DNA from: an uncultured Thermococci archaeon
Lineage (GTDB): Archaea; Methanobacteriota_B; Thermococci; Methanofastidiosales; B48-G16
Direction: 5' to 3'
Length of the DNA stretch: 64,000 bases
NCBI GenBank assembly: GCA_964595645.1
Contig: CAZQQT010000002.1
Location: forward strand, 165,309 to 229,308
In this document: positions 1 through 64,000 of the stretch, in pieces
Numbering within the stretch: position 1 is the first letter of the stretch
Layout: each line of letters begins with the position of its first letter
Translations under genes and position numbers: made by a program
Notes under the pieces: model-generated
The model's input: the letters and a program-made list of their open reading frames with translations, nothing else
Told to the model about the DNA's origin: nothing
Databases searched by the model: none

Positions 1-2
1 TC

Positions 3-3000
3 GCACCGGCGGGAGAACCCGGCGACACCGTTACTATCTCGTTCGATGTTGCTGCGGGCTGTGACTTTCCCGATGGGAACAGGAGGATTAGCTCCAAAGT
101 CTCATACGAGACGGTCTGCGGCGATCCCGAAGAGAGCCCATTGAGTAGCTCAACGCTTTCGGTGAATGAGCCCAGTATATCGATTGCGAAGGATGGACGC
201 AATGTTACTACAGGACAGACATCCCACACCAATACCGTGAACGCAGAGCCGGGAGATACAGTGGAGTGGCGTATCCGCATCTCAAACAATGGTGCAACAA
301 ACGCGCAGAATGTGGAGTTTTGGGATGTGTTACCGTCGAATATGACCTTTGTGTCAGTTTCTCCTGCTCCTGTAAGCGGGAGTGGGACATCGGGGGATCC
401 GTGGGTACACGGTAATCTGGGTACTGGACAGACAGCGACCTACTATGTAACAGGCACCGTAGATGCCAATGAGTGCACCGATCCTCCGGTGAATAATAGG
501 GCGTGTGTACAGTACGGCTGTGACGATAACCCCACAACACCCGATACCGATCCGTGCAGAGAGCCGCAGAGATGCAATAATGGACGCCTGAGGACGACAT
601 CACAGTTCACCGTTTCGCAGACACTGGGAACGATTACTACCTGTGAGGGTGATATCACTGTGACTGTGCAGAATAATGGCCCTACTGCGTATAACGTGGA
701 GATCACCTCCGATCTTCCCACAGGGTTCGAGTACGATTCCATGATCTCAGGTCCTAATCCCACTCCCGATCCTCCTGCAGACGTAACGCAACCTGTATGG
801 ATCATTGGAAATATGGCAGAAGGACAAATCGTTACTCTCCATTTCAGTATTGTTGCTGACGGCATGAGTTGCGATACAGTAATCCCCAGTGCTAACACCG
901 TATATGTGAATTTTGATAATTACTGTGGTCAAAACTACACACGTTCGAACACTCGCAACGTTACACCGTTAAAACCTGTACTCACCGTGGAAAAAACGCC
1001 GGAAACCCAGGCCAAGGAAGATGGAGGGACGGCGACCTGGACGATCACCGTAGAAAACACCGGGAACTATCAGGCAGGAAATGTCGAAGTCGTCGATGTA
1101 TTAAGCGATAACTTCTCTAACATTGTCGCGAATAACGGTTCTGGTGGGGAAGTTCCATCAATCAGCGATCATACCGTTACCTGGAGCCTCATGAATCCTA
1201 TTTCTGTTGGAGGAACGTGGACTGCTACCCTTTCTGCTGATATCAGCGGAAATCTCGGAATGGATACAGTGACGGCCAATGGCACCTGCGCTATGGGCTG
1301 TGTATACAGCACCACTACCGATGACGCGTATGTCCAGACGATAGAGGGGCTTTTCAAATCACCGAACCTCCAAGAGGCTACCATTGGCGAGGAAATCACC
1401 TTCCACATCTCGTCATCGTACTGGGGCACATCCAGTTATCAAAATGTGCAGATTATCGATACATTACCTACAGGATTGGAATATGTCACCTCTACGTATT
1501 TAGACACCCTCGGACTATCACCTACGCCTTCAGTCGTAGGCCAGACCATTACATGGGATTTAGGTAATTTTACCGGACCCAATACCGTAGATATTACTGT
1601 CACAGCACGAGTGCAGGATATCCCAGGCAATGTGGATGGTGTCACTCTTACCAACTGGGCGCAGACCACCGGAAGCGAGGAGGGAGTGTCCTTTGACTTG
1701 TCAGATAGTGGGGTCGTCGAGATCATCGAGCCTGAATTAACCCTTGGGAAACACGGATCCGCTACCGAAGCACTCCCGGGCGATACGGTACATTACACGC
1801 TCACTATCGAAAATACGGGGACCAGTCCTGCATACGATGTCACTATTGAAGATGTGGTACCATCGGAATTGATTCTCGATGAATCCTCCATTACTTCTGC
1901 CCCAGGAGCAGATTCTGTAACGGTGAGTGACAATACGATTACGTGGGAGTACACCATCATTCCAGTAGACAGTACGGTAACACTGGAGTATGATGTGGAG
2001 ATTCCACTGGAGGGAGGCACCTTCACCAACACCGCGACGATCACCGACTACTCTTCATTACTCGGTGACAGTCAGTACGAGCGACACTATTCCCCTGTTT
2101 CTGATGACTGGACAGTGGTGGTACCGGGTACCGATATCCTCAAGATCACATTAAATACAGCGGTCAATGTTCCCTCACCTGGAGGAACGGTGTACTTCGA
2201 ACTCACCATTGAAAACACGGGGTCAATGAGTCTTAACCCAGTGCAGTTGATTGATACACTCCCGGATGGACTCACGTATATTCCGGGAACAACACTCGTT
2301 GACGGTGTCTCCTACGAGCCAGACACTGTCACTGATAATACGGATGGGACCCAGACACTGACGTGGAATGATATTCAGCCTCCACCAGATCCAATGGATC
2401 CTAGCGATACAATTGAGGTCACGTTTGAGGCGTCGGTGGATCCGAAAAGAGCCGGCACCTTTATCAATAAGGCACGTGTCATTGGCACCTCGAGTATAGG
2501 CGATGTGTCTGACGAGGACGACTCGCCCATCGGCGTCAAGTCATCCGCTATCAGCGTCGTAAAATCAATTAATCCGTCTGTCATCAGTATCGGTCAGACA
2601 GTAGAGGTATGGTTGAGAGTGACTAATACGGGGAAAGTACCGCTGGATCCTGTGGAAGTGGTGGATGAGCTTCCAGTAGGGCTCACTTATGCAGGAGGAG
2701 CATCCGTGTCACCGGATACTGTGACACCGCATTCAGATGGCACGACGACACTCGCATGGAACAATGTTGGGCTGTTGGATGTGGGGGAGAGAACAACGCT
2801 CATCTTCGATGCGGTATTCACCGGAGAGGACCCTCCGGTCACGAATCTCGTTACAGTGACAGGCACGCCACCCAATGGATTTGCAGTTTCCGACGATGAC
2901 ACTGCCCAGGTTACTCCTCCTCTTGGGACAAGTAAAGAGGTATGGAGGATACTCGCCTACAACGGGCTTTATCGGTGTGAGCTATGTAACATCGATGAAT

Positions 3001-3314
3001 TCTATCGAGAAGCACGAGAACTGGGCCTCACGTTCTCCGAAGAACGAAATGAGTGCTGCGAACCAGATGATCTTGTTGAAAAACTTCAGGAAGAGATCGT
3101 TGCGCGTGGGTTGGAGATGGATATACGGTACCAGAAAGCGCTTGAACTTCTTGAATGTTCTCGTCAGTGCTGCGAGGACGCGTTTAACGCGTATGAAACT
3201 AAAGATTACATAAAAGCATACAGAAAAGTCCACGAACGATGCAATGCGCAAAGGGAAGCTCTCAAGCTCATGTTAGATGTTCTTCGGGATGCTGGCTGCG
3301 GATGTTCTCCGTAG
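3..3314 (+). CDS. Large DUF11/Ig-like repeat surface protein, 5'-truncated by the window, with a Cys-rich helical C-terminal domain
   Basis: Frame is open from nt 3 (APAGEPGDTVTISFDV...) into the 141 ORF. Repeated K..PGD.V.Y.I.I.N.G...A..V.I.D.LP modules. Confidence 0.85.
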   Translation, partial: APAGEPGDTVTISFDVAAGCDFPDGNRRISSKVSYETVCGDPEESPLSSSTLSVNEPSISIAKDGRNVTTGQTSHTNTVNAEPGDTVEWRIRISNNGATNAQNVEFWDVLPSNMTFVSVSPAPVSGSGTSGDPWVHGNLGTGQTATYYVTGTVDANECTDPPVNNRACVQYGCDDNPTTPDTDPCREPQRCNNGRLRTTSQFTVSQTLGTITTCEGDITVTVQNNGPTAYNVEITSDLPTGFEYDSMISGPNPTPDPPADVTQPVWIIGNMAEGQIVTLHFSIVADGMSCDTVIPSANTVYVNFDNYCGQNYTRSNTRNVTPLKPVLTVEKTPETQAKEDGGTATWTITVENTGNYQAGNVEVVDVLSDNFSNIVANNGSGGEVPSISDHTVTWSLMNPISVGGTWTATLSADISGNLGMDTVTANGTCAMGCVYSTTTDDAYVQTIEGLFKSPNLQEATIGEEITFHISSSYWGTSSYQNVQIIDTLPTGLEYVTSTYLDTLGLSPTPSVVGQTITWDLGNFTGPNTVDITVTARVQDIPGNVDGVTLTNWAQTTGSEEGVSFDLSDSGVVEIIEPELTLGKHGSATEALPGDTVHYTLTIENTGTSPAYDVTIEDVVPSELILDESSITSAPGADSVTVSDNTITWEYTIIPVDSTVTLEYDVEIPLEGGTFTNTATITDYSSLLGDSQYERHYSPVSDDWTVVVPGTDILKITLNTAVNVPSPGGTVYFELTIENTGSMSLNPVQLIDTLPDGLTYIPGTTLVDGVSYEPDTVTDNTDGTQTLTWNDIQPPPDPMDPSDTIEVTFEASVDPKRAGTFINKARVIGTSSIGDVSDEDDSPIGVKSSAISVVKSINPSVISIGQTVEVWLRVTNTGKVPLDPVEVVDELPVGLTYAGGASVSPDTVTPHSDGTTTLAWNNVGLLDVGERTTLIFDAVFTGEDPPVTNLVTVTGTPPNGFAVSDDDTAQVTPPLGTSKEVWRILAYNGLYRCELCNIDEFYREARELGLTFSEERNECCEPDDLVEKLQEEIVARGLEMDIRYQKALELLECSRQCCEDAFNAYETKDYIKAYRKVHERCNAQREALKLMLDVLRDAGCGCSP

Positions 3315-5708
3315 TCATTTCCTCTCTTTCGGCAGCTCTACAACAAAAATACTTCCACCTTCAGGATTATCCTCTACCCATACATCGCCATCGTGTATTT
3401 CTACTATCTGTTTCACAATTGCTAATCCCAGCCCAGTCCCCTTAACATCGACATTTTTTCTCTCAAACCGCTCAAATATTGCTTCTTTTGCATCATCCGA
3501 AATACCTTCTCCCCTGTCTTTCACTTGCACTCTCCATGAATCGTCGTTGTCTCCTATGGAAATTTCTATTTTGCTCTCTTCCGGAGAGTACTTTATCGCG
3601 TTATCGATGAGATTGAGGAATACATGGGAAAGCATGGGCGTTGCATCAATCGGACATTTTTTGCGGGTGTAATGAAGTGCAATGCTTTTGTTCTGCACCT
3701 TTTTCATGAGCTCTTTTACAACTGTTCCAATTATATCTCCAAGATCCTTCTCCTCAAAATTGCCCTCATATGATCTTTCTTGAAGTTTTGAGTATAAATC
3801 TGCTCTTTTTATTATTTCAAAGATTTTATCCATGCTTTTTTTCATTTTCCCCATGTACTTTTCATTTTCCCCATGGAGATCTTTTTCCATTAGTTCTGCG
3901 TAGCCTTTTATGGCAGTGAGTGGATTTTTGAGGTCGTGGCATAAAATAGAGATAAACAGCTGTCGGAGTTCGGATGCTTTCTTGATTCGTTTCACTAGTC
4001 TCGCATTCTCTATCGCTACAGCTGCCTGTGATGCCAACGTTTCTAACAGTTCTTCATCCTTTTTAGAGAAAGCGTTGATTTCTGTACTCTCAGCATCTAT
4101 TACTCCCAAAATGTGGTTTCTCACGCGGAGAGGTACACAGAGTTCGGATCTTGAATTTTTCAATCCAAAGATATACCTTTCATCTTTTCTTACATCCGGC
4201 ACATTCAACGACTCGCCGGTTCGGGCAACGTATGCAGTGATTCCTTTTTCTCCACACACTGGAATTGTTGTATCCATCTCCGGTTCTTTCAACCCACGAC
4301 ATTCTTTCAGATAAAGTTCTTCTTTTTCCTCTTTCACTAAGAATAAATCAATGTTACCAAAGTTCAGCACCTTTTCTGCCGTATCCAGAACAATGGATGT
4401 AATATTATCGACATTTAGACTTAGACTCATCTCTTTTGAGAGGTTGTGGATTACAGAAAGCTTGTTTTCCATCTCTTTTTGTTGACGCACATCTGTTGTG
4501 GCGGCTACTGTACCCATAAACTTTCCTTTGTCAAATAGTGGCGTGACAGAGACAATCACAGGAATTTTTTTCCCTACCTCCGTGAGCAAAATGGTTTCGT
4601 ATGACGAAGATCTTCCTTCTCTTCTCGTACCACTCTCTTTCGCCACATGATCCTGCTCTTCCTTGGCGATGATTTCTCTCCAGTGTTTTCCTATAATTTC
4701 TCCCTGAGTGTACCCCAGCATTTCAGCGCCCTTTGGATTGATGTATGTACAGTATCCATCTTCATTTTCAACCCATATCCCCTCGTTCAACGAGTTTACA
4801 ATCGTTTCGTGGAACTCCTTCAATGATTCGAGTTCTTCAAAATGTCTCGCATTCTCGATGGCAACCGCTGCCTGTGACGACAACGTCTCCAGCAACTGTT
4901 GATCTTCTTCTGAAAACGCATTAAGTTTTTCCGATTCAGCATCTATTACACCTATAACTTTCCCTTCTGCCTTTAAAGGGACAGAAAGTTCTGATTGTGC
5001 TTCTTCGGTACTTAAGAGATACCTTTCATCTTTTCTTACATCCGGCACATTCAACGACTCGCCGGTTCGGGCAACGTATGCAGTGATTCCTTTCTTATTA
5101 TTTACAGGGATCCTCTCGTATATCTTCCGTTCTTCCCATCCTCGAGAGGCTACCAGATGTAATTCCTCTGTATCTTCATCAAGTAAAAACAGATCAATAT
5201 AATCAAAATTTAACACTTCGTCGGCAGCCTTCACCACGTATTCTGAGATTTTATCCAAGTCCCGCGTGAGTGTTATCTCCCGTGAAAGATCGTATATCGC
5301 CGAGAGTTTCTCTTCGAGTTCTTTCTGGTGTGTGATGTCTTTGAGCACACCGTAATACGCTACTACTTTTCCTTCCTTATCTTTTACGGCGATACAGTCC
5401 TCCCGCACCGTGAATTCGCTTCCGTCTTTTCTGTACAGATTATATTCAAATTTTTTTAAGTATTCTTGTTCTTCTAGTATTTCCATAGCTTTTTTCCGGA
5501 CTTCAGGAGTCACATAGAGGTCTGGAACATCCAATTGGAGAAATTCTTCTTTTTCAAATCCAAATAATTTTAATCCCGCTGGATTTATATCGACTATTTT
5601 GCCGTCGGGCGTTGTAATATATGCAGCATCTGTTAGGGAGTCGAAAAGTTTTTTATATATCTCTCTCGACTGCTGCAATTTCTCTATCCTATCTCCTGTT
5701 TCGCCCAT
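3315..5708 (-). CDS. Cytoplasmic PAS-GAF-PAS-GAF sensor histidine kinase
   Basis: PAS/PAC motifs, two GAF domains (KGITAYVARTGE), H-box CHDLKNPL, N-box NLIDNAIKY, G-boxes DRGEGI and GTGLGL. Confidence 0.95.
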   Translation of the reverse strand: MGETGDRIEKLQQSREIYKKLFDSLTDAAYITTPDGKIVDINPAGLKLFGFEKEEFLQLDVPDLYVTPEVRKKAMEILEEQEYLKKFEYNLYRKDGSEFTVREDCIAVKDKEGKVVAYYGVLKDITHQKELEEKLSAIYDLSREITLTRDLDKISEYVVKAADEVLNFDYIDLFLLDEDTEELHLVASRGWEERKIYERIPVNNKKGITAYVARTGESLNVPDVRKDERYLLSTEEAQSELSVPLKAEGKVIGVIDAESEKLNAFSEEDQQLLETLSSQAAVAIENARHFEELESLKEFHETIVNSLNEGIWVENEDGYCTYINPKGAEMLGYTQGEIIGKHWREIIAKEEQDHVAKESGTRREGRSSSYETILLTEVGKKIPVIVSVTPLFDKGKFMGTVAATTDVRQQKEMENKLSVIHNLSKEMSLSLNVDNITSIVLDTAEKVLNFGNIDLFLVKEEKEELYLKECRGLKEPEMDTTIPVCGEKGITAYVARTGESLNVPDVRKDERYIFGLKNSRSELCVPLRVRNHILGVIDAESTEINAFSKKDEELLETLASQAAVAIENARLVKRIKKASELRQLFISILCHDLKNPLTAIKGYAELMEKDLHGENEKYMGKMKKSMDKIFEIIKRADLYSKLQERSYEGNFEEKDLGDIIGTVVKELMKKVQNKSIALHYTRKKCPIDATPMLSHVFLNLIDNAIKYSPEESKIEISIGDNDDSWRVQVKDRGEGISDDAKEAIFERFERKNVDVKGTGLGLAIVKQIVEIHDGDVWVEDNPEGGSIFVVELPKERK
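4173..5093. repeat. 75-bp identical direct repeat (4173-4247 = 5019-5093) in the two GAF domains
   Basis: Compared by eye; both copies encode KGITAYVARTGESLNVPDVRKDERY. Confidence 0.9.
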
Positions 5709-5970
5709 TAGAGTCCTCTCCTAACCATCGTATTTCTTAATATAAAAAACTTTTTAAATCTTTTTTAACTTTCTTTTAGTTGGGAATATAGAGATAGCAA
5801 CAAGTTGAAGTGTTTGGAGGACGTTTGAGGCTTATCGACTTTTTTTTATAGATGAATACATCATATATTAGATTAGAAGAGAGCTACGCCTTCATGGCAG
5901 GTTCTTTATGGATGTAAAAGAGCCAAAACTATTTAAGGGGTTTACTATAGTATCTATACAGGTGATAGAG

Positions 5971-7824
5971 ATGAGAATATTGCTGATACACAGCGACTAT
6001 ATTGAATATGAAGCGAAAAAAAAGCTTGATTTTGCTGAAGAGATCTCGAAAGAGGAAAAAAAGGATAGAATGGAAGAATGTTTGGTAGTTTTTACTTCCG
6101 TAGAAAAAAAAGATGAGGGCAAAATAGAAAATGTCGTTGAAAAAACGTGTAAAGAGATAAAAAAGACAGCAAAGTTAGTGAATACAGAAAATGTGATGAT
6201 ATACCCATATGTTCACCTTTCATCCACACCTGCATCACCCAAAATTGCCGATAACACAGTCAATAAAATATACAGCAAATTACAGTCGGATCTGCATGTG
6301 AAGAAATCTCCCTTTGGATACTACAAGGCGTTCAAACTTTCCTGCAAGGGCCATCCCCTTTCAGAACTTTCCCGAGAAATTGCAGGGGAAGAAGAGGAAG
6401 AAGAGGTATCTGAGGCATTGAAAGGAGAGGAGGAGATAGAGTCCTCCTGGCATATCCTCACAAAGGAGGGAGAGTTGATCCCTGTGGATCAGTACGATTT
6501 TTCTGGGCAGAAGAATCTGAAGAAGTTCGTGAACTATGAGATCGAGAAACGGAGAGTTGCAGAAAAAGAGCCACCTCATGTGGATCTCATGCAGCGGCTT
6601 GAATTAGTCGATTATGAGCCTGGAAGCGATCCAGGAAATTTACGGTACTACCCTAAAGGAAGATTAATTAAAGGGCTATTGGAGGATTGGGTCAATGAAA
6701 ATGTTGCAGAGTATGGAGGGATGGAGATAGAGGCTCCGATTATGTATGATTTTGAACATCCTTCATTGAAGTCGTATCTCCATCGGTTCCCGGCACGACA
6801 ATATGTAATTAACACCCCAAATAAGCGTGTATTTCTCCGTTTCGCTGCGTGTTTCGGCCAGTTCTTGATGGCACACGATGCAACAATAAGCTATAGGAAC
6901 CTCCCTCTGCGGCTCTACGAGCTGACAAGGTACAGTTTCAGAGTGGAACAGCGGGGAGAGCTCACCGGTCTCAGACGACTGCGGGCTTTCACCATGCCCG
7001 ATTGTCACGCCTTCGTTGAGGATATCGATCAGGCAAAGAAAGAGATGATGGTCCGATTTAACCTGGCGAGAAAGATCCAAGAGGGTGTAGGCTTAGAAAT
7101 ACCAGAAGATTTAGAGCTTGCCCTTCGTGTCACCAAGGATTTCTGGGAGGAACACAATGACTTCGTCGTTGAAATGGTCCAGGATTGGGGCAAACCAGCC
7201 TTATTAGAGATGTGGGACGAACGAATTTTCTACTTCATCTTCAAGTACGAGTGGAACTACGTGGATAACCTGAATAAAGCCTCTGCGTTGACTACGGACC
7301 AGATAGATATTGAAAACGGTGAACGGTATGATATCAGGTTCACTGATAAAAATGGAGAGGAGAACCACCCTATAGTGTTGCATCTCTCGCCCTCGGGTGC
7401 GATAGAGCGGGTGATGTATGCACTTCTGGAAAAAGCGTATAAGGACTCACAACAGGGAACAAAACCCTCTCTACCGTTGTGGCTCTCACCAACTCAAATG
7501 AGGTTTGTTCCTGTGTCTGAGAACCACTTGGACTACATAAAGGAACTCGATGTAGAAGGAGTACGGTACGACATCGATGATAGGGATGAGACGCTTGGAA
7601 AGAAGATTAGAGCTGCGGAAAAAGAGTGGGTACCGTATATTGTTGTAGTAGGAGATAAAGAGATCGAGAGTAACACTCTTTCAGTACGAGTACGAAATGG
7701 TGAGGACAGGGAAATGAAACTGAACGATCTTCTTGAAGAGATCAGGAAAAAGATCGCTGGAAAGCCCTTCAAAAAGCTCCCACTGCCCAAAAAGCTATCA
7801 AAACGACCCATATTCAGGGGATAA
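5971..7824 (+). CDS. thrS: Threonine--tRNA ligase, archaeal type with N-terminal editing domain
   Basis: MRILLIHSD start after a GGTGA RBS; [49 protein letters not shown]. Confidence 0.97.
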
Positions 7825-7825
7825 C

Positions 7826-8704
7826 ATGTATGAGGAATATAGAGAAGCAGGAGAGATTGTAAAAGCTGTGAAAAAAGAAGTTAAACCACTTTTAAAAGAA
7901 GGAAAACAAGTTCTAGAAATTGCAGAGTCTGTTGAGGACAAAATACATGCCATGGGTGGAGAGATAGCTTTCCCATGTAACATCTCCATCAATGAGGTCG
8001 CTGCCCACTACTCACCTCCCATTTACGATGAGACGATACTCCACGTTGGTGATTATGTGAAGGTAGATATTGGAGCTCATGTGGATGGATATATCGCGGA
8101 TTCTGCTTTTACCGTAAAAATAGGTGAGAAAAAAGATGAACTGATCATGGCGGCAGAAAAGGCGCTAGAAAACGCGATTTCCATGGTAAAGGCGGGAACG
8201 GAAACATCGGCGATCGGTGCGACTATTGAGGAGACCATAGAGCGTTATGGTTATAAACCTATCAAAAACCTGAATGGCCACAAACTCGCGCAGCATGATC
8301 TCCACGCTGGAGTAATAATCCCAAATATCGCGACAGAGGAAAGCTATACATTACAGGAGGGCGAGGTTTTTGCCATTGAACCGTTCTCCACGGATGGTGC
8401 AGGAAGGGTAACAGACGGAAAACAAGTCTTTATATTCCGGTATCTTGGAGATAGACCAATACGTCTGAGTCTCGCTCGGAGGACGCTTGCTGAGATCAAG
8501 AAGAACTACCCTACTCTCCCCTTTGCCGAGCGGTGGCTCTCAAAAAAGATCCGTGGAAGAAAGTTAGATTTTGCGTTAAAAACATTGATGAAGAAAGGGA
8601 TTATCCACAATTACAATGTTCTTCAGGATGAAGATAACGGTGTCGTGGCTCAGGCGGAACATACGGTGATCGTGAAGGAAGATGGATGCGAGATCACCAC
8701 GTGA
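7826..8704 (+). CDS. map: Methionine aminopeptidase type II
   Basis: AFPCNIS, AAHYSP, DIGAHVDGYIADSA, NLNGH, AIEPF, QAEHT; likely start is ATG 7826. Confidence 0.96.
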   Translation: MYEEYREAGEIVKAVKKEVKPLLKEGKQVLEIAESVEDKIHAMGGEIAFPCNISINEVAAHYSPPIYDETILHVGDYVKVDIGAHVDGYIADSAFTVKIGEKKDELIMAAEKALENAISMVKAGTETSAIGATIEETIERYGYKPIKNLNGHKLAQHDLHAGVIIPNIATEESYTLQEGEVFAIEPFSTDGAGRVTDGKQVFIFRYLGDRPIRLSLARRTLAEIKKNYPTLPFAERWLSKKIRGRKLDFALKTLMKKGIIHNYNVLQDEDNGVVAQAEHTVIVKEDGCEITT

Positions 8705-8836
8705 TCTTTTCAAGCAAAAATATGCATACTTAAAGATAGAGGATTCCGTAGAAACACCCTGAAAATCACCTGTGATCTTCCCTATATAACAGAAAACTTT
8801 AAATATAAGGAGTTCGAAACCTGTATAGGTGATAAT

Positions 8837-9040
8837 ATGATATTAGCGAAAGCTCCAGTGGACAAGATGATAAGGAAGGCTGGTGCCGAAAGGGTAAGTG
8901 AAGATGCTGTAGTGACGATGGCCGAGAACTTGGAAAATTTTGGCGTTGAGGTGGCACAGGAAGCCATTGAACTTGCTGACCACGCTGGAAGAAAAACAGT
9001 ACGAGCCGAAGATATCAGACTTGCCCTTGAAAGAATGTAA
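8837..9040 (+). CDS. Archaeal histone (HMf-type)
   Basis: AGAERVSEDA and HAGRKTV..EDI histone-fold motifs; TTTAAATA box and GGTGA RBS upstream. Confidence 0.95.
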   Translation: MILAKAPVDKMIRKAGAERVSEDAVVTMAENLENFGVEVAQEAIELADHAGRKTVRAEDIRLALERM

Positions 9041-9065
9041 TTTTCTTTTCTTTTTTTATTTTTTT
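9041..9065 (+). terminator. Oligo-T archaeal terminator after the histone gene
   Basis: TTTTCTTTTCTTTTTTTATTTTTTT directly after the stop codon. Confidence 0.6.
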
Positions 9066-9151
9066 AGATACGTTCATCATTTCTTTTATGTTCTTTGGAT
9101 TCTCATCCGTAACTCCCATAACTTTTAATAGATAAAAGAGAAGGAGATACC

Positions 9152-10165
9152 ATGGAAAAACGATATGCTGTGTTCTTTTTCGTAGCAATTATTCTACTCA
9201 ATTTCTTAATATTTTATAAGATTTTCACGTCTGTTGCCTATGCGCTTGTCGTTGCGTACTTTCTCCTTCCACTTAACGATTTTTTTGAGAGAATAGTAAA
9301 AAACAGAGGAACAGCCTCCTTTATTACAGTGTTGGTGATACTTGTTCCTGTGGTGGTGATTCTCTTCACCACATTCAACACAGTGGTGAGCGACGTACTT
9401 ACGATTTTGCGAAAACCCGAACTCTTTGTGGATCGTATATCAGCTTTCGAAAGTTATTTAATGAATTACGGAATAGAAATATCCTTTTCTTCCGAAATTA
9501 GTAGATTTATTAAAGAAATCGCGGGTTCCATTAATATAAAAACAACATTTGATCTTCTCAAAGATATTTCCTATGTGACTATTGATTTTCTACTGTTCTT
9601 ATTTTCAGCGTTTTACCTACTGAAGGATGGCAGAAAGCTGAAAAAAGCAATTGATACGTTCATTCCAGTGGAAATAAAGGGGGGCTATCATAAATTAACT
9701 CATGAGTTAGATAATGCTCTACAAGGTCTTTTTTATGGCTACGTTCTTACAGCTGCAATCATGGGCGTAGTAGGTGGCATGATATTCTATATACTGGGGA
9801 CGAGTTTTGATGTCTCCTATCTTGTGAACTACTCAGTACTCCTTGGGTTCTTGATATTTCTATTTGGACTCCTTCCTATCCTTGGCGCACCGATGATTTA
9901 CGGTCCTATCGTGCTGGTGGAACTCTTTACCCGTCCTCTGCTCGCACTCATTATCCTTATTTTGGGGTTGATTGTGCTCACGTACCTTCCCGCCTTTGTG
10001 CTTACACCCTACATCGCCGAAAAGAAGAGTGAAATCCACCCACTGATCATCCTGTTTGGCTTCGTTGCAGGTCCTATCGCCTTCGGGCCTTCTGGATTTG
10101 TGTTGGGACCGGTATTGTTATGTTCATTAGTTGCGTTATACAGGGTGAAAACAAATGAAAACTAA
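9152..10165 (+). CDS. AI-2E (PerM/UPF0118) family transporter
   Basis: FYLLKDG, LLPILG, IHPLIILFGFVAG..FG..GFVLGP; multiple TM segments. Confidence 0.9.
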   Translation: MEKRYAVFFFVAIILLNFLIFYKIFTSVAYALVVAYFLLPLNDFFERIVKNRGTASFITVLVILVPVVVILFTTFNTVVSDVLTILRKPELFVDRISAFESYLMNYGIEISFSSEISRFIKEIAGSINIKTTFDLLKDISYVTIDFLLFLFSAFYLLKDGRKLKKAIDTFIPVEIKGGYHKLTHELDNALQGLFYGYVLTAAIMGVVGGMIFYILGTSFDVSYLVNYSVLLGFLIFLFGLLPILGAPMIYGPIVLVELFTRPLLALIILILGLIVLTYLPAFVLTPYIAEKKSEIHPLIILFGFVAGPIAFGPSGFVLGPVLLCSLVALYRVKTNEN

Positions 10166-11495
10166 AATAATGGATACAAACTCTATGTATTATGGATTGG
10201 AACCGAGATTACTGATGGAAAATGCAGGACACGGACTTGCCTCTGTGATTGAATCCACCTTTGGAAAAAATAACGAAATAGCTGTGTTCTGCGGCCTGGG
10301 AAACAACGGCGGAGATGGGTTTGTTGCAGCCCGATTCCTTTCTAAAGAAAATACGGTCGATCTTTTTTTAGTTGGCGATGAAAAAGAGATAAAAACGAAA
10401 ATAGCCAGAGAAAACTGGAAACTTCTGGATTTCAGCTCGTGCAGCACACATAACTTCGATTTTCAAGATATTAAGTGTGATATTGTGGTGGATGCGCTTC
10501 TCGGTGTAGGAATCATGGGTAAATTGAGAGAGCCGATACGCAGTGTCGTGGAATATATCAACGGCCTAGGGGAGAAAGGGGCCAAAATAGTGAGTGTCGA
10601 TCTTCCCACAGGTCACGGCACGTCTCTCTCTGTGAATGCAGATCTCACCGTGTCCATGCAGGAGAAGAAAACGGAGAACGCTCTCGTCGTTGATTTAGGA
10701 ATCCCAGAGAGGATAAAGCACCTCACAGGACCAGGTGATGCAAAATATCTTAAAAGAAGAAAAAAAGATTCTCATAAAGGGGATAACGGGCGCGTTCTTG
10801 TGGTGGGGGGAAGTGAACGGTACCACGGTGCACCGATCTACACAGCTGCAGCAGCGAGTACTCTTGTGGATTTAGTCTACGTCGCCAGTCCTGCTGCGAA
10901 TGTGATTAAGCACTACTCACCAGATTTCATCGTCACAGAAGATATTCTTGAGTACACGTATGACTCTTCGGTGATCGGTGTAGGCATGGGCATGAGAGAG
11001 GATGCACTGAATATCATGGAGAGCCTCGAGAGAAAGGTAATCGATGCCGACGGCCTTAAAATGCTGGCAGAGAACCTCGATCTCGCCGAGGGCTCTATTC
11101 TTACTCCCCATCGAGGAGAGTTTGCACGTCTTTTCGGTGAACTTCCTGACACGTTAGAGGCGAGAATTGAGAGGGTGAGGGAGATGGCCGCAGCCTATGA
11201 CTGCACGATACTCTTAAAAGGAAAGGTGGACATCATCGCCGATACGGATCGGTACAAACTGAACTACACGGGAAACGAGGGAATGACTACAGGGGGCACA
11301 GGTGATCTGCTGGCCGGGCTGGCAGCTGGATTCTTCAGTCAGAACGAGGCGTTCCAGTCGGCATGTGCCGCATCATTTGTCAACGGCTATGCAGGTGATC
11401 TCGTCTACGCTGATAGAGGCGTGTTCTACACTGCATCTGATGTACTGTACCGGATTCCTGAAGCACTTGTGTTCTGCAACACATTTGGCGAGTGA
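10155..11495 (+). CDS. nnr: Bifunctional NAD(P)H-hydrate epimerase/dehydratase (NnrE-NnrD)
   Basis: LMENAG, GNNGGDG, DALLGVG, HKGDNG, IDADGL, LTPHRGEF, GGTGDLLAG. Confidence 0.95.
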   Translation: MKTKIMDTNSMYYGLEPRLLMENAGHGLASVIESTFGKNNEIAVFCGLGNNGGDGFVAARFLSKENTVDLFLVGDEKEIKTKIARENWKLLDFSSCSTHNFDFQDIKCDIVVDALLGVGIMGKLREPIRSVVEYINGLGEKGAKIVSVDLPTGHGTSLSVNADLTVSMQEKKTENALVVDLGIPERIKHLTGPGDAKYLKRRKKDSHKGDNGRVLVVGGSERYHGAPIYTAAAASTLVDLVYVASPAANVIKHYSPDFIVTEDILEYTYDSSVIGVGMGMREDALNIMESLERKVIDADGLKMLAENLDLAEGSILTPHRGEFARLFGELPDTLEARIERVREMAAAYDCTILLKGKVDIIADTDRYKLNYTGNEGMTTGGTGDLLAGLAAGFFSQNEAFQSACAASFVNGYAGDLVYADRGVFYTASDVLYRIPEALVFCNTFGE

Positions 11496-11496
11496 G

Positions 11497-12072
11497 ATGT
11501 ACGAACGAAAGGATCACTACTACCGAAAGGCACGAAAAGAAGGGTATAGATCCCGCGCCGCGTACAAATTAAAAGATATTAACAGAAAATTTCATATCAT
11601 TAGTTGGGGAGACTCCGTATTAGATCTCGGCTCACGACCCGGCGGTTGGCTGCAAGTCGCGCGGGAGATCGTTGGGAAGGAGGGGTATGTGATGGGTATT
11701 GATAGAAGGAGGATTCCATCGCTGGACTATGAGAATGTGGACACGGTACAACAGGATATCGAGGAGTTCTGCACGGATCGGCGATTTAATGTTGTGCTTT
11801 CCGATATGGCACCGAAAACAATAGGAAAGAAGGATGTGGATCAGTACCGATCCTACCAGCTGGCCCAAAAGGCAGCTGAGACAGCAGAAAAAACATTGAA
11901 GGAAAACGGCAACTTTGTGACGAAGATCTTCCAGAGTGAACATGTGAAAGGATTTTCAATGGATCTTCGAAAAAAATTTGATCATGTGAAACCTTATACC
12001 CCCAAGGCAACGAGAAAGCGGAGTTATGAGACGTATATAGTGTGCAAAGGCTTTAAAACTCCCTTCCAATAA
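11497..12072 (+). CDS. rlmE: 23S rRNA 2'-O-methyltransferase RlmE/FtsJ
   Basis: YRSRAAYKL, DLGSRPGGW, SDMAP, ETYIVC; likely start is ATG 11497. Confidence 0.93.
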   Translation: MYERKDHYYRKARKEGYRSRAAYKLKDINRKFHIISWGDSVLDLGSRPGGWLQVAREIVGKEGYVMGIDRRRIPSLDYENVDTVQQDIEEFCTDRRFNVVLSDMAPKTIGKKDVDQYRSYQLAQKAAETAEKTLKENGNFVTKIFQSEHVKGFSMDLRKKFDHVKPYTPKATRKRSYETYIVCKGFKTPFQ

Positions 12073-13162
12073 CGAAATCTGCGAGTTTCTCAAAGAAAGC
12101 TCTGCTTTCCTCATTTAGTTCATCATTAATACTTTCTTTCGCTCTTTCTACCAGTTCTTTTTCCCTCTTTTTACAGTAATCATACGCTCCACTCGCTTTG
12201 ATAATCTCTCTTAATTCGTTGATTTCATTTCTCGTGGCAGATCTGTTTCCAAATACTTTTTCAAACTTCTCTTTTTCTCTATTTTCTATATATTCTCGCG
12301 TTTTTATCGCGAGGAGTGTATTTTTTCCAGATTTTATGTCCGAATCACTCGGTTTCCCTGTGTCTTTGCTCTTTCCAAAGGTTCCAAGCATGTCATCGTG
12401 TATCTGGAAGGCACGCGCCATATTGAGTGAGTACTCATCCATGGATGTATAGTTCTCAGTGTCACCAAAAATCAATCCTATCCGTATTGGGTACACAAAG
12501 AGAATTCCCGTTTTTTTGTCTATCATCTCTAGATATCGTTCCTCACTCACTGTTCTTTTTTCCATCAAGATATCTAGGAGCTGTCCCTCGTTGAGTTTAA
12601 GATACATTTCTCTGTGCTGTTGCAATGCCTTCATTCTCAACTCACTCGGAAAATACGAGTTTAACACCTCCTCACTGAGTTCATATAGAACATTGGAGGC
12701 GAGCACTGATAGTGCATAGGAGAATCTGGAGATGTTTCGTTGCATTTCTATAACTTCTAGAATAGAATCTTTTTTTATCCATTTTTTTCCATCTTTGTAT
12801 TCTTTAAACTTGAATCCTGCTGATTTTACAAATTTATCTGCATAAATTGAGTTAAATGTCTTTTTTCCGCGTCTCACAACATCTTCATCCATTGCATCGT
12901 CAAGGATGAGAGATGCATTGTGCACGAGTTCGCAGGATACGGAAGCTTCAATAATATCTTCATTAAACTCATTTTTCATTCCGTAAAAGGCAAATACCAT
13001 GCTTAAAGGTCTTAATTTTTTTCCCGCTCCCGTCACTTTCTTGATATCACCGTAAAATTCTTTCAGGATGAGATTTTCGTATTTTTCAATTCTTCTGTCC
13101 AGAATATCTTCCAGGTAACTACCTATTTTGTCTATAAGGTCTGAATGTTTATCTAAAAACAT
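12053..13162 (-). CDS. trans-Polyprenyl diphosphate synthase
   Basis: GKKLRP, FARM DDAMDED..RRG, GQLLD, KTG, SARM FQIHDD, GK...SDI..GK. Confidence 0.92.
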   Translation of the reverse strand: MFLDKHSDLIDKIGSYLEDILDRRIEKYENLILKEFYGDIKKVTGAGKKLRPLSMVFAFYGMKNEFNEDIIEASVSCELVHNASLILDDAMDEDVVRRGKKTFNSIYADKFVKSAGFKFKEYKDGKKWIKKDSILEVIEMQRNISRFSYALSVLASNVLYELSEEVLNSYFPSELRMKALQQHREMYLKLNEGQLLDILMEKRTVSEERYLEMIDKKTGILFVYPIRIGLIFGDTENYTSMDEYSLNMARAFQIHDDMLGTFGKSKDTGKPSDSDIKSGKNTLLAIKTREYIENREKEKFEKVFGNRSATRNEINELREIIKASGAYDYCKKREKELVERAKESINDELNEESRAFFEKLADFVIGREF

Positions 13163-13170
13163 AAAAACAC

Positions 13171-13917
13171 CTAATATATAAATATCTCAGATTTTAATGT
13201 TTTTATTAGATTTACAGCAGAGAGTGCCGCAAGCATTGAGGTTCTTTTGTTTTCGGAGGGAAGGTTATTGAATAAAAGGTTCATTTTTCCAAACTCCCCC
13301 TCAGCGTAGATCTCATGAATATTCGTATCTACAGATGGATCGGCGATGATGCGGACCTCCGCTTCTCTTTCGGCGGCAAGACTCACAGCAGCAGAGACAT
13401 TTACATTTTTTGGATACTCTTTTACAGCATCTGAGGCAGTACCTTCAAACAATACTTTTTCTTTCATCACCTTCACTCCCAATGACTCCGGATTTTTGCG
13501 GGTAGTGAGCACCACCTTCTTCACCTCGACTAAGGATGCCGCTCTGAGTGCATCTAATCCTCCTACTGCACCATGAGGGATATAAATTCTACAGTTGTTG
13601 GTGGATGCGACTTTTTTTACTTCATCGAGGAATGCAGAGTCTGTAAGAGCACCAACGCTCATTACCATGACGTCCATTCCGTTTTTCAGGATCTTTGGAA
13701 CTAACTCTCTCACCGCATCTCCTGAGGCGGACTCAACAACCAGATCGAGATCCATCTCCACGAGCTCCTCAAAGGAACAGGCAATATCTTCACCAATAAT
13801 ATCACTTGTTACTTTCATTCTCTCAGGGTTCCTATCGTAACACGCTTTTACCTCGTTTTTAAAATGCGTAGTGATGAGAGTCCCGATATATCCGCATCCT
13901 ATTATACCAATCCGCAT
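13171..13917 (-). CDS. nadX: L-aspartate dehydrogenase
   Basis: GIIGCGYIG, VESAS, SVGAL, GAVGGLD, YPKNVNVSAA, N.HEI, TSMLAALS. Confidence 0.93.
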   Translation of the reverse strand: MRIGIIGCGYIGTLITTHFKNEVKACYDRNPERMKVTSDIIGEDIACSFEELVEMDLDLVVESASGDAVRELVPKILKNGMDVMVMSVGALTDSAFLDEVKKVASTNNCRIYIPHGAVGGLDALRAASLVEVKKVVLTTRKNPESLGVKVMKEKVLFEGTASDAVKEYPKNVNVSAAVSLAAEREAEVRIIADPSVDTNIHEIYAEGEFGKMNLLFNNLPSENKRTSMLAALSAVNLIKTLKSEIFIY

Positions 13918-14016
13918 TACACGTACTGACTCGAGCCGATATTTAAAGCTTACGTAAAAAGAACGGACTGGAAAAAGAGTGAAAAGATTTATATTATTTC
14001 GCTGTGAGTTTCTACC

Positions 14017-14349
14017 ATGATGCCCAATATGAACTCAAAGCAGATGAAAAAACTGATGAAAAAAGCTGGGATTAAAATGAAGGAGCTCCCGGTGAAAAAG
14101 ATCACTTTTGAGTTTGACGAGAAAGAGTGGGAGTTCACCGATGTACAGGTCACGCAGATGACGATGGGAGGCCAGAAGACATTTCAAGTTACAGGGGACT
14201 ACATGGAGAAGAAAAAAGGCTTCCCAGAAGAAGACGTGAAAATGGTGGCAGAGAAGGCAGGAGTAAGTATGGAAAACGCAGAAAACGCCTTGAGAGACAC
14301 GGACGGAGACATTGCAGAGGCTATAATGAATCTCAGTAAGAACGAATGA
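14017..14349 (+). CDS. nac: Nascent polypeptide-associated complex protein
   Basis: KQMKKLMKKAGI N-terminus; C-terminal UBA (EEDVKMVAEKAGVS...GDIAEAI). Confidence 0.93.
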   Translation: MMPNMNSKQMKKLMKKAGIKMKELPVKKITFEFDEKEWEFTDVQVTQMTMGGQKTFQVTGDYMEKKKGFPEEDVKMVAEKAGVSMENAENALRDTDGDIAEAIMNLSKNE

Positions 14350-14358
14350 AGATTAAGA

Positions 14359-15219
14359 ATGAAGAAATACCTTTTTCTCTATATAATTTTATTTTTATTC
14401 CTTTTTTACACAAATGGATTTTATACGTATTTTTATTACGAAAATGAACCTGTAAAGGAAGATTTTGGACTTTTCCAGGTCGAGAAGTACCCTAATGGGC
14501 ATGAGTCTGTATTTCTCGTCACCGTCGACGATATTTCGTATTATACCGATCCGGATGAGCTCCGTGAGTTTCTGGAACGCATGGAGAAGAAGCGCGTGCA
14601 TCCAACACTTTTTGCGATTCCTTTCCATACTGGGAGAAAAATCACGGAGAATACTGAGCTTGTGCAGGTTTTACAGGAGTACGATGTAGAAGTAGCTCAA
14701 CATGGATATCGACATGTGGAGAAGGAGTTTAAACTACAATCTTACGAAGAGCAGAAACGTATGATACAAAAGGGGAGGATAATACTTGCAGAGGGATTTA
14801 CCATATCTGGATTTAGAGCTCCGGGATTTTACCATACCTTCACGACATCCGAAGTATTGAGTGATCTTGGATATCTCTATGAGAGCGAGATGAGTGTGAT
14901 TGATAGGTTCTACATCCGTAATCTCCTTCAGCTACCGCATACGCCTGGAGGACGTGTCTATATGACGCATTCTCTGAATCCATCAATTGACATCCTGGAA
15001 AATGCATGGTCTCCCACCATGAAAACATTTGCAGAATGGTGGCTGTTCAGGCACGATCTCAAGGCAGATTATTATACTGAAGGAGACAACCTTTACATCA
15101 ACTTAAGTGAATTTAGGGAGGGGCTTACAATTATACTTAAAGAGGATTACAACGTGCATATACACTGTGATGGAGAAGAACTCGAGTACCATAGGAAAGG
15201 GAAAACTATCACTCTTTAA
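14359..15219 (+). CDS. Membrane-anchored polysaccharide deacetylase (NodB/DUF2334-like)
   Basis: N-terminal TM, TVDD, QHGYRH, GFRAPGF. Confidence 0.8.
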   Translation: MKKYLFLYIILFLFLFYTNGFYTYFYYENEPVKEDFGLFQVEKYPNGHESVFLVTVDDISYYTDPDELREFLERMEKKRVHPTLFAIPFHTGRKITENTELVQVLQEYDVEVAQHGYRHVEKEFKLQSYEEQKRMIQKGRIILAEGFTISGFRAPGFYHTFTTSEVLSDLGYLYESEMSVIDRFYIRNLLQLPHTPGGRVYMTHSLNPSIDILENAWSPTMKTFAEWWLFRHDLKADYYTEGDNLYINLSEFREGLTIILKEDYNVHIHCDGEELEYHRKGKTITL

Positions 15220-15221
15220 TT

Positions 15222-16439
15222 TCAGTCATAGATCTTTTTCACAGCTACTTTCGTGATACGGCATGGAGAATCCTTCAGATCCTTTCCAAATCCTTCTCTC
15301 TTCTCTATTAATGTCTCCACACATGCTCTTGCCGTGGTGAACTCCCGTGCTATTTCCGTGCAGAGTCTATCATCTCTCACAAAAACATCTCTATGTGTCT
15401 CAATGAATTTTTTACAGTTCTCTCTATCGTAAATGAAGGGACCCTCGTGCATTTTCGTTTTGGGGAGTGTACTCACCTCGAGCTCGAGGAGTATTCCCGT
15501 GTTGAATACACCCGTTCGGTAGATCCGAAATCCATGGTCCTCCAACTGCTGACAGAGAAAATCTCGAGTTTTTCGTAATTGAGGGAAGAGGAGCTCTTCC
15601 ATAATCTCCGTCTCGAACTGTAACACGAGGAGTTCCGTTCCGGGAGCGCGCGTGTATTCCCGTTGAACAGATTCAAATTTTCTGTCGTTAAGGAATTTTC
15701 GCGCATAGTAAATGAATTCTGCGAATTTCTGGAGGCTTACACAGGAGGCTGCATTTCTGTTGGTGTCTACGGGGTCGATGATGGTAAGTGGATCTGAAAA
15801 CTCTCTTTCCGTGCCATTAAACGATATTGTTTGATTTTTTTTCCAGCGAGCTGCCACCTTCAACACATCCTCAAAGCTTCCGTAGTAAATAATAAGCAGT
15901 TCACAGAGATATCCAGAGAATCCACGAATTTTAAACTCGGATCCATAGACATCAACGAGTTTCATGTATTTTTTTAAAATTCTCGTTTCATTCTTTTGTC
16001 GATCCGTCATATTGTGGAGTACGAACTGTGTGTGAAGTGGTGTTCTATCAACACTGCTCTTCATCTCTTCTATTGTCTGTATATTGTAGCAGGGGACGAT
16101 ATCCACATCGTGCTTTTCGATTTCTCCGTGCACGTATGGGTGTTCAGCGTATTTTACTTTATAACTTCCGTCGAACTCCTCAAACACATCTTTTCCAATT
16201 TGCAATGCACGTTTTTTAAGCTCCTCTCTTGAGGTCTCAAGAGGAAAGAAGATGAAGATGTCTAGGTCCTTATCTCCTTTTAAACTTGTGTCTTTGGCAA
16301 AGGATCCCTGCACCGTTGCTTCCCTGCGGTATTTCTTTTTAATGTATTTCTTTATTCGTCGACAAAGATCAAACCCCCTTTCGATCTCCTCTTGCGACGG
16401 CGTTATTTTTTTCAATATCTCTTCTCTATCGTATTTCAT
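15222..16439 (-). CDS. cca: CCA-adding enzyme (class I)
   Basis: GSFAKDT.L.GD.DLDIF, YAEHPYV, VDRTPLH, GFSGYLCELL. Confidence 0.96.
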   Translation of the reverse strand: MKYDREEILKKITPSQEEIERGFDLCRRIKKYIKKKYRREATVQGSFAKDTSLKGDKDLDIFIFFPLETSREELKKRALQIGKDVFEEFDGSYKVKYAEHPYVHGEIEKHDVDIVPCYNIQTIEEMKSSVDRTPLHTQFVLHNMTDRQKNETRILKKYMKLVDVYGSEFKIRGFSGYLCELLIIYYGSFEDVLKVAARWKKNQTISFNGTEREFSDPLTIIDPVDTNRNAASCVSLQKFAEFIYYARKFLNDRKFESVQREYTRAPGTELLVLQFETEIMEELLFPQLRKTRDFLCQQLEDHGFRIYRTGVFNTGILLELEVSTLPKTKMHEGPFIYDRENCKKFIETHRDVFVRDDRLCTEIAREFTTARACVETLIEKREGFGKDLKDSPCRITKVAVKKIYD

Positions 16440-16987
16440 AACCTTACTTCCTTGAGATCAGAGTAAATAGGACCCTGAGGAGTTAAATCACTTTTTTTTA
16501 TTGTCACGATCTCCACAGGCATTGTTCCCACTTCCACATTTTTTAGCTCTTTCAGAATTTCTATGAACTTTTCCTTGTTTTTGGCTCCCTTTACTCGTGC
16601 AATGGTGAGATGAGGTACATAATCCTTTTCTTTTTTAAACCCGAGGGATTGGAGATCTCTGTTCAGGATGTTTGCAATCTCCGTCATCAGTTCGTTTCCC
16701 TCTCGCACACCGATCCACACCACCTTTATGTACGAGAAACTTGGGAACGCACCCAGCCCTCGCAGGGTGATCTCAAAGGGATCATAGTTTTTGAGATTTG
16801 TTTTCACTCGTTCATGTATCTCATCCAGCCGGTGTTCTTCTATCTCTCCAAGAAATTTCAGGGTGAAGTGGAGATTCTCCGGTTCTACAAATTTTATTTG
16901 CATATGTTTTGTTCCTATTCGGTTCTGTATGTCTACCACTTTGCTCTTCAGTCTTTCAGCAAGATCCACAGCGATAAAGGTTCTCAT
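16436..16987 (-). CDS. thpR: RNA 2',3'-cyclic phosphodiesterase (2H family)
   Basis: MRTFIA start; two HxT motifs (HFTLKFLG, PHLTIAR). Confidence 0.94.
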   Translation of the reverse strand: MRTFIAVDLAERLKSKVVDIQNRIGTKHMQIKFVEPENLHFTLKFLGEIEEHRLDEIHERVKTNLKNYDPFEITLRGLGAFPSFSYIKVVWIGVREGNELMTEIANILNRDLQSLGFKKEKDYVPHLTIARVKGAKNKEKFIEILKELKNVEVGTMPVEIVTIKKSDLTPQGPIYSDLKEVRL

Positions 16988-17457
16988 TTTTTACTCACCT
17001 GCATTTTTTCCCATGGAAATACTATCCATTTGTCTGTACACATGATGTAGTAATCGGGATCAAAGATACTGCTCGGTTTTTTTGCGATGACCGCTACACG
17101 CACTTCTTCCGGATTTTTTTCCTCAAGATGTTTTTTTACTTCCACAAGTGTTTCTCCTGTATCTGCCACGTCGTCGATCACCAGTACCCGTTTGCCTGTG
17201 ATATCAGCGGTGAGAGGAATGGTCACCGTAGGTTTTTCATTTGTTTCGCCTACGTCTTTATAGAACTTCAGTCCCATTACTCGTAACGGGAGCTCGCCGA
17301 TATGTGAGAATCGCACTGCTGGTGGCAGTCCTCCTCGGGAGACCCCAATAAGGACGTCAGGGTCATACTCTTTCAAAATTGTGTCGGCCAGTGTCCAGAC
17401 GGCTTCATCTATCGTATACCAATCGAGATATTCTTTTTCCATAGTGTATCTCTCCAT
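16984..17457 (-). CDS. Type I phosphoribosyltransferase (purine salvage, Hpt/Gpt-like)
   Basis: SRGG, VLVIDDVADTGET, WIVFPWE; TGATG overlap with the upstream gene. Confidence 0.9.
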   Translation of the reverse strand: MERYTMEKEYLDWYTIDEAVWTLADTILKEYDPDVLIGVSRGGLPPAVRFSHIGELPLRVMGLKFYKDVGETNEKPTVTIPLTADITGKRVLVIDDVADTGETLVEVKKHLEEKNPEEVRVAVIAKKPSSIFDPDYYIMCTDKWIVFPWEKMQVSKK

Positions 17458-17792
17458 CAACAGGTGAGGTGCAATCCAGCACCCACTTTCTTTTTATCTC
17501 TCAGCGTGTTATAGAGCTCACAGGCTTTCTCTGTCTGCTTTGCGTTGAGCTCTATCCCTTGTGATTCCAGATGATCCTTTACCTTTGTCGGGACTTTGAG
17601 CACACCTAAGGATCCTGTGCCAATGATCAGAATCTCAGGGTCCTTGTTGAGGATCCACTCCAGATCCTGTACCTGCAAGGTGTGTCCCTTCTCTCTCCAC
17701 CACTCTCGTATCTCGTCCTCGAAGATGAGCACATCGTTTGTGTAGGTTTTCCCGTTGATGGAGATTTTTCCGAACCTGTAATTCTCTATCAT
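17457..17792 (-). CDS. Mth938-like (DUF498) protein
   Basis: MIENYRFGKISING, PEILIIGTG, A..LYN, GLHLTC. Confidence 0.88.
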   Translation of the reverse strand: MIENYRFGKISINGKTYTNDVLIFEDEIREWWREKGHTLQVQDLEWILNKDPEILIIGTGSLGVLKVPTKVKDHLESQGIELNAKQTEKACELYNTLRDKKKVGAGLHLTC

Positions 17793-17866
17793 ATGTATAC
17801 TGTACGATGTGGCGCTTTTTATTTTTTCCGTAAACAATTTAAACATGAACTCCTCACTCTCCTCAG

Positions 17867-18547
17867 ATGATACAGGGAATTCTTTTTGATGCAGGGGGCA
17901 CACTTATTCGAATGGAGCCTGAGGTCAGCACCACCATATATGTCCGCATTCAGGAACACGGTGTAACAGAAGAAGAGGTTTCTAAGGCGTACAAAAAAGC
18001 GGCTAAGGAGTTTTACCAGACGTATTATTCTCAAAATATTGATACAAGTAGGTTTTGGGCAGCGTTTATTCAATCAGTTCTCGATGATCTCGGCATCGAA
18101 GAGGAACTCGGAGAGGAGATCTACAACACAATAAAGGAAAAAACGGAGTTTGTGGCATACCCAGAAACGTCTGACGTACTAAAAAATCTTTCTAGCGATT
18201 ATACACTTGGAATCGTCTCTAATTGGGATTTGGAAGTACAAATTGGTGATGTCCTCGAAGAATTAGATCTTAGAAAGTATTTTTCTACCATTGTTGTCTC
18301 AAACGAGTTAAAAGTTCTTAAACCGAATCCACAGATCTTCCTGAAAGCCCTGGAAAACATCCAGCTGGCCCCATCCCAGTGTTTTTATGTGGGTGATGAT
18401 CCCTATGAAGATTTTTATGGAGCAAAAAATGTAGGGCTCATTCCATTGCTCCTCGATCGGGAAGGAGAGTATGATGCACTTGACAGTCCAAAAATCAGCG
18501 ATTTAAAAGAGATACACGCGTATCTTGAGAGAGATAGATTTTTATAG
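17867..18547 (+). CDS. HAD superfamily hydrolase
   Basis: FDAGGT, VSN, KPNPQIF, VGDD...D..GA. Confidence 0.9.
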   Translation: MIQGILFDAGGTLIRMEPEVSTTIYVRIQEHGVTEEEVSKAYKKAAKEFYQTYYSQNIDTSRFWAAFIQSVLDDLGIEEELGEEIYNTIKEKTEFVAYPETSDVLKNLSSDYTLGIVSNWDLEVQIGDVLEELDLRKYFSTIVVSNELKVLKPNPQIFLKALENIQLAPSQCFYVGDDPYEDFYGAKNVGLIPLLLDREGEYDALDSPKISDLKEIHAYLERDRFL

Positions 18548-18578
18548 CGACGCGCAGATAGAGTGTAGGTGAATAGTT

Positions 18579-18893
18579 ATGATAGTAGTAAATACGGATT
18601 TTGTTCCAGGAAGAGAGATAGACAAAGAGTTGGGACTGGTCAGAGCAAACACCATACGTGCGAAACATGTAGGCAAAGACATTATGGCCGGATTGAGGAA
18701 TATTGTAGGTGGAGAGCTGAGAGAGTATACAGAAATGCTCTCAGAAGCACGAGAAGAAGCACTGCAGCGCATGGAAAAGGAGGCTGAAAAGATTGGAGCC
18801 GATGCAGTGATTAATGTCCGGTTCATGACAAGTAGTGTGACGGGTGGAGCATCAGAGATCCTCGTTTACGGTACGGCCGTGAGGTTAAAGTAA
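18579..18893 (+). CDS. YbjQ/UPF0145 family protein
   Basis: GLRNIVGGE..EYT, GADAVINVRF, YGTAV. Confidence 0.93.
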   Translation: MIVVNTDFVPGREIDKELGLVRANTIRAKHVGKDIMAGLRNIVGGELREYTEMLSEAREEALQRMEKEAEKIGADAVINVRFMTSSVTGGASEILVYGTAVRLK

Positions 18894-19106
18894 ATGGACC
18901 TTCTTAAAACAGCGGGATTTCTCTTTCTTGGCATAGGATTAGGTATTCCTGCTATCTACGGCCTCTATAAATTTATTGAGTTCATTCTCGGCGATGTTGC
19001 TTTGTTGGTAAAGATTCCTACACTGTTAATACTGATAGGTTTCCTATTCCTTGTAGTTTCTGCGGTATGGGATAGGCTAAAAGAAGAAAAAATAGAAGGG
19101 GTATAA
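18894..19106 (+). CDS. Small two-TM hypothetical protein following ybjQ
   Basis: Starts immediately after the ybjQ stop; two hydrophobic helices. Confidence 0.7.
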   Translation: MDLLKTAGFLFLGIGLGIPAIYGLYKFIEFILGDVALLVKIPTLLILIGFLFLVVSAVWDRLKEEKIEGV

Positions 19107-19108
19107 TC

Positions 19109-19243
19109 TTACTTACAGGGCTCGACTTTCTTCATTGGCTTGCCGCAACAGACTAAGTGACACGTACTGCAGCTGCATCCTTCATCCACAACGACCACGA
19201 TACCGCACTCCTCACATTTGTATTTTTTCCCTTCTTCGGTCAT
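19109..19243 (-). CDS. Desulforedoxin-like small Cys-rich metalloprotein (44 aa; absent from the ORF track)
   Basis: Hand translation MTEEGKKYKCEECGIVVVVDEGCSCSTCHLVCCGKPMKKVEPCK; YKC..CG and L.CCG.PM pattern. Confidence 0.8.
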   Translation of the reverse strand: MTEEGKKYKCEECGIVVVVDEGCSCSTCHLVCCGKPMKKVEPCK

Positions 19244-19339
19244 TTTCTCACTAACAAATTCTAAGACAACAAATATTTAAACCTCATGATCAGTATCATA
19301 CTTGACAGATTACTTTGTGTTTAATTCAGAGAGAAGACA

Positions 19340-19753
19340 ATGAAACAAAAAATACAAAAATCGGAGGAAGAGTGGAAAAAAACACTTACCCCAATACAGT
19401 TTAAAATTCTTCGTAAAAAAGGGACGGAATCTCCTTTCACTGGGAAGCACCTGTATAATACGAAAAATGGTGTGTATTGTTGTGCAGGTTGTGGACAAAA
19501 ATTATTTTCTTCAGATACAAAGTATAACTCAGGAAGCGGCTGGCCGAGTTTCTGGGCACCTCTCTCTGGAGATCGGATCAAGATCGAGAAGGATACCAGG
19601 CAGGACATGCAGCGTACCGAGGTATTGTGCAGTAAGTGCGGTGGGCATCTTGGCCATGTATTTAATGACGGCCCACAGCCCACAGGGAAACGATATTGTA
19701 CCAACTCTGCTGTCTTAGATTTTCATGAGGAACAAGAACCCAAAGATGTATAA
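19340..19753 (+). CDS. msrB: Peptide-methionine (R)-S-oxide reductase, Zn-binding
   Basis: [34 protein letters not shown]. Confidence 0.96.
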
Positions 19754-19776
19754 ATAATGAGAGAGCATCGTGCTGT

Positions 19777-20628
19777 ATGGACGACTTTAAAAAGCCGATT
19801 GTGGTCTGCCTTGCAGTCAACGGTGCACTATTCACAATAAAATTTTTTGTAAGCATCGTTTCGGATAGTGCAGCTATATTCTCTGAAGCATTAAATTCCT
19901 TTTCAGACCTTATTTATACTGCAATTCTTCTTTTCGGGCTACACATCGCAATGAAAGCACCGGATGAAGATCATCCATATGGTCATCGACGGATCGAGCC
20001 ACTTATCAGTCTTCTTATCAGTGTATCCATCTTTTATGTGGGGTATCAGGCTGTGAGCCGTAGTATCTCACAAATAAAAACACCAGAAACTGTTATAGGG
20101 TATACACCAATCATTGTGCTTCTTGTTTCTATTTTTGTGAAATTCTTGATCTCCTTTTACCTCGAATCGGAAGGAAAACGCCATGGGATGCCCGCACTTC
20201 TTGCCACGGCAAAGGACTGTAAAAGCGACTCTCTCGCCTCTCTCTCAGCGCTCATAGGGGTGGTGGGAAACAAATTGGGATACTTAGTACTGGATCCTGT
20301 GGCGGGAATTCTCGTTTCCCTCTGGATCTTTGCCACAGGAATTAGTATTGTACGGGAGAATATTGGTTATCTTATTGGGAAAGCACCGCCAGAATCTGTG
20401 ATCACGACAATAGAGGAAAAAATAAAGCAAACTCCTAATGTGAGGGATCCTCACGATATAAAAGCTCACTATGTAGGCCCAAAGCTCCACGTCTCCGTGC
20501 ATGTTTATGTACCAAAGGACAAGAGTTTTGAGGAGATACACAGACTGGAGGAACGTATTGCAAAGAAAATTGAAGAGATGGACGAAGTGGATACCGCATT
20601 TGTGCACGTGGATCCTGTTAGTGAGTAA
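19777..20628 (+). CDS. Cation diffusion facilitator (FieF-like)
   Basis: PDEDHPYGH.R.E, D.KSD, LDP; C-terminal dimerisation domain FVHVDP. Confidence 0.92.
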   Translation: MDDFKKPIVVCLAVNGALFTIKFFVSIVSDSAAIFSEALNSFSDLIYTAILLFGLHIAMKAPDEDHPYGHRRIEPLISLLISVSIFYVGYQAVSRSISQIKTPETVIGYTPIIVLLVSIFVKFLISFYLESEGKRHGMPALLATAKDCKSDSLASLSALIGVVGNKLGYLVLDPVAGILVSLWIFATGISIVRENIGYLIGKAPPESVITTIEEKIKQTPNVRDPHDIKAHYVGPKLHVSVHVYVPKDKSFEEIHRLEERIAKKIEEMDEVDTAFVHVDPVSE

Positions 20629-20718
20629 TATGCATTTTGCAACTTTAGTAGGAATATCAAAATTTATCGAAAGACTTAAAGCCTGGAAATCACATAAAAG
20701 AGGAAAGGAGTAGATCTC

Positions 20719-21573
20719 ATGAACAACAAAAAAGAAGAAGTAAAATATTGTCCAAAATGTGGATCCCCAATTAAGGAGGATTCCAAATTTTGTGAAAACT
20801 GCGGCTTCGATCTCTCAGAAAGGAAGAAAGAAGAAAAGAAGGAAGTGAAAAAAACACCGGCAACGATCGATCCAAAGATCATTGGAGTCATCGCATTAAT
20901 TGTTGTAATAGCTATAGGAGGGCTTTACGTTCTCTTTTTAGATAAAGGAGGAAAGGATCTCACAACAGAAACTCCTGTTCCTACAACATCAGCAGGAGCG
21001 ACGGTGGTACCAACTACCACAGCTGCTTCTACTACAACAGCTCCCCCCACTACCACAGCCGCCCCTACTACTACTGCGGCTCCCACGACGACAGCCGCCC
21101 CTACTACACCACCATCTACTACACCAGCACCTACTACCCCCATTCCAACAACGCCAGCATCCGCACCCCCTCAGACTATCTTAACAGGGGGAATGAATGA
21201 TTCACTTGATGATGGGCGACTTTCTGTAGTAGTATGGAATGTTACGTCTTCCTATCGTGGATGGCGTCCCGGAGGATACTTCGTAGAGGTATTTATTGTC
21301 AATACGGCAAAGAAGGAGCTACAGTGGAAACCGACAGTAATGAAGGCAATTGATTCTACCGGAACATCCGTTGAGTGTACCATTGAAAACTCATTTATTC
21401 TTTCAGGAACAGAGGAAAAACTCAGCGTCGTTGAACAAGTTTTTGATCCTGATGAGGGATTTCGATTATGGCTCAACTTTGAAACGGGCATGTACCTCCC
21501 AAAAACATTCATACTGGTGAACGAGTACAGCGATGGCTCCACCACACGGTGGGAAATAACACTGCAGTTGTAG
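20719..21573 (+). CDS. Zn-ribbon + TM + Thr/Pro linker + extracellular beta domain
   Basis: CPKCG...FCENCG, a single TM, (A)PTTT repeats. Confidence 0.85.
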   Translation: MNNKKEEVKYCPKCGSPIKEDSKFCENCGFDLSERKKEEKKEVKKTPATIDPKIIGVIALIVVIAIGGLYVLFLDKGGKDLTTETPVPTTSAGATVVPTTTAASTTTAPPTTTAAPTTTAAPTTTAAPTTPPSTTPAPTTPIPTTPASAPPQTILTGGMNDSLDDGRLSVVVWNVTSSYRGWRPGGYFVEVFIVNTAKKELQWKPTVMKAIDSTGTSVECTIENSFILSGTEEKLSVVEQVFDPDEGFRLWLNFETGMYLPKTFILVNEYSDGSTTRWEITLQL

Positions 21574-21715
21574 TTCTTTTCTTTTTATATAATGTTACCA
21601 GAAAGGGTGGATCTTTCATAGAGTTTAACGAACCCACCCAAAAAAAGTTACTTCTCATTAATATGTTATTATTTTAGGCGAAAAGAATAAATATCAGAAA
21701 ATATCTACTACTAAT

Positions 21716-22009
21716 ATGAAGGAGAATTTGGACGAAGTAAGAGAACATGTTCGTGTACTAGGACGCAAAGGATTTTATGAGATACTTACGCACATAAAAA
21801 ACAATGATCGGGTTATCCTCTCGGATCTCCTTCCCATTGCCGGCCACGGCACCGTCATGGACAGACGGGAAGAGCTTCTCGATCTGGGGTTGATCTCCGA
21901 TAAAAAGATCAAAGAAGGGAGACGGAACTACATTGTGTACGAACTGACACCGAAGGGGGAGAAGTTCTTGACACAGTTGGATAAACTGGTGGAAATACTT
22001 ATGGAATGA
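21716..22009 (+). CDS. Small winged-HTH transcription regulator (HxlR/PadR-like)
   Basis: L..LGLI...YELTPKGE wing motif. Confidence 0.75.
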   Translation: MKENLDEVREHVRVLGRKGFYEILTHIKNNDRVILSDLLPIAGHGTVMDRREELLDLGLISDKKIKEGRRNYIVYELTPKGEKFLTQLDKLVEILME

Positions 22010-22101
22010 CGTGTTTCTCAAAAAGTGACAGTAAAGTATATCTTTAATTAGTTTTTCTTTTCAATAGAAACATTTATATATTCTTTTCCAGATGAATACC
22101 A

Positions 22102-22875
22102 ATGAAAAATGAACATCGAGAAACTAACAGCAAGTTTCGGTTTCTACAAAATTTTAACGCACTTATGGGTGTGTTCCACCTAATACAGGCTGTGTCAATG
22201 ATACTACTGAGCAACGAGTTTTCTCTGCCCATAACAAAGACATTTCTCCGATTTAATGAAGCGACCTCACGACTTGTGCCGGTAACAGAAGAGGTTACAA
22301 CGCTACGTATCGGACCTGCAGTCGCGCTCTTCCTTTTGACGTCCGCTGTGGCACACTTTATTCTCGCCTCTCCCATGGGCTACCCGTGGTACGTGAAAAA
22401 CTTGAAAAAGCACATTAATTACCTTCGTTGGATCGAATACTCACTTAGCGCGTCATGGATGATTGTACTCATTGCAATGTTAGTTGGTATCTATGATGTT
22501 GGTACACTGTTGGCCCTCTTTGGACTGACAGCGGTCATGAACCTCTGTGGCCTGATCATGGAGATCCATAATCGAACGACAGAGACAACGAACTGGACTT
22601 CGTACATTGTCGGCTGCATTGCAGGCATCATCCCGTGGATAGTAATATTCATTTCGCTTACCAGTGCAGGAACGGTGCCGGACTTTGTGATTGCGATATT
22701 TATCTCAATTGCAGTGTTTTTCAACCTCTTCGCTATCAACATGGTACTTCAGTATAAAAAGGTCTGGAAATGGAAGAATTACTTATACGGCGAGAAAATG
22801 TACATTTTACTCAGTCTTCTGGCAAAATCAGCGCTTGCATGGCAAGTATTCGCAGGAACGCTTCGTCCCGTCTAA
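22102..22875 (+). CDS. Heliorhodopsin
   Basis: FHLIQA, AHF, RWIEYSLSAS, MNLCG, GEKMYILLSLLAK (Schiff-base Lys); 7 TM. Confidence 0.95.
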   Translation: MKNEHRETNSKFRFLQNFNALMGVFHLIQAVSMILLSNEFSLPITKTFLRFNEATSRLVPVTEEVTTLRIGPAVALFLLTSAVAHFILASPMGYPWYVKNLKKHINYLRWIEYSLSASWMIVLIAMLVGIYDVGTLLALFGLTAVMNLCGLIMEIHNRTTETTNWTSYIVGCIAGIIPWIVIFISLTSAGTVPDFVIAIFISIAVFFNLFAINMVLQYKKVWKWKNYLYGEKMYILLSLLAKSALAWQVFAGTLRPV

Positions 22876-22897
22876 TCTTTTCTTCTTTTTCTTTTTC
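22876..22897 (+). terminator. Oligo-T terminator after heliorhodopsin
   Basis: TCTTTTCTTCTTTTTCTTTTTC. Confidence 0.6.
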
Positions 22898-22914
22898 AGC
22901 ATCATTTAGAAGAG

Positions 22915-23005
22915 CTCGGAGAGGAGACAATGATGGTACCGGTGGCTTGCTGGTGATCCAATGGCCGAGCACACGATGACTGTTCTCCTCTCCGAGGGGA
23001 GGCCA
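22915..23005 (-). ncRNA. Candidate structured small RNA (long hairpin)
   Basis: Perfect 13-bp arms at 22915-22927 and 22984-22996; minus-strand BRE/TATA at about 23029-23043. Confidence 0.35.
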
Positions 23006-23077
23006 ACGGAGACATAGCATTCCGTACCTATAAAAAGCTTTTTGCTATTATAACAGGGAAAAAATGTCTTCATTTTC

Positions 23078-24406
23078 TCATGAAATACTCTCGACAATCC
23101 ATGCTGTCCGTTCTATCCGCATTTTTTCTGTGTCACCTTCCCCCCAGAACCACCAGAGTGGGACCTGCAAAAATTGTGCGACATAGTTATTAGGTGCGAA
23201 GGGGACAAGGGAGATATTGTATCCTTTATTCAGAATCACTCGGTTGTTATCCATGTTGTCGAAGTAATACTCTCGGTTAGCAGGTTCAACCTGCCCAATG
23301 TTCGGATCCACGGGGATCCATCCAAATGGCTCGAGATAGAACTCGGCCCAGGCATGGGTATTCGCTATCCCAGAAACTGCCCAGTAGCCTACCACAGGAC
23401 GTGCTGGGATGCCGTGGGCTCTACACAGCGCTACAAAAAGCGCTGCATAATCACTACACTCACCTTTCCCTGTGGTTAGACATTCTTTTGCACCGAACAA
23501 TCCCTTTCCCAATCGTTCATACTGCACAGTATCGATTATATAGTCGTAGAACTTACGAGCAACGAGATACGGATTTGTTTCTTCGCCGGCTACCTGATTA
23601 GCAGTGGCAATTATCTGTTGATCTGCTGCCTCAATAAACTGTTCTGAGCGAGTGTACAGGTCGTAGAGTGGATCAGCCGTATCGTACGACTCAACACTTG
23701 CTGGATCGATATTCGTCACCGTTTCATACGCAGTAAAGGAGAATTTGAGGATAAATTGGGCACTTTCTCCTGAGACGGGAGTGGATTGTTGCCAGTAATA
23801 GATGCCATTCCCGAATACAGGATCTGTTCCTTCCTCAGTTGGTGGAGGGTCTACCGTTTCTATCGTGATATCCCGTTGGCCACCCCATGCAATGGGCCGG
23901 GGCTGGTATACTCGCAGCTCATCGAGAGTAAACCCCTCATTGTACACAGTGACTATATAGGTTACACGGTACCGCTGCGGATTTTGGAAGGTAAGTGGGT
24001 CCGCGGGTTCTGCAGTGACATGAATCGTCCTTGTGATATTTCCTGCAGAAATTTCTACGTTCCCCTCAACGCCTACTGTTTCCCGGAATTCAACTGTTCG
24101 ATATCCTTTACCTTCTATTTCTATGGATTGATTCATCTTTTTATTCCCTAGCGTCACGGAAACGGTATATTTACCAGAAACATCTCCTTTGTTTTGGACA
24201 TCCACAGGTATAATTATTGCATCTCCCACCGTAACACTCTCAGGAGCTACACGCAGATCAACGACCTCAAACGCTGGAGGTGCAGCCGTTGGAGACGGTT
24301 GTGTGGTAGGAGGTGTTGTTGATTCAGATGGGACACTGATACACCCAACAAATAGCATGATCACTAGTCCAATTCCTATAATTTTAGGGAGAATTGTTTT
24401 TTCCAT
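23078..24406 (-). CDS. Lipoprotein with CARDB/Ig-like and transglutaminase-like domains
   Basis: Lipobox FVGC; triad motifs GECSDYA, HAWAEFY, WIPVDP. Confidence 0.9.
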   Translation of the reverse strand: MEKTILPKIIGIGLVIMLFVGCISVPSESTTPPTTQPSPTAAPPAFEVVDLRVAPESVTVGDAIIIPVDVQNKGDVSGKYTVSVTLGNKKMNQSIEIEGKGYRTVEFRETVGVEGNVEISAGNITRTIHVTAEPADPLTFQNPQRYRVTYIVTVYNEGFTLDELRVYQPRPIAWGGQRDITIETVDPPPTEEGTDPVFGNGIYYWQQSTPVSGESAQFILKFSFTAYETVTNIDPASVESYDTADPLYDLYTRSEQFIEAADQQIIATANQVAGEETNPYLVARKFYDYIIDTVQYERLGKGLFGAKECLTTGKGECSDYAALFVALCRAHGIPARPVVGYWAVSGIANTHAWAEFYLEPFGWIPVDPNIGQVEPANREYYFDNMDNNRVILNKGYNISLVPFAPNNYVAQFLQVPLWWFWGEGDTEKMRIERTAWIVESIS

Positions 24407-24547
24407 ATCAATCGAGTGCTTTTTGTCTTTTTATGGTTTGGGGCTGAGTAGATTATAGACGTTGTGTGAGTCATGTAGTCATTTCTGAAATCTGAGAGAT
24501 GAAAGTATTCTTTGGAGTGCAGTGAGGGCACTTTCAACAAGAATAAG

Positions 24548-24620
24548 GGCCAGGGCCGGGATTTGAACCCGAGTCAAAGGATCCACAGTCCTTTAGGATA
24601 ACCGCTACCCTACCCCAGCC
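24548..24620 (-). tRNA. tRNA-His(GTG), G-1 genomically encoded, full CCA not encoded
   Basis: Cloverleaf GGCTGGGGTAGGGTAGCGG...AAGGA-CT-GTG-GA-TCCTT...GGTTCAAATCC...CCCTGGCC; TTTTAAAA box about 26 nt upstream. Confidence 0.95.
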
Positions 24621-24725
24621 ATTGTTACCTCTGTTACTCGTTTTGCTTTTAAAAGGTTACTGTTAACCACACAGCAAAGAATTTATAGCTGGATATAGTA
24701 ATGCAGAGTAAGCGAGGAATGATCC

Positions 24726-25058
24726 ATGGAATCTACATCACCTCTTAAAAGTAGATATAATCAGTTCAAACATCATGCATGGGCAGGTCTCGGAGCGCTC
24801 TCCTTATTTTTTGCAGCAACACGATTTTTTTCAGTTCCGGATACCCTAGCTGCAGTAATCACTACGATACTAACGATCTACGCAGGCACTGCACTGGTCC
24901 TCACGTACAGATATAGAAAAGAATTTTATCTGAAGGAGGTTGACACCCTGGAGGGAAAAGAAAAGGAAAAATTGGAAAAAAAGAAAGCAAAAAATGAAGA
25001 AAAAATACAAAAAAAGAAATTAAAAGCAGAATTAAAGGCGCAAAAAAAGCTAGAGTGA
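24726..25058 (+). CDS. Hypothetical two-TM protein with Lys/Glu-rich tail
   Basis: GAGG RBS, hydrophobic helices, charged C-terminus. Confidence 0.7.
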   Translation: MESTSPLKSRYNQFKHHAWAGLGALSLFFAATRFFSVPDTLAAVITTILTIYAGTALVLTYRYRKEFYLKEVDTLEGKEKEKLEKKKAKNEEKIQKKKLKAELKAQKKLE

Positions 25059-25136
25059 CCGTAAACAAACTACTTCCATCTGGAACACTTTTATGTCCCC
25101 ATCATATTTAAATAACTCTCTGTGCCTTGTATTAGT

Positions 25137-25253
25137 ATGGAGCTCGATGAGTATGTGTATCTGGCGCTCATCCTTGTGATACTCTTTTGGTTGCGAGATC
25201 TGACCAAACGGATCTGGAATCTCGAGAAAAAGATAAAAAACAAGCCCTCGTAG
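25137..25253 (+). CDS. Putative leaderless 38-aa single-TM peptide whose stop codon lies inside tRNA-Arg
   Basis: MELDEYVYLALILVILFWLRDLTKRIWNLEKKIKNKPS*; TTTAAATA at 25107-25114. Confidence 0.5.
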   Translation: MELDEYVYLALILVILFWLRDLTKRIWNLEKKIKNKPS

Positions 25254-25315
25254 TCTAGCGGATAGGACAGTGGCCTGCGGAGCCGCAAACCCGGGTTCGA
25301 ATCCCGGCGAGGGCA
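25244..25315 (+). tRNA. tRNA-Arg(GCG)
   Basis: Acceptor GCCCTCG/CGAGGGC, anticodon arm GTGGC-CT-GCG-GA-GCCGC, T-loop GGTTCGAATCC. Confidence 0.95.
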
Positions 25316-25568
25316 TAGCACCCTTAATATAACTTCAACAGTAAAACTATTAAAGGGACGTTCCGAAAATATCCATGGCAGAAACTTCTCTCTATGATTA
25401 TAACTCTACTATTTTCCTATTTAGTAAGTTTAGAAGAAGTCTAATTAGCAATATTAAAGACAAATTTCCCATATTCATCGGAAGGTTCTTTTGTTCACTC
25501 TCTGTCCCGCAAACTTTTTATATTTATAAGAAATCAAGGGTAGTATACAATATCAAGAGAGGCCCGTT

Positions 25569-26132
25569 ATGACAAAACGAAAAAGTAAAAAACAAAAAGA
25601 GATATTACAGGAGCTTTTAAGAGATAGCAACCAGTCATGTAGTAAAATTGCAGAGAAGCTTGGAATGCATCATAATACAGTGAAGAAATATATTTCAGAG
25701 TATGAAAAAGAACAAATTATTTTGGGCAATAGTTGTGATATTGCATTTGAAAAAATTGCTAGCACGTATATGGTCTTGATTCGGTGCACCCCCCTGGGAA
25801 AAGAAGATTATAAACTTTTAAAAAAAAGGATAGAGAATGAAAAGTTAAATACAGCAAAATTAAAAGTTATAGACTCTTTTTTCACTGTAGGAGAGTTTCA
25901 GAACGTTTTGCTTGTAATGTGTACGAATGTGTCTGAACTCCAAAAATATTTGAATTTTCTTGTAAAACATTACGCAACATTTATCCAATCCTACGTTGTA
26001 CTTCAAGTTTCACGAACAAACCAAAGGAATCTTCATCCTAACTTAGACTGGAGAGGATTGATGGAGCTAGTAGAGTTTGAAGAAGATGAATCATCATCTG
26101 CGAATGAAAAGGTACTGGTGAAAGAGGACTAA
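25569..26132 (+). CDS. Lrp/AsnC family regulator
   Basis: N-terminal HTH (IL..L..D...S...IA..LG.H..TV); RAM-like C-terminal domain (TVGEF). Confidence 0.8.
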   Translation: MTKRKSKKQKEILQELLRDSNQSCSKIAEKLGMHHNTVKKYISEYEKEQIILGNSCDIAFEKIASTYMVLIRCTPLGKEDYKLLKKRIENEKLNTAKLKVIDSFFTVGEFQNVLLVMCTNVSELQKYLNFLVKHYATFIQSYVVLQVSRTNQRNLHPNLDWRGLMELVEFEEDESSSANEKVLVKED

Positions 26133-26431
26133 TTCTTATCAAATGATATCAAGTTAAAGGTTCTTTTAGATCATCAGGTATTTCTGTCTTATTCTTCTAT
26201 TTCTAATAAGATATAACTTTCAGATTTCATATAATCGTTAATAATGATTATCAGAAATCTATAAATACTTTTAAAATAGATCCAAGATGGATATTTAAAG
26301 AAAAAAAATGAATAATTATAGCAATTTAAATATGCTGTATTATGAAAACTTCAAAATAGAAATTTGAGTTATACCACTATCATAGATCTATATGGCAAGA
26401 AATTAATTAAAAAACAAGAGGATAGACACTC

Positions 26432-27319
26432 ATGAGCCTACGTAATTCCTTATCCGTTTCCCCGAAAATAGTCTTGGTTATTGGAGTAGTAGCAGTCTCA
26501 ACAGCCCCCATATTTATAAGGTTAGCACAAAGGGAGGTACCTTCATTGGCTATAGCCACATGGCGTATGACATTAGCTTCTTTTTTCTTGTTACCTTTCG
26601 TTTTTAGAAGAGGACAAATAAAAGTAAAAAAGCTAAAAAGAGTAAAATGGGGTTTTATGGTAATTTCTGGCCTTTTTTTAGCAATACATTTCGCTACCAT
26701 GATTGTCGGTCTTTCTTTGACCTCTGTTGCAATATTGGCGGTTTTAGTAACCACCCATCCGCTTTTCGTTGCGTTGTTTTCATATTTATATTTAAACGAG
26801 GCAATGTCTAGATCAAAGATAGTGGGAATTGCAATTGCATTTATGGGAATTATAGTTATAGCAACGGGAGAGATAGGTCAGGGTACTCACAATCTAATGG
26901 GGGATCTTTTAGCACTTGTAAGTGCGGTAACGATGGCCGGGTATTTGTTGATTGGTCGTCAAATGCGAAAACAACTTCCACTATCTACGTATATTTTTTT
27001 GGTGTACGCTATAGCAGCATTTTCTTTGTTAATAACTATATACATACTTGAAATTCCACTAATTGGCTATTCTACTCAAACTTGGATTTGGATACTTTTA
27101 TTATCTCTTATTCCTCAGGTTATAGGGCATTCCTTACTAAATTGGGCGTTAAGGTACGTAACCGCTACAATTGTTTCATTACAAGTACTAGCAGCACCCG
27201 TCATAGCGAGCTTTTTAGCTTGGATTGTACTATCAGAGACACCGACCCTTATAACGATTTTTGGGGCTTTCTTTGTTTTATACGGCATATTTATTGCAAA
27301 TCATTTATCCAAACATTAG
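26432..27319 (+). CDS. DMT/EamA family transporter
   Basis: About 10 TM; SGLFLAIHF, GDLLAL, GHSLLNWAL. Confidence 0.9.
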   Translation: MSLRNSLSVSPKIVLVIGVVAVSTAPIFIRLAQREVPSLAIATWRMTLASFFLLPFVFRRGQIKVKKLKRVKWGFMVISGLFLAIHFATMIVGLSLTSVAILAVLVTTHPLFVALFSYLYLNEAMSRSKIVGIAIAFMGIIVIATGEIGQGTHNLMGDLLALVSAVTMAGYLLIGRQMRKQLPLSTYIFLVYAIAAFSLLITIYILEIPLIGYSTQTWIWILLLSLIPQVIGHSLLNWALRYVTATIVSLQVLAAPVIASFLAWIVLSETPTLITIFGAFFVLYGIFIANHLSKH

Positions 27320-27462
27320 GAAGAATAGATAGTATTTGCAATATTTCATATATTCTTAATAAACATGTAATAGAAACGATTAGTCAATTATTTATACTAA
27401 TCGCAGATAATATTCAAAAAAGTATATAAATTTATACTTCTTGTATAATATCGGTGAAACAA

Positions 27463-27594
27463 ATGTGGCCAATACCCCCTTATACGTTAGGGACATATAT
27501 ATATGTCGCACTAGCATGGATAGCCATCGTTGCGATCGTAATAGCTGCCATACTACCGTTGACCATTTGGAAAAAAGAGGAGGTGCTTGAGTAA
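27463..27594 (+). CDS. Symporter small accessory membrane peptide (43 aa; absent from the ORF track)
   Basis: MWPIPPYTLGTYIYVALAWIAIVAIVIAAILPLTIWKKEEVLE*; GGTGA RBS; TAATG overlap with the symporter. Confidence 0.75.
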   Translation: MWPIPPYTLGTYIYVALAWIAIVAIVIAAILPLTIWKKEEVLE

Positions 27595-29129
27595 TGGAAA
27601 CGTTAGCAATGTACACATTGATATCTATAGGAGTACTATTTGCAATTCTATTACTGATAGGGTACTTTGGATACGGAAAAACAAAGACACTTTCGGACTA
27701 CTACATTGGTGGAAGAAAGATAGGATTGTGGGTTACTGCTTTTAGTTATGTAGCTACATGGAACAGTGCGGTAACGTACTTGGGAGCTCCTGGTCTAGGG
27801 TATACTTACGGACTTGGTCTTGTAGGACTTGCCGTAGTTGGATCTGTGGGACCCGGACTTATCGGATTTTTCCTCCTTGCAAAAAGACTACGAGTGCAGA
27901 CGGTGAGGCTCGATGCACTGACAATTCCAGACTATATTGAGCAGAGATATCAAAGTGTAAATACAAGAATTATTGCTACTGCCTCTATTCTGATATTTAC
28001 CACTGTGTACCTCGTCGCTCAACTACTGGGAATTTCATATCTGTGGGAAGTACTGATGGGGATTCCCTACCACTATGGAATTATTATCTATGCCATTATC
28101 ATCGCTACGTACACTGCCATCGGTGGATACTTCTCCGTTGCGTGGACCGATCTTTTCCAGGGAATTGTAATGACAGCTGTCGCAATAGCCGTAATACCTT
28201 TTACATTGGCAAAGTTTGGAGGATGGACTAACCTCCATGAAATCGGACTTGAAGCTATGGGAACAGAGTATAACTCCGCACCTGGACTCTTTGGAACATT
28301 TTTCTGGATAACTATCACATTCTATACACTGGGAGCGTTGGGATCTCCACAACTGCATCAGCGACTGTTTGCCTTAAAAGACTGGAAGGTTATAAAATGG
28401 GGAGCATTTCTCATAACTCTTATAGCCTTTATACAGATATTTTCCATGATGTATGGAGGATACGGTGCTCGAGTTGCTGAATACCAAGGACTTATTCCAG
28501 AAGGAGCAATAGATCCGGCCGATACTGCGATGCCCAACTACCTTAAGTATTGCTGGCCTTCGTGGGTAGTCGTACTGTTTACAGTTGGAGTAATGAGTGC
28601 GTCAATGTCTACTAGTGACTCTTTACTGCTCGTATGTAGTCAAGCAGTAAGTAGAGACTTATACCAAAAATTGATAGGACGATGGATGAAAAAAGAAGTC
28701 AGCGATAAAACTACCATGACAATCACGAGATTCGTTGTTTTCGGTGTTGCCTTTATTGCAGTTGCAGCAGCCTGGAGAACGGTGAGTTTCTTAATTGTCA
28801 TTTCATCGATGCAATTAACTGTTGTTGGAGGGACATTCATGCCTGCAGTGATACTCGGATGCTGGTGGAAGAGAGGAACGAAATGGGGAGCAATAGCCTC
28901 TATGCTTGGCGGTCTTATCTCCGCAGTTTCGTTCTATACACCTTGGTTACTTAAACCCTATGTACCTGAGCCTTTCTTCCCCACAATGGTTATTTCCTTT
29001 GCACTTTACATTATCGTAAGTAAACTGACAAAACCAATGCCCAAAGAGCAAATCGATAAATTGTTCGAACCCCCTAAGGAAGCAGAGCTGGTCAAAGGTA
29101 AAAAGGTAGTAGAACATATGAAAGAGTAG
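27594..29129 (+). CDS. Sodium:solute symporter (PutP/PanF-like)
   Basis: DYYIGGR, TIPDYI..RY, GGYFSVAWTD.FQG, SASMSTSDS, WKRGT..GA. Confidence 0.93.
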   Translation: METLAMYTLISIGVLFAILLLIGYFGYGKTKTLSDYYIGGRKIGLWVTAFSYVATWNSAVTYLGAPGLGYTYGLGLVGLAVVGSVGPGLIGFFLLAKRLRVQTVRLDALTIPDYIEQRYQSVNTRIIATASILIFTTVYLVAQLLGISYLWEVLMGIPYHYGIIIYAIIIATYTAIGGYFSVAWTDLFQGIVMTAVAIAVIPFTLAKFGGWTNLHEIGLEAMGTEYNSAPGLFGTFFWITITFYTLGALGSPQLHQRLFALKDWKVIKWGAFLITLIAFIQIFSMMYGGYGARVAEYQGLIPEGAIDPADTAMPNYLKYCWPSWVVVLFTVGVMSASMSTSDSLLLVCSQAVSRDLYQKLIGRWMKKEVSDKTTMTITRFVVFGVAFIAVAAAWRTVSFLIVISSMQLTVVGGTFMPAVILGCWWKRGTKWGAIASMLGGLISAVSFYTPWLLKPYVPEPFFPTMVISFALYIIVSKLTKPMPKEQIDKLFEPPKEAELVKGKKVVEHMKE

Positions 29130-29210
29130 AACCTAGAAATGAAAGAAAAAATCATTTTTTTCTTTTTTCTTTTTACTTTCGCCAAGAGAGGTATTGGCTT
29201 AAAATCAAGG

Positions 29211-31990
29211 TGAGAATATGACGGTAGATACTGTAATTAAGAATGGGAAAGTATGTACGAGTAGTGACCTTTTTGAAGCAGATATTGCCATTGATGACGG
29301 GAAGATCGTCGCCATCGGCAAGGCTGCAGTTCTTCCCGATGCCGATGAGGTTATCGATGCAACGGGAAAGTACATCATTCCAGGGCTCTGGCACCCTCAC
29401 TGTCATTTTAGAGATCCAGGCATGACCCAGAAGGAGGATTTCGAGTCGGGACATCGATGTGCAGCTGCAGGAGGTATTACCTTCACCATCGATCAAACAA
29501 ACACCGATCCTCATCCAAGCACTGTAAAAAAATGGAATGTGAAACGAGAACGGGCAGAGAAACAGTGTATCGTAGACTACAACCACTACGCCGCCGCACT
29601 GATCCCTGAAGAGATTCCCAAACTCGCTGAGACAGGGACAATCGGGTTCAAGATCTTTAACACGCAACATCCTCGAGCGAAGTACCCGTACATCCCCGAC
29701 TTAGCGGTCACGGATCATGGATTGATGCACGAACTCTACGAAGAAATCGCTAAGACAGGGATGACCGTCTCGGTCCACCACGACGAAAGTGACTGGGTCA
29801 AGCGGATGGTAGAACGAGAGTACTGGGACAAAGGGAAGACTACTGCCGATGACTTCCATGAGGCGTACAAACGAGGGATCCAATACGGTCACGGGATGGT
29901 GATGGGGCTCGCGGTCTCACTCTACATCGCAAAACTTACTGGTGCCAAACTATACGTGTTGCATGTAGGAATACAAAAAGAGTATGACATGGAGCTGATC
30001 AACCACGCTCGATCCCTCGGCCAGACTGTGTACACAGAACTCGAAATGACGCCGTTCTTACTTGGCAAAGAAAAAGCCGACAAGTATGGACCTTTTATTG
30101 TACCGTGGGGCAAAGACCCAGCGATTGCTTGGGAGTGGATTCGGAACGGATGGATCGATGTTGCACTGACGGAACACGCACCGCATACAAAGGAAGAAGT
30201 AGAACCGGGCTGGGAAGACATGTGGGATATTCCCCTGGGAATATGGGGTGCGCAGGAATTTTTGCCTAATATGCTAACGAGAGGTGTCAACGAAGGCAAT
30301 CTTTCCCTCCACGATCTCGTGAAGATCACCTCAGAGAATCCAGCGAAAATCTTCAACCTCTACCCGCAGAAGGGAGCAATCCGCGTAGGGTCCGACGCCG
30401 ACCTCACCATTGTCGATCTGGATAAGAAACAGAAATTTACCACTGAGAAGGTACAATCGAAATCGGGATGGTCTCCCTACGATGGAGATACGTTCACAGG
30501 ATGGCCCATACGAACGATCGTGAGAGGACAGACGGTAATGGAAGACGGTGAGATCACCGGCAAACCGGGTGAAGGAAAGTTCATACCGCGACCGAAGGAG
30601 TGAGAATATGACGGTAGATACTGTAATTAAGAATGGGAAAGTATGTACGAGTAGTGACCTTTTTGAAGCAGATATTGCCATTGATGACGGGAAGATCGTC
30701 GCCATCGGCAAGGCTGCAGTTCTTCCCGATGCCGATGAGGTTATCGATGCAACGGGAAAGTACATCATTCCAGGGCTCTGGCACCCTCACTGTCATTTTA
30801 GAGATCCAGGCATGACCCAGAAGGAGGATTTCGAGTCGGGACATCGATGTGCAGCTGCAGGAGGTATTACCTTCACCATCGATCAAACAAACACCGATCC
30901 TCATCCAAGCACTGTAAAAAAATGGAATGTGAAACGAGAACGGGCAGAGAAACAGTGTATCGTAGACTACAACCACTACGCCGCCGCACTGATCCCTGAA
31001 GAGATTCCCAAACTCGCTGAGACAGGGACAATCGGGTTCAAGATCTTTAACACGCAACATCCTCGAGCGAAGTACCCGTACATCCCCGACTTAGCGGTCA
31101 CGGATCATGGATTGATGCACGAACTCTACGAAGAAATCGCTAAGACAGGGATGACCGTCTCGGTCCACCACGACGAAAGTGACTGGGTCAAGCGGATGGT
31201 AGAACGAGAGTACTGGGACAAAGGGAAGACTACTGCCGATGACTTCCATGAGGCGTACAAACGAGGGATCCAATACGGTCACGGGATGGTGATGGGGCTC
31301 GCGGTCTCACTCTACATCGCAAAACTTACTGGTGCCAAACTATACGTGTTGCATGTAGGAATACAAAAAGAGTATGACATGGAGCTGATCAACCACGCTC
31401 GATCCCTCGGCCAGACTGTGTACACAGAACTCGAAATGACGCCGTTCTTACTTGGCAAAGAAAAAGCCGACAAGTATGGACCTTTTATTGTACCGTGGGG
31501 CAAAGACCCAGCGATTGCTTGGGAGTGGATTCGGAACGGATGGATCGATGTTGCACTGACGGAACACGCACCGCATACAAAGGAAGAAGTAGAACCGGGC
31601 TGGGAAGACATGTGGGATATTCCCCTGGGAATATGGGGTGCGCAGGAATTTTTGCCTAATATGCTAACGAGAGGTGTCAACGAAGGCAATCTTTCCCTCC
31701 ACGATCTCGTGAAGATCACCTCAGAGAATCCAGCGAAAATCTTCAACCTCTACCCGCAGAAGGGAGCAATCCGCGTAGGGTCCGACGCCGACCTCACCAT
31801 TGTCGATCTGGATAAGAAACAGAAATTTACCACTGAGAAGGTACAATCGAAATCGGGATGGTCTCCCTACGATGGAGATACGTTCACAGGATGGCCCATA
31901 CGAACGATCGTGAGAGGACAGACGGTAATGGAAGACGGTGAGATCACCGGCAAACCGGGTGAAGGAAAGTTCATACCGCGACCGAAGGAG
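29211..31990. repeat. Tandem duplication with a 1,390-bp unit (29211-30600 and 30601-31990)
   Basis: No mismatch seen by eye; main and shadow ORF translations are identical in both copies. Confidence 0.93.
29218..30603 (+). CDS. Cyclic amidohydrolase (dihydroorotase/allantoinase-like), copy 1
   Basis: PGLWHPHCHFRDPG, AAAGGIT, GFKIF, TEHAPH, ENPAKIF..KG.I.VGSDAD. Confidence 0.9.
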   Translation: MTVDTVIKNGKVCTSSDLFEADIAIDDGKIVAIGKAAVLPDADEVIDATGKYIIPGLWHPHCHFRDPGMTQKEDFESGHRCAAAGGITFTIDQTNTDPHPSTVKKWNVKRERAEKQCIVDYNHYAAALIPEEIPKLAETGTIGFKIFNTQHPRAKYPYIPDLAVTDHGLMHELYEEIAKTGMTVSVHHDESDWVKRMVEREYWDKGKTTADDFHEAYKRGIQYGHGMVMGLAVSLYIAKLTGAKLYVLHVGIQKEYDMELINHARSLGQTVYTELEMTPFLLGKEKADKYGPFIVPWGKDPAIAWEWIRNGWIDVALTEHAPHTKEEVEPGWEDMWDIPLGIWGAQEFLPNMLTRGVNEGNLSLHDLVKITSENPAKIFNLYPQKGAIRVGSDADLTIVDLDKKQKFTTEKVQSKSGWSPYDGDTFTGWPIRTIVRGQTVMEDGEITGKPGEGKFIPRPKE

Positions 31991-31993
31991 TAG
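30608..31993 (+). CDS. Cyclic amidohydrolase, identical copy 2
   Basis: Same protein as copy 1; likely start is ATG 30608. Confidence 0.88.
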   Translation: MTVDTVIKNGKVCTSSDLFEADIAIDDGKIVAIGKAAVLPDADEVIDATGKYIIPGLWHPHCHFRDPGMTQKEDFESGHRCAAAGGITFTIDQTNTDPHPSTVKKWNVKRERAEKQCIVDYNHYAAALIPEEIPKLAETGTIGFKIFNTQHPRAKYPYIPDLAVTDHGLMHELYEEIAKTGMTVSVHHDESDWVKRMVEREYWDKGKTTADDFHEAYKRGIQYGHGMVMGLAVSLYIAKLTGAKLYVLHVGIQKEYDMELINHARSLGQTVYTELEMTPFLLGKEKADKYGPFIVPWGKDPAIAWEWIRNGWIDVALTEHAPHTKEEVEPGWEDMWDIPLGIWGAQEFLPNMLTRGVNEGNLSLHDLVKITSENPAKIFNLYPQKGAIRVGSDADLTIVDLDKKQKFTTEKVQSKSGWSPYDGDTFTGWPIRTIVRGQTVMEDGEITGKPGEGKFIPRPKE

Positions 31994-32005
31994 GAGGAGA
32001 AATTT

Positions 32006-32446
32006 GTGATTAAAAAATATTCGTATAAAGAAAAAGATTTAAAAAAGAAGCAATTACTTCCGGGGCTCTTAGGGGAAGAAAAAAAGGCAAATTTAAAACG
32101 TTTTGTAACTGCAGACGACCTTAGTTATAGGGCTGGATATGCAAGAATGGTGGAAGGAAGTTTTTTCGAATCCTTTTATTGGTACGATGAATTTTGGTGT
32201 GTAGTCGCTGGAAAAGGAAAGGCAAAAACAATTAACAGAGCGACTGGAGAGGAAAAAGAAACAGAGTTAGAAGCCAAAGATTTATTCTTTATTTCAAAGG
32301 GCGAATGGCTTAAAACTACAGGTGTGTCTGAAGAACCGTTTGTTTTTTTTTACTGTGCAATTCCAGCTGCTTCGAAAGATGCTCCATGGCTAGCCTTTAT
32401 GACTAAAGATGACATTGAAGACGTAAAAAAGAGAGAAGAATACTAA
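32006..32446 (+). CDS. Cupin-fold protein (EutQ-like)
   Basis: GGAGG RBS, GTG start; AGYARM..G.F...YWYDEF.CVV.G pattern. Confidence 0.7.
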   Translation: MIKKYSYKEKDLKKKQLLPGLLGEEKKANLKRFVTADDLSYRAGYARMVEGSFFESFYWYDEFWCVVAGKGKAKTINRATGEEKETELEAKDLFFISKGEWLKTTGVSEEPFVFFYCAIPAASKDAPWLAFMTKDDIEDVKKREEY

Positions 32447-32450
32447 TTTT

Positions 32451-32666
32451 TTATTTTTTTCCTTTATCTTTTCCTAATCTTATTATAATATACATCACGG
32501 TCCCAAAGGATAATGCTATAATCACAGACCACACGAATGATCTCATATCATTCACGTTTCCATCCATAATTCTTTGAGATACTATATTTAGTATATAAAA
32601 ACTGAATCCTACAATAATAGTTGCCCTTATAATGCTATTCTTATCATCTTTTGTCAATTTTGGCAT
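32451..32666 (-). CDS. Small two-TM hypothetical protein
   Basis: Two hydrophobic segments and an AT-rich TATA-like upstream region. Confidence 0.55.
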   Translation of the reverse strand: MPKLTKDDKNSIIRATIIVGFSFYILNIVSQRIMDGNVNDMRSFVWSVIIALSFGTVMYIIIRLGKDKGKK

Positions 32667-33045
32667 GATTTATATCTTTTTATAGATTTAAAAACTTTTT
32701 GTCACCATCAATGTGTCACACGAACCATCGAAGATCTCATAATGTCTCCACTCTTATCTAACGTGCGAGAAAGAAATTTGTTCAAAAAACACAGAATCTG
32801 TTTTTGATCCAACTGATAATATCAAAGAGGATATTATTCTCCATAATTGTGACCATAGTTTAATGAAGATATCTCTAGAAAAATTAATAATTTCAAGAAG
32901 AATTTTCATATAGAAATTGAAATCGGAGCACATAAATCTTTCGAGGCATAAAAACTTTGCATTCGTTTCTCAAAGCTTCAGGTTCTTCCAAAAAAAGAGA
33001 TAAGGGCTTTTGATACCACCACGCGAGTGTCGGAGGAAGCATCGT

Positions 33046-33582
33046 TCATTCTGCTATTTCTATATATCCTGGCGGAATCTCCTTCGCCAATACGACATCC
33101 CCTCTTTCGTAGAATGATATGTCGTGAGAAGCACGAACGGCATCGATTATGAGTATTACAGGATGTGGATGGTGTCGTTTTCCTACGGTGACTGCGTCAT
33201 CTATCGTTTTTGAGAGATGGACGAACTGTCTTCCCATCGGCTTTAGTCCTTCTTCCCGTATGGTGTTCAATGCTTTGGGGGAAGTACCATGATAGAGGTT
33301 GCCGGACGGGTCGTACGTTCTACAGACTTTCACAGCTACTGAGTGGCCGTAAAGCGCCCGTATTTTTCCTTTTACAATTTCAAATCGTTGTTTCTCACTC
33401 TCCGCTATCAGTTTTTCTATCGCTTCTTTGCCCGCCCATCGATGACGGGTACTCTCCAGTGCCTCCATAACACGATCGAGATCTGCGAACCCTCGTTCAT
33501 CGAGTGTGATTCTTGCCGATGCGGGGTTGTGTCGCAGAATGTAGGAAAGGTACTTACTCAGCCGCACGTATTTCTTTTCCAT
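33046..33582 (-). CDS. kptA: RNA 2'-phosphotransferase (Tpt1/KptA)
   Basis: SKYLSYILRH, KQRFE, IRALYGHS, LYHGTS, RQFVHLS. Confidence 0.95.
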   Translation of the reverse strand: MEKKYVRLSKYLSYILRHNPASARITLDERGFADLDRVMEALESTRHRWAGKEAIEKLIAESEKQRFEIVKGKIRALYGHSVAVKVCRTYDPSGNLYHGTSPKALNTIREEGLKPMGRQFVHLSKTIDDAVTVGKRHHPHPVILIIDAVRASHDISFYERGDVVLAKEIPPGYIEIAE

Positions 33583-33700
33583 AGGATCATGTACGTCTCT
33601 TGTTTTCTCCTTGAAAACTGTTGGCCACGAACCGAAACCTTTTTATAGAATCTTATAAGATTTCTTATACGCATAAGTAAGAAACTTAGGAGGGATAAAA

Positions 33701-35884
33701 ATGGTACTTGATGTCGTTGCAAAAACGTGCGAAAAGAGACCGAAAATTGTAGTAGTCACGGTACTTATTATCACACTTATTTTAGGGTCAGGAATATTGA
33801 GAATTGAGAAAGAGACAGACATGATGTCGTATCTTCCAAAAGAAAAAGAATCTGTGGAGACGACAATGGAGTTTCGGGACACATTTGGGGGACAGAACTA
33901 TGAGACAGTACTCGTGAAAGGCGAAGTTACCTCTCCCCAGGCAATAGAAGAGATACAGGAACTAGAAGAAGAGATTAGGGCAATTCCTCACTTTGCGCTC
34001 GAAGTCACATCGTATATTGATATCCTCAAGGATAACAATGTCCCTGAAGAAAGGATACCAATGGCTGTGAAAACACCTGAGGCGCAGAAAGGGCTCAGTC
34101 AGATTCTCACACAAGATGGAAAAGCTACGCTGATTCGGATGAGAGTGAGTCCAGACCATGAAGAAGGCGCTGTCCAGGAATATATCGATGTCCTGGAAAA
34201 CGCTCAAAGGGAAAGTTCGCTGGATATCTCGTACACGGGCGAACTTACGCAACAAACAGAGATGATGGATGTAATGGACAGGGACAACATGGTACTCCTC
34301 CCAGCAGCACTTCTCCTGGTCATTGTGGTGCTATTCCTTACCTACAGAAGTATCTCGGATATTGTGCTCCCCTTCGTGATAATCGGTATTGCCGTCACGT
34401 GGGTTCTCGGTATCATGGGATACATTGGCATTACGTTTTCCAGTATGTTTGTCGGTGTTGCCCCCCTGCTTCTCGGCATTGCCATTGCGTACACAGTACA
34501 TATGCTGAACAGGTACTACGAAGAAAGAAATAAAGGGCAAGAGGCACCAAAAAGTGCAGTGATTAGCGTGAAAACTGTTGGAGTGGCAGTATTGCTCACA
34601 GCAGTGACCACAGCCTTTGGATTTGGCTCATTTGGCATTTCGGACCTCCCTCCAATGCGAGAGTTTGGATTCCTCCTCGTGCTTGGTATCCTCTTCAGCT
34701 TTTTCCTTGTGGTAACCTTGATGCCGTCTCTCTTGGTACTGCGGGATACAGGAAGCACTCTACAAAAGAAACAACGACGAGTTTCCGGTGTGAATTACGT
34801 CCTAGATAAGATCTCTCTGCTCGCACTTCACCATCGAAAGACAGTACTGGCTACTGCTGGAATACTCGCCATCATCGGCGTGGCACTTCTCCCCACTATT
34901 CCTACCTCGATAAGTTATGAAGATATGCTCCCACAAGATGCGGAGACGATATCCACACAGAGCGAGATATCCACACTCTTTGGAGCACAGGGCGAGCCTC
35001 TCGCTGTTCTCGTAGAGGGGAATGTTGTAGAGTACTATGAAGAGGTCCTGGCACTTGAAGAGGAGCTTCGTACAATCGGTTTCACCAATACCGAAGGAAA
35101 ACAAATCGTGATGAGCATCTCGAGTTATGCTGATATGCTTGCGAAAACCCAGGGGGATGTACAGGCGGCGCTTGAAAATCCTCAAACCACCTCAATGATC
35201 CAGCAAACGTTGGTAGTTGATAAGAAAAGTTCCGATTATCTCAAAAAGGGTGTAATACTTGTCTATGTAAATGTAAAAACCGATGAAGACGCAAAAAAAA
35301 TCACAAACGAAGTGAGAGAAATCCTTCAGAAGAATACTACGCTGGACTACTCCGTGGGAGGGGGTCCCGCGTTAATTGCTGATATCATGGGAGGCATGCA
35401 GTCTACACAAATAAAAACAACGCTTCTCGCACTGGCACTTTCGCTACTCGTTGTGTCGCTCTTGTTCAAATCGATCCCCTATGGTATATTCTCCGTGATT
35501 CCTCTCGCACTAACAATCGCATGGGAGTTCGGCGTACTCAAGCTCGCAAGTTGGCACTTTGATCTCTTCACGGTAATGGTCTCTGCGCTCATTATAGGAA
35601 TAGGAATAGACTTCTCCATTCACGTGATACACCGGTACAGAGAGGAACTTGAAAAAACAAAGAATACAGAGGAGTCTGTGGAAAATACCGTGTTAAGTGT
35701 GGGGAAAGCGCTTATTTCAGCGACTGCCACTACAGCCGGTGCCTTTTTCGTGCTGACGTTTTCGTCCATGCCAATAATGGCACGGTTTGGATTGTTAGTG
35801 TCCATCGTTATCTGCCTCTCATTTTTGGCAGCGCTTATGGTACTTCCATCGATCCTCGTGTTCTATTCAAAGGACAGATCGTAA
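33701..35884 (+). CDS. RND/MMPL (HAE3-like) transporter
   Basis: Duplicated 1+5 TM halves; GIAIAYTVH..RY.EE, GIGIDFSIH..RY.EE. Confidence 0.9.
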   Translation: MVLDVVAKTCEKRPKIVVVTVLIITLILGSGILRIEKETDMMSYLPKEKESVETTMEFRDTFGGQNYETVLVKGEVTSPQAIEEIQELEEEIRAIPHFALEVTSYIDILKDNNVPEERIPMAVKTPEAQKGLSQILTQDGKATLIRMRVSPDHEEGAVQEYIDVLENAQRESSLDISYTGELTQQTEMMDVMDRDNMVLLPAALLLVIVVLFLTYRSISDIVLPFVIIGIAVTWVLGIMGYIGITFSSMFVGVAPLLLGIAIAYTVHMLNRYYEERNKGQEAPKSAVISVKTVGVAVLLTAVTTAFGFGSFGISDLPPMREFGFLLVLGILFSFFLVVTLMPSLLVLRDTGSTLQKKQRRVSGVNYVLDKISLLALHHRKTVLATAGILAIIGVALLPTIPTSISYEDMLPQDAETISTQSEISTLFGAQGEPLAVLVEGNVVEYYEEVLALEEELRTIGFTNTEGKQIVMSISSYADMLAKTQGDVQAALENPQTTSMIQQTLVVDKKSSDYLKKGVILVYVNVKTDEDAKKITNEVREILQKNTTLDYSVGGGPALIADIMGGMQSTQIKTTLLALALSLLVVSLLFKSIPYGIFSVIPLALTIAWEFGVLKLASWHFDLFTVMVSALIIGIGIDFSIHVIHRYREELEKTKNTEESVENTVLSVGKALISATATTAGAFFVLTFSSMPIMARFGLLVSIVICLSFLAALMVLPSILVFYSKDRS

Positions 35885-35943
35885 TACTTTCCCTTTTTCT
35901 TTTTTACAAAATAGATTTTAAAGGATCAATAGAAAAGAGATCC

Positions 35944-36633
35944 ATGGAGAAACTTACAGGAATACAAGCCATTTCCTTTGACGGCGATGGAACACTCTGG
36001 GACTTTGAGAAAGTTATGCGGCACTCACTCCGCTGCGTATTAAAAGAGTTAGAACGGATCGATCCTTCAACGGCATTGTTGCTTGATATTGAGACAATGA
36101 TAACGATCAGAGATAGCGTAGCGAATGAACTGAAAGGGGAAGTTACAAGCCTTGAGGAAATTCGTCGTAAGGCTTTTGAACAGACGCTCAGAGAGATTGG
36201 GAGACCTGATAATGCACTGGCATCACATCTCAACAACGTATATCTGACGCACCGATTCGAAGATATTGAGTTGTTTGATGACGTGCCCCCGACATTAACA
36301 GCCTTAAAAGAGAAGTATACTCTTGGACTCCTTTCAAATGGAAACAGTTACCCAGAACGATGCGGACTGGAAGATATATTCCAATTTGTTATATTTTCGC
36401 AGGATTATGGCATTGGGAAGCCCGATCCTCGTATATTCAAAATAACAGCAGAAAAAGCAGGATGCGCTGGGAATGAGCTCCTCCATGTGGGCGATTCGAT
36501 TCATGATGATGTACGAGGTGCTCTGAATGCTGGGATTTCTTGTCTCTGGCTTAATAGAGGGCAAAAGGGAGAAGACAATGCCATAAACCGTGAGATATCA
36601 TCACTTACAGAACTCCTTCAGATCCTCGAATGA
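35944..36633 (+). CDS. HAD superfamily hydrolase
   Basis: FDGDGTL, LSNG, KPDPRIF, HVGDS..DDV.GA. Confidence 0.9.
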   Translation: MEKLTGIQAISFDGDGTLWDFEKVMRHSLRCVLKELERIDPSTALLLDIETMITIRDSVANELKGEVTSLEEIRRKAFEQTLREIGRPDNALASHLNNVYLTHRFEDIELFDDVPPTLTALKEKYTLGLLSNGNSYPERCGLEDIFQFVIFSQDYGIGKPDPRIFKITAEKAGCAGNELLHVGDSIHDDVRGALNAGISCLWLNRGQKGEDNAINREISSLTELLQILE

Positions 36634-36757
36634 AAAATGAGACGGCTTTAGTTAAATTAATGTATAGAAAAACCATCCAGTTCAGTTTTCTCTTGCCGGT
36701 TTCGATAAATTCTGAGCATACGTAATCTTTTTAAGTCTGAACGGTCATAGAGAATAC

Positions 36758-37483
36758 ATGAGTGATGTGGACAAGCGAGATCACAGAGACTGGGCCATCT
36801 ACCTGATTATATTGTTAGGCGTAGTATTCCTTGTTTCTTCGATACTCTATGTGATCAACAGTGAACAACCTGTAGAATCCCCAGTCCCCACGCCGTCCAT
36901 TACCACTCCATCACCCACTACCGAGGCTCCCCCTACCTCTCCCCCGACAACAACTCCCTCTCCCACCACTCCACCACCTACCACTGAGGCTCCCACTGTC
37001 ACACCTTCACCTACTCCCTCTCAGACAAAACAGAAGATCACCTGGGACAAAAGGGTGATAGAGACCGAGATGGGAGATTATGTCTCCGATGGAAGAATAG
37101 GAGTACAAGTACGACGGATGTATGATCCAGAGGCAGGAGGTATTGCTGTTGAGGTACTCTTTAAAAATAAAACAGAGAATACCCAACCTTTCAACCTTAA
37201 AAATATAAATCTCTTCTTTTATAAAAGTAAGGAGGAATATATAAAGGATCGCGTCCGACAAACGGAGATAGTGGGGCAGTCATTTGAGACTGGAAGTATT
37301 ACCTCCGTATTTGATAGTTTACGGGGGTTAAACGAGAGTGTAAAGGAAATACCTCCCAATAATGGACTTATTATTGTGTTCTACTTCGAGAGATCCAGAT
37401 GGCAGCCGGATCACCTCATCTTTGAAAATTACTATTACGAAGACCTTGAGTACACGCAGTGGAGTGTTAAGGTGAGATATTGA
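36758..37483 (+). CDS. TM-anchored protein with Pro/Thr linker, likely paralog of 20719
   Basis: N-terminal TM, PT-rich linker, DGRIGV...GGIAVEV.F.N. Confidence 0.8.
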
Positions 37484-38028
37484 TCGCTGTGCTGCGAATG
37501 GGCCATCGGCCTCAGCGGGATAAGAGGATAACAACACATGTGTGTTTAGTTGCCCGAGCTTTTGGCGCAGATGGTGTGTATCTCTGGCGAGAAGACGAAA
37601 AAATAAAAAAGACGATTGATGACGTGACAGAGGCGTGGGGAGGAGATTTTTTTGTTCGATTTAAGAATTATAAAAGACTCTTAAAAGAGTGGAAGGGATT
37701 GGTAGTCCATTTAACGATGTACGGGGAGAGAATGGAGAAAATTGAGGAAATTAAAAAGGAAAGTGAGAACAACGATATTTTAGTAGTTGTGGGCGCGGAA
37801 AAGGTACCACCTGAAGTATATGAACGGGCGGACTACAATCTCTCCATTGGGTCTCAACCTCACTCTGAGGTAGCAGCACTCGCCCTTTTTCTCGATCGAG
37901 TACTCGATGAAAGTGTACTGTATCGAAAGTTTGAGAATGCGAAAATGAGAATTGTCCCCCGCGCAGCGGGGAAAAAGGTTTTAAATCTACGGGAGAGAAA
38001 AGATAAAAGGCGAGAACATGGCACTTGA
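37480..38028 (+). CDS. trm56: tRNA (cytidine(56)-2'-O)-methyltransferase
   Basis: [44 protein letters not shown]. Confidence 0.96.
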
Positions 38029-39352
38029 AAAGCTTGGAAAAGCACTCAATAATGCCTTAAAAAAGCTCACGCGAGGCGTTGTAGATGAAAAGCTCATCAA
38101 AGAGATAGTGAAGGATATTCAGCGAGCTTTGATAGCGGCAGATGTAAATATCGAGCTTGTTTTTCAGCTATCAAAGAACATAGAAGAGCGAGCGTTGGAA
38201 GAAGAGCTTCCAAAAGGAGTATCTAGGAAGGAACACATCATACAAATAGTATACGATGAGCTCACGAAAATTCTTGGTGAAGAATCGGAGAAAATACATC
38301 TCAACCCCTCGGAACCCACCGTGTTACTCATGGTTGGAATCCAAGGAAGTGGAAAGACTACCACCACGGGGAAGTTGGCCAGATACTTTCAGAAGAAGGG
38401 ATTCACCGTGGGTGTTGTGTGTTCGGATACATGGAGACCAGGGGCGTATAACCAGCTGGAGCAGTACTGCTCGCCTTACAATATAGATGTTTTTGGCGAT
38501 CCTGAGGAAGAAAGTGCCATTACGCTTGCAAAAAGAGGCGTCACTCATTTTAAAGAGAGAGATTACGATATCATCATCGTTGATACAGCCGGGAGACACA
38601 AGGAAGAGGAAGGACTCATCGATGAGATGAAGGAGATCTCTGGAGCGGTCGATCCCGACGAGGTTGTTCTTGTCATCGACGGGACAATCGGACAGCAGGC
38701 CATGTCTCAGGCAGAGGCCTTCAGCGAGGCGACACCCGTTGGATCCATCATCGTGACGAAACTCGACGGTTCGGCCAAAGGAGGAGGTGCGCTGTCCTCT
38801 GCAGCTTCCACCGATGCGAAAATAAAGTTTATTGGTGACGGAGAAAAAATTGATAACCTCGAGAAATTCGATCCCAAAAAGTTCGTGTCCCGTCTTCTCG
38901 GGCTCGGTGATCTGGAAACGCTGCTTCAGAAGGTCCAGGAGGCAACGACGGAGGAGATGGATGAAAAATATGCCGAGAAGTTCATGTCCGGGAAGTTTAA
39001 TCTCAAGGATATGTACAAACAGCTGGAGACTATCTCTAACATGGGCTCTCTTCAAAAGATCATGCAGATGATTCCCGGTATGGGCTTCAATATTCCAGAG
39101 GACGCACTGGAAATGAGTGAAGAGAAATTGAAGCATTTTAAGATTGTAATGGACTCCATGACCGAAGAGGAGCTCGAAAATCCGAAGAAAGTCAACTATT
39201 CACGGATTAAACGGATAGCACGAGGCTCTGGACGGGATGAGAAGGATGTGAGAGAACTCCTCAAACAGTACAATATGATGAAGAAAATGTTCAAACAGTT
39301 CGGGAAGAAACGGCTTCCCAAGATGGACATGTTCAAGGGCATGCGAATGTGA
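38018..39352 (+). CDS. srp54: Signal recognition particle 54 kDa protein
   Basis: [28 protein letters not shown], Met-rich M domain. Confidence 0.98.
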
Positions 39353-39399
39353 GCATTTCAGGATCACAGATTTTTTAAACTCGGAGCCCGACAACAATC

Positions 39400-40380
39400 A
39401 TGGAGTACACAATCGGAACCATTGGGAGCCATTCGGCGCTGAACATACTCAACGGTGCGAAGGAAGAAGGATTCGAGACGCTTCTTCTTTGCGAAAAAGG
39501 AAGACGATTTTACGAGCGATTTCACGTTGCAGATGAGATATTTTACCTCGACAACCTCGAGGAGATACGAACAATGCAGGAGGAGCTCATTGACAAGAAT
39601 GTGATACTGATTCCCCACGGGAGCTATATCTCCTATCTCCCACTGAATATCATTGAGCACGAGTTTAACGTCCCCATCTTTGGCAATAAGTTTCTCTTCC
39701 GGTGGGAATCGGACAGGGATCGTGAGCAGCAGTGGCTGGGGGATTCCGGAATACGAATTCCCAAAACGTTTGATATTGATGATGTTGATAGGGAGGTCAT
39801 CGTCAAACTTCATGGAGCGAAGGGAGGGAAGGGCTACTTTTTTGCGAAGAACAAGGAAGAGATTCAACGACGAGTGAAGAAAGGAGAAAAATATCAGATA
39901 CAGGAGTATGTGAAAGGAGTGGCAATGTACTTCCACTATTTCTACTCGCCACTGGAAGATGAGAATGTGTTGATGAGTATCGACAGGCGATACGAAAGCA
40001 ACGTGGACTTCTTGGGGAGAATGCCGCAGGGATTCAACGTTGAGCCAAGTTACGTGGTGGTAGGGAACTTCCCCATTGTTATCCGGGAATCGCTCCTGGA
40101 AAAGGTGTTTGATATTGGTGATAAGGCACTGAAACAGTCACAGACAATAGATGACCGGGGGCTGATCGGTCCGTACTGTCTCGAGACGATTGTGACGGAT
40201 GAGCTTGAGATCGTGACCTTTGAAATCTCGGCACGGATCGTAGCTGGTACCAACCCCTTCATTCCATACTCTCCCTACTCCTACATGAAGTACGGAAAAA
40301 AGATGAGCATGGGGAGAAGAATCGCTACGGAGATAAAACATGCCATAGAAGAGGACAGGTTAGAAGAGGTCCTGACATAA
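39400..40380 (+). CDS. purP: PurP-family formate-dependent FAICAR synthetase (ATP-grasp)
   Basis: GSHSAL, IPHGS, GAKGGKGYF, DRRYES, FEISARIVAGTN, MGRRIA. Confidence 0.88.
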   Translation: MEYTIGTIGSHSALNILNGAKEEGFETLLLCEKGRRFYERFHVADEIFYLDNLEEIRTMQEELIDKNVILIPHGSYISYLPLNIIEHEFNVPIFGNKFLFRWESDRDREQQWLGDSGIRIPKTFDIDDVDREVIVKLHGAKGGKGYFFAKNKEEIQRRVKKGEKYQIQEYVKGVAMYFHYFYSPLEDENVLMSIDRRYESNVDFLGRMPQGFNVEPSYVVVGNFPIVIRESLLEKVFDIGDKALKQSQTIDDRGLIGPYCLETIVTDELEIVTFEISARIVAGTNPFIPYSPYSYMKYGKKMSMGRRIATEIKHAIEEDRLEEVLT

Positions 40381-40827
40381 CACCGCAATTTCCTCCACAA
40401 TTTTTTCTCTATTTTCCTCAGTCACGGTAACAATTTTGTAGTTCTCTCTTTTTTTGACTACGTCCTCGAGGATATCTTCTCGCACAATTACCAGCGAGTC
40501 CTCTGTCAAATACTGGAAAATGTCGATAATCCCTCTCATCTCTAGATGGCCAATCTCGTCGTAGACAAGAATATCTCCTGTTCGTTGCAGTGCACGCTCC
40601 ACAAACTGGAGTGCCGCGGGATTGAAGTAATATCCCTTCACCTTGAACCCGATCTTCTCCTTCGATGCGAGCACTCGTTTCTCATGTGTCACGAGATCTT
40701 CAACAAAGTATCTTCCTCCCGATCGTTCACTTATCACACCGTAGATATCCTTCTCCAGCATCTCTACCACCGCACGCAGTACCGTTGTTTTGCCCACGCC
40801 AATAGCACCCGTGATGATGAGGATCAT
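40360..40827 (-). CDS. Small P-loop NTPase (NTPase_1/DUF2478-like)
   Basis: ITGAIGVGKTT, LVYDEIG.LE; ATGA-coupled to the EcfT gene. Confidence 0.85.
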   Translation of the reverse strand: MILIITGAIGVGKTTVLRAVVEMLEKDIYGVISERSGGRYFVEDLVTHEKRVLASKEKIGFKVKGYYFNPAALQFVERALQRTGDILVYDEIGHLEMRGIIDIFQYLTEDSLVIVREDILEDVVKKRENYKIVTVTEENREKIVEEIAVLCQDLF

Positions 40828-41498
40828 AGGAGGTACCTCCAGTACAGCGACACACCGAGAAGTACGCCTGCTATCACCGTGAGGAGGTAATCCTCCCGAT
40901 GAAATCCACTCTCCCGATAAAACGTTCTCTTTTTATAGAGTCCAAAACACCGACCTTCCATGGATTGAGTGAAGGAATCCGCCCGCTCCAGTGCTGAGTA
41001 GAGAAGAGGGAAAAAGGTATACCTCACGAAGTTGAAGACATTTTTTATCCCGTCGAGTTTCACACCTCGGGCTAACTGCGCTTTTCTGATGATATTGGAC
41101 TCCATGTCAAAGAGAGGGACTAACCTGAAGGTGAAGACGAGGGTGAAGGCGTATCGGTACGGCACGCCGATCCGCATTAACGAGTATGCGAATGTATTGG
41201 GATCGCTTTTCGCGAAAAGCATCCCTGAGAAGATGATTCCCAGAAATCTGAATACCATTCGTAGTGAGAATGCTAGTCGCTCCACAAGGCTTCCCTCTAG
41301 AAATATTACGTTGATGATCAGGATAAAAACTGCAAAGGAGAAGATGATCTTCCTCCTTGTCATTGCAGAAAATCCCAGACGCAGAGAAAAAATCACGAGG
41401 GAAATACCACATAAGAATGCGATTACCAGCACATTCTGGAACAGAAAGAGGAGAACACAGTATATAATAAGGAGGAAAAACTTTGTTAACGGGTTCAT
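40824..41498 (-). CDS. ecfT: ECF transporter T component
   Basis: NPLTK start; RLVP, AQLARG and SMEGR coupling motifs. Confidence 0.92.
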   Translation of the reverse strand: MNPLTKFFLLIIYCVLLFLFQNVLVIAFLCGISLVIFSLRLGFSAMTRRKIIFSFAVFILIINVIFLEGSLVERLAFSLRMVFRFLGIIFSGMLFAKSDPNTFAYSLMRIGVPYRYAFTLVFTFRLVPLFDMESNIIRKAQLARGVKLDGIKNVFNFVRYTFFPLLYSALERADSFTQSMEGRCFGLYKKRTFYRESGFHREDYLLTVIAGVLLGVSLYWRYLL

Positions 41499-42832
41499 CC
41501 CGATTCCTCCAGGAGTACGCCATCCTCCAACCGTAAAACACGGGAACAGTAGGTTTCGGCAATTCTGCGGTCGTGAATTACCATGATAATCAGATTGTTG
41601 TTCTCGAGTAGCATGTCCATGATCCTCTTGACATTTTCGTGATCTTGGCCAATGAATGGTTCATCCATAAGAATGATCGTTGGATCGTAGGAGAGGATAG
41701 AGACGATATTCAGCCTCCTTTTCTCTCCGTAACTGAGGTGAAAGGGATTTCTTTCACTGTATTGTTGTAACCCACTTCTCTCCAAGAAGGGATCCACGCT
41801 GCCTTCCATCTCAAAGTTGATGAGTGCGAACGCCGCTTCTTCCTGTACAGATGACTCGAATATTTGGTGGTTGGGATTCTGGAATACAAATCCAATGTCT
41901 CGTGCGAGTTCTGATGTCTTTTTTTCAGTGATTTTCTTTCCTCGGAGACGAATTTCCCCAGAGTACTCAAGATAGTTCATCAGTGACATGAGAAGCGTTG
42001 TTTTTCCGCTCCCGTTTCTCCCCATGATCCCGATGACCTCATTGTGGTACGCATTAAAGGATATCCCGTCGAGAACCTTTTTTTTACCGTACGACACGTG
42101 AAGATTGTCTACCTCAAGGATTTTTTCTCCCTTCTCTCTTCGCTTCGTCGTGTACTGAGGATGCTGGAGACTGTCAACGAGGTGGAGGGTACCATTCTTC
42201 AATGTTGCTATCTTGGTGACCTTGTCAAGGAGGTACTCCCATTTATGTTCGATCACAATCACTGCGATATCCGCCTTTTTCTGTATTTTCTCGATCACGT
42301 TGAATATCTCCTCCGTGACCACAGGATCGAGGTTGCTCGTCGGTTCATCGAAGATAATCACCTCAGGTTTCATGGCAAGAATCGATGCGATCACAATCTT
42401 CTGCTTCTCCCCACCGGAGAGCGAGAACGTATCCCGTTCCCGCAGATGCTCTGCATCCACGATACTCAGTGCCCAGTCTATCCGAGTCTCCATTTCTTCT
42501 TTGTCAAGACACATATTTTCTAGGGCAAAACTGAGTTCATCTATCACATTCAGCGTACAAATCTGATTTTCAGGGTCCTGCTGCACTACCCCCACGTCTT
42601 TGGCGAGATCGAAGAGCTCGTACTCCTCGATATTTTTTCCTTTAAAAAAAATATTTCCTTTCTTTTCTCCTTTTCCTTTTAAAAATCCAGAAATGGCGAG
42701 GGCAAGCGTTGATTTTCCACTTCCACTTTCTCCTGCGAGCAGGATAAAATCTCCTTTCTCTATATGCAGCGAGATATCCTTCAACACCCACTCCTTCTCA
42801 TACCGAAAACTGAAGTTCTCCAGTCTGATCAT
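41495..42832 (-). CDS. ecfA: Fused double ECF ATPase (EcfA-A')
   Basis: Two Walker A motifs (GESGSGKST, GRNGSGKTT); QDPENQI and QNPNHQI; LSGGEKQ and LSYGEKRR. Confidence 0.93.
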   Translation of the reverse strand: MIRLENFSFRYEKEWVLKDISLHIEKGDFILLAGESGSGKSTLALAISGFLKGKGEKKGNIFFKGKNIEEYELFDLAKDVGVVQQDPENQICTLNVIDELSFALENMCLDKEEMETRIDWALSIVDAEHLRERDTFSLSGGEKQKIVIASILAMKPEVIIFDEPTSNLDPVVTEEIFNVIEKIQKKADIAVIVIEHKWEYLLDKVTKIATLKNGTLHLVDSLQHPQYTTKRREKGEKILEVDNLHVSYGKKKVLDGISFNAYHNEVIGIMGRNGSGKTTLLMSLMNYLEYSGEIRLRGKKITEKKTSELARDIGFVFQNPNHQIFESSVQEEAAFALINFEMEGSVDPFLERSGLQQYSERNPFHLSYGEKRRLNIVSILSYDPTIILMDEPFIGQDHENVKRIMDMLLENNNLIIMVIHDRRIAETYCSRVLRLEDGVLLEESG

Positions 42833-43788
42833 GCGATCCGTATCTCCGCGACATCACGAACCCAGTAGCCACCATCGAATCCCTTGGCGATCAGTCTTCT
42901 CTCCGCGGTGAGAATCATCTCATCGTGTATTTTTTCTATAGGGAAGGTTACAGTGTAGCCGTCGTCTCCTACCACCTCTACCTCTTCTCCCTGCGGTTCT
43001 GCCCTTTCCACAATGATCGTGAATGGAATACCTCGGTACTCTTTTTCTTCTTCGTATTGGTACTGTCCTACCATCTCTGCAGCCACTGTTTTCTCGTACA
43101 CACTGAATTCATTGTAATTAAAGCTGTAGGCATTGTTGCAGTCTCCCAAGACAGCGATCGCTTCTCCTGAGGTGTAAATGGCAGCGTAGTAGTAAATTCC
43201 ACCGAAGAGGAGTACGGTTGCAGCACCGATCGTTGCAGCTTTTTTAAGACTGTACCGTTTCTCCTTTCCCTCCAGCACCTCCAGTACATTGTGCGAGAAG
43301 TATCCTGCAAAGAGTACTCCGGAGAAAAAGGCAATACACGAGATGATAAAGAAGAAGGTTGTTGCATTATAGGGGGCATAAAAGAGCTGAAATATAAATA
43401 CATTTGTTCCTGTGGCAATCCCTCCAGCGAGAAGATAGGTGAGGAAGTGCCGTTTTCTTAGTGTGAGAAAGACGAGATCGACCAAAAGCCCTTGGGTACC
43501 ACTTAAGACCAACACGAAGATACCGAGTTTCCCCCCAGAGAAAAGCTCGACAAAGGCCTTCAGTATCCCGATCATGAGACCAGTACCTCTCTTTCGGGTG
43601 AGGCCGTAGCCTAAGGTGATCCAGAAGATGTGGAGTCCGGCGAGGAACTGTCCGGCACCGAACGGGACACCCAGAAACCTGTTTACCAGGTTCGCTAAGT
43701 AGCCGATGTATGTGGAGGATATCCCTCCGAGTGCAGAGAGTATCGCAATCACCACGAGATCCTTCGTTTCAAAGTAGTATTTACCCAT
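42829..43788 (-). CDS. ECF S-component (YkoE/ThiV-like) fused to a C-terminal molybdopterin-binding-fold domain
   Basis: F.TKDLVVIAILSAL.G and TRKRGTG..G....VE motifs, then an extra TM and EYRGIP...V.V.GDDGY...RLI...YWVRDV.EI. Confidence 0.8.
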   Translation of the reverse strand: MGKYYFETKDLVVIAILSALGGISSTYIGYLANLVNRFLGVPFGAGQFLAGLHIFWITLGYGLTRKRGTGLMIGILKAFVELFSGGKLGIFVLVLSGTQGLLVDLVFLTLRKRHFLTYLLAGGIATGTNVFIFQLFYAPYNATTFFFIISCIAFFSGVLFAGYFSHNVLEVLEGKEKRYSLKKAATIGAATVLLFGGIYYYAAIYTSGEAIAVLGDCNNAYSFNYNEFSVYEKTVAAEMVGQYQYEEEKEYRGIPFTIIVERAEPQGEEVEVVGDDGYTVTFPIEKIHDEMILTAERRLIAKGFDGGYWVRDVAEIRIA

Positions 43789-44707
43789 CTTCACACCTCA
43801 CGACAGCTACATCCACTGTGTCGTCCACCGTAACCTTTACGTAGTGATAGAACCCATCGGCTAATAGCGGTGCACCGGCACCACCGGAGATGACATATGT
43901 TGTATTGTCGTCTTTCTTTTTATAGGGGGAGTGGATATGACCACAGAATACGTAGTCGACATGGTTGTCCTGCACGATTGCTCTAAACGCTTCTCCATCG
44001 ATCATGGTGCTGGTACCGCCAGGCCGTGGATCGAAGGGCGGCATATGCATGAAGATGAAGACATGATTGCGCTCTTTCTGGAGTGTTGTACGAAGAAACT
44101 CCAGCTGCTCCGCATCCAGGAATCCTGTGGCGTTGTCGAGCACAACGAAAAGAGAGGATCCGTAGGTGAAGGAGTAGTATCGCGGACCGAGGTACTGCTC
44201 ATACAGATCGGGATCGTCCATGATATCGTGATTTCCACGGACAAAGAAGAGAGGAGCATGAAGATTGTTTGCTGTATTGAGAAATGCAGTAAAGTTAGCA
44301 GTACTCGCTTCACAGACAAAATCTCCTCCACCTACCACGAATAACGGATTGTCGTCGTTGATCTTCTCAATCATCGTATGAAATACCTGCGTCTGCTGTG
44401 CTCCCGATTCTGGTTGACTGTCGCTGAAAAATACAAACGTATAGCTCTCACGTGTGTCAGGATCCAGCTGCACGTGTTCTTTTTCAAAAGGGCCGAGAGT
44501 GAAATGGAGTTCTTTGTGAAAGTTGGGAAGTACAAAGTCACGGGTTGTGGGTAGTAACGAGTAGTTGGTGATGGTGATGGAGGGATAGAGCCCTGTGGCG
44601 AAGATTCTCTGGTTCTCCTGTGTCCCCTCCGTTACATCAATGGTAGTTTTGGGGATGAGGAGGAGACAGAGAATGCCAATGATCGCCAATAGTATATATT
44701 TCTTCAT
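43781..44707 (-). CDS. Secreted/anchored calcineurin-like metallophosphoesterase
   Basis: Signal/anchor MKKYILLAIIG; FSDSQ, GGDFV, GNHD, FMHMPP, GHIH. Confidence 0.9.
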   Translation of the reverse strand: MKKYILLAIIGILCLLLIPKTTIDVTEGTQENQRIFATGLYPSITITNYSLLPTTRDFVLPNFHKELHFTLGPFEKEHVQLDPDTRESYTFVFFSDSQPESGAQQTQVFHTMIEKINDDNPLFVVGGGDFVCEASTANFTAFLNTANNLHAPLFFVRGNHDIMDDPDLYEQYLGPRYYSFTYGSSLFVVLDNATGFLDAEQLEFLRTTLQKERNHVFIFMHMPPFDPRPGGTSTMIDGEAFRAIVQDNHVDYVFCGHIHSPYKKKDDNTTYVISGGAGAPLLADGFYHYVKVTVDDTVDVAVVRCEDG

Positions 44708-44739
44708 CGATATGTTTCTTCGAACATAACGTTTATAAA
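44706..44739. promoter_or_regulatory. ModE-like operator palindrome abutting a shared bidirectional TATA box
   Basis: ATCGATATGTT-TCTTCG-AACATAACGTT (44706-44733), then TTTATAAA (44732-44739). Confidence 0.65.
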
Positions 44740-44769
44740 GGTTTTGTGTGTCACTGCAGTAGTGATACC

Positions 44770-45570
44770 ATGAAGACAAGATACCAACTACTAATTGGCG
44801 TACTTGCAGTATCCCTTCTTGTGGGATGCGTGACCGAGGAGAAAGAAACACCGACGTACACTGTTGAAATCTCAGGACTGAAAGAGGGAGAACTCGCACT
44901 GAGTGAATTGCGCTCGATGCCCTCTGAGGAGTTTACCGCAACGCTCGTGAAATCTACGGGAACAGAGATAGAAAACTCATGGAAGGGGGTGCTTCTCTCT
45001 GATGTCCTCGATACCTATGACGTCGCTCCGGATTACGTTACCTTTGTCGCGAAGGACGGCTATATGTCGACGATGGAATGGAGCGATCTGACCAACGCGT
45101 ACCTCTGCTATGAAATGGACGAGGAAGAGATTACCCAGGAAGATGGTGGACCAGTACGACTTGTGATTCCGGATCAACCGGGAAAACTCTGGTTAAAGTA
45201 TTTGAAGGAGATAAAACTCCTCGGGAAGGAGAACTCGCTGGTAATCAACGGAAAAACAAAGGTTACCCTGGTACTCCCACCGGAGGATCTCACCGGTCTT
45301 TTCGATCAGAAAACGGTCACTGCGGAGTATAAAGGTGAGGAGAGTACCTTTGAAGGAGTCCCGTTGGTCGCATTATTGAATAGAGCACGGTACGAAGACG
45401 ATGCCGCGAAGGTTAAATTTACCGCTGCAGATGGCTATACAGTCGAACTGGAGTTCAGCGAGGTCTATTCAAACGAGGATATCCTCGTGACAGAGGATTT
45501 CAGACTGATCATGCCAGGCTACGAATCGAAGTACTGGATGAAGGATTTGCGGGAGATAGACGTACTATGA
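44770..45570 (+). CDS. Lipoprotein with two molybdopterin-binding-fold (Oxidored_molyb-like) domains
   Basis: Lipobox LLVGC; WKGVLLSDVL, F.AKDGY, DGGPVRLVIP, WLKYL; second copy FEGVPL, AADGY, RLIMPG, YWMKDL. Confidence 0.82.
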   Translation: MKTRYQLLIGVLAVSLLVGCVTEEKETPTYTVEISGLKEGELALSELRSMPSEEFTATLVKSTGTEIENSWKGVLLSDVLDTYDVAPDYVTFVAKDGYMSTMEWSDLTNAYLCYEMDEEEITQEDGGPVRLVIPDQPGKLWLKYLKEIKLLGKENSLVINGKTKVTLVLPPEDLTGLFDQKTVTAEYKGEESTFEGVPLVALLNRARYEDDAAKVKFTAADGYTVELEFSEVYSNEDILVTEDFRLIMPGYESKYWMKDLREIDVL

Positions 45571-46295
45571 AGAAGTTTATCTCCATTTTTTTATTATTTC
45601 TCCTATTAGGATGTATACAGGGAGAAAAGACTGCAACGTGGAAAATTCACGTGATCGAGAACGATGTGACGGAGTATTCACTCTCAGCACTGAAAGAGTT
45701 CGAGACTGAGACGATCCACGAGACGGTGGTGGGAAAGGAGGTTCGAAAGATACCGTGGGAAGGGGTGCCATCGACCGCGCTCGGTGACGGCGAGATCATC
45801 AATTATATCTCCGAGGATCGATATCTAGTGAGTATTCCCAGTACTGTGGATGTCATCCTCGCGTATAAAAAAGAGGGAGATTCTATCCCAAAAGAGGATG
45901 GGGGGCCGCTGAAGATTACGGCAGACCCGCAGTATGGCTGCAAATGTAACTGGCTGAAGTACCTCAAAATCGTTGAATTTGTGGATAGGGAAAACACGAT
46001 ATCGATCTATGGAGAGGTCACGAATATTCTCTACTTTTCGCCACGAGATCTCAATATCTTCTACTCGCTGGACGCCTTGCTGGAAGATCGGTACCATCGG
46101 GCCGCGATCACGAAAATCCTCGACAAAGCGATATGCAAACCGAATGCCAAAACCGTGACATTCGTCACAGGAGACAGAAGGGAAACATTCGACCTATCGA
46201 CGATACGAGAAGAGAACCCTGAGATTGTCTACAATCAAGGGTTTGCTATCCCCTCGTTGGGTCTGAGCGATGTGAGATCGATTGTGATAGGGTAG
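45567..46295 (+). CDS. Lipoprotein with a molybdopterin-binding-fold domain plus a degenerate second copy
   Basis: Lipobox LLLGC; WEGVP, ISEDRY, ILAY, DGGPLKI, GCKCNWLKYL; ATGA overlap with 44770. Confidence 0.78.
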   Translation: MKKFISIFLLFLLLGCIQGEKTATWKIHVIENDVTEYSLSALKEFETETIHETVVGKEVRKIPWEGVPSTALGDGEIINYISEDRYLVSIPSTVDVILAYKKEGDSIPKEDGGPLKITADPQYGCKCNWLKYLKIVEFVDRENTISIYGEVTNILYFSPRDLNIFYSLDALLEDRYHRAAITKILDKAICKPNAKTVTFVTGDRRETFDLSTIREENPEIVYNQGFAIPSLGLSDVRSIVIG

Positions 46296-47090
46296 TTACC
46301 ATCCCAGTGTGACGTCAAAATCGAACTCATTGAGCACATGTTGCATCCTCTTTTTCAGTAGTAGCAGATATTTTTCGTTGTCTTTTATTTTTTTGTAGCT
46401 TTTCACGGTGTCCACATCCAAATATTTCTTCATTCGATGCCAGACATTCTGATAGAGATTCATTTTGTCGATATAGAGGCGCGTCACGCCCCGCTCTGCA
46501 AATGCTGTGAACGCTGCTCGTATTTTTTCCTCAGTATCAGAGAACATCGGGATCACAGGACCGAAAAACACGTAGCAGTCCTCTATCTCCTCGAGAATAT
46601 TCAACCGTTCTTCAACCGATGACGCGCCTGGCTCAAACTGTTGTCGTATGTCTTCTTCAACTGTGGTGAAGGTGACTCCCACCTCGGCATCTACCCTCTC
46701 CAGCAATGTTCTGTCTCTGAGGACGAGATCGGACTTTGTGAGGATGCTGATGGGAACATCGTATCGGGAGAGCACCTGTAAGCACTTCTTCGTTATCTCA
46801 TATTTTCTTTCCAACGGTTGATAAGGGTCCGTGACCGAGGAGATGAGAATGCTTCCTTCTGGAGATTTTTTCATCTGTTTGGCGAGGACTCGGGGAGCGT
46901 TCACCTTTACGTCCACAAACTCCCCCCATGCTTCTTTGTGGTTTGCGAACTTCTTCATGAACACAGCGTAGCAGTAGATGCATCCATGCTGGCATCCCAT
47001 GTACGGGTTTACTGCGTAGTCTATCCCGTAGATACCAGATTTTGAGAGGATAGATTTACAGTAGATCTCGTTTATTTGCACATGGTACAA
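46296..47090 (-). CDS. Radical SAM protein, spore-photoproduct-lyase-like
   Basis: NPYMGCQHGCIYCYA, SSVTDPYQP.E, ILTKS, FEPGA. Confidence 0.9.
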   Translation of the reverse strand: MYHVQINEIYCKSILSKSGIYGIDYAVNPYMGCQHGCIYCYAVFMKKFANHKEAWGEFVDVKVNAPRVLAKQMKKSPEGSILISSVTDPYQPLERKYEITKKCLQVLSRYDVPISILTKSDLVLRDRTLLERVDAEVGVTFTTVEEDIRQQFEPGASSVEERLNILEEIEDCYVFFGPVIPMFSDTEEKIRAAFTAFAERGVTRLYIDKMNLYQNVWHRMKKYLDVDTVKSYKKIKDNEKYLLLLKKRMQHVLNEFDFDVTLGW

Positions 47091-47171
47091 TGGAGGAGTG
47101 AAGTTATAAAGATTTGGCCCGAGAGAAAAATTAAAATATATAGAATCGGAGAACTCAGAGAAGTGACCACT

Positions 47172-47516
47172 ATGTCAACGATTAAAGAATTTAAGGAGGA
47201 ACGGGAGTATCTCAACAACATCGTGATGAAGTACAGCAATCTGCCAATTAAACGGTTCTACAACCTCGATTCACGAGTTTATGAAGAGGGTGCACTTTCA
47301 CAGAAAACTAAAGAGGTGCTCGGACTTGTGGCATCACTTGTACTCAGGTGTGATGACTGCGTGACGTACCATCTTCTCCAGTGTCACGATCACGGCGTGA
47401 CGAACGAAGAGATAGGGGAGGCACTGGCCATCGGGCTTGTTGTCGGTGGATCCATTACTATCCCACATCTCAGGAGGGCCTTCGCGTTATGGGACGAGCT
47501 GCAGGAGGGAGAATAG
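47172..47516 (+). CDS. Carboxymuconolactone decarboxylase/AhpD-like protein
   Basis: GALSQKTKE..GL.AS..LRCDDC..YH; likely start is ATG 47172. Confidence 0.88.
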   Translation: MSTIKEFKEEREYLNNIVMKYSNLPIKRFYNLDSRVYEEGALSQKTKEVLGLVASLVLRCDDCVTYHLLQCHDHGVTNEEIGEALAIGLVVGGSITIPHLRRAFALWDELQEGE

Positions 47517-47517
47517 T

Positions 47518-47976
47518 ATGGGAAGAAAACCGCAGTATGATGCGCTGTTAGCCGATGTACAAGAGATTGTGAGCACATCATTGGATAGAAAAGAGAAACT
47601 TACTCGTATTTGTGAGCTTCTCTGGGATGACGTTGCACACTACGACTGGGTAGGATTTTATCTCGTGGAACACGGGAAACTCGTACTCGGTCCTTTCATG
47701 GGAGAACCTACGGAACATGTGAAAATCTCATTTGGGGAAGGTATCTGTGGTCAGGCTGCGGAACGAGAAGAGACTGTTGTTGTACAGAATGTGTCCGAGG
47801 AAACGAACTACCTCTCATGCAGTCCACAGGTGCAGTCAGAGATTGTTATTCCTCTCTTCAAGGATGGCACAGTTGTTGGAGAACTTGATATCGATTCTCA
47901 CACACGGTCACCCTTCACGAAGGAGGACAGAACGTTTCTCGAAGCCGTTGCCCGACACGCTGCTACTCTTTTCTGA
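47518..47976 (+). CDS. GAF-domain free Met-(R)-sulfoxide reductase-like protein
   Basis: WVGFY, LGPF.G, GEGICG.AA, YLSC, SEIVIP, LDIDS. Confidence 0.85.
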   Translation: MGRKPQYDALLADVQEIVSTSLDRKEKLTRICELLWDDVAHYDWVGFYLVEHGKLVLGPFMGEPTEHVKISFGEGICGQAAEREETVVVQNVSEETNYLSCSPQVQSEIVIPLFKDGTVVGELDIDSHTRSPFTKEDRTFLEAVARHAATLF

Positions 47977-48211
47977 GCGCGAGACCTACCATACAGGCGA
48001 TCAGAATCGCGCTGCAGAAATAGATAAAGTTAAAGTACTGATCCTGCGTGAAGGCGAACACCTCGGGAAAATACGTTTTCACAATGTACGCAAGCGTCAC
48101 GAGCGTAGAAAAAACCACGAAGAAAATCAGTGGAAAGTTCGCTCTGAAGATCCACTCTTTCAGGAGGATAATGTAGTATTTTATGATATACCCGATCATT
48201 TTTATTTCCAT
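47963..48211 (-). CDS. Small membrane hypothetical protein
   Basis: GAGG RBS and two hydrophobic helices. Confidence 0.5.
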   Translation of the reverse strand: MEIKMIGYIIKYYIILLKEWIFRANFPLIFFVVFSTLVTLAYIVKTYFPEVFAFTQDQYFNFIYFCSAILIACMVGLALRKE

Positions 48212-48257
48212 AGAACCTCACACAAAAATAAAAAATATAAAAAAAAATGAATAATAG

Positions 48258-48458
48258 TTATTTCCTTTTTGCAGCCAATTCTATGTCTTCCCTTTTTACC
48301 GTTTTTCGTCCGGCGTGTTCTGCGAGAGACATTGCTTCCTGCGAGATCTCAACGGCCTTTTTTTCCAGTGCTCTGGAAAGCGCGACAGCCGCATCTTCAC
48401 TGACTCTCTCAGCACCTGCTTTTCGTATTAACCTATCTACTGCTGCTTTTGCTAACAT
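48258..48458 (-). CDS. Archaeal histone (second, basic paralog)
   Basis: AGAERVSEDA and HAGRKTVKREDI; GAGGTGA RBS and TTTAAATA box. Confidence 0.95.
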   Translation of the reverse strand: MLAKAAVDRLIRKAGAERVSEDAAVALSRALEKKAVEISQEAMSLAEHAGRKTVKREDIELAAKRK

Positions 48459-48541
48459 AATATCACCTCTTTATACTAATTCTCATGCTTCTTTTCAGCG
48501 GTAGTATTTAAACTTTTCGGCGTTTTACGGTTAAAACACCG

Positions 48542-49996
48542 TTAAATATCAAGTTCGTTGAACTCAAACTGATCAAACCCCTCTTTTTTCATCTCATCTC
48601 TGGTAAAGAGATCGATCTTTGCAGGGATGGGGAATGGAACAGAGATCCCTGTGATGATGGCCTCTCCGATCTCGAGTCGTTTCATCTCTTTTTTAAACTC
48701 GGTGAGATCGTTTTCCGAGGAGAGCACCAGATGGTCTCTGTCCTTTACGTTGGTGAGGAGCATAATGATAATGGTATTTAATTGTGCCAGCACGTCCTCG
48801 AATACCTTCTGTGGCATCTGATCTACGATACAGAGCCCCAAATTGAACTTTCTCCCCTCTCTCACAATGGTAGAGAATACTGTTTTTTTCGCCGTCTCTT
48901 TGTTGAGGAGCTTGTGCGCCTCCTCAAGGACAAGGAGTGTTTCTTTCGCTTCTTTTCCTCCCTTTTTAAATCTTTTATATCTATTGAGCAAAAATCGTGA
49001 GATGATAGATGTGATCAGCTTGATAACCCAATCATCATGCTCATAATCTCCAAAATCTACCACAATCGTTTTATCACGTTGTATTTTTTGCAAAATGTAG
49101 TTCAATGAATCAAATGCTCTTCCCACAAACTCGTAATCCACGATGATTTCAATCTTTCGTTGGAGTGCCAACACTGTAGCGATTTGAATCCGCTGATCGA
49201 AATCCTCCACGATCTCCTCCGCTTCTGTGTCCGAGAGGTACTCTACCCAGTCTCCTCGATGGCGTTTGTAGATGAGGGCGACGGCGTCCTTCTGTGCCTC
49301 GGTGAGCGGTGTCATCACCTTTACATCAGTGGGTGTGATCATCTGGAGCGGGACGGTGAGGGACACATCGCTCTCGCTCCCGGGAAGTCCTACCACAATG
49401 ACACCCTCCATTCCCCCAAATCCCTTTGTGTACCCATACTCACCGTGCACGTCGAATATGAGAGACGGAAGCCTGTGCGTGATCATTTCTTTGATAATCA
49501 CTTTGACGGTGTTTGATTTTCCACTCCCGGTCTTGCCAAAGACTCCTGCATGTTTGGTGATAAAGGACTCGATATCTATCTTTATCGGGAGTTCCATGTT
49601 TCGCAGTTTCCCTATTTTTAAATAGTCCTTTCCTTCTTTCAAAAGAAAGTGGAGATCCTTCTCCTTTGCTTCCCTCACCTGCGAGAGAAACTTCGGGATC
49701 GTCTTTGCAGGTTTTATTCCCGAGTCGAGAACACCGAGGATACCGCACTCTGCAGCGTAGTAAAACTGATCACCAAAGAGACTTTCCATTTCTCCCATTT
49801 TATCGGTGAGCACGGCCATTTTATCCGGAAGATTAGGTTCTCCGATGTTCTTGGAGTAAATTGAGGAAACTCTTGCCAAATAGGTGTGTTCCGATTCAAC
49901 TACTAGCAAATCCCCCATATGAATCTCTTCAATATCCTCAAGAAGGATTCTCGTAGTGATCGTGTCGTCATCAGCGCCGATTACTTTCCCAATCAT
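48542..49996 (-). CDS. HerA-family ATPase (HAS barrel + DUF87)
   Basis: H.GVFGKTGSGKS, FDVHGEY, LEEAH, REGRKF, DQ.P. Confidence 0.88.
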   Translation of the reverse strand: MIGKVIGADDDTITTRILLEDIEEIHMGDLLVVESEHTYLARVSSIYSKNIGEPNLPDKMAVLTDKMGEMESLFGDQFYYAAECGILGVLDSGIKPAKTIPKFLSQVREAKEKDLHFLLKEGKDYLKIGKLRNMELPIKIDIESFITKHAGVFGKTGSGKSNTVKVIIKEMITHRLPSLIFDVHGEYGYTKGFGGMEGVIVVGLPGSESDVSLTVPLQMITPTDVKVMTPLTEAQKDAVALIYKRHRGDWVEYLSDTEAEEIVEDFDQRIQIATVLALQRKIEIIVDYEFVGRAFDSLNYILQKIQRDKTIVVDFGDYEHDDWVIKLITSIISRFLLNRYKRFKKGGKEAKETLLVLEEAHKLLNKETAKKTVFSTIVREGRKFNLGLCIVDQMPQKVFEDVLAQLNTIIIMLLTNVKDRDHLVLSSENDLTEFKKEMKRLEIGEAIITGISVPFPIPAKIDLFTRDEMKKEGFDQFEFNELDI

Positions 49997-51294
49997 ATCC
50001 CATACTTTCTCTTTATTCTTTTATACTTTTTTTCCACATTCTGCGATCGTTTCTTTTTGTAGTACTGGAGTACGAGAATCATGTTAAGGAACAAAAGAAG
50101 CGCGATTCCTGCGACCAGTGCAGTAATTGTTGTACCGGCATTCGTATTTTGAGGGACAGTTTTGACTACTGTTGTGGGAGATGAGCTTCCTGTGTGGACG
50201 TTATTAGAGAAAGTACTCAAAAGATTCTCTATTTCAGATACCTTTTCTGTATCGCCGAGTTTCTTATAGTATTCTATCGCCTCGCTGAGGAAAGAGTAGG
50301 CTTTCGTGTATTTCTCCTCTTCCAAGAGTTTTTTTCCATCTCTTTCATAGCTGTGGGCAACAATGTACGTTTCGCATCGTTCTTTTTCTTCATCGTCTTT
50401 GAGTAAACAGTAATAGTAGTAGGCTTCGAAGTACTCACCTTCGTTCATAAGAGACATGGCACTCTCCCTGTACATCTGCGGCTCTGATTTGGACATGCCG
50501 TAGTCACCAAAGTTAACCATTCTGGTCATCGAATTGTTTTCCTTGTTTTCGTCATACACAAGACAGTTGATGGAGATGGTATGTTCGCCACTTTCGAGTT
50601 TCCACGGGAAGACGGCTTCTTTTAAACTTTCAATTTCGAGCTGTTTTCTGTCTATTTCTTCGTCATCAATAGAAAAAATGATCTTGAAATCCTTCTTCTC
50701 CCCGTCGTTACTCAAAAGGACATGAAACTCTACATCTTTATCGTTTACGGTATAATCAAGATTTTTTATGGTGAGGTCGCCTAAATAGTGGACTTCCGTT
50801 TCCAGTGCTAATGTTGTCACACCGGCTTTGGACTCCACTTCAACCTCTGTCGTGTACACACCGTTCTCACAGGAGGACGGTGGGAAGATTTCTAACAGGA
50901 TCTCCTCCGTTGCACCTTCTTCCAGCACCACACTGTTTTTTGAGATATCACCGAACCATCCTGAGGGCCTATCATACCGGATTCTTACTGTGTCCATGTC
51001 TCCTTTGTTCTTGATGGTGATTGTGTACTCTGCGATTTCATCCAGTGCGATTGTTTGGTGATCGTTCTCACAGGAAACCTCGATTTCGTAAGTTGGAGGT
51101 GCGGTAGTCCGTGTGTGGGTCTGACGAGGAGGAGGTGTTGTAGTAGGATCTGGATCAGGGTCGTCTGGCGGACCTGGTGGGGGTCCAGGAGGATCATCCG
51201 CACTTATCATAAACGAAGGATTATACGACGCTACTACGATTCCTACCACGATAAATAGTATGCCTGTCGTGATGACTTTCCTGTGCATATCCAT
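49993..51294 (-). CDS. Membrane-anchored surface protein (Pro-rich, NEW3/CARDB-like, TPR-like, C-terminal TM)
   Basis: Signal peptide, PPGPPPGPP, Ig-like strands, helical repeats, C-terminal TM with basic tail. Confidence 0.8.
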   Translation of the reverse strand: MDMHRKVITTGILFIVVGIVVASYNPSFMISADDPPGPPPGPPDDPDPDPTTTPPPRQTHTRTTAPPTYEIEVSCENDHQTIALDEIAEYTITIKNKGDMDTVRIRYDRPSGWFGDISKNSVVLEEGATEEILLEIFPPSSCENGVYTTEVEVESKAGVTTLALETEVHYLGDLTIKNLDYTVNDKDVEFHVLLSNDGEKKDFKIIFSIDDEEIDRKQLEIESLKEAVFPWKLESGEHTISINCLVYDENKENNSMTRMVNFGDYGMSKSEPQMYRESAMSLMNEGEYFEAYYYYCLLKDDEEKERCETYIVAHSYERDGKKLLEEEKYTKAYSFLSEAIEYYKKLGDTEKVSEIENLLSTFSNNVHTGSSSPTTVVKTVPQNTNAGTTITALVAGIALLLFLNMILVLQYYKKKRSQNVEKKYKRIKRKYGI

Positions 51295-51356
51295 GTGATC
51301 TCACTCATCCTTTAAATACTTTGCTATTCATTACTGCATAATTTTACTATACAATA

Positions 51357-54206
51357 CTAACCAATTTCCCATACAACATCGGTATACGCATAGATCCAGT
51401 ACCCTCGTCCGGTCTCAAAGTTCTGGAACTGTTGTTCCCCTTCACAGTCATGCCACTGGTATTCTTGCAATGTGGGATTGTACCGGTAGATCCACGAGTT
51501 GAAGTCCGGATCGGTCAGTGTAGCGACCGCATCATCTACATCCTGATCCTCCAAAGGCCACCCTATAAGATTCCACCCATCTTTTAAGGGTATCTCTGTG
51601 ATATCCCGTCGCACCCCGGTGATCTCCCATACAACATCGGTATACGCATAGATCCAGTACCCTCGTCCGGTCTCAAAGTTCTGGAACTGTTGTTCCCCTT
51701 CACAGTCATGCCACTGGTATTCTTGCAATGTGGGATTGTACCGGTAGATCCACGAGTTGAAGTCCGGATCGGTCAGTGTAGCGACCGCATCATCTACATC
51801 CTGATCCTCCAACGGCCACCCTATAAGATTCCATCCTTCTTTTAATGGAATTTCCATTGTTGTTTCTATTGCAAATGAGAAGCACTCTCCACCGTTATTA
51901 TCCTTTCGCGTGACGTCGCCTGTCGATTCAACCTCAAAATAGTATCTTCCCGATGCGAGCTCGGGCAGCGTGATCGCATGAGCTGTCACCAGCGTTGCAT
52001 TAGTTTCTTCGGTCATATTCCCTATCTCACCATATCGCACTGTACTATTGCTCGCGAAGTCCGTATCCCACGTGATTGTCGTCGCGTTCCCATCAACAGT
52101 TGCTTGGACATTTTTTATTCCATCAATGGTGAAATTCGCGTCAGAGAAAGGTCCCCACTCTCCCGTTGAGGCACGCACGTGCACGGTCTGTTCCCCGTCG
52201 TACAGTCCATCGAGAGGAATCGTACCGTTGAGATCTTCCACTGTTGAGTCAAAGGATCCGTCCTTTGCGAAGAGCGGAATTGGATCTCCTGCGAGATCGA
52301 GATAACATTCTGCATCCACAATCGTGGAGTTATTGGACTCTGCAGTGCATGCAATTGTCGGATCGAGGTAACAGGGATCAGGAGCAATGGTGATATTTGA
52401 GATAATAGGATCGGGGACAAGGGGCGTTTCTACCGAGAGTGATGGATCGCCATAGAGGTTAAACCCAAAGAGGTTCTGCCATCCATGCCAGCCAAATGGG
52501 TTGGTGAGCGCGTTCTTTCCGTCGTACAGCGCTTTTCCTGCTGACTCTCCGTTGTTAACGAGATGATCGATGTAGGCGTACCCGATACATGCATTATCTG
52601 TTATCCCGTTATTGTCCCAGGTCCCCAGTAAGTACCAGCTGCTTCGCGAGGCGCTTACCGTCCCAATTGCCCCCACCTTCAGCAAGGTATATCCTAGATT
52701 GTTCGGATCTTCGGGATATCCATTGAGACAAGATGCGTGGTAGGTAAACGTCTCTGTATTTGGTACGGTATCAGAGGAGGAGATAAAGGATGGAGTTATC
52801 ATTTCAGAACTTTCAGGTACTCCATTCTCATTATTATCAGCATTCCAGTACTTTCGTGCTGCCACTGTGTTATTTCCGTGACCATACCACAATACGATCC
52901 CATAATCATTTCCCCACTGGCTGAGAAGCGTGGATTTTGTGAGTGGTGCGTCATATCCATAGGCTCCCGTTGGGACAGGCTCGAGACCGGATCTCTCGTA
53001 CATCACGTAGTTACCGTAGCCATTCGGATTCGCGATGTTCGTGATTACTTCTTCAGGTAAATTCAGGCCGTCTGTCCTTTCATGCCCACTGTGATCTTCA
53101 TTTTGGTAGTTCAAAATTGCCATCGGGAGCATGATCTTCTTTGCCACACCATCGTAGTTAATGAATTTATCCAGAATAGTATCTAATGTGGTGTAATCTG
53201 ATCCGTACACGGGCACTCGTCCCACGTACACCTCAGGACCGAAGTCAACACCAGTGTCCTGTCCATACTCACCATAGTGTCCATCACCGTCCGAGTCCCA
53301 ATTTCCTGTGAGATCGGCGTAGAAGTAGTCGGTTGGAGTACGGTCTGCGGTACTCCCGGGATTGGGCCAACACATCATCATCGGTACGTCACCTGTGGGT
53401 GCGGGATCTCCAATTAACAGCACGTACTGCGCCTGTAAACTGCTGTAGTTGTTACTCAGCCAGTTTCGGATGTTCACAGCGCGTTGCTGTCCCGTCACAG
53501 TCCCGTACTCTGTTTCTGTGATTGTCGTGACGGTGAACCCTCTATTCTGGAGGAAAGTGATGAATTCGTTCAATTTTGCACTATTGTTCACTACCGCATT
53601 TGTGGTAACAATCACGTATCCCCCATCTGCTGATGGCGTTATTTGTTCGACGGTATCCCCTGCCCCCCACGAGATCTCAACGGTCACCTTCTCGGTCACG
53701 TGGAGCGCTCCTGTTACTGGGTTGTACCGGATCGGCGTAAATTGAACTCTGACAAATTTTGAATCTCGTATCTGATACGTTCTCAGTTTTTCCACAGGTG
53801 AACCAGGATAAAACGTCTCTTTTTCGTAAATACTGATATCTTTCCCATTTTTTATGGTGTCACTATCGTATGTCTTTCCATTGGAGGAATCTGTCGCAAT
53901 CAGGGGCATGGGCTTGATCTCATAGTTCCCATAGATCATCTCTGTACTCTGCTTCACGACGTGTATCTGTACTGTTTCTAGATCTGCGTCGGCGGGAAGA
54001 GCGATATCGTACGTATTCTGCGGTAGCGAAGGAGCTCCAGGTGCGCCACGAGTATAAAAGCCCTCCATTTGGATTGTACCATTTTCGATCGTGTAATTGT
54101 TGCAGGTGAGAATGACGTTCTGCGTTCTCTCGCTATTCTGCCCACCAATCACTGAAAAAATAGATAGTACCATGATGGAACAGAGTATCAGTGCTTTCAC
54201 TTTCAT
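51357..54206 (-). CDS. Secreted C25 (gingipain-family) cysteine peptidase
   Basis: Propeptide PGAPSLP, YVLLIGD, TDYFYADL, VGRVP; dyad GHG and SCLNG; NLYGDP; FN3-like domain; two GWNLIG repeats. Confidence 0.9.
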   Translation of the reverse strand: MKVKALILCSIMVLSIFSVIGGQNSERTQNVILTCNNYTIENGTIQMEGFYTRGAPGAPSLPQNTYDIALPADADLETVQIHVVKQSTEMIYGNYEIKPMPLIATDSSNGKTYDSDTIKNGKDISIYEKETFYPGSPVEKLRTYQIRDSKFVRVQFTPIRYNPVTGALHVTEKVTVEISWGAGDTVEQITPSADGGYVIVTTNAVVNNSAKLNEFITFLQNRGFTVTTITETEYGTVTGQQRAVNIRNWLSNNYSSLQAQYVLLIGDPAPTGDVPMMMCWPNPGSTADRTPTDYFYADLTGNWDSDGDGHYGEYGQDTGVDFGPEVYVGRVPVYGSDYTTLDTILDKFINYDGVAKKIMLPMAILNYQNEDHSGHERTDGLNLPEEVITNIANPNGYGNYVMYERSGLEPVPTGAYGYDAPLTKSTLLSQWGNDYGIVLWYGHGNNTVAARKYWNADNNENGVPESSEMITPSFISSSDTVPNTETFTYHASCLNGYPEDPNNLGYTLLKVGAIGTVSASRSSWYLLGTWDNNGITDNACIGYAYIDHLVNNGESAGKALYDGKNALTNPFGWHGWQNLFGFNLYGDPSLSVETPLVPDPIISNITIAPDPCYLDPTIACTAESNNSTIVDAECYLDLAGDPIPLFAKDGSFDSTVEDLNGTIPLDGLYDGEQTVHVRASTGEWGPFSDANFTIDGIKNVQATVDGNATTITWDTDFASNSTVRYGEIGNMTEETNATLVTAHAITLPELASGRYYFEVESTGDVTRKDNNGGECFSFAIETTMEIPLKEGWNLIGWPLEDQDVDDAVATLTDPDFNSWIYRYNPTLQEYQWHDCEGEQQFQNFETGRGYWIYAYTDVVWEITGVRRDITEIPLKDGWNLIGWPLEDQDVDDAVATLTDPDFNSWIYRYNPTLQEYQWHDCEGEQQFQNFETGRGYWIYAYTDVVWEIG
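51367..51833. repeat. Near-identical direct repeat, 258-bp period (about 51367-51575 and 51625-51833)
   Basis: One mismatch seen in about 209 bp; encodes two 86-aa GWNLIGWP modules. Confidence 0.9.
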
Positions 54207-54256
54207 ATGGTTCCCTTCTTCAACGCACGTATCACCACTATGGTACCTTTATCTTT

Positions 54257-54877
54257 TTATAGGTTCTGCACATCTATAATGAACTCAAATACCGTGGTGT
54301 CGTTTCGCAGAATGAGTGTGATTGTCTCTGCATTTTCTTCGAGTTTGGTGAATGTAATGTACCCTTCCTTTCCATCTCCCGATTCTATTTTTCCCCAATC
54401 CTTCGAACTGGGCATTGAGAGGACTACGTACTCGTTTTGTGCGTTGTCTCTGATCACACTTGTGATATTTGGGTAAAACTCGATGGCGCTGTTGCCACCG
54501 TTCTGTATGAAAATTTCTACGCGTAGATGATCTTCTGACGGTCCAGAGCTCCCGTACTTCGGCTCATTCACATAGTAGAGCCTTTTGATAGTAATTGTAA
54601 TATTATTCTGTGTTTTCGCTTCATTCACTACAAGCTCTCGTTCCGGTGTTTGGGATGGTGTAGGCGAGGGTGTCACCGATTCAGTGGCTGGAGGAGTTGT
54701 GGGTGCTGCCGTGGTGGTCGGAGGTGCTGAGGTTGTAGGTGCTTGTGTTGTTGGAGGTGCAGTCGTCGTTGGCGCCGTGGTGGTTGGAGGCGATGTCGTT
54801 TCTGCGGTTTCTTCAGAGATACATAATGAGCATACCACTACCAGTACGATACCAACGGAGATCAGTGTAGATTTCAT
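54257..54877 (-). CDS. Probable lipoprotein with Thr/Pro linker and DUF4352-like domain
   Basis: MKSTLIS...CSLCIS, TTAP repeats, L.VEI.IQN.G. Confidence 0.75.
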   Translation of the reverse strand: MKSTLISVGIVLVVVCSLCISEETAETTSPPTTTAPTTTAPPTTQAPTTSAPPTTTAAPTTPPATESVTPSPTPSQTPERELVVNEAKTQNNITITIKRLYYVNEPKYGSSGPSEDHLRVEIFIQNGGNSAIEFYPNITSVIRDNAQNEYVVLSMPSSKDWGKIESGDGKEGYITFTKLEENAETITLILRNDTTVFEFIIDVQNL

Positions 54878-54939
54878 AGAAAGAGAACAGTCTTCACATT
54901 TAAAAATCTTATTCTGCAAAATAGAAAAAAGAAAAAAAG

Positions 54940-57900
54940 TTATGAAAGTTGCGCTTTTATCTGTTCTAATAGTTCAATGGCTCTTAACAGTTCGTCGTTG
55001 GCGTATACGTAGTTGTTCGTGGTGTTCGCGTTGTTGATGTGTTCCTGCACGTCATCTAGCATCGTCTGGATGTCATTGGGTACTGGATCGGGCAGTAATT
55101 CCTGTATCTCCTCGAGTAATGTGTGTGTTTTGTCTAGGTGGTACATTGCGACTGGCATCATATCAGTTGCAGGGCTCTTATACATTAATTTATAGGTAAT
55201 GGTAAGCTGCGGTTTGTAGCAGACACCAAGACTTCCTGCGTCCTGTCGGTATCCAGTATCCCAGCTCATTAATGAGTCGCCTGTCGTTGCACCGTCAAAC
55301 CGGAAGGTCACCAGATCTTTTCTCGTCTCCCCGTCGTTCAATAGATCAGCTGTGAGTGTGTAGGGGCCGTACCCTTGTCCCGGCGCGTGGTATGCCAGTG
55401 TTGCGGTATTCCATGATGCGACTGTTCCAAGTATTGGAGCTGTGTGTATTTCGCTGTAGATATCGCCAATGTTGTTAAATCTGTTCCATATATCGTACTG
55501 GTAGTCAATGAGGTTGCAACTCCACATGTCGCTTCCAGCTAACTGGTCATCCTGTTTGAAGAACGACAGCTGTGCGTTGGTAATTTTCGCGTTCGGTGGG
55601 AGATCGCTTAGATCGAACTGCATCACACCGTGACGGATACCAGCATACGTCGTGTTGTGACCTGTCCACATATCGTCGTCGTCCAGTACCGTGCCGTACG
55701 TTTGTTCTGCCACGTAACCTGCGTGGTACTGCGGCGGCGTGTAGATCACGGGCGTTGTGAAGCTGTGCGGTCCGGAACACGCGGTGTTTCCCGCTTGGTC
55801 GGTGGAACAGACCTCGTAGTAGTAGGTAGCACCCATCTCCAGTCCATCGAACTCCGCGAAATGAAATGTTGTGAGCGTCGAGTCAGAAACGGTGTTCCCA
55901 TACGCGGGCGTTGTACCCCAGTGTACTACTGTATCAGCGATTTCATCCGTGGTCCACGTGATTTCAATGCTTTGGTCGTTGCAGGGATTTGCGACAATGC
56001 TACTGATCACTGGAGGACTCTGATCGATGGTTGCGGTGTCAGTTCTCGTTCCTGCAGGACTTGCATCATTATAGGAGACTGTGATGGTGTCAGGTTCTCC
56101 TACGTAGAGGATACCATCATTGTTCGATGTGCCCGTTGTAGGATCACAGGGATGCGTCCCTTGGAAAATTCCTTGAGTACTCGTTTCTATGAGCGTTACC
56201 GTCTCGGAGTCGCCAGTACTGCTACTGGTTACTGTCACAGTTGCCGTACCACTTCCTGCAAGGTCAGCATCTGCCAGTGTCATATCCAACGTATCTGTGG
56301 TCTGATAGAAGTCCTGGCCGAACTGCACGTAGCCCTGTGACTGAAGGAAGTTTCCAGAGGCTGCCAGCGCGTACGGCTGTACGTTCCATCCCGGTGTCAC
56401 CTGATCCGTCTGAAAGGCCACAACAAAGATGGTGTACGTTCCGGGGTCAGGGTTGTCGATCCGTACCTTCTGCACGGTATCGGGGTAGATGACTCCTGGA
56501 TTCTTCACTGACTCTCCATTAGCAAAGTTGCCACTCCCACTGAGATAGTAGTCGGTGCCGTTAGGGTGATCCACCTCGACGTACATGTAGTTGACCATCT
56601 GGTACGTCGATCCTGCGGTACCTGGCGGATCGGTGTAGGCAAGTGTCACATCCAGCGGCTCACCTGGTAGTACAGTCACGGTGTACACCTTGAAGTACGG
56701 CTGTACGCTGCCTGAACCGTCCAGACCCGTGGTGTTATCGTCTACCAGCAGAGATCGTGTATCACCTGAGAAGTACAGCGCATTATCTAACAAGACACGT
56801 CCCCATCCCTGGCCGTCGCCTGGGATCGTTCCACCTGTGTTTGCGCCGGTCATAGGCTCTGCGCTGTTTACCATCGTCGCCTTCATCATCGCAGCAGTTG
56901 GTGTGAAGCCGCCGCTTCCTTGGAACGCTGTGGACGCACCAACCGGGTTGTAGTTTCCTGTCATGTAGTAATCCCGTACTAAGGCACAGCATCCCGCGAC
57001 CGTAGGTGCCGCCATACTTGTCCCTGCGTAGCCGGCAAGACCATCGTTTGGTGAGGTGCCGTCTGTGACATTGTTATTCGCTGCTGAGAAAATGTAGTAT
57101 CCCGGTGCACAGACATCAGGTTTAATCCGTCCCCAGCCTCCTGTTGGTCCCCAGCTGGAGAAATACGCAACGTTTTCAGCGTCATGGTTGTAGCCATCAT
57201 TCGTCGTTTCGGTGGCACCGATACTGAGACAGTTCTTTGCCGTTCCTGGGGGCGTGATTGTGCCAGTGCCAGGACCATCGTTCCCGTTGGAATAGATCAC
57301 GAGAAAGTTCGGATTGTTCCACATCATCTCGTCGACGTCTTGCGAGTACGAGCTGTACTCTCCATAGTTTCCGCCACCCCACGAGTTGCTGTGGATATAC
57401 GCACCGTCATTCATCGCTTGTGTGAACAATCCTGGGGATCCTGGGTACATAACCCCGTTGACCATGCCGGATGGATTCGGATCGTTTAGATCAGGGGGTC
57501 CGTACACATATGGCGAATCAGATCTACCGAGATCTTGGAACACGAGTCGCGCGTCATAGGCGTTTCCCTCGTAGAAGTCGTATCCAGCGGAGGGTGTAAT
57601 TCCTAAGGCACCCCAGGTGGGAAGCGGTGTTCCTGTTTCCCACTCACCAGCGACGGTACCACATACGTGAGAACCGTGTCCTTGGTTGTAGTCCCAGTCG
57701 CAGTTGACAATCTGACAGTTCGGATCGGTGCCGTTGTAGTATCCATCTCCAGGATCGTAATAGTCTCCACTTGGATCACTCACCAATGTTCCTGTCTGGT
57801 ACCAGGGATAGTACACATGAACTTTTCTCTGGTTTGGATCTGGTGTGGTACTCGGTAACCCATCTGTTGAGTCCCAGAACATCAGATGATCGGCATCAAT

Positions 57901-58668
57901 GCCGGTATCCGATACCGCAACGAGCTGTCCATCACCAGTGATACCATTGTCGAAGATCTTTCTATTAGGATATTGATTCGTTTGGACGATCCACGTATCA
58001 TTGTCGTTCTGCACGGTCATTCGATGTCTCTCTTCGATCCACTGCACCCCGGTAATCGATGCGATATTAGTTAGATCACCTGTTGCAATAATTCTATTAT
58101 TGGTGTACGCGTAGACCGTTCCTCCTCCGAGCGTTATCTGACTAATCACCTCACTGACATCCTCACCCGGAAAGAGATGGATCACAAACTGATCGGTTTC
58201 TGTATCATACATTTGTGGATTTCCTTTTTCCGGTATCGGACCTTTCTTTTCCGGTGTGTCTTCGTATATGTTCGGATCGATCTTGTACTCCGGTTTGTAC
58301 TCACCAATCCAGTCCACGTATTCTGAGCTCACTGTTTCACCTAGTTCTGTAGGTGTCATTTTCATAATGTACGCGTTGAATGGTACTGGGCCAACGAACT
58401 CTCCCGTAGCCATTGTCCGTGCTGGTTGTTGGGCAAAGTGAACAATATAGTATGCCGGTGTATCTCCTAAATAAGAGGCAGCTTTGCTTATCTTCGGCTC
58501 TTTGCGCATATTTATTTCCGTAGAATTTAGCAATATTTTGTTTTCATCTTTAGCTATCGATACTTTAGCCTTAGGTTCTTCATTTTCATCTGCAGAAAAC
58601 GATACCATTGAAAACAACAGTATGAAAGACAACACTAAAGCCATTCCTATTTTCAATTTTACTCTCAT
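54940..58668 (-). CDS. Secreted S8 subtilase (KP-43-like) with FN3-like and helical C-terminal domains
   Basis: Triad [21 protein letters not shown]; HSNSWG, TAKN, GRIKPD, QGWGRV. Confidence 0.95.
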
Positions 58669-58850
58669 GTATATTCCTCCTTTTAAAATCTGAAAGGGTC
58701 AAAGACTTTATGTGTTTTTCATATATAAAACTTTCGGAAGTAAAGACTCCTTTCCCATTTTCATTTTTTTGATACTTTTATCTATTCACATTATTTTCCT
58801 AAATGATTATATTCTTCCCTCTATAATAGAATGAAAACAAAAAGTTATAG

Positions 58851-58872
58851 TTTCCTCCATAAATGGAGGAAA
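58851..58872. promoter_or_regulatory. Perfect 10-2-10 palindrome, candidate operator
   Basis: TTTCCTCCAT-AA-ATGGAGGAAA in the divergent S8/permease spacer. Confidence 0.45.
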
Positions 58873-59039
58873 AAGATATTTTATTCTCTTTTTCACGGAT
58901 TTTTAGCTATTTTTATGACCCGATAGGATGTTGCACCACATTTACGGGTCGATAAATATCTCAAAACGGGCGAAACGTATTCTTTCTCTCTTCTAGCGCG
59001 ACACACAAACCTTTAATAATACCCTCTAAAAGTACCACC

Positions 59040-60533
59040 ATGCATTTCATTATCTCGATCATCCCCATTATCCTTCTGTTGGTGCTCCTCCTCGGATTCA
59101 GAACAAGTATCAAAACGGCTGCCTTTATTGCGTTCCTCTACACAGTGTGTGCGAGTGTGTACCTTGGTGCCGATGAGTTGCTTCTCGGTGTAGGTATTGG
59201 GAAGGGACTGTGGATGACATGCTGGATACTCTACATTATCTGGCCTGCACTCTTCATCTACAATCTCGTAGAGCGAGTAGGCGGATTCACCGTCATCGAG
59301 GAGAAATTCAAGCAGTTTTCAGACAAGCTTTTCCAACTACTTATCGTTGGATGGGTATTTCCATCGTTTCTGCAGGGTGTCACAGGATTTGGGACACCGG
59401 TAGTCGTGACTGCTCCTTTACTGATGGGCATGGGATACTCTCCGCTTATCGCCGCAATCGTTCCGCTCATCGGATGTGCGTGGGCAGTGACCTTTGGGTC
59501 TATGGGATCCTCGTACCTCGCGGCAACACTCGTGACACAGCTTACCACAGAGGAATCATTGGTATTCGCAGCCTTCGGTGCGTTATTTCTCTCTATTATC
59601 TGCGTGCTGACAGGCATTGTGATCGCGTATATTTATGATGGTATTAACGCGATCAAACGAGGATATCGAAACATTCTGATTCTTGGTGTCTCCATGGGCG
59701 TCACACTGAATTTGATGGTGCGAATCGAGCCTGCTATTGCGTCTTTCACCGCGGGAATTGTCGGGTTACTGATTGGGCTCCTGATCTCGTCACGGGAACT
59801 GAAATCGAAAAGTGACAGCAACGTGAGCTTTACCATGGCCTTTTTACCGTACTACACACTCATCATTACTGTACTGCTGGTGATGCTCCCACCACAGATC
59901 GCGTCGATTGCAAAAACTTACGGTGTGATTGGATTTTCCTTTCCAGCAACATCTACAGATATTCAGACGAACCCAGCGGTCGATCTGTACAATCCACTAA
60001 AAATTTTCGCACATCCAGGAAGTTTCATCCTGTGTGCAGGGATTGTTGCATATATTATATATTATATGCGGGGGCTGGATGTTAAGTTAGGAACGATACT
60101 GAAACAGACCACGAAAAAGTCCTTCCCCAGTTTTGTCTCAATATTTGCTGTGCTCTCACTATCAACAATAATGATGGATTCCGGTATGATCTCGGTCCTC
60201 GCTCATCAAGCAGCATTTGCACTGTTTCCTTTTTTCTCTCCGTTGATTGGTACCCTTGGAACATTTATTACCGGAAGTAATACGAGCTCCAATATGCTCT
60301 TCGGCGCGTTTCAGTACACCACGGCGGAGAATATGGGAATTAACCCACTCATTATCCTGGGAGCACAGACTGCCGGTGGCGCGATAGGGAAGGTTTTTTC
60401 ACCGACGGATATGGTGCTCGCTGCATCTGTAACAGGGATTTTGGGCAAAGAAGGAGAAATCATGCGGTTCACTGCGAAAGTAGGTATAGGGTTCACTGTG
60501 TTAGTGGGGGTTCTCACCTTCCTCCTCGTGTAG
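59040..60533 (+). CDS. L-lactate permease (LctP family)
   Basis: FLQG.TGFGTP, V.FGS.G, G.FITGSNTSSN.LF, GGAIG. Confidence 0.88.
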   Translation: MHFIISIIPIILLLVLLLGFRTSIKTAAFIAFLYTVCASVYLGADELLLGVGIGKGLWMTCWILYIIWPALFIYNLVERVGGFTVIEEKFKQFSDKLFQLLIVGWVFPSFLQGVTGFGTPVVVTAPLLMGMGYSPLIAAIVPLIGCAWAVTFGSMGSSYLAATLVTQLTTEESLVFAAFGALFLSIICVLTGIVIAYIYDGINAIKRGYRNILILGVSMGVTLNLMVRIEPAIASFTAGIVGLLIGLLISSRELKSKSDSNVSFTMAFLPYYTLIITVLLVMLPPQIASIAKTYGVIGFSFPATSTDIQTNPAVDLYNPLKIFAHPGSFILCAGIVAYIIYYMRGLDVKLGTILKQTTKKSFPSFVSIFAVLSLSTIMMDSGMISVLAHQAAFALFPFFSPLIGTLGTFITGSNTSSNMLFGAFQYTTAENMGINPLIILGAQTAGGAIGKVFSPTDMVLAASVTGILGKEGEIMRFTAKVGIGFTVLVGVLTFLLV

Positions 60534-60570
60534 TCACCGGATTTTTATAGTAAGAGTACCCAACGAATGT

Positions 60571-60930
60571 ATGCCAGGCATTGTCTTTTTCAGAACGGGA
60601 AATCTCAAAGAGATCACGACGTTCTACTGCGAGAAAGTTGGAGCAACATTGTGGCTGGATCAAGGGGGATGCGCCATCTTCAACCACGGCAATCTCCTCC
60701 TCGGGTTTTGCGAGCGAGACACAATTGATACCCAGGGTATTATCACGTTTTTTTACGACACGAAGGAGGAGGTCAATTGCATGTACACCGAGCTCGAGGA
60801 TTTCGCTCACCACGAACCGAAGAAAAACGAGGAGTACCGGATCTACCAGTTCTTTGCGAAAGATCCAGAGGGGCGTACCCTTGAGTTCCAGTGCTTCCTC
60901 CATCCGCTTCCACCGATAGGAGAGGGTTAA
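60571..60930 (+). CDS. VOC/glyoxalase family protein
   Basis: FY...VG and FFAKDPEGR.LE. Confidence 0.85.
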   Translation: MPGIVFFRTGNLKEITTFYCEKVGATLWLDQGGCAIFNHGNLLLGFCERDTIDTQGIITFFYDTKEEVNCMYTELEDFAHHEPKKNEEYRIYQFFAKDPEGRTLEFQCFLHPLPPIGEG

Positions 60931-61946
60931 ACCCATATCTTTTCCCCGAGCATCCGCTCTCGCAGTACCTTTGCTGCGAGGACCAACACCACGAGATCAA
61001 AGAGAAGGAGAACCACTGCTTCCCACCAGACATCCGCCCATCCAGCGCCTCTCTGGGTAATAGAGAGCAGCGGGTGGACAAAGTAGTATAAGGGGAAAAA
61101 CTTTCCGATCCACTGTGGTATCTGGGGGAACAGAATGATGAACGCGGGAAACATCAAAAATAAATTAAAAATCTTCATTCTCGCAATCAAATCAGTAATG
61201 TTGTCCATGACGACACCTGCTATCAGACCTAACCCCACGGCAAAGAGTGTTCCTAGCACCAAAAAAGCGATAATAAGAATCACCCCTCCGGCGAAGGAAC
61301 TGTTCAGTATGAGAATGATAACCCCCAGTATCAGCCCGATGAAGAGGCCGAAGAGCGATTTGGCGAGTATTATTTCCTGAGCTGTAAGCGGCGTAACCAA
61401 GACAGCATCCAGTGTTTTCTTTTCCCGTTCTTCAATGAGCGAGGTTGAAATAATCAATCCACCGATAATTGTTGCCATAATCAGGAGGAAGGGCATCAAC
61501 CGCACTTTCAAGGAATACTCGTCGGATCCGAGTATCTCACGTTCGAAGGCAATACTTTCCTCTTCACCTGAGAGAGTTTTATACGCGTCGGTGATAGTAG
61601 CGGTCATCGTGATTCTATCGTTGAGGAGACTTTCACCCGATATTAGTAGCTGAGGTGAGGGGCCAGTAAGGAGGCCTGCGTCGTACGTTCCCTCTCGCAC
61701 TCCTTCTCGTAATTCTTCAGCGGATACAATAGTAACACGTACAGAGGAGTCCTCTTCGAGGAGAGATACTATCTCTCCCTCGCCGTGCACGGCAAGCTCA
61801 GGGGCTGCCGTGCCCGTAGTTCCCAGCGCGGCATTGAGCACGACGCTCGCGAGGATCGGCATGATAAGGAAGTACAGAAAAAACATTTCTCTAGTGACCA
61901 TCCTAATGTCTTTCTTGGTCATCACGAGGAGTCGTGAAAGATCCAT
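60927..61946 (-). CDS. ABC-2 exporter permease
   Basis: EEREKKTL.A.LVTP......AK, FPLYY. Confidence 0.9.
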   Translation of the reverse strand: MDLSRLLVMTKKDIRMVTREMFFLYFLIMPILASVVLNAALGTTGTAAPELAVHGEGEIVSLLEEDSSVRVTIVSAEELREGVREGTYDAGLLTGPSPQLLISGESLLNDRITMTATITDAYKTLSGEEESIAFEREILGSDEYSLKVRLMPFLLIMATIIGGLIISTSLIEEREKKTLDAVLVTPLTAQEIILAKSLFGLFIGLILGVIILILNSSFAGGVILIIAFLVLGTLFAVGLGLIAGVVMDNITDLIARMKIFNLFLMFPAFIILFPQIPQWIGKFFPLYYFVHPLLSITQRGAGWADVWWEAVVLLLFDLVVLVLAAKVLRERMLGEKIWV

Positions 61947-63004
61947 CAGTACCGCCTCCGCAGTGCGTATACCCCCATTCCAAAGAAGACGACATCACAG
62001 CCTACAATAATAAGAAAGTCCTTCCACACCTCTGTCAGTCCAGCGCCATAGTTGAGGATCTGGTCAAAGGCATTCACGAGGTAGTACGTCGGGATCACTT
62101 TTACCACGCTGAGTGAGAGGTCGGGGATAAAGATCAACACACCAGGAAGTAAAAAGATGAGCATGGGGACCGCGATATAGATGAAGGAGCCGGTAATGTT
62201 CTCTGTGAGACTTCCCAGAAATAATCCTAGCGCTACAGCCATAAGTGCACCAAGGAGAACTCCAAGAAAGAGTACAGGAAGGTTCCCGCGGAAACTCCAG
62301 GTGAGGGCGAGAATTGCCACTGCCACTGTGAGTGAGTAGCTGATACCCACAACACCTTTTGCTGTGATCACGTCCGAAGGAGACGCTGGCGTGACCAGAA
62401 CAGCCCTCAGTGTACCCGCTGCGCTTTCCTCTACGACAAGTGTGCCGATAGTCCACATCTCCACCACCAATGCCATTACAAGGTACAGTGGTAGTGATCG
62501 CTCTCTCAGAGGGATACGCGCTCCAGCCATATCCTTTCCAAGTATCTCCGTGTGTATCTGCATGGGGATCTTCCCGAGGGCAAGATACTCGATTGCCATC
62601 TGTAACGAGTGCTCAATTGATGATCTCGCGCTTTCAGGAGTCTCAGACATAAAATACATTTTTAATGTTGGCGTTTCTTCTGAACGTAACTGCGCATCAA
62701 AATTTTCCGGTAACACAATACCGGCGATATAACTTTCTTTTTCAAGCGCCTTTTTCAGTGCTTCTTCCGAGGAAAACGACGTTATTTCGATGCCTTCTCC
62801 TTTCAGTCCTGACATCTGTGAGAACAGTTGAGAAGAACCTCTGTCGTAGACACCGAGAGCGAAGGTCTCATCGACGCTGGAAGGGAGGGCATAGTACACT
62901 CCGGCGATCAACACCCCCCAGACAAGTCCTAAAAGTACAAGCTTATTTCTCACTGCCGCAAGCCCGTCCTTCCACACAATAGCCTTTATGCATGAGAGAT
63001 TCAT
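61946..63004 (-). CDS. ABC-2 exporter permease
   Basis: EES..GTL..VLVTP....VI.AK, IPTYY. Confidence 0.9.
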   Translation of the reverse strand: MNLSCIKAIVWKDGLAAVRNKLVLLGLVWGVLIAGVYYALPSSVDETFALGVYDRGSSQLFSQMSGLKGEGIEITSFSSEEALKKALEKESYIAGIVLPENFDAQLRSEETPTLKMYFMSETPESARSSIEHSLQMAIEYLALGKIPMQIHTEILGKDMAGARIPLRERSLPLYLVMALVVEMWTIGTLVVEESAAGTLRAVLVTPASPSDVITAKGVVGISYSLTVAVAILALTWSFRGNLPVLFLGVLLGALMAVALGLFLGSLTENITGSFIYIAVPMLIFLLPGVLIFIPDLSLSVVKVIPTYYLVNAFDQILNYGAGLTEVWKDFLIIVGCDVVFFGMGVYALRRRY

Positions 63005-63852
63005 TGTTCCAACTTCCTCCCGGTGAGCTTTATAAAGACCTCTTCTAGTGTTGCTTCCTGTGTATGGACAGTAGCGACATCTTCTCTTTCAAGGAGATCT
63101 TTTATTTTTTGAGGTGTATCCTCTCTGCTCATGACAAGTGTTTCCTCTCTGAATCCTCTTTCCGTCTTTATTTTTACTTTCAATATTCGTTTTCCCAGTT
63201 TCAACTTTAGATTTTCCGGCATGTCCAACGCTTCTATCTTTCCCTCATTGATAAACGCCACTCTATCTGAAAGTTTATCGGCTTCCATCATGTTGTGAGT
63301 CGTCAAAAAAATTGTCTTCCCCTTTTCCTTCTCAGCTAAAATGATCTTCCGTATTGCTTCTGCAGAAACGGGATCCAATCCACTGGTGGGTTCGTCGAGG
63401 AAGAGGACGTCGGGATCATTTATCAGTGATCTGGCGAACATCACTCGCTGCTGCATTCCTTTGGAGAGTGTCTCGGCCTTATCACCAGCCCACTTTGCGA
63501 TATCCACTTTTTTGAGAAGTGGGTCAATGTCAAAGGATTGTCCGAATAAATCAGCGAAAAATTCTAAGTTCTCCCGTACCGTGAGTCGTGGATAGAGATT
63601 CTTTTCTTCAAAACACACCCCCATCTTTTTGTGCACTTTCTTTGGATCGCGGGCCATGTCAATTCCCAACACCTCAGCCCGTCCTTCCTGAGGCACAAGC
63701 TGACCAGTGAGCATTTTCACTGTTGTACTTTTTCCAGCACCATTTGGACCAAGAAATCCCAAAATCTCTCCTTTTTCTACAGAAAAAGAGACATGATCTA
63801 CCGCAAGTGTGTCGCCATAACTATAAGTGAGATTTTCAGCTTCAATTATCAA
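63001..63852 (-). CDS. ABC exporter ATP-binding protein
   Basis: GPNGAGKST, LSKGMQQR, FLDEPTSGLDP, TTHNM. Confidence 0.95.
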   Translation of the reverse strand: MIIEAENLTYSYGDTLAVDHVSFSVEKGEILGFLGPNGAGKSTTVKMLTGQLVPQEGRAEVLGIDMARDPKKVHKKMGVCFEEKNLYPRLTVRENLEFFADLFGQSFDIDPLLKKVDIAKWAGDKAETLSKGMQQRVMFARSLINDPDVLFLDEPTSGLDPVSAEAIRKIILAEKEKGKTIFLTTHNMMEADKLSDRVAFINEGKIEALDMPENLKLKLGKRILKVKIKTERGFREETLVMSREDTPQKIKDLLEREDVATVHTQEATLEEVFIKLTGRKLEQ

Positions 63853-63946
63853 TCAGATCACTTCCTTCTATTTTCTATACAAAGTTATACATATAAAAAT
63901 TATGCCGATCATATAAGGTGGATTTAAATATAACGGGATACTCACT

Positions 63947-64000
63947 TCACCCATACCGTTCCACTTCCTCCACCATCTCGTCGAGATCGAAGGGTTTGTG
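63947..64000 (-). CDS. C-terminal end of a probable response-regulator receiver domain (truncated by the window)
   Basis: HKPFDLDEMVEEVERYG*; KPF followed by a helix is typical of receiver domains; only 17 aa visible. Confidence 0.55.
   Translation of the reverse strand, partial: HKPFDLDEMVEEVERYG

Follow-up and report, generated by a model that had tools for sequence, protein, structure and literature searches.

A candidate ECF importer for preformed molybdopterin-type cofactor in an archaeon of the Methanofastidiosales

A seven-gene locus of an uncultured archaeon most likely serves the uptake of preformed, probably metal-loaded Mo/W-pterin cofactor. The chances that the predicted substrate is the metal-loaded cofactor are somewhat better than even, while MPT without metal, or some other late pterin form, is an unlikely substrate. 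The observations comprise the parts of the module and their folds, a regulation signal of the Mo/W type, and the fact that carriers have lost cofactor synthesis and metal uptake. Prokaryotes were thought not to take up the cofactor ready-made; this archaeon probably does, because it has nine tungsten-type enzyme genes and a vitamin-type importer whose pterin-fold proteins face outward, while genes for pterin synthesis are missing and no molybdate/tungstate importer could be detected. According to a 2021 review, Moco uptake is known from C. elegans alone, and all other organisms have to synthesise the cofactor (PMC9026282). Our literature searches on Moco uptake, transport, salvage and related topics, which covered mostly papers outside subscription, returned no prokaryotic importer and no description of the system. 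Cofactor salvage was the original prediction for this locus and each computable check proposed with it came out in favour.

Layout of the locus and the predicted ECF importer

The window is the whole 64,000-nucleotide stretch of DNA that was analysed. Seven ORFs were confirmed at 40360-46295 in two operons which diverge from a 62-bp spacer (44708-44769), with adjacent genes overlapping by 4-14 nt. All ORFs, domains, overlaps and the spacer were found as originally described, in the order NTPase, EcfT, EcfAA', YkoE-type S fusion and metallophosphoesterase on the minus strand and two lipoproteins on the plus strand:

40360..40827, minus strand: NTPase_1/THEP1-like P-loop NTPase, cytoplasmic, which may rephosphorylate or otherwise handle the cofactor (PF03266, E 4e-16)
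40824..41498, minus strand: EcfT (CbiQ/EcfT) transmembrane coupling subunit (PF02361, E 3e-18)
41495..42832, minus strand: fused EcfA-EcfA' ATPase (two ABC_tran domains; TIGR04520/04521 best matches)
42829..43794, minus strand: YkoE-type S component carrying one additional TM helix and an outward-facing SUOX/PruR-fold domain that lacks the Cys (PF09819, E 1e-20)
43781..44707, minus strand: calcineurin-like metallophosphoesterase, membrane-anchored, 308 aa, ATG at 44707 (Metallophos PF00149, E 2e-17)
44708..44731, no strand assigned: predicted ModE-type operator (published motif, 1 mismatch)
44770..45570, plus strand: lipoprotein LipoA, lipobox Cys20 (PF00174, E 1.6e-29)
45567..46295, plus strand: lipoprotein LipoB, lipobox Cys16 (PF00174, E 2.2e-8)

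The S and T components and two ATPase domains are encoded together as in a group I ECF transporter, and synteny agrees. The S component matched the YkoE profile (E 2e-16) and its model has the six-helix YkoE-like fold (against 5edl, E 3e-6, TM 0.75 by target). The Glu/Gln that read the aminopyrimidine in YkoE are retained, Glu77 being Glu in 40/40 homologues and the Gln95 position Gln or Glu, mostly Gln. The full thiamine pocket of YkoE (Trp49/Tyr46/Glu77/Gln95/Asp131) is not kept: across the 40 homologues Trp49 is replaced by His (40/40), Asp131 by Gln (40/40) and Tyr46 by Ala or Ser. The fused C-terminal pterin-fold domain lies at approximately 42829-43176 and its model matches PruR and SorA. 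Public annotation names the homologues thiamin/HMP permease.

Predicted regulation and loss of cofactor synthesis

The operator, CGATATGT-N8-ACATAACG at 44708-44731, is followed directly by TTTATAAA, and a TATA-like box at 44732-44739 abuts it. One mismatch separates it from RTTATGT-N8-RCATAAY, the M. acetivorans ModE site that was tested by EMSA (PMC12327845). Scoring used this published motif, shuffles and cross-genome checks; the match alone is modest evidence, since 0.14 matches are expected by chance in the window, and 5 of 100 shuffles reached it. No other such site with one mismatch or fewer is present in the genome, a reversed-pattern control gave none, and at two mismatches the motif was no commoner than chance. 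The strength of the predicted operator lies in its conservation. The ModE box recurs upstream of homologous modules, and in relatives the motif also precedes wtpA/modA, moa/moe clusters and AOR operons; in cofactor producers the operator precedes wtp-moa-moe clusters. The spacer thus carries a conserved ModE box, as originally described. The only ModE-like ORF of the genome is a 114-aa HTH protein (83 bits, under the TIGR00637 cut-off), a putative regulator consisting of the HTH only, with no molybdate-binding Mop/TOBE domain. Among bacterial homologues the Moco riboswitch RF01055 lies inside or ahead of four clusters (L068, L070, L072 and L076), and a MobB gene and a TOBE gene adjoin bacterial copies. 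Eight homologous loci held Moco riboswitches only and none for TPP, B12 or folate; with a ModE box in the window and no TPP riboswitch at those loci, control is not of the THI-box kind. Tracking of thiamine or B12 genes had been named as an outcome that would count against the salvage reading, and the homologous loci follow Mo/W regulators instead.

The source genome (G000, Methanofastidiosales, 99.96% complete) has nine AOR-family loci of tungsten-type enzymes, seven of them single ORFs, of which several retain complete cofactor and Fe-S motifs, and two split into two ORFs. It gave no match to Mob_synth_C, MoaC, MoaE, MoeA_N or MoCF_biosynth, with 11-13 of 14 control genomes scoring, and tblastn with the cluster of a relative found no wtpA, wtpB, moeA1/2 or moaB/C/D/E. 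One moaA-like tblastn match was rejected as an unrelated SPASM protein (91 bits against a cut-off of 325). No molybdate/tungstate binding protein (WtpA/ModA/TupA) was found in this genome; its only match to the ModA/TupA families (SBP_bac_11/PBP_like_2) is PstS, within a pst operon. A simple motif search of the genome, which is a weak test, found no MobA- or MobB-like ORF. Absence of synthesis genes was judged by homology throughout, moaA and moaE being searched genome-wide in the source genome only and the other genomes, most of which are MAGs, being scored by moaC and moeA.

Within Methanofastidiosales the S component was present in 11/12 moeA-less vs 2/22 moeA-positive genomes, and an RpoB tree calls for three or more separate losses. 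The second archaeal order (record CP070736.1) gave 26/27 vs 4/22, and one of these four moeA-positive carriers has an in-frame moaA-moaC deletion. The Fisher P values of 3e-6 and 1e-8 overstate the association because the genomes are related, and the losses of individual synthesis genes are not independent of each other as the genes form one cluster. AORs were present in 34/34 Methanofastidiosales and 49/49 second-order genomes (83/83), including all 39 that are moeA-less. The proposed correlation, carriers lacking moaC/moeA yet keeping AORs, was therefore recovered in two orders, and loss of pterin synthesis is the best predictor of the module. Exceptions were carriers that retain synthesis genes (G013 and G024, with moeA also in both Bacillota tested) and moeA-less genomes with no module (G008, 87% complete, and G172).

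Three other readings bear on these data. The first, which we consider improbable, is metal scavenging, in which the surface domains bind cofactor or metal chelates and release tungstate/molybdate, and the ECF transporter stands in for WtpABC as metal importer. Metal uptake is the main target of ModE boxes and Moco riboswitches, the source genome has no WtpA/ModA/TupA, and related pterin-fold arrays are co-transcribed with wtpA-type genes; such arrays adjoin wtpA/permease genes in L020 and L071 or a FecBCD-type ABC transporter in Thermococcus. However, metal would be useless to a cell with no MoaA/C/E or MoeA, the S component belongs to the YkoE-like vitamin type and keeps the Glu/Gln that read the aminopyrimidine, and the module follows loss of pterin synthesis. 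A slightly less probable reading is import of another vitamin or pterin, thiamine/HMP as in YkoEDC or a folate/methanopterin-type compound as for PruR, the link to Mo/W being coincidental. It would fit the closest solved S component, thiamine-binding YkoE, the permease annotation of homologues and the binding of neopterin/monapterin by PruR (PMC11194511), but is opposed by the replaced Trp49, Tyr46 and Asp131, by the riboswitch count and by the moeA/moaC anticorrelation in two orders. It is also very unlikely that AOR cofactor comes from an unrecognised, non-homologous synthesis for which the module imports a precursor, or that the AORs work without cofactor. Homology-based scoring and the two split AOR loci leave room for this; the seven long single ORFs, their intact motifs and the AORs of the moeA-less genomes argue against it. 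We know of no alternative cofactor synthesis pathway.

Pterin-fold domains, phosphoesterase and kinase

HMM searches found four pterin-fold copies, two in LipoA, one in LipoB and one at the S-component C-terminus; the fifth, the degenerate C-terminal half of LipoB, was visible only by BLAST to LipoA. The four or five signature copies over three proteins of the original prediction were thus a fair count, although the GGP.RL motif is confined to the first domains of LipoA and LipoB. The domains do model onto the Moco-binding SUOX/PruR fold, as had been proposed as a check (Z 16-17.6, rmsd approximately 2 A), LipoA as two tandem domains (pLDDT 89) and LipoB as one clear and one degenerate domain. 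In LipoA the pocket residues Tyr98/Trp141 and Tyr223/Trp256 are conserved, and the Tyr/Trp of the pterin sandwich are kept in all four clear domains, matching PruR Y104/W160 by motif and not by residue-level superposition. All four clear domains are without the Mo-ligating Cys. Lys61 of LipoA aligns with this Cys in the YuiH-like protein of the same genome, which retains it, and LipoB has no Cys at the position. LipoB carries C125-x-C127-N-W129 next to the pocket Trp, invariant in 15 homologues down to 23% identity. The same domain is found in up to ten repeats in surface proteins. As exported Cys-less SUOX domains with a Tyr/Trp sandwich, the single domains have in the models the Cys-less pterin receptor PruR as nearest structural analogue; the Pro-Trp and dcpA-type operon of PruR are replaced by K-S-T-G at the Cys site and ECF genes as neighbours. 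A role of LipoA and LipoB as Moco-dependent enzymes outside the cell, the MsrP/YuiH-like oxidoreductases of their annotation, with no relation to the importer substrate is most improbable: PF00174 and SorA/SoxC matches and a possible metal ligation by the LipoB CxC speak for it, but the Mo-ligand Cys is Lys or missing, and fusion to the S component and phosphoesterase and repetition in surface proteins are expected of binding modules.

The phosphoesterase has a hydrophobic N-terminal helix (residues 5-23) and all metal motifs (D96, GD129, GNH160, H221, H257/H259), with no solved-structure relative at E<0.001. Its counterparts in the second archaeal order carry a fused pterin-fold domain, and some homologous loci have no phosphoesterase. 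The NTPase belongs to the module in family f1, Theionarchaea, Thermococcus and a bacterial locus (L068). Among Methanofastidiosales a Bud32/APH-like kinase was found in 4/4 carriers with no operon NTPase vs 0/21 non-carriers, and the two proteins are mutually exclusive among carriers of the order. That the kinase is confined to these four carriers suggests that cofactor may be trimmed outside and rephosphorylated inside the cell. Extracted bis-MGD survives 90 min anoxically, and a phosphodiesterase turns it into bis-MPT, which the AOR-family enzyme YdhV takes up; the dephospho form shows four-fold less binding (PMC9103625).

Proposed function and comparison with known systems

We propose that the locus encodes an ECF importer of the dedicated kind (group I), which would bring in molybdopterin-type cofactor already made, most likely with W or Mo bound, and feed the AOR-family enzymes of the cell; capture, shielding, trimming and transport are the steps that we infer. 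Surface-anchored LipoA and LipoB would hold the pterin ring of released cofactor in the Tyr/Trp cleft and prevent its oxidation, the LipoB CxC pair perhaps gripping the metal or keeping the dithiolene reduced. The phosphoesterase would strip the nucleotide from MGD/MCD forms and possibly the terminal phosphate, and the fused domain would hand the cofactor to the S component with EcfT/EcfAA' driving turnover. Phosphate, if removed, could be restored by the NTPase, or in other carriers by the Bud32/APH-like kinase, and the ModE-like HTH protein may repress both promoters. Bis-MPT, with two pterins and a metal, is large for an S-component pocket. PruR proteins, the Cys-less relatives with solved structures, bind small pterins other than Moco, and their cleft has been called too short for Moco (PMC11194511).

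More tentatively, at slightly less than even confidence, such archaeal lineages may be W/Mo-pterin auxotrophs living on the cofactor of neighbours by surface capture, trimming, metal-loaded ECF import and rephosphorylation by an undescribed molybdopterin kinase of two unrelated families. If the import reading is right, Mo/W-pterin would join B12 and thiamine as a cofactor cross-fed in anoxic communities. The many tungsten enzymes of sediment and digester archaea that have no synthesis pathway would then be explained, and uncultured lineages could be given a growth factor that they have been missing. The module would also amount to the first transporter, together with binding proteins that may keep a very labile cofactor stable and, possibly, a kinase for molybdopterin.

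YkoEDC of B. subtilis (YkoE 5EDL; PMC5037267) is likewise a dedicated operon of S, T and fused AA' whose S component has the PF09819 fold; Glu77 is shared and Gln95 mostly so, and a soluble binding partner (YkoF) is sometimes present. The locus differs in the Trp49/Tyr46/Asp131 replacements, the TM helix and outward pterin-fold domain added to the S component, the surface lipoproteins, phosphoesterase and NTPase/kinase, and a ModE box or Moco riboswitch in place of the THI box. PruR (7kos, 7kou, 7kom, 7kp2, 7rkb; PMC11194511) shares an extracytoplasmic Cys-less SUOX fold of approximately 120-130 aa (Z 15.5-16.7) with Tyr and Trp at the pterin-sandwich positions, but has Pro-Trp where the locus has Lys-Ser-Thr-Gly, and it signals to DcpA, whereas the module has no DcpA-type gene and its domains are tandem, lipid-anchored or transporter-fused. 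The locus domains share their Moco-binding fold with the sulfite oxidase family (SorA, SoxC, MsrP/YedY, YuiH; Z up to 17.6, rmsd 1.7-2.0 A); unlike members of that family they are repeated modules, lack the Mo-ligating Cys and have neither dimerisation nor partner domains. With WtpABC/ModABC/TupABC and the ModE regulon (PMC12327845) the module has the operator in common, taking the place of the wtp-moa-moe cluster as its target in non-producers, but the importer is ECF and not a binding-protein ABC system, and the local ModE is HTH-only (114 aa) with no Mop domain. Dietary Moco uptake by C. elegans (PMC9026282) also uses cofactor made by other organisms, but in an animal, and no homology is claimed.

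Layout and control of the module

The seven overlapping genes and the 62-bp spacer of the original prediction were all found at their places in the window. The module and the features near it are as follows:

39400-40380: purP, convergent, overlapping the end of the NTPase gene by 21 nt
40360-46295: the module, with genes for NTPase, EcfT, EcfAA', S fusion and phosphoesterase diverging from those for LipoA and LipoB
44708-44769: the spacer between the divergent operons
46296-47090: PA0069-like radical SAM gene, convergent, flanking the module on the other side
51357-54206: gene for a 949-aa secreted-looking protein, which may resemble a gingipain-type peptidase and which ends C-terminally in two near-identical repeats of ~80 aa

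Pfam and NCBIfam matches agreed with the proposed domain identities, namely NTPase_1, CbiQ/EcfT, a fused double ECF ATPase, a PF09819 S component, a calcineurin-like phosphoesterase and two PF00174 lipoproteins. Close homologues were found in Theionarchaea, Methanofastidiosum and related MAGs, an affinity that assigns the genome to Methanofastidiosales, and neighbourhood conservation was borne out by the divergent arrangement kept among them. The purP and radical SAM flanks differ in other families and are therefore not part of the module. We think it probable that the module captures, trims and imports preformed Mo/W-pterin cofactor; capture would come first, the captured cofactor would then be trimmed, and the trimmed, preformed product would enter through the ECF unit.

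The spacer contains the site CGATATGT-N8-ACATAACG, directly abutting a TATA-like box. The ModE-like operator that had been proposed here is supported at sequence level, this putative site being one mismatch from the ModE site demonstrated by EMSA in M. acetivorans (PMC12327845), with a chance expectation of 0.14 per window. It is the sole site of its kind in the genome, whose ModE-like protein is HTH-only. Relatives carry the same motif upstream of wtpA/modA, the moa-moe cluster and AOR operons, and a second archaeal order (genomes around record CP070736) carries it upstream of the module also. At homologous clusters L068, L070, L072 and L076 a Moco riboswitch (RF01055) stands in place of the ModE box, so that two unrelated Mo/W control systems mark the same module. 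In one relative (L063, G026:C21) a perfect ModE box lies upstream of a gene pair read from sequence as a FecB-type binding protein and DUF364.

Proposed binding domains, S component and putative processing enzymes

The predicted model of LipoA (pLDDT 89) comprises two tandem domains. Domain 1 superposes on SoxC, SorA, PruR and YedY (Z 13.6-17.6, rmsd ~2 A), which favours the predicted SUOX-type Moco-binding fold, and unrelated folds scored well below these (Z ≤5.3). PruR holds its pterin in a sandwich of Tyr and Trp (PMC11194511); both residues are kept at the corresponding motif positions in all four clear domains, and in LipoB an invariant C-x-C-N-W lies at the sandwich-position Trp. In distant homologues the domain occurs in up to 10 copies, is joined to SLH or Ig anchors, or is fused with the phosphoesterase or with a FecB-type binding protein. 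Similar arrays are co-transcribed with wtpA-type binding proteins at two loci (L020:5672-8940 and L071:3855-7637), as would suit metal scavenging, but metal alone would be useless to a cell without moa/moe, and we regard this explanation as unlikely.

In the S-component model the membrane part resembles YkoE and the C-terminal part PruR/SorA. The YkoE residues that read thiamine's aminopyrimidine are retained (Glu77) or mostly retained (Gln95), while Trp49 is replaced by His, Tyr46 by Ala/Ser and Asp131 by Gln in 40/40 homologues. Judged from sequence, this pattern would fit a ligand other than thiamine that has an aminopyrimidine edge, e.g. a pterin; import of some other vitamin or pterin than the cofactor is, in our estimate, slightly less likely again than metal scavenging.

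The phosphoesterase has intact catalytic motifs. It is fused with a pterin-fold domain in the second archaeal order, replaced by an alkaline-phosphatase-fold protein at L070, and absent from two loci (L009, L083), so it is not indispensable. A conserved Bud32/APH-like kinase lies beside the module in Methanofastidiosum, the second archaeal order and bacteria. Within Methanofastidiosales it occurs in exactly the four genomes with the module's S component (carriers) in whose module no NTPase is seen, in 0/9 other carriers, of which 3 loci reach a contig edge before the NTPase position, and in 0/21 non-carriers. In G024 (L119:6063-7048) the kinase gene is directly upstream of a modE-like gene, apart from scattered ECF and LipoA genes. 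A phosphodiesterase is known to turn bis-MGD, which as such does not load the AOR-family protein YdhV, into bis-MPT, which does; binding of the dephospho form is reduced to one quarter (PMC9103625). This chemistry makes both nucleotide trimming and dephosphorylation followed by rephosphorylation plausible, and by analogy either could be the role of the phosphoesterase and kinase on their putative substrates.

Cofactor need and loss of synthesis

The genome (99.96% complete, 14 contigs) contains nine AOR-family loci, seven of them single ORFs; the other two genes (G000:C5:128929-130714 and C8:101197-103339) are each split in two overlapping ORFs, by frameshift, decay or assembly error. A YuiH/MsrP-like PF00174 protein fused to DUF4405 (L035:7769-8764; G000:C1:67768-68763) retains the Mo-ligand Cys and is likely a second user of the cofactor, for which this genome lacks synthesis. 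The only PF00384 protein is encoded inside a Nuo/Nfn-like operon (G000:C5:136761-139001). No matches were obtained in this genome for MoaA C-domain, MoaC, MoaE, MoeA or MogA/MoaB, an absence confirmed by tblastn with a relative's full wtpABC-moeA-moaADECB-moeA cluster, nor were WtpA, ModA or TupA found. As metal importer and insertase are both missing, finished cofactor is the simplest supply; that the genome hides a route of synthesis, or that its AORs work without the cofactor, is improbable. The genome also has a second S-component-like gene beyond the window (PF07155; L036:6974-8094, G000:C2, ~104973-106093), with an upstream region free of a clear ModE box; a single PF00174 protein lacking the Cys is encoded after it, and the pair is possibly a second pterin importer with shared ECF.

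The anticipated correlation with synthesis loss was seen in two orders, and AORs are present in every genome of both.

Distribution of the module against moeA
Order; AORs; module, moeA-less; module, moeA-positive; Fisher P (overstated because genomes are related)
Methanofastidiosales (S fusion); 34/34; 11/12; 2/22; 3e-6
Second archaeal order; 49/49; 26/27; 4/22; 1e-8

The 12 moeA-less genomes among the 34 also lack moaC, and the RpoB tree indicates at least three separate losses (one in family f1, one in three genomes of Theionarchaea type, and one inside the Methanofastidiosum-type genus). The exceptions without moeA and module are G008 (87% complete, 310 contigs) and G172. One of the four moeA-positive carriers of the second order, the single-contig G159, has an in-frame deletion (L118:8500-10520) joining the first 64 moaA codons to the last 48 moaC codons; moaE is gone, moaB and moeA remain, and the pathway thus seems to be decaying in this carrier. 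Both Bacillota carriers tested retain moeA; many vitamin producers keep importers too.

Relation to known systems

In LipoA, Lys61 occupies the position of the Mo-ligating Cys on alignment with the genome's own YuiH-like protein; we infer that the repeated pterin-fold domains are binding modules, and a function as extracellular enzymes is very improbable. For cofactor import the main difficulty is size, the PruR cleft being reported as too short for Moco (PMC11194511) and bis-MPT being large for the S pocket.

At Thermococcus loci (L011/L021, onnurineus; L022, sp. 21S7; L023, paralvinellae) LipoA-LipoB adjoin an ABC transporter of FecBCD type. Two of the three loci also have DUF364 and the NTPase, and ECF genes are absent from the stretch covered; the L021 binding protein carries a fused PF00174 domain. 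This transporter is possibly a second type for the same substrate.

No published description of the module was found in the literature searched, and a review names C. elegans as the sole organism known to take up Moco (PMC9026282). The module falls outside YkoE, the SUOX enzymes and PruR-DcpA. By gene content and fold it belongs to the group I ECF vitamin importers, and it would work like a riboswitch- or repressor-controlled one.

Follow-up and report, generated by a model that had tools for sequence, protein, structure and literature searches.

The window, a stretch of 64,000 nucleotides from an uncultured Thermococci archaeon, encodes a protein in which an ECF S component is joined, through a basic linker and a seventh transmembrane helix, to a Cys-free domain of sulfite oxidase (SUOX) fold. 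For this protein, the S-fusion, the evidence on the substrate favors the Mo/W pyranopterin cofactor over the thiamine or hydroxymethylpyrimidine (HMP) implied by the family name. On balance, we favor a model in which a dedicated ECF importer takes up that cofactor by means of a tethered receptor that would hand its ligand on to the S component. The features of the locus, with positions in the window, are as follows.

40360..40827, minus strand: P-loop NTPase ending the operon (PF03266, E 4.4e-16)
40824..41498, minus strand: EcfT transmembrane component, 224 aa (PF02361 CbiQ, E 3e-18)
41495..42832, minus strand: EcfA-A' of 445 aa, a double ATPase fused into one chain (PF00005 twice; TIGR04520 and TIGR04521, E ~1e-95)
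42829-42831, minus strand: stop codon of the S-fusion
42832..43176, minus strand: predicted extracytoplasmic, Cys-less, reduced SUOX-fold domain, aa 205-319, 115 aa (BLASTP, Foldseek, profile)
43177..43269, minus strand: basic cytoplasmic linker (GKEKRYS-LKK) and seventh transmembrane helix (aa 181-204), predicted to bring the chain back outside (AF2, Kyte-Doolittle)
43270..43788, minus strand: S-component core of YkoE/PF09819 type, aa 1-173, six transmembrane helices (Pfam, profile, Foldseek, AF2)
43781..44707, minus strand: signal-anchored metallophosphoesterase heading the operon (PF00149, E 3.2e-17)
44770..45570, plus strand: divergent lipoprotein carrying two SUOX-like domains without Cys, one of them full and the other reduced (PF00174 twice, E 1.6e-29)
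45567..46295, plus strand: second lipoprotein with SUOX-like domain(s) (PF00174, E 2.2e-8)

The S-fusion gene (42829-43788, minus strand) encodes a single unbroken protein of 319 aa. Its frame is open over 42829-43794, with the ATG at 43788 as the likely start; this codon overlaps the stop of the phosphoesterase gene upstream (ATGGGTAA), and the TGA stop overlaps the ATG of the EcfA-A' gene. Neither a frameshift artefact, a concern raised in the preliminary description of this DNA, nor an assembly artefact accounts for the gene: at least 120 protein clusters preserve the fusion over its full length, and a survey across genomes found relatives in 253 species genomes. The fusion is thus the product of neither chance nor a frameshift.

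The S-fusion is the S component of a dedicated group-I ECF module consisting of S-fusion, EcfAA' and EcfT. We compared 83 loci. EcfA-A' follows the S-fusion in every locus with enough flank, and EcfT is kept downstream in 66 of the 83, the remainder being cut short or fused to A-A'. Six loci from the window's clade have the PF03266 NTPase behind EcfT, and a seventh (L069) has it on the other strand. Homologues of the metallophosphoesterase, whose N-terminus is hydrophobic in the window (MKKYILLAIIGILCLLLIP), occur in 59 of the 83 loci, the bacterial ones being purple-acid-phosphatase-like. The two lipoproteins carry the lipoboxes LLVGC (44770) and LLLGC (45567), and in both the ligand column is without Cys.

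The S component of about 170 aa proposed at the outset is well supported. The Pfam search assigns residues 11-127 to PF09819 (E 1.3e-20; a score of 74.2 bits against a cut-off of 25.2), a profile of 46 homologues matches YkoE (5EDL) with an E of 2.7e-17, and Foldseek aligns the S core with 5edl (E 2.1e-7, TM 0.76 on the target). The charged linker and additional transmembrane helix were likewise recovered: the AF2 model (pLDDT 84.4) contains six S-component helices, a helix 7 at 181-204 and, over 211-318, a domain rich in beta structure; Kyte-Doolittle hydropathy peaks at 186-204. The model's pTM of 0.61 leaves the inter-domain geometry uncertain, and the mean pLDDT is 59 over residues 201-210, where helix 7 ends and meets the domain. 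The closest unfused S components (P0155 and P0156, 39-42% identity) were considered as split forms of the system and rejected; they stand alone in unrelated contexts, with no ECF or SUOX neighbours.

As had been expected beforehand, the C-terminal domain is predicted to face outward. Lys and Arg are concentrated in loops 2-3 and 4-5 and in the 6-7 linker of the S-fusion and are almost absent from its other loops. Linker loop 174-180 has three K+R, with two further Lys at 182-183, and in the 46 homologues the linker measures 15-62 aa with a median K+R of 5. In keeping with this arrangement, the YkoE chain is reported to end on the cytosolic side after helix 6 (PMC5037267). A cytoplasmic location of the domain was rejected on the positive-inside pattern, present here and in the 46 homologues. 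The domain itself has a net charge of -13 (median -10 in the homologues).

Over its C-terminal 90 residues the S-fusion shares 32% identity with the second domain of the 44770 lipoprotein (BLASTP E 5e-12), and both motif pairs from which the preliminary description had drawn this parallel (GDDGYTV/AADGYTV and RLI..YWVRDV/RLI..YWMKDL) are aligned. Foldseek matches the domain to SorA, SoxC, PruR, YedY and sulfite oxidase, and its profile matches SoxC with an E of 3.2e-5. When aligned with the Cys-bearing SUOX enzyme encoded in this genome (HCVEGWS), the domain has Gly241 in the column of the Mo-ligating Cys. Across the 46 homologues no conserved Cys occupies that position, and the sole Cys-rich column (41%) lies at the N-terminal edge of the domain. 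The domain is without the 12-20-residue GGP..RL segment present in full SUOX domains. On its own it falls below PF00174 detection, a family that is precomputed for many S-fusion homologues. In view of the missing segment and of the PF00174 threshold not being reached, the domain may hold less than the whole cofactor. A SUOX protein of ~180 aa adjoining bacterial fusions was considered as the direct source of the module; it is weakly similar to the window's C-domain (E 0.011), and this origin is not claimed.

Such a paralogue of a lipoprotein domain could have no ligand of its own and serve as a docking site for cofactor-loaded lipoproteins, like with like, or as a protective lid on the S pocket; separate SUOX-like proteins do accompany the S-fusion in nearly all of the 83 loci. 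We nevertheless regard this explanation as unlikely. D276, Y278, W309, G241 and G253 are invariant and sit in motifs common to all SUOX-type domains, including the genome's Cys-bearing enzyme, which favors a kept cleft over a mere interface. Moreover, L068 and L026 have no separate SUOX protein within the flanks examined. Ligand capture by the tethered domain is a plausible reading of its conserved residues, and a Cys-less periplasmic pterin binder of this fold has a precedent in PruR (PMC11194511). The preliminary description had further proposed that the domain passes its ligand to the S pocket. While its architecture and outside location held, this last step is a plausible proposal, one that fits the cleft-type residues D276-G-Y278 and W309 and the PruR precedent.

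What cargo such a receptor would bind is suggested by the regulation of bacterial orthologues. The Moco/Tuco riboswitch RF01055 lies at the start of the orthologous operon in 12 bacterial loci; in L080 and L068 the S-fusion gene comes directly after it. The aptamers lack P3 in all three of those whose alignments were inspected, and P3-less Moco/Tuco riboswitches have been tied to tungsten-cofactor genes (PMC2408646). RF01055 is absent from the archaeal window, in which a conserved palindrome is found at the TATA box. Since the window's genome has no TOBE-domain protein, the label 'ModE-like' for this intergenic palindrome lacks canonical ModE backing; a promoter and terminator scan of the window was uninformative for an archaeon.

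The distribution of the fusion complements that of the cofactor pathway. Among 26 genomes of the window's order, it is present in all 11 that lack MoaA/MoaC/MoaE/MoeA as opposed to 2 of 14 with the pathway; these counts and those that follow are uncorrected for shared ancestry, and at least three independent switches were seen. AOR genes occur in all 26. Among further fusion-bearing genomes, 15 of 33 (three records titled chromosomes included) miss MoaC and MoeA, and AOR was found in 35 of the 36 searched. The pathway is also present in 16 of 20 bacterial carriers of the fusion, and the system is consequently not solely a substitute for cofactor synthesis. The window's genome, 99.96% complete, has nine AOR-type genes and a single enzyme each of the PF00384 family and of the Cys-bearing SUOX type; MoaA/C/E, MoeA, MogA/MoaB and MobA were all absent from it. 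With nine tungsten-enzyme genes and no genes for cofactor synthesis, uptake of the ready-made cofactor by a transporter is most likely. Taken together, the riboswitch, the complementarity and the gene content of this genome make the Mo/W pyranopterin cofactor the most likely cargo, probably in its metal-loaded form, W/Mo-MPT.

Uptake of tungstate or molybdate, with the SUOX-like domains and the phosphoesterase-like protein binding the oxyanion and the ECF module importing the metal, is distinctly unlikely. Transporters of the modABC/tupABC type do come under Moco/Tuco riboswitches too (PMC2408646), and the window's genome has no ModA, WtpA or TupA (its sole ModA/TupA-type binding protein is PstS), so that some route for W is needed. 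However, where a genome is missing MoaA/C/E, MoeA and MogA, AOR cannot be served by the metal alone, and it is pterins that the SUOX/PruR fold binds. The S pocket, in addition, retains a pyrimidine-binding Glu/Gln pair. The ECF metal S components CbiM and NikM, moreover, form a different family. Little probability attaches, too, to another pterin, fragment or precursor, be it cPMP, MPT without its metal, a breakdown product in oxidised form or a pterin of the neopterin/monapterin type, such as PruR binds. The domain, in its reduced form, is similar to PruR, which accommodates small pterins in a shortened cleft, and it is itself missing part of the full SUOX cleft; but cPMP would need MoaE and MPT would need MogA/MoeA, none of which was found in the window's genome, and both the class of riboswitch and the complementary distribution are specific to the Moco/Tuco pathway.

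The pocket of the S core bears on the family name. In YkoE, thiamine is contacted by Trp49, Tyr46, Glu77, Gln95 and Asp131, of which the Glu/Gln pair binds the aminopyrimidine ring (PMC5037267). In the profile alignment with 46 homologues, which uses a YkoE chain numbering offset of 2 inferred from the Trp and Tyr positions, only this pair is retained in the S-fusion, as E81 and Q99; Trp49 is replaced by an invariant His53, Tyr46 by Ala50 and Asp131 by an invariant Gln134. An ordinary thiamine/HMP importer, orthologous to YkoEDC and with an accessory domain irrelevant to specificity, would agree with the PF09819 and 5EDL homology, the two kept residues and the name 'thiamin/hydroxymethylpyrimidine transport' given to homologues in the sources, but is very improbable given the three replaced contacts, the presence of RF01055 at bacterial orthologue loci where no TPP riboswitch is reported, and a ThiC pattern unrelated to the fusion (ThiC is present in the window's genome, and 12 ThiC-less relatives have no fusion).

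In the cofactor-import model, the chain would run from the six-helix S core into the cytoplasm, through the flexible basic linker and back across the membrane in helix 7 to the outward, Cys-free, shortened SUOX-fold domain. This domain and the two lipoproteins of the same fold would capture cofactor released into the anoxic surroundings, and the signal-anchored phosphoesterase may first trim dinucleotide forms of it; for this enzyme, as for the NTPase, the role is inferred. The tethered domain would then deliver the ligand, at high local concentration, to an S pocket that keeps the Glu/Gln pair by which YkoE holds the aminopyrimidine ring. A linker of such variable length would allow toppling of the S core against EcfT, with helix 7 remaining upright. 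Counting against import, Moco is labile, and no enzyme inserting the imported cofactor into AOR or making bis-MPT was identified.

No description of this fusion system was found in the searchable literature, including PMC2408646, PMC3766115 and PMC13119186, a coverage that extends to sources other than subscription journals. Within the same literature, uptake of ready-made Mo/W cofactor is described for no microbe and reported only for C. elegans. We think it somewhat better than an even prospect that this is the first prokaryotic uptake system for finished Mo/W pyranopterin cofactor and the first ECF S component with a covalently tethered extracytoplasmic receptor. To our knowledge, ECF transporters are defined by operating without an extracytoplasmic binding protein, and Moco/Tuco is regarded as made by each user itself and too labile for sharing. 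An S component with a tethered receptor of pterin-binding fold would challenge both views, drawing on riboswitch-controlled bacterial orthologues and on genomes that keep tungsten enzymes without the pathway. If the model is true, it explains how many anaerobic archaea and some bacteria retain tungsten enzymes after loss of the whole cofactor pathway, and both auxotrophy for the Mo/W cofactor and its cross-feeding in anoxic communities become directly testable. The model would also provide studies of the ECF mechanism with a naturally occurring example of an S component that topples with a load tethered to it, and give a means of providing engineered or unculturable anaerobes with cofactor.

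Among known systems, YkoEDC of B. subtilis, which imports thiamine/HMP as an ECF transporter of group I (its S component is YkoE, PDB 5EDL, PMC5037267), shares with the S-fusion PF09819, the six-helix fold, the pyrimidine-site Glu/Gln and a dedicated module of a fused double ATPase plus a T component. It differs in the residues Trp49, Tyr46 and Asp131 and in having neither the additional transmembrane helix nor the extracytoplasmic SUOX-fold domain; the bacterial orthologues of the S-fusion, furthermore, are under a Moco/Tuco riboswitch, with no TPP riboswitch reported in those loci, and its distribution complements Moco synthesis, not thiamine synthesis. PruR, a periplasmic pterin-binding protein of Agrobacterium and other Proteobacteria (PDB 7kou, 7rkb; PMC11194511), has the same small extracytoplasmic SUOX-like fold as the C-domain, without Mo-ligating Cys or catalytic partner domains (Foldseek TM ~0.6 on the target), and Tyr and Trp are conserved at comparable motifs. 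In PruR the pterin ring is contacted by a Tyr/Trp sandwich and an Asn; in the C-domain D276-G-Y278 and W309 are invariant. At the Cys position PruR has Trp (in a Pro-Trp motif) and the C-domain Gly. PruR binds non-Moco pterins (PMC11194511), is soluble and transporter-free, and signals to the DcpA cyclase from a pruR-dcpA operon, whereas the S-fusion neighbours ECF genes and no DcpA-type cyclase. The Moco enzymes of the SUOX family (SorA, SoxC, YedY/MsrP and sulfite oxidase; PF00174) share the fold and the D-G-Y and W-V-K motifs; the C-domain, by contrast, is shortened, follows a Sec-type transmembrane helix that is predicted to place it outside the cell, and has no Mo-ligating Cys, dimerisation domain or redox partner domain. 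Nickel and cobalt ECF systems have the extra components CbiN and NikK/NikL. These too are additional extracytoplasmic or membrane parts that aid loading in group I ECF transporters, but they are separate polypeptides of unrelated folds with metal-ion cargo. Finally, OpuA and GlnPQ are ABC importers with covalently fused substrate-binding domains. They are type I importers with classical SBP folds and the S-fusion is ECF, but both kinds of system tether a binding domain and thereby raise the local concentration of the receptor.

The preliminary description had proposed that an S-component is fused to a domain of the molybdenum-cofactor (Moco) fold, which passes ligand on to the S pocket. The fusion itself is confirmed: a single uninterrupted frame spans 42829-43794(-), and a profile search matches PF09819 at residues 11-127 (E 1.3e-20). 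The likely start codon, ATG 43788, and the stop of the upstream metallophosphoesterase gene overlap, as do the TGA of the fusion and the ATG of EcfAA', which comes next. By such overlaps, five leftward genes are tightly coupled: phosphoesterase, fusion, EcfAA', EcfT and NTPase. The claimed kinship with domain 2 of the 44770 lipoprotein was also borne out, since the last 90 residues are 32% identical to it (BLASTP E 5e-12) and the alignment contains both motif pairs that had been quoted. PF00174, the SUOX fold, is matched twice in this divergent lipoprotein and once in the second.

42829-43788, minus strand: the fusion, 319 aa
44708-44769: 62-bp divergent spacer, palindrome CGATATG-N10-CATAACG abutting TTTATAAA
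44770-45570, plus strand: lipoprotein with two SUOX-like domains
45567-46295, plus strand: second lipoprotein
46296-47090, minus strand: radical-SAM gene beside the second lipoprotein, found in the same place in loci L010 and L012 only

The palindrome is kept in compared loci L010 and L012-L014, duplicated (one per direction) in L016-L018 and varied in L020. Since no TOBE-domain protein was found in the window's genome, canonical ModE is an unlikely binder.

In an AlphaFold2 model made from 46 homologues (pLDDT 84.4), six helices are followed by a seventh at 181-204 and a beta-rich domain at 211-318. With Foldseek, the N-terminal part matched YkoE (5EDL, TM 0.76 on target), and the C-terminal part matched SorA, SoxC, YedY and PruR, a Cys-less periplasmic pterin binder that shares its SUOX fold (TM about 0.6). 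The profile of the 46 sequences gave E 2.7e-17 against 5EDL and 3.2e-5 against SoxC. We aligned the C-domain with a true SUOX enzyme encoded in this genome (L096, with the motif HCVEGWS). At the column of the Mo-ligating Cys, the fusion has Gly241, and the lipoprotein and related domains have K, G, D, S or N; no conserved Cys occurs there among the 46 homologues, whose sole Cys-rich column (41%) is situated at the N-terminal edge of the domain. D276-G-Y278 and W309 are invariant in the homologues; across ten aligned SUOX-type domains, this Asp never varies and the Tyr and Trp hardly do. Both the C-domain and lipoprotein domain 2 are without the GGP..RL segment, 12-20 residues long, that full SUOX domains possess. 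A Cys-less, truncated SUOX fold can serve as a periplasmic pterin receptor, as in PruR (PMC11194511). Judged by its residues, the C-domain is a putative binder, not an enzyme.

The reference enzyme, L096 969-1964(-) (G000:C1, about 67.8-68.8 kb), sits behind a lipobox-like MVSGC and is joined to a DUF4405 membrane domain; it would use the cofactor outside the cytoplasm, in a genome without the pathway for making it. About 59 kb before the window start lies a second, unfused S-component/SUOX pair (L097 16-663(+) and 630-1094(+); G000:C2:105015-106093), in which an S-component gene of another family (PF07155, E 2.2e-7) overlaps that of a TM-anchored, Cys-less SUOX-like protein (PF00174, E 2.6e-6), suggesting that such coupling arose more than once.

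The C-domain had been expected outside the cell, and is predicted there. Positive charges of the fusion are concentrated in loops 2-3 (RKRG) and 4-5 (RKRH) and the 6-7 linker (GKEKRYS-LKK), the other loops having almost none; median K+R in the 46 homologues is 2, 2 and 5 for inside loops versus 0, 0 and 0 for outside loops. Net charge of the C-domain is -13, against a median of -10 in the homologues. Because the YkoE chain is reported to end on the cytosolic side after helix 6 (PMC5037267), the extra helix would place the C-domain outside. Linker length varies from 15 to 62 residues in the homologues, which fits a flexible tether. As an alternative to ligand binding by the tethered domain itself, we weighed a role for it as a docking site or lid.

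In YkoE, Glu77 and Gln95 bind the aminopyrimidine ring of thiamine, a ring that is also part of pterin. Profile alignment maps this pair onto E81 (invariant) and Q99 (nearly invariant) of the fusion, while Trp49 corresponds to His53 (invariant), Tyr46 to Ala50 (Ala or Ser among the homologues shown) and Asp131 to Gln134 (invariant). By analogy, the retained Glu/Gln pair may be linked to pterin binding; a different pterin, or a cofactor fragment, was weighed as the cargo.

The window's genome (14 contigs) encodes nine AOR-type (tungsten-enzyme family) genes, one PF00384 enzyme and one Cys-bearing SUOX enzyme; MoaA, MoaC, MoaE, MoeA, MogA/MoaB and MobA were not found in this 99.96%-complete genome. 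Enzymes that use the pterin cofactor are thus present, and the organism must depend on it. We weighed a tungstate uptake system; the only match to ModA/WtpA/TupA-type binding proteins in the genome is PstS of a Pst operon. On gene content, the organism shows no visible way to make the cofactor and no known route for metal uptake alone. A MobB-like P-loop protein (L092, G000:C8:4425-4727, minus strand; PF03205, E 1.6e-14) persists, although neither MobA nor the other pathway members turned up.

Among this genome and 25 relatives of its order, the fusion occurs in 13 of 26, MoaA, MoaC and MoaE in 14 and MoeA in 15, one 77%-complete genome having MoeA only. All 11 pathway-less genomes carry the fusion, versus 2 of 14 pathway-bearing ones (Fisher p 2e-4, which ignores shared ancestry). 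Both states are found within one genus. Over the whole set we count at least three independent switches, and AOR-family genes occur in all 26. ThiC, present in the window's genome, showed no complementary pattern with the fusion among the relatives. Three of 36 further fusion-bearing handles were genomes already counted (identical match coordinates). In the remaining 33, MoaC and MoeA are both absent from 15. Of the archaea, 11 of 13 are in this class, three of them with records titled as chromosomes; of the bacteria, 4 of 20 are, and most bacterial carriers also possess the pathway. AOR genes are present in 35 of the 36.

In bacterial loci, RF01055, the Moco/Tuco (molybdenum/tungsten cofactor) aptamer, heads the same-strand gene string containing the fusion (Rfam, 46-80 bits; gathering score 36).

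RF01055-headed fusion loci (Rfam): L001, L008, L025, L036, L037, L055, L058, L068, L074, L077, L080, L083

It lies directly 5' of the fusion gene in L080 and L068. Stem P3 is missing from all three aptamers whose alignments were examined, a form tied to tungsten-cofactor genes by Regulski et al. (PMC2408646). Rfam reported no TPP riboswitch in the RF01055-bearing bacterial loci; two membership tests spoke against an ordinary thiamine importer. A second RF01055 (L058 13270-13390, L080 13260-13380) lies downstream of the ECF genes, before a 1735-1761-aa SUOX-like protein; one is likewise found behind EcfT in L034 and L036. At L005 13599-13718(-), RF01055 is on the opposite strand, adjoining a 67-aa TOBE (molbindin-like) gene (13819-14022(-)) a few kb from the ECF cluster.

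The proposed survey of the fusion found relatives in 253 of about 185,000 species genomes, the best 80 all full length unless a contig end intervenes. The best 120 of 280 protein clusters have 84-100% query coverage, with source names including Theionarchaea, Methanofastidiosia, Thermoplasmata, Syntrophomonadales and Thermovorax; an exhaustive search of 1.84 billion representatives gave 222 clusters, 37 of them at E <=1e-30. Across 83 loci, EcfAA' and then EcfT always follow the fusion where the flank allows, some as A-A'-T triple fusions, one to five further SUOX-like proteins almost always flank it, and 59 have phosphoesterase homologues. In bacterial L008/L063, L055, L070 and L086, EcfA-A' and EcfT form one polypeptide of 774-904 aa. 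Just upstream of two bacterial clusters (L001 651-1602, L008 861-1833), a MotA/ExbB-type channel gene and a DUF2149 gene sit between cell-surface SUOX/Big_2/SLH proteins; the two might energise surface receptors.

For import of the pterin cofactor, the likeliest of the readings weighed, we infer that cofactor from dead cells would be caught by the lipoproteins and the tethered domain, and that the phosphoesterase may trim its dinucleotide forms. The tethered domain would offer the ligand to the S pocket, and the S core would topple on EcfT, powered by EcfAA', with the long linker uncoupling helix 7. No description of such an importer was found in the searchable full-text literature, in which Moco uptake is reported for C. 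elegans only. The machine is of the same kind as YkoEDC, a group I ECF importer; its novelty relative to importers of that type lies in the tethered receptor, in the receptor proteins that accompany it and in the apparent cargo.
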